Program-made: the position numbers and the translations under genes | IMG/VR virus record: IMGVR_UViG_2529293142_000024 | Direction: 5' to 3' (one strand) | Origin: a virus | Lineage: Duplodnaviria; Heunggongvirae; Uroviricota; Caudoviricetes | Length of the DNA: 6,159 bases | Shown: piece after piece, positions 1-6,159 of the stretch | Layout: each line of letters starts with the position of its first letter | How positions within the stretch are numbered: the stretch's first letter is position 1 | Notes under the pieces: generated by a model | Database searches by the model: none | The model's input: only the letters and a program-made list of their open reading frames with translations | Told to the model about the DNA's origin: nothing

Positions 1-84
1 ATGGCGGGTTATTTGTCCTGGTTATTCCCCCGTTGTAAAATCTCTCCTAAACTTAACGGTACGGCACCACACTTCGGGGATGAA

Positions 85-276
85 ATGTTCGCGCTGGTAC
101 TTTTTGTTTGCTACCTGGATGGCGGTTGTGAAGATATTGTTGTGGATGTCTACAACACGGAACAGCAGTGTCTTTATTCTATGAGCGATCAACGGATCCG
201 CCATGGCGGTTGTTTTCCGATTGAGGATTTTATAGATGGTTTCTGGCGACCAGCACAGGAGTATGGTGATTTTTAA
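85..276 (+). CDS. yebW: small uncharacterized protein, YebW-like (63 aa)
   Basis: Frame-1 ORF ends at TAA 274-276. Internal ATG at 85 is preceded by GGGGA (76-80) as a Shine-Dalgarno; product is MFALVLFVCYLDGGCEDIVV...GDF. The ATG at nt 1 coincides with the window edge and has no visible RBS. Size and position convergent to pphA match the E. coli yebV-yebW-pphA order as I recall it. Confidence 0.5.
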   Translation: MFALVLFVCYLDGGCEDIVVDVYNTEQQCLYSMSDQRIRHGGCFPIEDFIDGFWRPAQEYGDF

Positions 277-933
277 TTATTGCAATTGCACAAGAGTCAG
301 TTCGCCCCCAAAGACAGCACCGGTATCAATATAATGCAGGTTGCCAATATCCACGCGATGTCGCAACGGTGTATGACCAAACCAGAAATGATCAGCACCT
401 GTAATTCCCTGCCCTTTTTGGCGTTCACCTAATCGCGAGCGGCTCCACAAGACCTGATGCAAATCAACGTCCTTTTGCCATTCATAAACATCATCTGGAT
501 AATCGGCATGAGCAATAACATGTTTGCCGGTACGACTGTGTACTTCAAGAATAAAGGGCAAATGCTGACATTTTTCCAGCGCCGTTTTCGCTTGTTTCTG
601 TTGATTATCTGCCAGCGCAATAAACCAGTCGCCGCCATTCATCAACCACAAAGACATCTGCTGGGATGCCAGCGCATCCATCGCCATCTGTTCATGATTG
701 CCTCTTACCGCACGAACCCAATGTTGTTCCAGTAACTGCAGGCAACGTAAACTTTGCGGCCCACGATCGATAACGTCTCCCACTGAGATAAGTAAATCTC
801 GCCACGGATCAAAACCACAATGCCATAATTTGCGGCGCAACTGCTCAAGACAACCGTGTATATCGCCAGAAAGCCAGATATGTCGCCATTGATGACCCGC
901 AATTCTCTGATAAACGGGCGCAGGCTGTTTCAT
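277..933 (-). CDS. pphA: serine/threonine protein phosphatase 1 (PrpA), calcineurin-like metallophosphatase
   Basis: Minus-strand ORF 277-936 starts at TTG in the ORF track; the ATG at 933-931 with a GGGAGG Shine-Dalgarno (complement of 943-948) gives 218 aa. Metallophosphatase motifs are visible: GDIHG, GDVIDRG, GNHE. The sequence matches my memory of E. coli PrpA almost residue for residue. Stop abuts the yebW stop (TAATTA at 274-279). Confidence 0.85.
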   Translation of the reverse strand: MKQPAPVYQRIAGHQWRHIWLSGDIHGCLEQLRRKLWHCGFDPWRDLLISVGDVIDRGPQSLRCLQLLEQHWVRAVRGNHEQMAMDALASQQMSLWLMNGGDWFIALADNQQKQAKTALEKCQHLPFILEVHSRTGKHVIAHADYPDDVYEWQKDVDLHQVLWSRSRLGERQKGQGITGADHFWFGHTPLRHRVDIGNLHYIDTGAVFGGELTLVQLQ

Positions 934-1064
934 CAATATTTTCCTCCCGCGCTAAAGATCACATAATCTTAACAAGAATGTTAAAAAACGCTGGACTCAG
1001 ACAGTAGAGTGTGTGTTATGGTTGACTATAAAGTCAGCGAAGGAAATGCTTCTGGCTTTTAACA

Positions 1065-1100
1065 GATAAAAAGAGACCGAACACGATTCCTGTTTTCGTC
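1065..1100 (-). ncRNA. SdsR/RyeB-like sRNA 3' terminator fragment (hairpin plus U5); the 5' body of the sRNA is not present adjacent to it
   Basis: Minus-strand RNA reads GACGAAAACAGGAAUCGUGUUCGGUCUCUUUUUAUC. This is near-identical to the 3' end of enterobacterial SdsR as I remember it (...GACCGAAUACAGGAAUCGUAUUCGGUCUCUUUUU). The hairpin is imperfect here (one bulge, one mismatch). Location upstream of pphA matches the K-12 pphA-sdsR/ryeA-yebY arrangement. Sequence 5' of it on the same strand (1101-1260) is 25% GC and unlike SdsR. Confidence 0.35.
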
Positions 1101-1470
1101 AACAAACAACAAAATCTTTTAGAATTAATGTGTTAAATAAATTTATGCTCATCTTTTAATCTCTAACACGTACTATTACATATTAATACATTCAATTAGT
1201 TACCATTTTTTTCGAGTTTTTTAGAGAAATTTTCGGGAATATTTCAGGTCAATCCATGCATACACAAGCAATTCCTGTATTGAATAATTCCGTAGCAATT
1301 ATGTAAAATCATCTCCGGCTGATTTTCATTCAAACTCGCGCTATCGAATAGCACAAAGCCTTGCAATCCAGTGCAAAGCTTTGTGTGTATGAGTTTTTTC
1401 TCACATCACCAGGCAATCATCAAACTCCGTATTCCTGGCGTCATTAATTATGTAAGTGATCACCACGAAT

Positions 1471-1498
1471 ATAGCCAGTGCAGAATAGCCAGTGCAGA
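1471..1498. repeat. perfect tandem duplication of a 14-bp unit (ATAGCCAGTGCAGA x2)
   Basis: Read directly: atagccagtgcaga at 1471-1484 and again at 1485-1498. Function unknown. Confidence 0.9.
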
Positions 1499-1730
1499 AC
1501 TGTAACCATCATCATCTTCTGGCAGCGCTTCCCTTCTCCCGTTATCCAGATTAACCGGGTGGTGCTGAGGATGAGTCCGATATCGCTTGATCCTGAATTC
1601 CACATCTATAGCAAAGCGGAAGGATGTCTCAATGTCGTGGACACACAGTGTTACAGCCACAAATCTATAGCCTAAGAAAGGTTTATTTTGTAATTAAAGA
1701 AGATTTTAAAAACCAGATTACTCATTCATA

Positions 1731-1759
1731 TAGACACCAATCCCCTACAGTCATAAAAT
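1731..1759 (+). promoter_or_regulatory. candidate sigma70 promoter for the acyltransferase gene
   Basis: TAGACA (1731-1736), 17-bp spacer, TAAAAT (1754-1759), about 43 bp upstream of the ATG at 1802. Followed by AAGAGG Shine-Dalgarno (1790-1795). Sequence-only prediction in an AT-rich region, so false-positive risk is high. Confidence 0.3.
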
Positions 1760-1801
1760 GCCTCTTTTGAATTGCTTTATCTTCATAACAAGAGGTTATT
1801 G

Positions 1802-2945
1802 ATGCTTCGCCACTTAACAGGACTCAGATTTATAGCTGCATTAATGGTTTATTTATGCCATTTAAATACAGACTATTTTGGTGTTTTTGTAAAAGAAATG
1901 TTTTCTCAGGGATTTATTGGCGTTTCCTTTTTCTTTATTTTATCTGGCTTCATTCTTTCATATTCATATGAAGACAAGCTAAAAAATGAAGTAACAAGTA
2001 AAAGACAGTTTATTCTTTTAAGATTGGCAAGAATTGTTCCAATGCATCTATTATTAGCCATGCCATTTATTTTACTAACCATTCACTTAAAGAACTTTGA
2101 TTTTTCAAAAACCTTAACAAATATTTTATTAATGCAAAGTTGGATACCAAAGGAGGATTACTACTTCTCATTAAATGGTGTATCATGGTCTTTGTCTGAT
2201 GAGCTGTTTTTTTATTTAATGTTTATTCCGTTGATTTATACATCAATTACAAAGAAAGTAATCACTGCAATATCAATTATAACTCTACTATTAACTATAT
2301 ATTTTTTAAAAATATACAAACAGAAGAACTTAATCACTGGTTATATTATATATTCCCAGTAAGCCGCTTGGTAGAATTTATTTGCGGCATGATTATTTAC
2401 GCTTGCTGGAAAAACAGCCGACAGCCGACAGCCGACAGCCGACAGCCGACAGCCGACAGCCGACAGCCGACAGCCGACAGCCGACAGCCGACAGCCGACA
2501 GCCGACAGCCGACAGCCGACAGCCGACAGCCGACAGCCGACAGCCGACAGCCGACAGCCGACAGCCTTTTGTTTTTAATTTCACTATTACCTCTGCTAAT
2601 AGCTATATATTATAGCAACAACATAAATAATAGTCTACGTTATTCGTTATATTATTTACTCCCCATGGTAATATTCTTTACTTCATGCATCTATCTAAGA
2701 AATGGAGTCATTCATACTATCCTCAGTTCAAAAACCCTAGAGCTATTAGGGAAATCATCATTTATTTTTATTTAATTCATCAACCCATTATATTATTTTG
2801 CTTTAAAATCTTTGGACATAACCCCGGACCACTCTATTTAATAGCGCTCCTTGTTATAATAACCATAGTCTCAATCATACTTTATAAATTAGTTGAGGAG
2901 CCTTTAGAGCTGATGCTAAGAAAACGAATTTTAGCAGTAAAATAA
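1802..2945 (+). pseudogene. acyltransferase family 3 (O-antigen/LPS O-acetyltransferase-like) integral membrane protein gene; frame-disrupted as sequenced, carrying an in-frame (CAGCCGA)21 tract
   Basis: Three consecutive ORF fragments in frames 2, 1 and 0 (1772-2362, 2368-2775, 2685-2945) together read as one AT3 protein of about 380 aa. Family hallmarks: N-terminus MLRHLTGLRFIAALMVYLCHL, motif VSWSLSDELFFY, R-x-VEFICGMIIYA, C-terminal GKSSFIF/YLIHQPII and LVEEP. ATG at 1802 has a good Shine-Dalgarno; the ORF-track start at 1772 is TTG. Frame breaks map to the T6A5 run (2302-2312) and the T5 run (2764-2768); each is repaired by +1 nt. About 28% GC against about 45-50% in flanking genes. Confidence 0.7.
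2415..2566 (+). repeat. simple-sequence repeat: 21 perfect copies of heptanucleotide CAGCCGA plus a partial copy (CAGCC), inside the acyltransferase coding region
   Basis: Counted directly: units start at 2415 + 7k for k = 0..20, then cagcc at 2562-2566. In the gene frame the tract encodes (SRQPTAD)x7. The tract is 71% GC. Confidence 0.97.
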
Positions 2946-2947
2946 AT

Positions 2948-2971
2948 AAAACCGCGCTATTGCGCGGTTTT
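2948..2971. terminator. bidirectional intrinsic terminator between the acyltransferase (+) and the phage tail operon (-)
   Basis: AAAACCGCGC (2948-2957), loop TATT, GCGCGGTTTT (2962-2971): a 10-bp stem with 6 GC pairs, flanked by A/T runs so a U-tract follows on either strand. It lies 3 bp after the acyltransferase stop (2943-2945) and overlaps the last codons and stop (2959-2957) of the minus-strand small ORF. Confidence 0.55.
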
Positions 2972-3136
2972 ATCTTCAGGCTTGATGAATTTTTTACCGT
3001 CATATGACCAGCCAATACCAACATCTCCAACACATTTAACTATATCCGCTTTTTCTGTCTTAAACTCTGACTTACCATCCCATACAACAAGATTTGTAAC
3101 GACACCATTTTGTACGACTGCATAAATATCGCTCAT
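2957..3136 (-). CDS. small phage protein (59 aa), function unknown; possibly a short or truncated tail-fibre accessory/assembly-like protein
   Basis: ATG at 3136-3134 overlaps the tail-fibre stop (TAATG). GGGAG Shine-Dalgarno at 3149-3145 with an 8-nt spacer. Product MSDIYAVVQNGVVTNLVVWDGKSEF...KTAQ. The ORF track extends it to a GTG at 3151. No family recognised with confidence. Confidence 0.45.
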   Translation of the reverse strand: MSDIYAVVQNGVVTNLVVWDGKSEFKTEKADIVKCVGDVGIGWSYDGKKFIKPEDKTAQ

Positions 3137-3729
3137 TACTGATACTCCCACACAAGAATATATCCCTGATTTCCATTATTTCCTGTCGCTGGGCCTGATG
3201 ACGCCTTATTGTATTTACCTGTCCCGCCAATACCGTATGTCCCAAGCATAGTAGTGGTTATACTTTCAACGCCAATCGCCTGATCATCACCAAGTCCAAG
3301 TGCCCCACATAAATTTGATCGTGAAACTGAATGGAACAGAATCCCTTGCCCTGTAGGAATTGGTGCTTCTGTTGCACTTCCCCCTGAAAATGGAGGTACC
3401 TGCTGAACTTGAGTTGATCCCCTTCCTCCCGGGCATACAAGCAAATCACCAAAGCTTGTATTCCCGCCGTCACCTCCAGAGCCTCCTGGTCCTGTTCCTG
3501 CTACACCACCGCTTCCAATAGTTACTTGCACGGATTCAGGTATAGACTGATAAAAAAATGCTTTAGCATATGCCCCGTTGGAACCGGCAGCACTTACACC
3601 ACAGTTATTTGAGGCTGTTGCTGATAAATTGCCACTGGCACCACCACCGCCAACGGCTTCCACTATAATTTTCGTTACACCAGGTGATTTGTGATAAGTC
3701 CCAGATGATCCAAATACCTGAACCCCCAA
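3136..3729 (-). CDS. tail fibre protein, glycine-rich C-terminal segment (probably the distal part of one fibre gene interrupted at 3782-3788)
   Basis: ORF with a TTG start and no credible Shine-Dalgarno. Gly-rich stretches (VEAVGGGGASG, GSGGVAGTGPGGSGGDGGNT) typical of phage fibre distal domains. Its frame is open upstream to the TAA at 3789-3787, directly after the A7 run of the upstream ORF. Confidence 0.6.
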   Translation of the reverse strand: MGVQVFGSSGTYHKSPGVTKIIVEAVGGGGASGNLSATASNNCGVSAAGSNGAYAKAFFYQSIPESVQVTIGSGGVAGTGPGGSGGDGGNTSFGDLLVCPGGRGSTQVQQVPPFSGGSATEAPIPTGQGILFHSVSRSNLCGALGLGDDQAIGVESITTTMLGTYGIGGTGKYNKASSGPATGNNGNQGYILVWEYQ

Positions 3730-3755
3730 AAGCCTTCCTGTTCCATCACCAAGTG

Positions 3756-4283
3756 TTAAATATTGTAGAGTTTCCGATACGTTTTTTTACTTAAAATTTC
3801 CCTACCATTTTGAGTCAGCACTGTCATATCCATTGTTCCAGCACCTGTAAAAAATGCCAGCCCATCCGGTATTCCTGTTAAGCTCGACAATGATGTCAGA
3901 TTATCATTTTTATCCTGTTTATCATTCAGAATGTCTGTCATTCCCAGGTTTTCGAGAGCCGTTTGCACAGTGCCATCCGATTTGATATCGCCAAACGGAT
4001 TCTTGCGGCTCAGGTATTCAACAGCAAACCCCGATCCCAGCAATTCAACAAAACCGGGCAGATCACCATTATCAAGCACATCCCGTTGCGTTTTGTCACT
4101 TACAAACTGGGCCAGAGCTGCAGCAATAAAGCTGGCCTGCCGAATAACCTTATTGACTTGCGCACTGGATGCTTTCCCTGCTGTAAATCCGGATAAAAGC
4201 GCAGGCAACGCTTCCCATTCCTCCTGCGACATAACATTGGCATTCCGATCAGTTGCAAACGCTTTAAAGTCATTTTTCGCCAT
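3756..4283 (-). CDS. tail fibre protein, N-terminal (baseplate-proximal) segment
   Basis: Product [33 protein letters not shown]... resembles the conserved N-termini of P2/Mu-type side tail fibres. ATG at 4283-4281 overlaps the stop of the upstream gene (TGATG), with GGGAG at 4298-4294. The ORF track's alternative ATG at 4301 has no usable spacer. Ends at TAA 3758-3756, 10 codons after an A7 run. Confidence 0.65.
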
Positions 4284-4963
4284 CAGAGTAATACTCCCCA
4301 TGCCCCTACATCAAAACCACTGATGAATTCGTTATCCATATCAAAACCAAAAAATTTTGAACCTTCCGATGGAGTTTCCACCGAAGGTGTTTCAATGCCA
4401 CCCGCCCAAACCCCGGCGGCTTTTACTGTGAGATATCCCTGTTTAATTGCAGCAATTAACTCACGCGATACATCTGAAATATCAGTATCAGGAAAGAGCC
4501 AGACCGATATCGTCATGTCCTGGTTATCGACTATCTGCATTCGCAGTCCGGATCCTGCTGTCGCCGCGTCAAGAATTGCTGGAAGCGAATCATTCCGTCC
4601 GTCCCAGTTATTAATCGCAATCTTCGCTTTAAGGATGACACGATAAGTTTCATCGCTGAGGTACATGTATCCGGAATCAGGATCGTATGGCCCCTGCCAT
4701 ACACCCTGATCATATCCAAGCCCGTCGGTATCCCAGCTGAAATAGACACCTGAGATAGGCTGGCTGACAACACGGCTACGTCCGATCCACAATCCAAGAA
4801 TGTCAAGTTGCACACCAACCGCAGAGTCAATATCAAATGCAGTAATCAGCCCTCTGGTGGCAGCCGCAACATCAATAAGCGGCCGGGTCATCAGATCAAC
4901 ATGTGCAAGAAATTTAGGTTTGGTGGCGTGGTAGTTCGTGATCAGTTCGGTGTATTTGCTCAT
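4283..4963 (-). CDS. phage baseplate/tail protein, P2 gpI / Mu gp48-like by position (226 aa)
   Basis: ATG at 4963-4961 overlaps the stop of the J-like gene (ATGA). Sits between the baseplate J-like gene and the tail fibre, as gpI does in P2-type, Mu-type and R-pyocin-type tail modules. Assignment is mainly positional; no motif recognised with certainty. Confidence 0.5.
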
Positions 4964-6159
4964 GACTCCACCGTTATAACGATATTTTCCGGTGTACAGG
5001 ACGCAGATTCGTTGTATCTGATATCAATGTTTGATGACGACAAAGCCCCCGGGGATTTCCCAATCGTCAGTTCCTGAATATCGTAATAGCGTGCATTCCC
5101 GCCACTCACCACGCCAAGATTCGCCGGTGAGTAAATGCGACTTAAAAGGACCGAATCACCAATCATCAGACTATTGATATAGTCGGAAATAGCCTGCTGG
5201 ATCTGCTGCCCTATCTGTGAGGTATAACCCGTAAAAACTTTTAATTTAATCCGGGCATAAACAGGTACATCACTGGAACGCGAGAATTTGATTACATGGG
5301 GATTGCCGTATTTATCCGGAACCGTAACGGATGTTGTACCGTGAGTGGCTGTCCCCTGGCCTTTATTCCCTCTGATAGCCTGAGCAATATCCGTCACATC
5401 ACCGCCATCCACAATTACAGCAACAGAGTGTGGCGGTAACCCGTTACCGTCCTCCGAACCAGTATCGTTTTCATAGAGTTTGTGGCGGGTTACACCGGTA
5501 ACATTAGAAACAGCACCATCCAGTGCTTCAAATGGGGTTATTGATGGCAACGCAACACTTTGCGACTGGCGGATACGTAACTCAGCATCAGTTTCTGCCG
5601 GAGAGCCAACAGTAGCCGCAGCAGGATTAGTTACCGAAACCCAGCCACGGGTTGGCGTATTAATTTCAGTGATAGTTCCAGCCAGCGCCGCCACTGCACC
5701 ACTGACGGAACATGTTGCGGTCGCCATCACTGTACCATCCACGCCGACCACCACTGAAGCAGGCAAACGCCATATCACATTATTACTGTCTTTCACGCTG
5801 CCATTAATGATGGTTGTTCCGGCAGTTCCTGTAAGAAGCAAATCAACCGTAGAGTTCGTCGCGCCTTTACGTGAAATACCATTTATTTTCACGTTACTGG
5901 TCAGTGCAGCCCCATAGCCGGTTGCCGGTGAAAAACAGTTGTAGACAGTTATCGCCATATTATTAGCATCATGAATCGCCAGCGCCATCAGAGCCACCAT
6001 CTGGCCGTCTTTGCTGTCCGGTTCGAGGTAGGCATCACTGCCATAAATCTGCTGAAAATAGCTAATCAGGGTGCTGAGTATCGTCTGATAATCAGGCGCA
6101 CTGATCCCCTCCGCGGTTACCTTTGCAGATAAACCGAGAGAATCAAGGTTCAGAGCCAT
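4960..6159 (-). CDS. phage baseplate J-like protein (baseplate wedge); start codon lies at the window edge, so the gene may extend beyond it
   Basis: 399-codon ORF. Contains the AETDAELRIRQ motif and overall resemblance to Baseplate_J-family proteins of contractile-tail phages. Gene order J, I-like, fibre. Confidence 0.6.
   Translation of the reverse strand: MALNLDSLGLSAKVTAEGISAPDYQTILSTLISYFQQIYGSDAYLEPDSKDGQMVALMALAIHDANNMAITVYNCFSPATGYGAALTSNVKINGISRKGATNSTVDLLLTGTAGTTIINGSVKDSNNVIWRLPASVVVGVDGTVMATATCSVSGAVAALAGTITEINTPTRGWVSVTNPAAATVGSPAETDAELRIRQSQSVALPSITPFEALDGAVSNVTGVTRHKLYENDTGSEDGNGLPPHSVAVIVDGGDVTDIAQAIRGNKGQGTATHGTTSVTVPDKYGNPHVIKFSRSSDVPVYARIKLKVFTGYTSQIGQQIQQAISDYINSLMIGDSVLLSRIYSPANLGVVSGGNARYYDIQELTIGKSPGALSSSNIDIRYNESASCTPENIVITVES

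Follow-up and report, generated by a model that had tools for sequence, protein, structure and literature searches.

Integration into the 3' end of a structured-RNA gene, with the phage providing the replacement end, is the classical pattern of tRNA and tmRNA genes. It has been described for tRNA, tmRNA and sRNA genes, the gene being restored upon insertion, as for ryeE/CP4-44 and ssrA (Williams 2002, as cited in PMC3603311). The sdsR locus is itself mentioned as a phage attachment site (PMC3333887), and ryeB, the other name of sdsR, figures among the known phage targets in Salmonella (Bobay et al. 2013). The closest known case is that of PhiW104 in Salmonella enterica DT104 (Balbontin et al. 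2008, J Bacteriol 190:4075): its attachment site, according to the summary given in PMC7380047, falls in the final 23 bp of ryeB, inside ryeA. From the same summary, the 5' part of ryeA is changed in PhiW104 lysogens, with less ryeA transcription and more ryeB (PMC7380047). Integration into the ryeB terminator is already published for Salmonella (2008), and the E. coli case analysed here is a further instance. An explicit account of integration at the E. coli sdsR site was not found in a targeted literature search, which does not prove that none exists.

The window, i.e. the whole 6,159-nt stretch of DNA analysed (IMG/VR record IMGVR_UViG_2529293142_000024), starts with a host part having the gene order of the K-12 core genome, namely yebW, pphA and the ryeA promoter. 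Its host flanks are of the E. coli or Shigella type, with 99% identity to K-12, and positions 930-1098 align to the K-12 pphA-sdsR interval with 99.4% identity (E 6e-80). The minus strand of 1068-1093 is the exact last 26 nt of K-12 SdsR (ACAGGAATCGTGTTCGGTCTCTTTTT), with no mismatch and as a single copy in the window, and none of 200 dinucleotide-preserving shuffles gave a match, two mismatches being permitted. A preliminary description of this DNA had recognised the SdsR terminator on the minus strand, in a 33-nt string that is the exact reverse complement of 1068-1100, and had placed it at the sdsR/ryeA site of K-12, between pphA and yebY. Synteny and the identity over 930-1098 bear out the location, and the exact 26-nt match bears out the terminator. 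The features of the window are listed in Table 1.

Table 1. Host, junction and prophage features along the window (position 1 is its first letter; a dot marks features to which no strand is assigned).
Feature	Position	Strand	Basis
yebW, host core gene	85-276	+	K-12 annotation (L001 1656-1847); 99% identity
pphA, serine/threonine phosphatase 1, host core gene	277-933	-	K-12 annotation; Pfam Metallophos, E 9.6e-15
ryeA/sraC sigma-70 promoter, -10 box TATGGT (pphA side of the junction)	1017-1022	+	Identical to K-12
RyeA 5' fragment, about the first 64 nt of ~270, continuing into phage DNA	1030-1093	+	Start deduced from the -10 box and the RyeA length
SdsR 3'-terminal fragment	1068-1093	-	Exact 26-nt match; approximately Rfam SdsR model positions 75-100 in K-12
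SdsR fragment, U-tract	1068-1072	-	
SdsR fragment, stem 3' arm	1073-1084	-	
SdsR fragment, 7-nt loop	1085-1091	-	
SdsR fragment, 2 nt of the 5' arm		-	
Crossover segment ACGATTCCTGT, common to attB and attP	1083-1093	.	Allele pattern at 1073, 1082 and 1094
Conserved phage attP arm, tail/cargo side (P arm by lambda convention), 26% GC, 255 bp	1094-1348	.	84% identity to PP818812.1
Two tandem AWWTTTCRGG motifs (AATTTTCGGG, ATATTTCAGG), candidate arm-type Int-binding sites	1228-1237, 1239-1248	+	
S24-peptidase/LexA-type repressor gene remnant, start of the acyltransferase cargo module	1401-1612	-	Frameshifted partial CDS in E41 (L006 6105-6316) and 300709
Acyl_transf_3 acyltransferase cargo gene, disrupted	1802-2945	+	Aligned with the intact copy (1020 nt) in E41 and 300709
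Tail-fibre gene, split	3136-4301	-	ORFs; Gly_rich_2 domain
DUF2612 baseplate/tail protein	4283-4963	-	Pfam PF11041, E 9e-47
Baseplate J/gp47-family protein	4960-6159	-	Pfam PF04865, E 5.9e-15; annotation in relatives

In K-12, the bases equivalent to the fragment belong both to the SdsR 3' end (RF00111, 114.4 bits) and to the 5' part of RyeA (RF00101, 175 bits). In the window, RF00111 scores 20.4 bits (E 4.1, 1068-1146, minus strand), below its gathering threshold of 38, and RF00101 scores 25.4 bits (E 0.12, 1064-1184, plus strand), below its gathering threshold of 37; both alignments are confined to the hairpin part, which for RyeA is the first hairpin. Such sub-threshold scores are expected, because the fragment is only 26 nt long. 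The covariance-model score was judged unsuitable for a fragment of this size, and the identification rests on synteny and exact identity. The preliminary description would have been given up in the absence of a significant hit to the SdsR and RyeA models; formally, both models stay below threshold, and it is synteny and exact identity that decide otherwise. What the window shares identically with K-12 consists of the last 26 nt of SdsR, the ryeA promoter and about the first 64 nt of RyeA, whereas SdsR lacks its promoter, its seed region, its Hfq-binding body and its terminator 5' arm, and RyeA its body and terminator. Neither yebY nor the sdsR body was found in the window, where homology to K-12 stops at 1093/1098. 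The fragment at 1068-1093 is orthologous to the SdsR 3' end, but it is not an sRNA gene.

At the end of the homology, identity to K-12 is perfect through 1093; position 1094 is a T (A in K-12), TTCG at 1095-1098 is common to both and the sequences are unrelated beyond. In a four-way alignment, E. coli strains 300709 and VL40 resemble the window, not K-12, past this breakpoint, which falls within the terminator hairpin. The few substitutions in the stem reported in the preliminary description are thus real as differences from K-12, but they are not scattered: all are confined to the hairpin's 5' arm, where phage DNA now stands in place of the original sequence. Rfam matches below the gathering scores would also agree with a pphA-yebY region of the ordinary kind, uninterrupted and carrying only a few point changes in its SdsR terminator, or with a fortuitous likeness to it. 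Both can be dismissed, since the K-12 alignment breaks off abruptly at 1093/1098, the 250 bp that follow correspond to a phage attP arm and not to the sdsR body, phage genes come next with yebY missing, and the 26-nt match is exact and was never reproduced by shuffling. Concerning the DNA after the fragment, described previously as having 25% GC, a value of 26.5% was obtained over 1101-1300.

The consequence for the hairpin was assessed by folding. The 51-nt minus-strand RNA of the window has a minimum free energy of -5.8 kcal/mol (z +0.39), and 124 of 200 shuffles fold equally well or better, vs. -15.8 kcal/mol (z -3.26) for the native SdsR terminator of K-12. The stable Rho-independent hairpin followed by a U-tract, which characterises an SdsR gene, is not formed by the window fragment, and a consensus scan of 930-1810 found no terminator-like site. 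As predicted by these models, the window fragment no longer folds as a terminator and is a dead 26-nt terminator half. The stem had been called weakened: a change in the hairpin was rightly noticed, its degree was underestimated, as the predicted structure is abolished. It could be argued that the remnant still works, either as a weak terminator or insulator between late prophage transcription and pphA, or as part of a short chimeric antisense RNA, given the intact ryeA promoter, followed by ~64 intact nt of RyeA, the U-tract of the minus strand and the strong conservation of the junction sequence among lysogens. Against this stand a hairpin folding no better than shuffled sequence and the lack of a detected terminator-like site, and the conservation is accounted for by recent common descent and by the needs of Int binding at the att site. 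A working remnant of either kind is very improbable; in the second, the chimeric RNA made from the ryeA promoter and the remnant would pair with the restored SdsR 3' end.

The dead terminator half is directly followed by the arm at 1094-1348, which was found in 46 fetched loci with a median identity of 97%, homology to the window stopping at 1348 in all of them. One deposited phage genome matches this arm, at 84% identity: PP818812.1, labelled Actinobacillus phage vB_Apl-pPE4, in which the arm directly adjoins the integrase gene in an uninterrupted attP (int ... ACAATTAAAAAAAGACCGAATACGATTCCTGT TTTCGTCAACAAAC ...). Uninterrupted attP sites are present in PP818812.1, in the IMG/VR contigs L021, L024, L028 and L031, and in OK490361. 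In five loci, phage sequence, not host, lies to the left of the core, with three distinct variants of the int-side arm; from their sequences, these loci look like free attP sites. The same attP core, again adjoining int, occurs in Salmonella phage ZC-S1_prp, of which the Int is 73% identical to the E. coli one. As for the empty attB, it is represented by K-12 and, judging from junction counts, by the other ~5,200 complete E. coli genomes.

Over the 32 positions equivalent to window 1067-1098, attB (K-12) and attP are equal at 29. The three differences are located at the equivalents of 1073, 1082 and 1094, where free attP has A, T and T, respectively. In the window, 1073 (G) and 1082 (C) are of host type and 1094 (T) is of phage type. 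The int-side junction of the O55:H7 strain DEC5E shows the reciprocal pattern: A and T, as in the phage, at the equivalents of 1073 and 1082, and the host A at that of 1094. Strand exchange within ACGATTCCTGT (1083-1093) is indicated by this reciprocal distribution of the three polymorphic positions, and the crossover can be placed, as far as the alleles tell, to within 11 bp. It corresponds to SdsR model positions ~75-85 of 100, with 26 nt retained. Host homology ending in a short attB/attP core with reciprocal polymorphisms on its flanks is what characterises a junction of site-specific recombination.

By analogy with lambda, several elements of the site can be proposed. The hairpin loop GATTCCT (1085-1091) would be the 7-bp overlap region and the stem arms on either side of it are probably inverted core-type Int sites, a layout that fits the lambda pattern. 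The AWWTTTCRGG motif has only two matches in the whole window, the tandem pair in the arm, and motifs of the same family recur, in tandem, on the int-side arm. An IHF-consensus motif, YAANNNNTTGATW, lies directly beside the core on all three int-side arm variants, and the strict IHF consensus was not found in the arm of the window. The overlap, core-type, arm-type and IHF sites are all putative assignments of this kind. Some 85 bp from the real core, the int-side attP arm (L004 43866-43895, L005 1125-1135) also has part of the core a second time, AAAAAAGACCGGAATACAG; this copy could be left over from an earlier att duplication, or could be a terminator of int.

With high confidence, a temperate phage of the lambda type is integrated in the sdsR terminator, and window 1068-1348 is its junction on the tail/cargo side, attR in lambda terms. 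Where the preliminary description spoke of an island inserted in the small-RNA locus, the insertion stands, and its nature is refined to a lambda-type prophage with a defined attP. Foreign DNA in place of the sRNA body and yebY, followed by the acyltransferase and phage genes, had also been described, in agreement with the alignment, the GC content and the Pfam domains. The fit with the Salmonella ryeA/ryeB hot spot can be made more precise, since foreign DNA is joined here within the last ~23 bp of ryeB, as reported for PhiW104 in the summary of PMC7380047.

The 21-mer spanning the junction was found in 42 IMG/VR contigs, 41 of which are related to the window. Two IMG/VR contigs, L022 and L040, have the same junction with a pphA-side host flank only 80-83% identical to that of the window and with a different sequence upstream of the core; the same phage family therefore has this site as its target in a further enterobacterial species too. 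When one genome per species was scanned, there was a sole match to the junction 21-mer, in a Casimicrobiaceae MAG, which was rejected as a chance match with unrelated flanks; the scan is therefore uninformative on taxonomic spread. Concerning PP818812.1 (L005), its Int is 97.5% identical to the E. coli prophage Int and its attP has a near-copy of the enterobacterial sdsR terminator; its Actinobacillus host label looks doubtful.

The proposed mechanism is as follows. Site-specific recombination by a tyrosine integrase put the phage into the Rho-independent terminator of sdsR (ryeB), which overlaps ryeA (sraC) on the opposite strand. The attP brings a near-copy (29/32 bp) of the 3' half of the sdsR terminator, and strand exchange took place inside ACGATTCCTGT, in and around the 7-nt loop of the hairpin. 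In the int-proximal product, located outside the window, the sdsR body would receive a phage-supplied 3' arm and U-tract, SdsR being kept. In the pphA-proximal product, the one present in the window, the original 3' arm and U-tract are left joined to unrelated phage DNA.

The far end can be followed in related lysogens. DEC5E has a pphA-side junction identical to that of the window and a 42-kb prophage ending in xis and int, beyond which come full-length SdsR (118 bits) and RyeA (179 bits), then yebY. Its SdsR 3' arm and U-tract are phage-derived, GUAUUCGGUCUUUUUUU replacing GUGUUCGGUCUCUUUUU, and the re-formed terminator has a predicted energy of -15.8 kcal/mol. An intact sRNA at the far end of the island, as anticipated in the preliminary description, is thus seen in a related lysogen with an identical junction, adjoining the integrase. 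The sequence mark of such a reconstituted SdsR (~118 bits, between int and yebY) would be GACCGAATAC...GTATTCGGTCTTTTTTT. The Int of the related prophage has a Phage_integrase catalytic domain and a lambda-type Arm-DNA-binding domain (PF09003), is 41% identical to HK022 Int and is encoded next to an excisionase gene.

At the population level, the window-type junction was found in 228 of the 5,426 complete E. coli genomes, and the reciprocal int-side junction likewise in 228 of 5,426. All 5,426 genomes keep at least 80% of sdsR; in 216 of them sdsR is at 95-99% identity, the band expected from the phage-derived terminator variant. From the relatives and these population counts, which give strong support, we infer that sdsR is reconstituted in the window's own genome, its far end lying outside the window.

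The same att junction could also belong to a decayed remnant in which the far end has been deleted or rearranged, sdsR not being reconstituted and the sRNA being lost. This would fit with the absence of the window arrangement from the 5,426 complete E. coli genomes and the 42 viral contigs, with the replaced cargo region and the frameshifts in prophage genes, and with the partly degraded version present in strain 300709. Retention of at least 80% of sdsR in every complete genome, the equal counts of the two junction types and the otherwise intact structural genes downstream in the window argue against it, and loss of the sRNA is considered highly unlikely compared with its reconstitution.

As for the prophage content, the cargo beyond 1348 differs among related loci: DEC5E and 300709 have a pinE invertase with a tail-fibre shufflon and VL40 a T3SS effector gene, ipaH3 (cargo coordinates of relatives: L003 6420-8461; L004 2190-2793), and the window has the S24-repressor remnant and the acyltransferase. 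Base 1348 is, on these alignments, seen as a cargo-exchange point beside the att site. The exact mosaic, in which the junction arm is joined directly to the acyltransferase module, was found in none of the 5,426 complete genomes (at least 80% window coverage) and in none of the 42 IMG/VR contigs. Compared with three or more relatives, 1-nt homopolymer deletions at ~2313 and ~2766 break the acyltransferase gene, the intact copy of which matches Pfam PF01757 (E 1.4e-30), and a 1-nt deletion in the homopolymer 3781-3787 splits the tail-fibre gene into ORFs 3756-4301 and 3136-3729 (vs. three relatives). These three deletions are either real prophage decay or sequencing errors of the source assembly. 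The cargo replacement beyond 1348 and the three 1-nt frameshifts are signs that the prophage has decayed or been rearranged, and it may be defective.

Within the acyltransferase gene, a perfect heptanucleotide array, ACAGCCG x 21.9, occupies 2414-2566. At this site, the intact genes of E41 and 300709 have 26 nt only (ACAGCCG ACAGCAG ACAGTCG ACAGC), and IMG/VR contig L045, in which it is the ACAGTCG unit that is expanded, has 82 nt. The differences in array length amount to 126 nt (in frame) and 56 nt (out of frame). The array looks like a slipped-strand contingency locus, which could switch the surface-modifying acyltransferase on and off.

Two other repeats or hairpins were observed in this part of the window. 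A perfect 14-nt tandem duplication, ATAGCCAGTGCAGA x 2.1, is present at 1471-1499, within the remnant of the S24-peptidase gene. At 2948-2971, between the acyltransferase gene and a convergent small ORF, lies the GC-rich hairpin of a bidirectional terminator, AAAACCGCGC-TATT-GCGCGGTTTT. The sub-threshold Rfam matches obtained at 2850-3030 (Leu_leader, RsmY, MicC, rimP and AbsR28) align only to this hairpin and were rejected as spurious.

The locus can now be set beside the known systems. With PhiW104, as summarised in PMC7380047, it has in common the target gene and the position, as well as an sRNA that is kept and a ryeA 5' part that is replaced in lysogens; the prophage analysed here differs in its E. 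coli- or Shigella-type host and in being a mosaic with baseplate J/DUF2612 tail genes and an acyltransferase module. With the lambda/HK022 type it shares, as seen in the relatives, a tyrosine integrase with an arm-binding domain and an xis gene adjoining int, and its attP core is set between arms with repeated motifs, candidate Int sites, and a putative IHF site of consensus sequence; its Int is just 41% identical to that of HK022. The crossover in a hairpin loop between symmetric stem sequences and the phage-supplied 3' end are as in other integrations into RNA-gene 3' ends, from which the present case differs in that the target is a bidirectional sRNA locus. Since this is so, restoring SdsR parts both RyeA and the read-through gene pphA from their promoters.

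For RyeA, ~270 nt long (PMC6610125; K-12 L001 2601-2870), the mapped sigma-70 -10 box, TATGGT, is present in the window; to mutate the promoter, Choi et al. 2019 (PMC6610125) used primers that replace exactly this hexamer. Fröhlich et al. mention an alternative ryeA -10 box and start ~35 nt downstream (PMC3333887). Even this alternative start lies before the crossover, towards pphA, so that the window retains the host promoter together with ~64 nt (or fewer) of the RyeA 5' end. The stranded promoter would, from its orientation, point into the prophage arm. No terminator is predicted between it (~1017-1030) and the acyltransferase gene 770 nt downstream. At the far end, a promoter-like TTTACA-16-TACAAT is found in phage DNA ahead of the RyeA body of DEC5E (consensus match only), and far-end RyeA would have to depend on a phage-borne promoter. 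Such a re-promotion of RyeA agrees with what is reported for PhiW104 in Salmonella in the summary of PMC7380047.

Concerning pphA, Choi et al. found it to be transcribed mainly from the sigma-S sdsR promoter, via read-through of the sdsR terminator; its older heat-shock promoter is still further upstream than the sdsR promoter (PMC6610125). No promoter-like site was found on the pphA strand in 930-1810. Extrapolating from the K-12 and Salmonella experiments, pphA would be separated from the sdsR promoter by the whole prophage. As both promoters lie a whole prophage away in a lysogen, pphA is probably uncoupled from its normal control.

A broader proposition, which is rather unlikely as a whole, is that lysogeny rewires this host module in ~4% of E. 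coli: pphA would lose both promoters, RyeA would be re-promoted and the SdsR terminator would be phage-made, with a longer U-tract; in the window, the ryeA promoter would in addition fire into the arm and might contribute to expressing the acyltransferase gene, itself switchable through the heptanucleotide repeat.

In terms of annotation, the 26-nt fragment is not to be called sdsR, the real sdsR of such strains being ~40 kb away with a phage-derived terminator. The locus provides a clean, fully resolved example of a temperate phage taking an sRNA terminator hairpin as attB and replacing the displaced 3' end, little of which is new. It also shows that the ryeA/ryeB hot spot of Salmonella serves phages in E. 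coli as well, at a frequency measured here as 228 of the 5,426 complete genomes. Because the target is a bidirectional sRNA pair followed by a gene transcribed through read-through, lysogeny should disconnect pphA from sigma-S control and shift the balance of RyeA to SdsR.

Follow-up and report, generated by a model that had tools for sequence, protein, structure and literature searches.

Genes and signals at the locus

The window, by which we mean the whole stretch of 6,159 nucleotides analysed here (IMG/VR record IMGVR_UViG_2529293142_000024, a Caudoviricetes virus), contains an AT3-only acyltransferase gene that lies between the host gene pphA and a run of phage tail genes (Table 1). The chromosomal flank includes a remnant of the ryeA/sdsR small-RNA locus, a documented phage integration site (PMC7380047). 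This remnant is likely the phage attachment-site junction; with the gathering thresholds of Rfam applied, the window gave no hit. A truncated peptidase gene, annotated in E. coli genomes as a partial S24 peptidase or LexA-family gene, precedes the acyltransferase gene, and a 59-residue ORF, possibly a fibre assembly factor, follows it.

Table 1. Features of the window, numbered from its first nucleotide.
Feature	Coordinates	Strand	Evidence or remark
pphA, host serine/threonine phosphatase; chromosomal flank	277..936	-	Annotated in matching E. coli genomes
ryeA/sdsR (SraC/RyeB) small-RNA locus remnant	1064..1184	+	Sub-threshold Rfam RF00101 (25.4 bits, E = 0.019), RF00111
S24/UmuD/LexA-like peptidase gene fragment without N-terminus	1460..1660	-	phrog_10470, 2e-11; left part of the cassette
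Promoter-like site TAGACA-17-TAAAAT	1731..1759	+	Both hexamers invariant between E. coli and Citrobacter
Shine-Dalgarno AAGAGG	1790..1795	+	6 nt 5' of ATG 1802; invariant in the Citrobacter orthologue
AT3-only acyltransferase gene	1802..2945 (ATG 1802, TAA 2945)	+	PF01757 on fragments and intact allele
Frameshift 1, single T	2313	+	TT in all other loci
Perfect heptanucleotide tract (ACAGCCG) x 21.9, ON register	2414..2566	+	TRF score 306, 100% matches
Frameshift 2, T5 run	2765..2769	+	T6 in the intact allele
Hairpin, GC core flanked by A/T runs, bidirectional terminator-like	2944..2975	.	Common to both convergent genes
59-aa ORF, constant companion of the fibre tip	2957..3136	-	phrog_14370, 5e-27; Citrobacter synteny
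Tail-fibre gene, C-terminal Gly_rich_2 tip	3136..4283	-	Split at T7 run 3782-3788; T8 gives 382 aa
Baseplate wedge protein (DUF2612/Phage_Wedge1)	4283..4963	-	Profile search
Baseplate J-like protein	4960..6159	-	Profile search

The acyltransferase gene differs from its neighbours in composition and in orientation. Its GC content is 34.5% over the whole gene (1802-2945) and 28.9% once a heptamer tract of 153 bp (71% GC) is set aside, whereas pphA has 47.7% and the tail genes have 44-49%, and the same disparity (29% versus 46-47%) is seen in both E. coli and Citrobacter. It is read from the plus strand, opposite to the five tail and baseplate ORFs (2957-6159). A preliminary description of this DNA had reported an AT-rich acyltransferase in surroundings of about 45-50% GC, opposite in strand to the tail operon, and equipped with a candidate sigma70 promoter, a Shine-Dalgarno sequence and a bidirectional terminator common to the phage operon; each of these points is borne out. 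The promoter-like site, together with the whole of the approximately 160 bp 5' of the gene, is about 96% identical to Citrobacter, compared with 83% for the coding region, although promoter-like matches in this AT-rich stretch (6 found versus 9.2 expected) show no excess over chance. The stop codons of the convergent genes are separated by 11 nt; the hairpin covers this interval and is kept in Citrobacter. Its folding energy is -19.8 kcal/mol on the plus strand (z = -4.9) and -21.4 kcal/mol on the minus strand (z = -5.3), none of 200 shuffles folds equally well, and a terminator scan scored it on the minus strand only. Epigenetic control of the Dam/OxyR type, as in gtr/oafB, was also considered and was rejected because the conserved upstream region lacks GATC.

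What kind of enzyme does the gene encode? The ORF fragments in the window match PF01757 at 54.9 and 26 bits, and an intact allele matches it at 106.9 bits (cut-off 31; E = 1.4e-30) over profile positions 4-325 of 326; PF01757 is the only Pfam family found in the protein. The reconstructed protein of about 380 residues for which AT3 membership had been predicted is a PF01757 protein of 381 residues. PHROG matches are annotated "O-acetyltransferase" (6e-51) and "O-antigen acetylase" (6e-26). Residues R9 and H20 (R9-X10-H20, coded at 1826-1861) are invariant in 79 homologues; in R74-X-X-R77 (coded at 2021-2032), R74 is likewise invariant and R77 occurs in at least 90% of them. The R/K-X10-H motif of helix 1 and the RXXR motif are named as essential in AT3 enzymes in PMC9558356. 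An AlphaFold2 model (pLDDT 94.6, pTM 0.92) has ten long helices and a long loop between helices 3 and 4, which agrees with the AT3 fold described in PMC9833829. The dN/dS ratio against the Citrobacter orthologue is 0.14-0.19. Neither a sequence search nor a Foldseek search of the PDB returned a solved AT3 structure, a BFVD structure search returned a single, unnamed AT3-like match, and the NCBIfam models gave no match and no equivalog. The nearest relatives beyond Escherichia and Citrobacter are 35-45% identical and come from unrelated bacteria under generic names. From these profile matches and the model, we infer that the product is an AT3-only, 10-helix inner-membrane O-acyltransferase.

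Distribution of the gene and its status as phage cargo

The AT3 gene is carried by seven of 5426 complete E. coli genomes, and the same baseplate backbone is present in 592. Hundreds of genomes hold the backbone without the gene, and the usual replacement is an invertible fibre/pinE module (for example, at locus L024). The cassette itself (window ~1297-4010, with homology beginning at ~1297-1341) was found next to pao, pphA, dacD/sbmC or an integrase. Wherever the gene was found, whether at one of several chromosomal positions or in Citrobacter, the same tail-fibre tip accompanies it; the Citrobacter synteny is identical (AT3 gene, 61-residue ORF, Gly-rich fibre), and the linkage persists across genera and 17% protein divergence. 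The gene is also present on 11 IMG/VR viral contigs. A scan of species-representative genomes with the AT3 protein found no relative, and a search of a phage collection with the gene's DNA found no match.

Could this be a host gene that only has a prophage as its neighbour? With host pphA on one side and the tail genes on the other, its position would allow such an explanation, but the gene is missing from 5419 of the 5426 complete E. coli genomes, occupies several unrelated chromosomal sites with the same phage genes each time, and occurs on the viral contigs while the species-representative genomes hold no relative. We regard the explanation as extremely improbable and effectively refuted. 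Likewise, a core-genome copy, which the preliminary description had named as evidence against its own interpretation, was absent among the contexts found, all of which are phage-linked, including that of the 83%-identical Citrobacter orthologue. The moron layout beyond the tail-fibre end that it had described also holds up: the same prophage is seen without the gene (backbone in 592 genomes, gene in seven, with the invertible fibre/pinE module instead), the arrangement is Sf6-like, and every context is phage-linked. In silico, the gene thus has two attributes of a lysogenic-conversion moron, being dispensable within the prophage and having its own promoter-like site, hairpin and deviant composition.

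The heptanucleotide tract and the interrupted reading frame

Within the AT3 gene lies the heptanucleotide tract, which in the window codes for about seven SRQPTAD heptads. Isolates of E. coli and E. albertii together show 16 different unit numbers (3-13, 16, 18, 19, 22 and 24). Alleles of 2.9, 3.9, 11.9, 15.9 and 21.9 units were seen as DNA, and those of 3-13, 18, 19 and 24 units were deduced from proteins. Only 4, 7, 10, 13, 16, 19 or 22 units leave the frame open, and both of the shifted frames occur and end early; the open-frame products are 339, 346, 353, 360, 374 and 381 residues long. Three distinct unit variants have each been expanded independently. Flanks are near-identical despite differing tracts, with, for example, 2 mismatches in 2257 bp between loci L010 and L001, and the Citrobacter orthologue has no repeat at the tract position. 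These counts, taken from assemblies, describe variation between isolates rather than within one clone, and assemblies of short reads may give long perfect tracts the wrong length; among the Logan contigs, one stops inside the tract. Nonetheless, the pattern is the one expected of slipped-strand ON/OFF switching, which is known from NeuO of E. coli K1, a member of an unrelated enzyme family.

In the commonest allele, which encodes a 339-residue protein (P0001) found on 499 contigs, the tract is imperfect and 3.9 units long. This tract is probably stable, and switching would therefore be confined to minority lineages with expanded tracts. This majority allele can also be read differently. The heptamer tract might be simply a mutational hot spot, a neutral or mildly deleterious VNTR in a tolerant loop, with OFF alleles as loss-of-function accidents; the interrupted majority tract, a Citrobacter orthologue that functions without any repeat, and variation seen between isolates but not within a strain would all suit that explanation. 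Set against it are the independent expansion of three unit types, the occurrence of every unit count from 3 to 13 together with open-frame alleles that reach 22 units while the rest of the gene is intact, and the same pattern in neuO, which is a demonstrated switch. Moreover, each single-unit change still flips the frame, whether adaptive or not. We consider the hot-spot explanation unlikely.

The window was at first suspected to be Shigella DNA and its tract a known MLVA typing locus; a literature search gave no relevant result, and the DNA proved to be that of an E. coli STEC strain. Neither the repeat DNA nor the heptad peptides led to any description of the locus in the full text of open-access papers and bioRxiv preprints. 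A study of a recombineering host has the reverse complement of the repeat string and nothing more.

The preliminary description noted neither the tract nor a second peculiarity, namely that the ORF is interrupted in the window. It is split across three frames (1802-2362, 2368-2775 and 2685-2945), and a full-length AT3 protein is impossible if the window copy is read literally; exact-protein look-ups with the three broken ORF products returned no match. Are these interruptions real? The window derives from STEC strain 031 (accession AFDY), which was sequenced by the 454 method (PMC3491183). A revised public assembly of the same strain (L015) has no mismatch to the window in 6159 bp besides two T gaps, and it codes for an intact AT3 protein of 381 residues; restoring the two T bases in the window yields exactly the L015 gene. 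Outside the tract, the L015 protein is 100% identical to the common 339-residue allele, with no further decay visible. Because an otherwise identical revised assembly codes for an intact protein, the two T losses that cause the frameshifts are probably sequencing errors, most likely 454 homopolymer miscalls. The T5 run at 2765 was also found in two further assemblies (L011 and L018), and a genuine recurrent mutation at this position could therefore be involved.

Taken at face value, the window could mean that in strain 031 the AT3 gene is a dead, pseudogenised cargo remnant whose repeat drifted to 22 copies without consequence. The two 1-bp deletions that leave three frames, the adjoining tail-fibre gene likewise split at a T7 run, a prophage end 1.28 kb shorter than in related loci, and the T5 shared at the same position by L011 and L018 would fit such a history. 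However, the identity with the L015 gene apart from the two T losses and the intactness of its product outside the tract speak for a sound gene. In addition, all three frameshifts in 6 kb are undercalls of T runs in a 454 assembly, and two of the three are mended in the later assembly version. We therefore hold a dead remnant to be rather unlikely, if somewhat less so than the hot spot discussed above.

A proposed prophage-borne switch and its known counterparts

We propose, as the probable explanation of these observations, that the AT3 enzyme is prophage cargo forming one cassette with the receptor-binding fibre end, that (ACAGCCG)n sets its reading frame, and that the tract in the window is in the ON register. 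The lysogen would transcribe the gene from its own sigma70-type promoter toward the tail operon, and transcription would stop at the hairpin common to the gene and the operon. The enzyme would, most likely, transfer acetyl groups from cytoplasmic acetyl-CoA to a surface glycan; the acceptor is probably an O-antigen/LPS structure bound by the linked fibre, such that surface antigenicity and phage adsorption would be altered. Full-length enzyme can be encoded only at open-frame values of n (4, 7, 10 ... 22). Slipped-strand mispairing would add or remove single units and, since each such gain or loss shifts the frame, lysogen populations would mix ON and OFF cells. In-frame copies insert SRQPTAD-type heptads, which are predicted to lie in a cytoplasmic loop between helices 6 and 7. 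The O-antigen target, superinfection exclusion and serotype conversion, which the preliminary description had suggested, are conjectures at the level of the enzyme family.

A functional, phase-variable AT3 enzyme need not act on O-antigen. Its acceptor might be another envelope glycan (ECA, capsule, colanic acid, osmoregulated glucans or peptidoglycan), with the fibre linkage a recombination accident. AT3-only proteins use many acceptors (PMC9558356), no specific family model matched this protein, and its 35-45% identical relatives beyond Escherichia and Citrobacter are named only generically. Yet the fibre-tip linkage is the same across genera and 17% protein divergence, and the best phage-family matches carry O-antigen or O-acetyl transferase annotation. 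Furthermore, Sf6 oac is likewise convergent beside a receptor-binding protein gene, and in TL-2011b the gene immediately before that of the O-acetyltransferase is a large unannotated ORF, perhaps for the tailspike. A different acceptor is thus the most serious of the alternatives considered here, though we judge it less likely than the O-antigen proposal. More speculative is an extension of the latter in which slippage switches the enzyme ON and OFF while the number of SRQPTAD heptads in the loop between helices 6 and 7 tunes its activity, as heptad number does in NeuO, and in which the fibre tip and the enzyme, inherited as one cassette, form a receptor-binding and masking pair whose stochastic expression lets lysogens hedge between resistance to phage and costs in immunity or fitness; we find this extension doubtful.

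Were it not for the tract, the AT3 gene would be an unremarkable acetylase moron of a phage. In Neisseria, Haemophilus and Campylobacter, repeats commonly drive ON/OFF switching, and NeuO is, to our knowledge, the sole well-studied repeat-slippage switch in E. coli. If our proposal is true, the AT3 gene would be a second case, independent of NeuO in its enzyme family, its prophages and its genetic tie to a tail-fibre tip, and prophages would repeatedly have evolved stochastic control of surface acetylation in Enterobacteriaceae. The AT3 gene would also offer a tractable system for learning how a membrane AT3 enzyme copes with, or exploits, a loop insertion whose length varies. On the practical side, the tract is a ready hypervariable marker; in genomes of E. 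coli and E. albertii it also gives rise to assembly breaks and to apparent "pseudogene" calls and, if the acceptor is O-antigen, it could cause unexplained serological or phage-typing heterogeneity.

NeuO, the K1 polysialic-acid O-acetyltransferase of prophage CUS-3 in E. coli K1, is switched by heptanucleotide copy number (PMC3046976). NeuO and the AT3 enzyme are both E. coli prophage O-acetyltransferases with an intragenic heptanucleotide VNTR that permits full-length product only in register, in both the in-frame copies lengthen the protein by hydrophilic heptads of 7 residues (NeuO, RLKTQDS; here, SRQPTAD), and in both the natural copy-number range is wide. However, NeuO is soluble and belongs to the left-handed beta-helix (hexapeptide) enzymes, whereas the AT3 protein is modelled as an all-helical, 10-helix membrane protein. 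The NeuO tract begins 2 nt past the start codon, while the AT3 tract is found two-thirds of the way along its gene, where a loop between helices is encoded. The two also differ in repeat unit, in type of phage and in acceptor. The AT3 protein is outside the NeuO family, and the resemblance is in mechanism only.

Among phage acetylases, Oac of Sf6 confers serotype conversion and immunity to reinfection (PMC9558356). Like the protein described here, it is AT3-only and of similar length (333 versus 339 residues); in Sf6, too, the acetylase gene has its own promoter, and it and the gene for the receptor-binding protein, a tailspike, converge on a terminator. In contrast, sequence identity is 28% over 155 residues (E = 1e-4; hhalign E = 1.7e-4, 22% identity, probability 50%); the two are members of one superfamily but of different subfamilies. 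A repeat tract is missing from Oac, and Sf6, a P22-like podovirus, has a tailspike, whereas the present prophage has baseplate J, wedge and fibre genes. Similarly, the PhiV10 enzyme acetylates the O157 antigen and blocks reinfection (PMC11854483). Escherichia phage TL-2011b supplies the best phage match, an O-acetyltransferase with 35% identity across 87% of the protein; its gene lies directly 3' of a large, unannotated 697-residue ORF, perhaps a receptor-binding protein. The enzyme nevertheless represents a different subfamily and a different phage type, its gene is co-oriented with the upstream neighbour, and no heptamer tract was seen in TL-2011b.

Finally, phase variation is known among AT3 proteins outside this setting. 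Switching of Haemophilus influenzae OafA depends on a 5' tetranucleotide tract. In the review PMC9558356, OafA is grouped with Salmonella OafB and family-II GtrC as phase-variable AT3 proteins that switch ON and OFF and act on LOS or O-antigen, as we propose for the present enzyme; OafB, whose switching is epigenetic according to the same review, also differs in having a fused SGNH domain. Unlike the AT3 gene described here, neither OafA nor OafB is prophage cargo tied to a tail fibre in Escherichia.

Phage cargo linked to a tail-fibre tip

What is the status of the AT-rich acyltransferase (AT3) gene within the prophage? The gene is cargo of the phage and linked to its fibre tip. It is present in 7 of 5426 complete E. 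coli genomes, whereas 592 genomes of that set carry the same baseplate-J/DUF2612 backbone, and the prophage end by pphA usually holds an invertible fibre/tfa/pinE module instead. The same prophage backbone thus occurs without the cargo, as the preliminary description supposed, and the phage-free core-genome context that it named as contrary evidence did not appear, the gene being absent from all species-representative genomes. The common cassette (window ~1297-4010) comprises, besides the AT3 gene and its hairpin, the S24 fragment, the 59-aa ORF and, of the tail fibre, the glycine-rich tip with the C-terminal portion of the shaft; it recurs beside pao genes, pphA, dacD/sbmC and another integrase-bearing element, and also on 11 IMG/VR viral contigs. 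Similarly, Citrobacter portucalensis carries an 83%-identical orthologue (30% GC versus 46%) in matching order with a 61-aa ORF, a glycine-rich fibre and the wedge protein. The 59-aa ORF always lies between fibre tip and AT3 gene, its final codons inside the common hairpin, and may be a small fibre-assembly factor. The cassette fibre tip is under-annotated in RefSeq: in complete genomes (loci L001 7337-8141 and L027 8716-9520) no CDS is annotated in this region beside the AT3 gene, and the part of the fibre upstream of it carries a partial flag.

Features of the window around the AT3 gene
Feature	Position	Strand	Remark
yebW	1-276		
pphA	277-936	-	
ryeA/sdsR (SraC/RyeB) small-RNA pair remnant	1064-1184		sub-threshold match, directly after pphA
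S24/UmuD-like gene fragment	1460-1660	-	
Promoter-like site TAGACA-17-TAAAAT	1731-1759	+	5' of ATG
Shine-Dalgarno AAGAGG	1790-1795	+	5' of ATG
AT-rich AT3 acyltransferase gene	ATG 1802, TAA 2943-2945	+	
Perfect (ACAGCCG) x 21.9 repeat	2414-2566	+	
Hairpin	2944-2975		
59-aa ORF	2957-3136	-	phrog_14370
Tail-fibre gene, glycine-rich tip	3136-4283	-	
DUF2612 wedge protein gene		-	
Baseplate-J protein gene		-	

Phages are known to integrate at the ryeA/ryeB locus (PMC7380047), so the prophage ends here, its tail-fibre end against host DNA; the small-RNA remnant is consistent with a prophage in this hot spot and a truncated sRNA locus. At 1341-1348 the window is without 1.28 kb that related loci hold (L002 4401-5679, L005, L012), consisting of the pinE invertase, a gp53-like fibre piece, and tfa and integrase fragments. 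The 8-bp overlap of the two flanks there points to a deletion through microhomology that joined two stacked prophage ends. Within the S24/UmuD-like fragment a 14-bp unit, ATAGCCAGTGCAGA, is exactly duplicated in tandem (x 2.1) at 1471-1499.

An AT-rich gene at 1676-2975, opposite in strand to the tail operon and with its own signals, had been claimed from the window, and these points stood. GC content is 28.9% without the repeat and 34.5% with it, against 47.7% for pphA and 44-49% for the tail genes. Promoter-like matches are not enriched in the AT-rich DNA around the gene. Both candidate promoter hexamers and the Shine-Dalgarno fall within ~160 bp (1640-1801) that are ~96% identical to the Citrobacter orthologue, as compared with only 83% for the coding region (against L019, L020 and L022). 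This difference argues for a conserved control region and hints that the stretch does more in regulation than serve as a simple promoter; the same ~160 bp contain no GATC site. Likewise, the terminator shared with the phage operon was borne out by the hairpin. The convergent stop codons stand 11 nt apart, and the hairpin across this gap is flanked on each side by A/T runs; its folding energy is near -20 kcal/mol whichever strand is read (z about -5). It is kept in Citrobacter, and the terminator scan called it on the - strand only.

A heptanucleotide tract within an AT3 membrane protein

The search proposed for AT3-family similarity gave a clear match: the common intact allele covers the whole PF01757 profile (1.4e-30) and matches the PHROG families O-acetyltransferase (6e-51) and O-antigen acetylase (6e-26). 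R9-X10-H20 and R74-X-X-R77 are kept in an alignment of 79 homologues; motifs of the R-X10-H and R-X-X-R type are named as essential for AT3 enzymes (PMC9558356). The confident AlphaFold2 model (pLDDT 94.6) has ten helices, and this predicted fold fits the published AT3 topology, in which the N-terminus is inside, there are ten helices, and the loop between helices 3 and 4 is long and periplasmic (PMC9833829). Sequence and structure searches found no solved AT3 structure for comparison. The protein has no SGNH domain, and dN/dS against the Citrobacter orthologue is 0.14-0.19, which indicates purifying selection.

The window tract is in the ON register, its unit count leaving the frame open. The common allele has the interrupted proto-repeat ACAGCCG ACAGCAG ACAGTCG ACAGCC at this position, and the Citrobacter orthologue has no repeat there. 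Other loci hold 2.9, 11.9 (an ACAGTCG expansion) and 15.9 units. With further alleles from E. coli and E. albertii protein records, expressed as numbers of units, the whole series reads 3, 4, 5, 6, 7, 8, 9, 10, 11, 12, 13, 16, 18, 19, 22 and 24. Full-length product arises at 4, 7, 10, 13, 16, 19 and 22 units only (products of 339, 346, 353, 360, 374 and 381 aa were seen, and the 16-unit allele of L010 is open at the DNA level), and all other counts lead to an early stop in two shifted frames ending in PFVFNFTITSANSYIL or TAFCF. Three unit variants have each expanded separately, and tract length differs greatly between loci with nearly identical flanks. Judged from these sequences, the series is the pattern expected of single-unit slipped-strand mispairing; the majority allele is probably stable. 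Long heptamer tracts may be mis-assembled, and the short-read Logan contig L016 stops inside the tract (equivalent of window 2547). Since long alleles break assemblies, public copy numbers are biased towards short tracts.

In the AlphaFold2 model the tract encodes loop residues 206-212, between helices 186-205 and 213-228. From its K/R content and the published topology (N-terminus in), we infer that this short loop connects helices 6 and 7 on the cytoplasmic side. It could plausibly tolerate about 50 additional hydrophilic, proline-containing residues.

Interrupted frames and sequence quality

The window splits the AT3 gene over three frames (1802-2362, 2368-2775, 2685-2945). Relative to the intact 339-aa E. 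coli allele WP_000943925 it has T for TT at 2313, T5 for T6 at 2765-2769 and 126 additional bases of heptamer repeat. An exact-protein match of the 59-aa ORF led to contig AFDY02000034.1 of GCA_000225185.3, which over 6159 bases differs from the window by 0 substitutions and only the two single-T gaps. Restoring both T bases gives exactly the gene of that contig, a 381-aa ORF that is 100% identical to the common allele outside the repeat. 454 sequencing is prone to homopolymer-length errors. In the tail-fibre gene, T7 at 3782-3788 breaks the frame, leaving ORFs of 175/181 aa and 197 aa; every related locus has T8 with the exception of L015, the revised assembly contig of the window strain, and a single 382-aa ORF where genes are called. 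Either this T7 is a 454 homopolymer error that the revised assembly retained, or an A8 tract of a receptor-binding gene has truly slipped. Accession AFDY is a LEE-negative STEC sequenced by 454 Titanium, its isolate listed as 031, O174:H21 in Table 1 and, under the same accession, as H.I.8 in the appendix (PMC3491183). Because the AFDY02000034.1 gene is intact, the platform makes such errors and the fibre holds a third T-run difference, the AT3 frameshifts are probably artefacts rather than real. T5 at the site equivalent to 2765-2769 also occurs in two other assemblies, L011 and L018, which makes a real recurrent slip a possibility there; both have a decayed tract (ACAGCCG ACAGCAG AAAGTCG GCAGCC) and a product cut short at 282 aa. 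The T-run there may be another site of recurrent slippage, or the assemblies may share an artefact of sequencing.

Proposed function and known systems

We propose that the AT3 gene would be transcribed in the lysogen and that its product would transfer acetyl groups to a surface glycan, the O-antigen being the likely acceptor, with a possible effect on phage adsorption or serotype. Tract slippage would switch the enzyme ON and OFF reversibly within clones. The functional assignment draws by analogy on Sf6 Oac and the PhiV10 acetylase. The layout in Sf6 matches that of the window: there, tailspike and terminator are followed by a convergent oac with its own promoter. Sf6 Oac is likewise AT3-only but distant (22-28% identity); among phages, the TL-2011b O-acetyltransferase comes closest (35%).

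Phage AT3 acetylases encoded as morons beside a receptor-binding protein, phase-variable AT3 enzymes and a heptanucleotide-switched prophage acetyltransferase (NeuO) are each already known. As far as the searchable literature shows, what is new is that three things come together: the enzyme with the heptanucleotide tract is an AT3 membrane protein, the tract lies in an internal loop and not at the 5' end, and Escherichia prophages carry the gene in one cassette with a tail-fibre tip. In neuO, translation depends on how many heptanucleotide copies there are, and copies that keep the frame add heptads (PMC3046976). The window tract follows this logic, its frame being set by heptamer count.

Follow-up and report, generated by a model that had tools for sequence, protein, structure and literature searches.

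Inside an acyltransferase gene carried by a prophage we find a long, perfect heptanucleotide repeat, and in related Escherichia genomes the same gene occurs with many repeat lengths, some in frame and some not. The DNA analysed is a stretch of 6,159 nucleotides from a virus of the Caudoviricetes (IMG/VR record IMGVR_UViG_2529293142_000024), called the window here. We suggest, with a probability of roughly 0.7, that this repeat, which codes for the loop joining transmembrane helices 6 and 7 (TM6-TM7) of an AT3-only acyltransferase, is a hypermutable microsatellite, and that slippage in it gives ON and OFF alleles. Should this be correct, E. coli would seem to have a second on/off switch of the neuO type, driven by a repeat.

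The repeat tract

Two features of the window are needed at the outset.

1802..2945, plus strand: AT3-only acyltransferase gene, disrupted (PF01757 on its fragments, and an intact relative; relatives are intact, 339-381 aa)
2414..2566, plus strand: heptanucleotide repeat, (ACAGCCG)x21 followed by ACAGCC, encoding (SRQPTAD)x7 in the TM6-TM7 loop

The tract is a perfect period-7 run of 153 bp, or 21.86 units. Tandem Repeats Finder, applied to the window, returns the same interval (period 7, 21.9 copies, 100% matches, score 306), and a regular expression finds 21 whole CAGCCGA units at 2415-2561. These results, together with a measurement of the maximal run, confirm the 21 perfect copies claimed by an earlier, sequence-only reading of this DNA. 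That reading also placed (SRQPTAD)x7 between two hydrophobic segments, and the peptides EFICGMIIYACWKN and SLLFLISLLPLLIA do share one frame with the heptads between them (ORF 2368-2775). Its figure of 71% GC for a tract inside a gene of about 28% GC agrees with 0.712 for the tract against 0.286 and 0.293 for the gene flanks (29% for the gene overall). All of its descriptive statements hold; what it overlooked is that the gene in the window is split over three frames.

A perfect repeat of 153 bp cannot have arisen by chance. The repeat is intragenic, at codon 206, and its 7-bp unit is not a multiple of 3, as in contingency loci; the length present in the window is in frame and so compatible with an ON state. 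The complementary strand, (CGGCTGT)n, folds as a predicted hairpin (-31.7 kcal/mol, z -6.85) that could favour slippage.

Length alleles in relatives

The window gene is 99.4% identical to an intact gene of 1020 bp, WP_000943925.1, present in 7 complete E. coli genomes. At the tract site all seven, and 499 contigs besides, have what we regard as the ground state: a 27-bp imperfect proto-repeat, ACAGCCG ACAGCAG ACAGTCG ACAGCC (3.86 units), within an intact ORF of 339 aa. Most relatives have 27 bp at this site, while in others it extends over 69-111 bp. Public assemblies of E. coli and E. albertii have tracts of between 2.86 and 21.86 units, with 14 different lengths or more; six are in frame and eight out of frame. 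The in-frame alleles encode 339, 346, 353, 360, 367 and 381 aa, and exact expanded alleles are found with 2, 3, 4, 5 and 7 heptads (346-381 aa). The truncated alleles have 2.86, 4.86, 5.86, 7.86, 8.86, 10.86, 11.86 and 17.86 units, and their tails, AFCF and PFVFNFTITSANSYIL, each ending at a stop, are exactly the products of both alternative frames downstream of the tract. Two E. albertii contigs, of 64,249 bp (7.86 units) and 64,319 bp (17.86 units), differ by 70 bp, which is 10 units.

The rest of the gene hardly varies. Among 24 DNA copies, the 998 nt outside the tract have 0-1 substitutions, while the tract site has 7 arrays of 27-153 nt. Mutation is thus localised to the tract and far faster there than in the flanks, which is the behaviour of a contingency locus. 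The sequence-only reading had proposed to compare copy number among related genomes, and the comparison bears it out: at least 14 lengths, in frame and frameshifted, in a gene that is otherwise almost invariant.

Since perfect long repeats can be mis-assembled, the tract might be suspected of being an assembly artefact. We consider this practically impossible. Five expanded alleles were read directly as DNA: one perfect array of 15.86 units (L028), three CAG-rich arrays of 10.86 and 9.86 units (L140, L141 and L142) and one TCG-rich array of 11.86 units (L144). Independent assemblies from different projects also have expansions at the same site, with differing lengths and unit compositions, and the suggestion is refuted by these two observations.

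An intact 21-unit allele, known from its protein (P0089, WP_106940613.1), is common to 12 E. coli UniRef entries, so that it appears to be stable at the consensus level in its group. When metagenomes were scanned for the perfect tract plus flank there was no match, and with the flank only, two ancestral alleles were found.

A proposed switch and its origin

Slipped-strand mispairing at replication would gain or lose 7-bp units. Because 7 is not a multiple of 3, the frame would be kept only at lengths reached from the 3.86-unit ground state in steps of three units. The loop of an ON allele would then contain 1 to 7 heptads of the SRQPTAD type. All other lengths would cause a frameshift, with translation ending 4 or 16 codons past the tract, and the OFF product would be without TM7-TM10. 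Expanded in-frame alleles, with a loop insert of up to 42 residues, are classed as putatively ON by their reading frame. Such slippage may be reversible within a clone, and switching might bring a fitness benefit.

The starting point would have been the 27-bp imperfect proto-repeat that is still present in most carriers, and the unit variants CCG, CAG and TCG would mark three independent expansions. The sequence-only reading took the perfection of the array as a sign of ongoing homogenisation. This assumption is superfluous; the expansion of one unit variant is a simpler account of a perfect array. Each expanded array consists mostly of one variant, and we therefore reject homogenisation of the gene-conversion type as a necessary cause. 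Arrays of the CAG and TCG lineages keep ancestral variant units at their ends, and single-variant arrays with such ends favour simple slippage of one unit.

The short imperfect array of most carriers is presumably stable. Hypermutability is accordingly a feature of minority lineages and need not be adaptive. One may go further and regard the tract as a non-adaptive microsatellite in a dispensable cargo gene: tracts drift and often kill the gene, they have no switching role, and the window is a decaying end point. That expanded alleles are few fits this explanation (none in the 7 complete genomes and 3 among 12 allele-independent matches, against the short allele on 499 contigs), yet three unit variants have expanded independently at one site and the perfect lineage alone has at least nine lengths. 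Two more frameshifts in the window gene, and one in the adjoining fibre gene, look like decay; outside the tract, however, the gene is without decay (0-1 substitutions), and intact in-frame alleles of up to 7 heptads persist and are common to several genomes. The same heptamer tracts in 111 stretches of unrelated genomes indicate that the motif itself expands readily, but ON and OFF alleles coexist here at roughly the proportions of the proven switch neuO (34% ON). On these grounds we think a purely non-adaptive tract unlikely.

Another suggestion is that the tract serves chiefly as a rheostat or linker that alters loop length, and that turning the gene on and off is not its main role. The RLKTQDS heptads of NeuO would be the parallel: there activity rises linearly with heptad number (PMC3046976). 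In-frame alleles with 1, 2, 3, 4, 5 and 7 heptads exist, and the loop that receives the insert, being short and unconserved, may tolerate a change of length. But a 7-bp unit causes a frameshift in two of three steps, and many OFF alleles are observed. As the chief role of the tract, variation of loop length seems to us improbable; it is nonetheless compatible with ON/OFF switching. A broader scheme would combine the two. The locus would show the birth of a contingency locus through at least three separate expansions of the proto-repeat (CCG, CAG, TCG), acting both as an ON/OFF switch and as an activity rheostat of 1-7 heptads, convergent with the unrelated NeuO, and 7-bp heptad repeats would be a recurrent design of glycan-acetylase cargo in Escherichia prophages. 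We offer this scheme tentatively and consider it doubtful as a whole.

The gene in the window

The copy in the window is spread over three frames (ORFs 1802-2362, 2368-2775 and 2685-2945), and the split is due to the loss of single bases at two sites outside the tract, about 2312 and about 2764.

2312..2313, plus strand: 1-bp deletion, TT to T, a frameshift recognized from alignments; the N-terminal ORF stops at 2360-2362, before the tract
2759..2764, plus strand: T run shortened from T6 to T5, a second frameshift recognized from alignments; the middle ORF stops at 2773-2775

As sequenced, this copy could not be turned ON by any repeat number, since the stop at 2360-2362 lies upstream of the tract. 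For the same reason a change in the tract that compensates the frameshifts was rejected. The copy is either a pseudogene or the bearer of sequencing errors. The sequence-only reading had stated that a gene non-functional whatever its repeat number would speak against a switch. With its two deletions the window copy is such a gene; an otherwise identical intact 21-unit allele exists elsewhere (P0089), and the deletions may be errors.

We give even odds that in this genome the 1-bp deletions at 2312, 2764 and 3781 (the last in the tail-fibre gene) came about through faulty sequencing or assembly of A/T-rich runs, and that the true gene is the intact, 381-aa, 21-unit ON allele. All three changes are deletions in T runs of AT-rich DNA, although only 2 of about 14 runs of at least 6 bases are hit and one change falls in a TT dinucleotide, where errors are not typical. 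In the 2.7 kb concerned, substitutions number only 1-3. Two of the three deletions are unique among the 24 copies, that at 2312 being seen in the window alone; the change from T6 to T5 at 2764, in contrast, is common to the window and one independent assembly (L150) only, and its recurrence could mean a genuine mutational hot spot. Restoring both bases in the acyltransferase gene gives a protein that exists exactly, WP_106940613.1. The assembly of a perfect 153-bp repeat suggests long reads, which are prone to such errors, but there are no indels elsewhere in the window.

The enzyme

The intact relative matches PF01757 with 106.9 bits (cut-off 31, E 1.4e-30, residues 5-320), and the N-terminal fragment in the window scores 55.2 bits. 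Among PHROGs the matches are phrog_3333, O-acetyltransferase (6.4e-51), and phrog_6705. At 339 aa, with PF01757 alone and no fused SGNH domain, the intact protein is like the Oac-type enzymes carried as prophage cargo. The AT3 motifs R/K-X10-H and RXXR (PMC9558356) are present as R9-X10-H20 and R74-L-A-R77; all of 32 homologues have H20 and R74, and R9 and R77 are nearly invariant among them. AT3 proteins have ten transmembrane helices, short cytoplasmic loops and a re-entrant TM3-TM4 loop (PMC9833829). Hydropathy segments and an AlphaFold model (pLDDT 91.7, pTM 0.90) agree on ten helices here, in accordance with this architecture. In the model the tract site falls in a loop, 206-212, between helices 186-205 and 213-228. 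This TM6-TM7 loop is predicted to be cytoplasmic, and it is short and unconserved among the 32 homologues. The top fold match in the PDB is HGSNAT, a transmembrane acetyl-CoA acetyltransferase (probability 0.97, TM 0.47).

Judged by analogy, the enzyme probably O-acetylates a surface polysaccharide; O-antigen may be its substrate, and acetylation might then affect phage receptor availability. The best match in a sequenced phage is the O-acetyltransferase of phage TL-2011b, at 35.5% identity. Sf6 was absent from the phage-collection matches at E <= 1e-5, and no NCBIfam model, hence no equivalog, matches the acyltransferase. In these two resources we found no close characterised relative and no orthology to a characterised Oac.

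Genomic setting

Around the gene the following features are found.

1401..1612, minus strand: S24/LexA-type repressor gene, now a remnant, which lies in the shared cassette upstream of the acyltransferase gene (a pseudogene lies at the homologous position in relatives; coordinates from a BLAST alignment)
1731..1759, plus strand: promoter-like site, TAGACA-17-TAAAAT, 43 bp before the acyltransferase start codon (consensus scan, 10/12 matches; a consensus match only)
1790..1795, plus strand: Shine-Dalgarno-like AAGAGG, 6 nt ahead of ATG 1802 (read from the sequence)
2944..2975, no strand assigned: G+C-rich hairpin bordered by T/A runs, where the acyltransferase gene and the small ORF converge (terminator scan: 14-pair stem, 6 G-C pairs)
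2957..3136, minus strand: small conserved phage ORF, 59 aa from ATG 3136 (a hypothetical protein in all relatives; phrog_14370, 5.4e-27)
3136..4301, minus strand: tail-fibre gene, also in the cassette; a 1-bp deletion at 3781-3788 (T8 to T7) divides it into ORFs 3136-3729 and 3756-4301

Promoter-like sites are fewer in the region than in its shuffles. The hairpin is likely a bidirectional terminator. The 59-aa ORF accompanies the acyltransferase gene in every relative examined, and the intact relative of the tail-fibre gene, of 398 aa, matches tail-fibre PHROGs. In all contexts examined the acyltransferase gene lies at the prophage end, adjoining tail-fibre and baseplate genes. That an AT3-type gene is carried here by a prophage, as first supposed, is supported by the PF01757 match and by this position as cargo next to tail-fibre genes. 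A search of the phage collection found no close relative of the acyltransferase, which suggests that the element is not a described phage. Among complete RefSeq E. coli genomes none matches 80% or more of the window, exact searches with the fragment proteins of the window gave no match, and its baseplate proteins occur too widely to mark a lineage.

Comparison with known systems

The closest parallel in design is neuO of prophage CUS-3. It too is an acetyltransferase gene carried as cargo of an E. coli prophage, with an intragenic heptanucleotide repeat, and it is ON only in frame; in both genes three units encode one hydrophilic heptad (RLKTQDS in neuO, SRQPTAD in the window gene). Among genomes, neuO has 3-53 copies and is OFF in 65.6%, and an allele of 21 repeats is known (PMC13001214; PMC3046976). 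The proteins, however, differ. NeuO is a soluble trimeric left-handed beta-helix of the hexapeptide type, whereas the window protein is of the ten-helix AT3 membrane type: the Pfam scan gives PF01757 only, with no hexapeptide family, and the model is an all-helical membrane protein. The AAGACTC tract of neuO begins 2 nt past the start codon, while the CAGCCGA tract is in mid-gene, at codon 206, in an inter-helix loop. Essentially all neuO carriers have tracts, but most carriers of the AT3 gene keep the unexpanded 27-bp proto-repeat. The locus would work like neuO, outside the NeuO protein family.

Known AT3 enzymes provide other partial parallels. H. influenzae oafA encodes an AT3 O-acetylase of LOS heptose III and is phase variable through an intragenic simple repeat (PMC9558356, citing Fox et al. 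2005). There, too, an AT3 surface-glycan acetyltransferase is switched by an intragenic repeat, but the repeat is a tetranucleotide, the gene is chromosomal rather than prophage-borne, and the host genus is another. Oac and OacA-D of the Shigella flexneri phages Sf6 and SfII, and the oac homologue of the E. coli O157 phage PhiV10, O-acetylate O-antigen and shield the lysogen from superinfection (PMC9558356). Like the window gene they are AT3-only and phage-encoded, of about 330 aa, with the R/K-X10-H and RXXR motifs; unlike it, no simple-repeat switch is described for them, and sequence similarity is remote. Salmonella oafB (family II gtrC) encodes an AT3-SGNH acetylase of O-antigen rhamnose that is phase variable and affects phage susceptibility (PMC9558356). 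It is also a horizontally acquired AT3 acetylase, but it is switched epigenetically through upstream regulatory signature sequences, with no coding repeat, and has a fused SGNH domain that is absent from the window gene.

Significance

Surface variation in E. coli is brought about mostly by invertible promoters and Dam-dependent switches, and among simple-repeat contingency loci of this species neuO is the standard example. If our main reading is true, there is a second prophage acetyltransferase with a heptanucleotide switch; it belongs to a different enzyme family and is spread over both E. coli and E. albertii. Temperate phages of the genus would then have a recurring strategy, the switching of surface-glycan acetylation by repeats, with consequences for serotyping, for vaccines and diagnostics based on O-antigen, and for host range in phage therapy. 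It is rare that one otherwise identical gene is available with its unexpanded ancestral form, with several expansions that arose independently, and with many descendants in ON and OFF states; how a contingency locus begins, and how it behaves early on, can therefore be measured here and need not be inferred.

The locus is likely to be under-reported. With 153 bp, the perfect repeat has about the length of a common short read, and assemblies from such reads may break or collapse at it; annotation renders OFF alleles as truncated or split proteins.

The heptamer in other organisms

A literature search found neither the CAGCCGA repeat nor the SRQPTAD heptad in any publication. Searched bare in species-representative genomes, the repeat occurs at 111 unrelated loci, so the motif recurs; Escherichia is absent among the 80 of these 111 loci that were listed. 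A protein search with the repeat-bearing fragment found mostly unrelated proteins that have the SRQPTAD peptide in common. In Mannheimia haemolytica a "DNA methylase N-4/N-6" has an N-terminal (RQPTADS)n of 3-8 heptads, with two alternative out-of-frame tails among strains, which is the pattern of a classic phase-variable gene. Judged from the peptide, its nucleotide unit would be the same as ours, whereas the known repeat of Mannheimia mod is GCACA, unlike the CAGCCGA heptamer. Gene and host are unrelated to those described here, and the Mannheimia tract lies near the 5' end.

Repeat tract and ground state of the locus

The sequence-only reading had described 21 perfect heptanucleotide repeats here, and TRF agrees: a perfect period-7 run of 153 bp (score 306, 100% matches), or 21.86 units with the partial end units, occupies 2414-2566 and holds 21 complete CAGCCGA units at 2415-2561. 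Its remarks on composition and coding also held: G+C is 0.71 in the tract and 0.29 in the remaining gene, and ORF 2368-2775 carries a (SRQPTAD)x7 insert flanked by hydrophobic peptides. Because 7 and 3 have no common factor, the tract reads as the same seven codons in whichever of the three frames it is translated, with no stop in any of them. Frameshifted reading stops shortly 3' of the tract, as ...AFCF* or ...PFVFNFTITSANSYIL*.

Such a tract is not found in most carriers. Seven complete E. coli genomes have the acyltransferase gene 99.4% identical and intact (1020-bp ORF in all seven). Their tract site is a 27-bp proto-repeat, ACAGCCG ACAGCAG ACAGTCG ACAGCC, that is 3.86 imperfect units encoding NSRQQTVDS. 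The 339-aa acyltransferase is recorded on 499 contigs. In a Citrobacter homologue (83% identical) the loop is equally long and non-repetitive. The short loop is thus the ground state of the locus.

Length polymorphism

Copy number in related genomes, whose comparison had been proposed as a check, proved highly variable. Exact-sequence look-ups and cluster listings for E. coli and E. albertii gave many lengths, in-frame and frameshifted.

Tract alleles (units, product)
In-frame: 3.86, 339 aa
In-frame: 6.86, 346 aa
In-frame: 9.86, 353 aa
In-frame: 12.86, 360 aa
In-frame: 15.86, 367 aa
In-frame: 21.86, 381 aa (WP_106940613.1, 12 E. coli entries)
Frameshifted, truncated: 2.86, 214 aa
Frameshifted, truncated: 4.86, 231 aa
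Frameshifted, truncated: 5.86, 221 aa
Frameshifted, truncated: 7.86, 238 aa
Frameshifted, truncated: 8.86, 228 aa
Frameshifted, truncated: 10.86, 245 aa
Frameshifted, truncated: 11.86, 235 aa
Frameshifted, truncated: 17.86, 249 aa

A residual 125-aa C-terminal ORF on 24 contigs marks additional alleles whose tract breaks the frame (OFF). When copies were gathered by flank alone, independently of allele (n=12), nine were ancestral, and one each had 15.86 units (frame kept, ON), 11.86 units (OFF) and a further-degenerated 3.86-unit array.

Unit composition was read from the DNA of five expanded alleles.

Arrays in the window and in relatives (L numbers)
Window: 21.86 units, CCG units throughout
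L028: 15.86 units, CCG units throughout, intact 367-aa ORF
L141 and L142: 9.86 units, CCG/CAG mixed
L140: 10.86 units, six CAG units in succession, OFF
L144: 11.86 units, nine TCG units in succession, OFF

Each of the three unit variants of the proto-repeat has thus expanded separately.

Hypermutability and a possible mechanism

Across 24 DNA copies, the gene without its tract (998 nt) shows 0 or 1 substitutions against the reference. Tract length in these copies varies between 27 and 153 nt, with seven different arrays represented; four expanded alleles lack any substitution in the remaining gene. The E. albertii contigs with the 7.86- and 17.86-unit alleles measure 64,249 and 64,319 bp. The difference of 70 bp is 10 units, and these lengths suggest near-identical genomes that differ at the tract only.

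The data fit slipped-strand mispairing, which would add or remove 7-bp units. Alleles at adjacent unit counts mean that single-unit differences do occur. One unit variant predominates in each expanded array, and ancestral variants are retained at array ends in the CAG and TCG lineages. The coding strand (2414-2560) is unstructured, being less folded than shuffled sequences (z = +4.1), while the complementary (CGGCTGT)n strand is predicted to permit a long G-C/G-T hairpin (-31.7 kcal/mol, z = -6.85). Strand asymmetry in folding favours slippage in other repeats, and the hairpin might promote it here. Since E. coli mismatch repair deals with loops of a few bases only, 7-base loops should escape it.

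The acyltransferase and its setting

Features of the acyltransferase gene
1731-1759, promoter-like site
1790-1795, Shine-Dalgarno sequence
1802-2945 (+), acyltransferase-3 gene (PF01757 match)
2944-2975, terminator hairpin

The relatives' intact protein is 339 aa long and has no second domain. The AT3 family motifs R-X10-H (R9...H20) and RXXR (R74-L-A-R77) (PMC9558356) are both kept in 32 homologues. A confident AlphaFold model (pLDDT 91.7, pTM 0.90) predicts a helical bundle, as expected of AT3 architecture (PMC9833829); the closest solved structure is HGSNAT, a transmembrane acetyl-CoA acetyltransferase. Its PHROGs matches are phage O-acetyltransferases and O-antigen acetylases. It has no close characterised relative, the top match in the phage collection being only 35.5% identical.

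Hydropathy and the model place the tract in a predicted loop, 206-212, between helices 186-205 and 213-228. With an intracellular N-terminus and ten helices this would be the TM6-TM7 loop, predicted to be cytoplasmic, with which its K and R residues agree. The loop is short and unconserved among homologues, and intact natural alleles hold up to 42 extra residues there. Plausibly a flexible hydrophilic insert is tolerated, the activity of these alleles being putative. In OFF products translation stops after TM6, and the domain's conserved C-terminal third is missing.

The gene lies at the prophage end, adjoining the chromosomal gene pphA; a small conserved ORF and a tail-fibre gene are convergent with it. 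An S24-repressor remnant, the acyltransferase, the small ORF (phrog_14370) and the tail fibre move together (window 1297-4301; L001-L007, L027, L140-L142). This cassette occurs on two prophage backbones (Mu-like gp45-gp48 baseplate; DUF2612 plus Baseplate_J) and in at least four chromosomal neighbourhoods (argW-intS/yfdC, bioA-ybhB, pphA, paoD). The repressor remnant, upstream of the acyltransferase, contains a perfect 14-bp tandem duplication (ATAGCCAGTGCAGA x2.1) at 1471-1499.

The window copy is broken as sequenced

Aligned with all relatives, the window lacks one base at each of three sites.

2312, TT to T
2764, T6 to T5
3781, T8 to T7 (site 3781-3788)

The first two deletions divide the acyltransferase gene over three frames. 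Since the first of them leads to a stop at 2360-2362, upstream of the tract, the copy as sequenced cannot be restored by any repeat number. The third interrupts the tail-fibre gene, 3136-4301 (-), leaving ORFs 3756-4301 and 3136-3729; the intact relative has 398 aa and matches tail-fibre PHROGs.

Sequencing errors and real deletions are about equally likely explanations. All three changes are deletions in T runs where the DNA is AT-rich, the same 2.7 kb holds as few substitutions as deletions, and putting back the two gene bases yields exactly the known 381-aa protein. Two of the three, including the tail-fibre deletion, occur in no other of the 24 copies. All this points to error. However, just 2 of ~14 long runs are hit, one site is a dinucleotide, and L150, assembled independently, also shows the T6-to-T5 change; these points favour real deletions.

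The shortened run is in the 3' part of the acyltransferase gene, at 2759-2764 in the window and ~250 bp downstream of the tract site in L150 (IMGVR_UViG_2529293142_000029). The tract allele of L150 is degenerate and unlike that of the window: ACAGCCG ACAGCAG AAAGTCG GCAGCC. Either frameshifts recur at the T6 run, making it a second hot spot in the gene, or sequencing errors do.

The proposal of a slipped-strand phase-variation switch fails for the window copy as sequenced, whose stop precedes the tract. Phase variation at the locus level is well supported by a hypermutable tract and ON and OFF alleles in a surface-glycan-type acetylase gene on a prophage. Clonal switching and a phenotype are candidate properties.

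Comparison with known systems

The nearest analogue of the locus is neuO of prophage CUS-3, a phage-cargo O-acetyltransferase gene of E. coli K1 with the 5' heptanucleotide repeat AAGACTC. neuO is ON solely at copy numbers divisible by three, ranges from 3 to 53 copies over 64 complete genomes and is OFF in 65.6%; in culture, 93% of cells of a 21-repeat strain kept 21 repeats (PMC13001214). NeuO activity rises in proportion to the number of RLKTQDS heptads (PMC3046976). The mode of working is alike, but our protein lies outside the NeuO family: it is an AT3 membrane protein, whereas NeuO is a beta-helix enzyme. The unit differs too, the tract falls in the middle of the gene, within a transmembrane loop, and in most carriers the proto-repeat is still unexpanded. 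This natural series, from proto-repeat through to long tract, gives the locus added interest.

H. influenzae oafA resembles it as an AT3 gene under a simple-repeat switch, according to PMC9558356. Shigella phages encode AT3-only O-antigen acetylases, for which no repeat switch is described, and Salmonella oafB switches epigenetically rather than by a coding repeat (PMC9558356). Full-text literature searches found no mention of this repeat, heptad or locus.

The heptad and heptamer elsewhere

In Mannheimia haemolytica and M. varigena, a 'DNA methylase N-4/N-6' (proteins P0012, P0043, P0062-P0075) has 3-8 copies of (RQPTADS)n near its N-terminus and, depending on the strain, one or other of two out-of-frame tails, a pattern typical of phase-variable methyltransferases. 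As the reported repeat of a M. haemolytica mod gene is GCACA, the heptad tract may be a different, undescribed switch.

A genome contig scan found (CAGCCGA)x5 or longer in 111 stretches from highly diverse species (L029-L108 listed), several matches beginning a few bases from the end of the fetched stretch. Among the matches listed, carriers include Streptomyces, Dyadobacter, Chloroflexi, Cupriavidus and Xanthomonas. It seems that this heptamer recurs as a microsatellite in different phyla.

Follow-up and report, generated by a model that had tools for sequence, protein, structure and literature searches.

In several described systems, an A-rich run joins two reading frames. Examples are −1 frameshifting of the dnaX type and slippage at A9 or T9 tracts (Thermus dnaX, Shigella mxiE and IS elements), and the tail-fibre locus described here is like them in this respect. 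Programmed transcriptional slippage sites use approximately nine A or T residues (PMC1088944). For E. coli RNA polymerase, no reporter rescue was detectable below eight A's, and insertions amounted to 0.39% at A7 (PMC6260861). Homopolymers are also hot spots of replication slippage (PMC1088944, discussion). Genes can in addition be split falsely, by homopolymer under-calls in 454 sequencing.

We analyzed a stretch of 6,159 nucleotides from a virus of the Caudoviricetes (IMG/VR record IMGVR_UViG_2529293142_000024), hereafter called the window, in which a prophage tail-fibre gene appears divided into two ORFs at a run of seven A's (A7).

Results

The fibre gene is divided exactly at the A7 run

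On the minus strand, the window reads GAA ATT TTA AGT AAA AAA ACG and continues as TAT CGG AAA CTC TAC AAT ATT to a TAA stop, and the A run at positions 3788–3782 consists of exactly seven A's when read directly from the sequence. The N-terminal fibre fragment (175 aa; 4283..3756, minus strand), which comprises the baseplate-proximal domain and the conserved linker, ends with the out-of-frame tail TYRKLYNI, its stop codon lying at 3758–3756. The C-terminal frame, which encodes the glycine-rich distal domain (3136..3786, minus strand), opens right after the run, at a TAA (3789–3787) made of a T and the first two A's of the run. An earlier note on this DNA had claimed that the fibre gene was split exactly at an A7 run, and both the exact run and the two frames were confirmed. 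Addition of one A at the run fused both ORFs into a tail fibre of 382 aa, in agreement with the approximately 380 aa that the note had put forward, and the translation across the junction was then exactly that encoded by the orthologues with eight A's (A8).

Translation of the N-terminal part likely begins at the ATG at 4283, which overlaps the stop codon of the upstream gene (ATGA) and gives 175 aa (382 aa when fused), and not at the upstream ATG at 4301 from which 181 aa had been counted. The 181-aa form had no exact look-up match; gene callers start at ATG 4283. In the C-terminal frame, the first start codon is a TTG at 3729, which gives an ORF of 197 aa (3729..3136, minus strand). The statement that this TTG lacks a Shine-Dalgarno sequence proved inaccurate: the Shine-Dalgarno-like motif AGGAAGG occupies positions −10 to −4. 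In intact genes, the same motif merely forms codons for T-G-R-L.

The A7 run by itself is not unusual in the window, where four such runs were observed and 3.6 are expected. What is above chance is that the frame changes exactly on the run and that the orthologues differ there by exactly one A.

The two ORFs belong to a modular tail-fibre gene

The fused protein matched the tail-fibre families phrog_11303 (2e-71) and phrog_1396 (1e-42), both on its N-terminus, and phrog_863 matched residues 1–381 in one stretch across the junction. The distal half matched the Pfam glycine-rich domain PF21722. Moreover, the first 115 residues were 97% identical to the fibres of Escherichia phages vB_EcoM-683R1, -611R5 and -606R2, and the linker and distal half also occurred behind an StfP-type N-terminus in e14/Mu-like prophages. 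Judging from these matches, the two segments form one modular fibre gene and not two genes, and the proposed union of an N-terminal fibre domain with a glycine-rich distal domain is borne out by the continuous ORF of 31 A8 orthologues.

The assignment as a tail fibre is supported by these family matches together with the position of the gene after the Baseplate_J and DUF2612 genes. The Baseplate J/gp47 gene (4960..6159, minus strand) shows that the fibre gene belongs to the baseplate operon of a contractile tail, and the DUF2612 or baseplate wedge gene (4283..4963, minus strand) lies immediately upstream of the fibre, its stop being the one that overlaps the fibre start. On the other side, a 59-aa ORF (phrog_14370; 2957..3136, minus strand) overlaps the fibre stop codon (TAATG). 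In every annotated locus that was examined, an ORF of 59 or 68 aa came after the glycine-rich fibre module; from its position, the 59-aa ORF might be a fibre accessory protein or chaperone. Rfam and tRNA scans of the window gave no matches.

The closest relatives of this fibre are the modular fibres of E. coli prophages (StfP of e14-like prophages, and the "gp53-like" or side tail fibre of SfV/Mu-like prophages), of which the StfP-type fibres have the linker and distal part in common with it. Unlike in this locus, the glycine-rich distal domain was never fused to this N-terminus in the isolated phages of the collection. Here it travels as a cassette with the 59-aa ORF, and most loci also have an acyltransferase gene in the cassette.

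Orthologues carry eight A's and a continuous ORF

All 12 complete E. coli genomes with the junction carried A8 and an uninterrupted ORF of 366–413 aa. Metagenomes and IMG/VR were scanned with a pattern that allowed any run length, and of the 20 further contigs obtained (4 from metagenomes and 16 from IMG/VR), 19 carried A8. The lone A7 among these contigs was identical to the draft genome of E. coli DEC12A, which is described below. Intact proteins were found on several hundred contigs by exact-sequence look-ups. The junction was not found at any run length in a GTDB scan with one genome per species, which includes just one E. coli genome and is for this reason uninformative.

The 30 nt flanking the run were identical or nearly so between the window and the 31 A8 orthologues, and at the run the window differed from them by a one-base change in homopolymer length and by nothing else. 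The position orthologous to the A7 run was A8 in all reliable sequences, and, apart from the assembly ERR1609507, A7 or A6 was confined to old drafts and fragmented assemblies. The A6 version came from a fragmented assembly, in which it stood on a contig of 1.2 kb, and looks like noise. As judged from these alignments, the normal state of the gene is an in-frame A8 encoding Lys-Lys-Asn, and the out-of-frame layout is not conserved. The comparison with orthologous fibres had been asked for beforehand in the earlier note; its outcome, A8 and a single ORF in 31 orthologues, points to the result that the note had itself listed against its more interesting reading of the split.

In 8 of the 12 complete-genome records (L001, L002 and L004–L009), the RefSeq annotation has no single gene for the intact A8 fibre ORF. 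A pseudogene of approximately 100 aa ("partial, missing C-terminus"; stfP or hypothetical) is annotated instead, followed by nothing or by a 268-aa "glycine-rich domain-containing protein" with an internal start. The comparison exposes an annotation gap, in that the intact A8 fibre ORF is missing as a single gene from these records.

The source assembly contains further one-base deficits

The 175-aa product was found on one NCBI contig, AFDY02000034.1 of GCA_000225185.3, to which the window maps. The AFDY assembly is that of E. coli STEC strain 031 (also H.I.8), serotype O174:H21. Its sole data were 454 Titanium FLX paired-end reads, and the assembler was Celera (PMC3491183). The window was not identical to AFDY02000034.1. 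Two more single bases were missing from the window, one at approximately 2769 (A6 to A5 in the minus-strand reading; given on the plus strand) and one at approximately 2313 (AA to A; plus strand). Both deficits lie next to or within A/T runs, and together they leave the acyltransferase gene in three ORFs. They are absent from AFDY02000034.1 and from all orthologues and are probably assembly errors. Because the window lacks these two bases relative to AFDY02000034.1, it represents an assembly version in which one-base indel errors lie no more than 1.5 kb from the A7 run. Both versions of the contig, including the later AFDY02, carry the A7. In the IMG/VR contig L027, the acyltransferase ORF ends at ...SSFIFI, as in the frameshifted reading of the window; this protein end suggests that L027 has the same A6-to-A5 deficit.

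Drafts of the DEC collection report A7 where a finished genome has A8

A7 was present at the same site in five DEC drafts (DEC12A–D and DEC14B), which have the StfP-type N-terminus and in which the truncated products end with SKKTYRKL. When the DEC12A draft was compared with E. coli O111:H2 strain 12A, for which there is a complete genome, no substitution was found over 20,473 bp, and the only two differences were one-base deficits of the draft, at the A8 run of the fibre gene and at a T7 run. The sister DEC drafts differed from the complete genome of strain 12A by 1–4 substitutions, indicating that 12A and DEC12A represent a single strain or two nearly identical ones. In the DEC12C draft (AIHC01, L042), a base was missing in yet another A7 run.

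These data are direct evidence that drafts from those years under-called the fibre run as A7, and the pattern of deficits in DEC12A relative to 12A suggests that the DEC deficits are flow-sequencing artefacts. The DEC13B draft has the gene intact, which indicates that the under-call is not universal. By a rough estimate, the under-call affected five of the six DEC drafts examined, and A7 occurred outside such drafts once among the independent sequences counted.

An A7 run in ERR1609507 and other disruptions of the fibre gene

The single case was the Logan assembly ERR1609507, an independent assembly with a fibre of the same type but a different allele, which also has A7. Over 3.3 kb, it differed from the window by 37 substitutions and by no other indels; there were no other frameshifts in 7.4 kb, and the neighbouring genes were all intact. 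From ERR1609507, a natural A7 allele may exist, and among the complete genomes none was close enough to gauge the indel error rate of this assembly. The distances between the two A7 alleles fit common descent and independent origin alike.

The same fibre gene was disrupted in the metagenome contig PPYE01759750.1 (L023) by an insertion after ...FGSSGT, at 9600–9633. We read this insertion as the left end of an IS3 element, in which case it would be a genuine natural disruption. In strain P0065, the gene was truncated just upstream of the run, with a product ending in ...TKNGR. P0065/P0068 had been considered as another A7 split, and this was rejected: the product ends before the run, at ...NGR, which is a different truncation.

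A heptanucleotide repeat and the end of the prophage

The prophage Acyl_transf_3 gene (PF01757; approximately 1802–2945, plus strand) contains a perfect heptanucleotide microsatellite, (ACAGCCG) x 21.9, at 2414–2566 (plus strand). In 17 orthologous loci, a 26-nt imperfect version with 3.7 units was found at this place. Expansion was seen in the locus L025 (12 additional units, in frame, 367 aa), in L039 (8 additional units of ACAGTCG, or 56 nt, out of frame and truncated at 235 aa), and in the window and L012 (18 additional units, in frame, 381 aa with (PTADSRQ)n). The repeat unit is not a multiple of three, and one of these three independent expansions breaks the frame. In its sequence, the repeat looks like a simple-sequence contingency locus. 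The acyltransferase may be an O-antigen-modifying enzyme, a role that we assume from its family, and a simple-sequence contingency locus in such an acyltransferase would be unusual for E. coli.

Positions 1–1340 of the window include a chromosomal flank with a yebW-like DUF1482 ORF and the phosphatase gene pphA (277–936). The flank meets the prophage end at approximately 1297–1341, and there is no integrase at this end. In relatives, the sole annotation at this place is an S24/LexA-type repressor fragment, and related loci carry different scars, including pinE and fibre-assembly fragments.

Discussion

We consider it probable, at roughly 0.85, that the A7 of the window is a one-base homopolymer under-call in the 454-only draft of STEC 031/H.I.8 and that the true gene is one ORF of 382 aa. 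The 454 reads of strain 031 would have under-called an A8 run as A7; the two ORFs would then be an assembly artefact, with nothing functional happening at the A run. The basis for this reading was observed directly: A8 in the orthologues, the sequencing platform of the source, the other indels of the window, and a DEC under-call contradicted by a finished genome. Several signs of an artefact are found here, namely flow-only reads, a one-base homopolymer change, more indels of the same kind, and a miscall at the same site that is put right in a finished genome. The feature is most likely not real as biology. Among the causes listed in the earlier note, sequencing or assembly error is therefore the one that the evidence favours, and slippage giving two products found no support.

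A genuine deletion, in which strain 031 lost one A from A8 by replication slippage and the fibre became a true pseudogene, is possible and much less likely than an error; we regard it as improbable, even though it has several points in its favour. The A7 persisted in both contig versions of strain 031, ERR1609507 carries A7 in another allele, homopolymers are prone to just this kind of slippage, and the loss of the fibre gene appears to be tolerated, because other natural disruptions exist (PPYE01759750.1 and P0065). Against these points, the genome of strain 031 was sequenced by 454 only, the window has further indel errors no more than 1.5 kb from the run, A7 is reported at this exact site in drafts where the finished genome of the drafted strain carries A8, and among the independent sequences counted A7 was met only once outside such drafts. 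If the deletion were genuine, the product would be a 175-aa stub without the receptor-binding domain, joined at best by a free 197-aa distal fragment translated from the TTG, and a real A7 would be a frameshift of the ordinary kind, inactivating the fibre gene of a prophage. A related reading, that A8 is a real mutational switch, seems to us very doubtful; strain 031 and the strain behind ERR1609507 would then truly be A7 variants in which the receptor-binding half of the fibre is "off", and slippage of RNA polymerase or of the ribosome on the A7 run would give trace full-length protein.

Even less credence can be given to a deliberate use of the run, be it that A7 is decoded into two products by −1 ribosomal frameshifting or by insertion of an A by RNA polymerase, or that it acts as a phase-variation switch. 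From the sequence, a −1 shift on AAA AAA A would restore exactly the wild-type SKKNVS, and an AGGGA lies approximately 10 nt upstream of the run at a spacing that may resemble that of dnaX. However, the zero-frame codons AGT AAA AAA ACG give the heptamer T AAA AAA, the base before the run being T, and this is not the phase of X XXY YYZ. A downstream stimulatory structure was likewise not predicted in the 92 nt folded, in which the minimum free energy was −12.1 kcal/mol as compared with a mean of −16.3 for shuffled sequences (z = +1.61) and the first 32 nt downstream of the run were unpaired. The two-frame layout, moreover, is not conserved, since 31 orthologues are in frame. This also speaks against transcriptional slippage, for which a run of seven is below the approximately nine A or T residues used; a verified A7 template would give trace full-length protein at best. 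As for a switch, tract lengths of 6, 7 and 8 are all present in public data, but the variation follows draft or fragmented assemblies and not strains, and no tract polymorphism was found in the 12 complete genomes.

The probable under-call in strain 031 carries a caution for other genes. Splits at A/T runs of at least seven in 454-era drafts, such as AFDY and the DEC collection, need to be checked against a finished genome, and without such a check a split gene is no sound basis for naming a pseudogene or a recoding site.

Compared with dnaX-type frameshifting and A9/T9 slippage, the locus shares the feature that a longer product that makes sense would result from a −1 event. It differs in that the split is not conserved, the stimulatory structure is absent, and the run is out of phase and not long enough. 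In comparison with known false splits caused by 454 homopolymer under-calls, nothing is materially different here; common to both are 454-only data, a sequence one base short at an A/T run of at least seven, deficits nearby, and contradiction by a finished genome.
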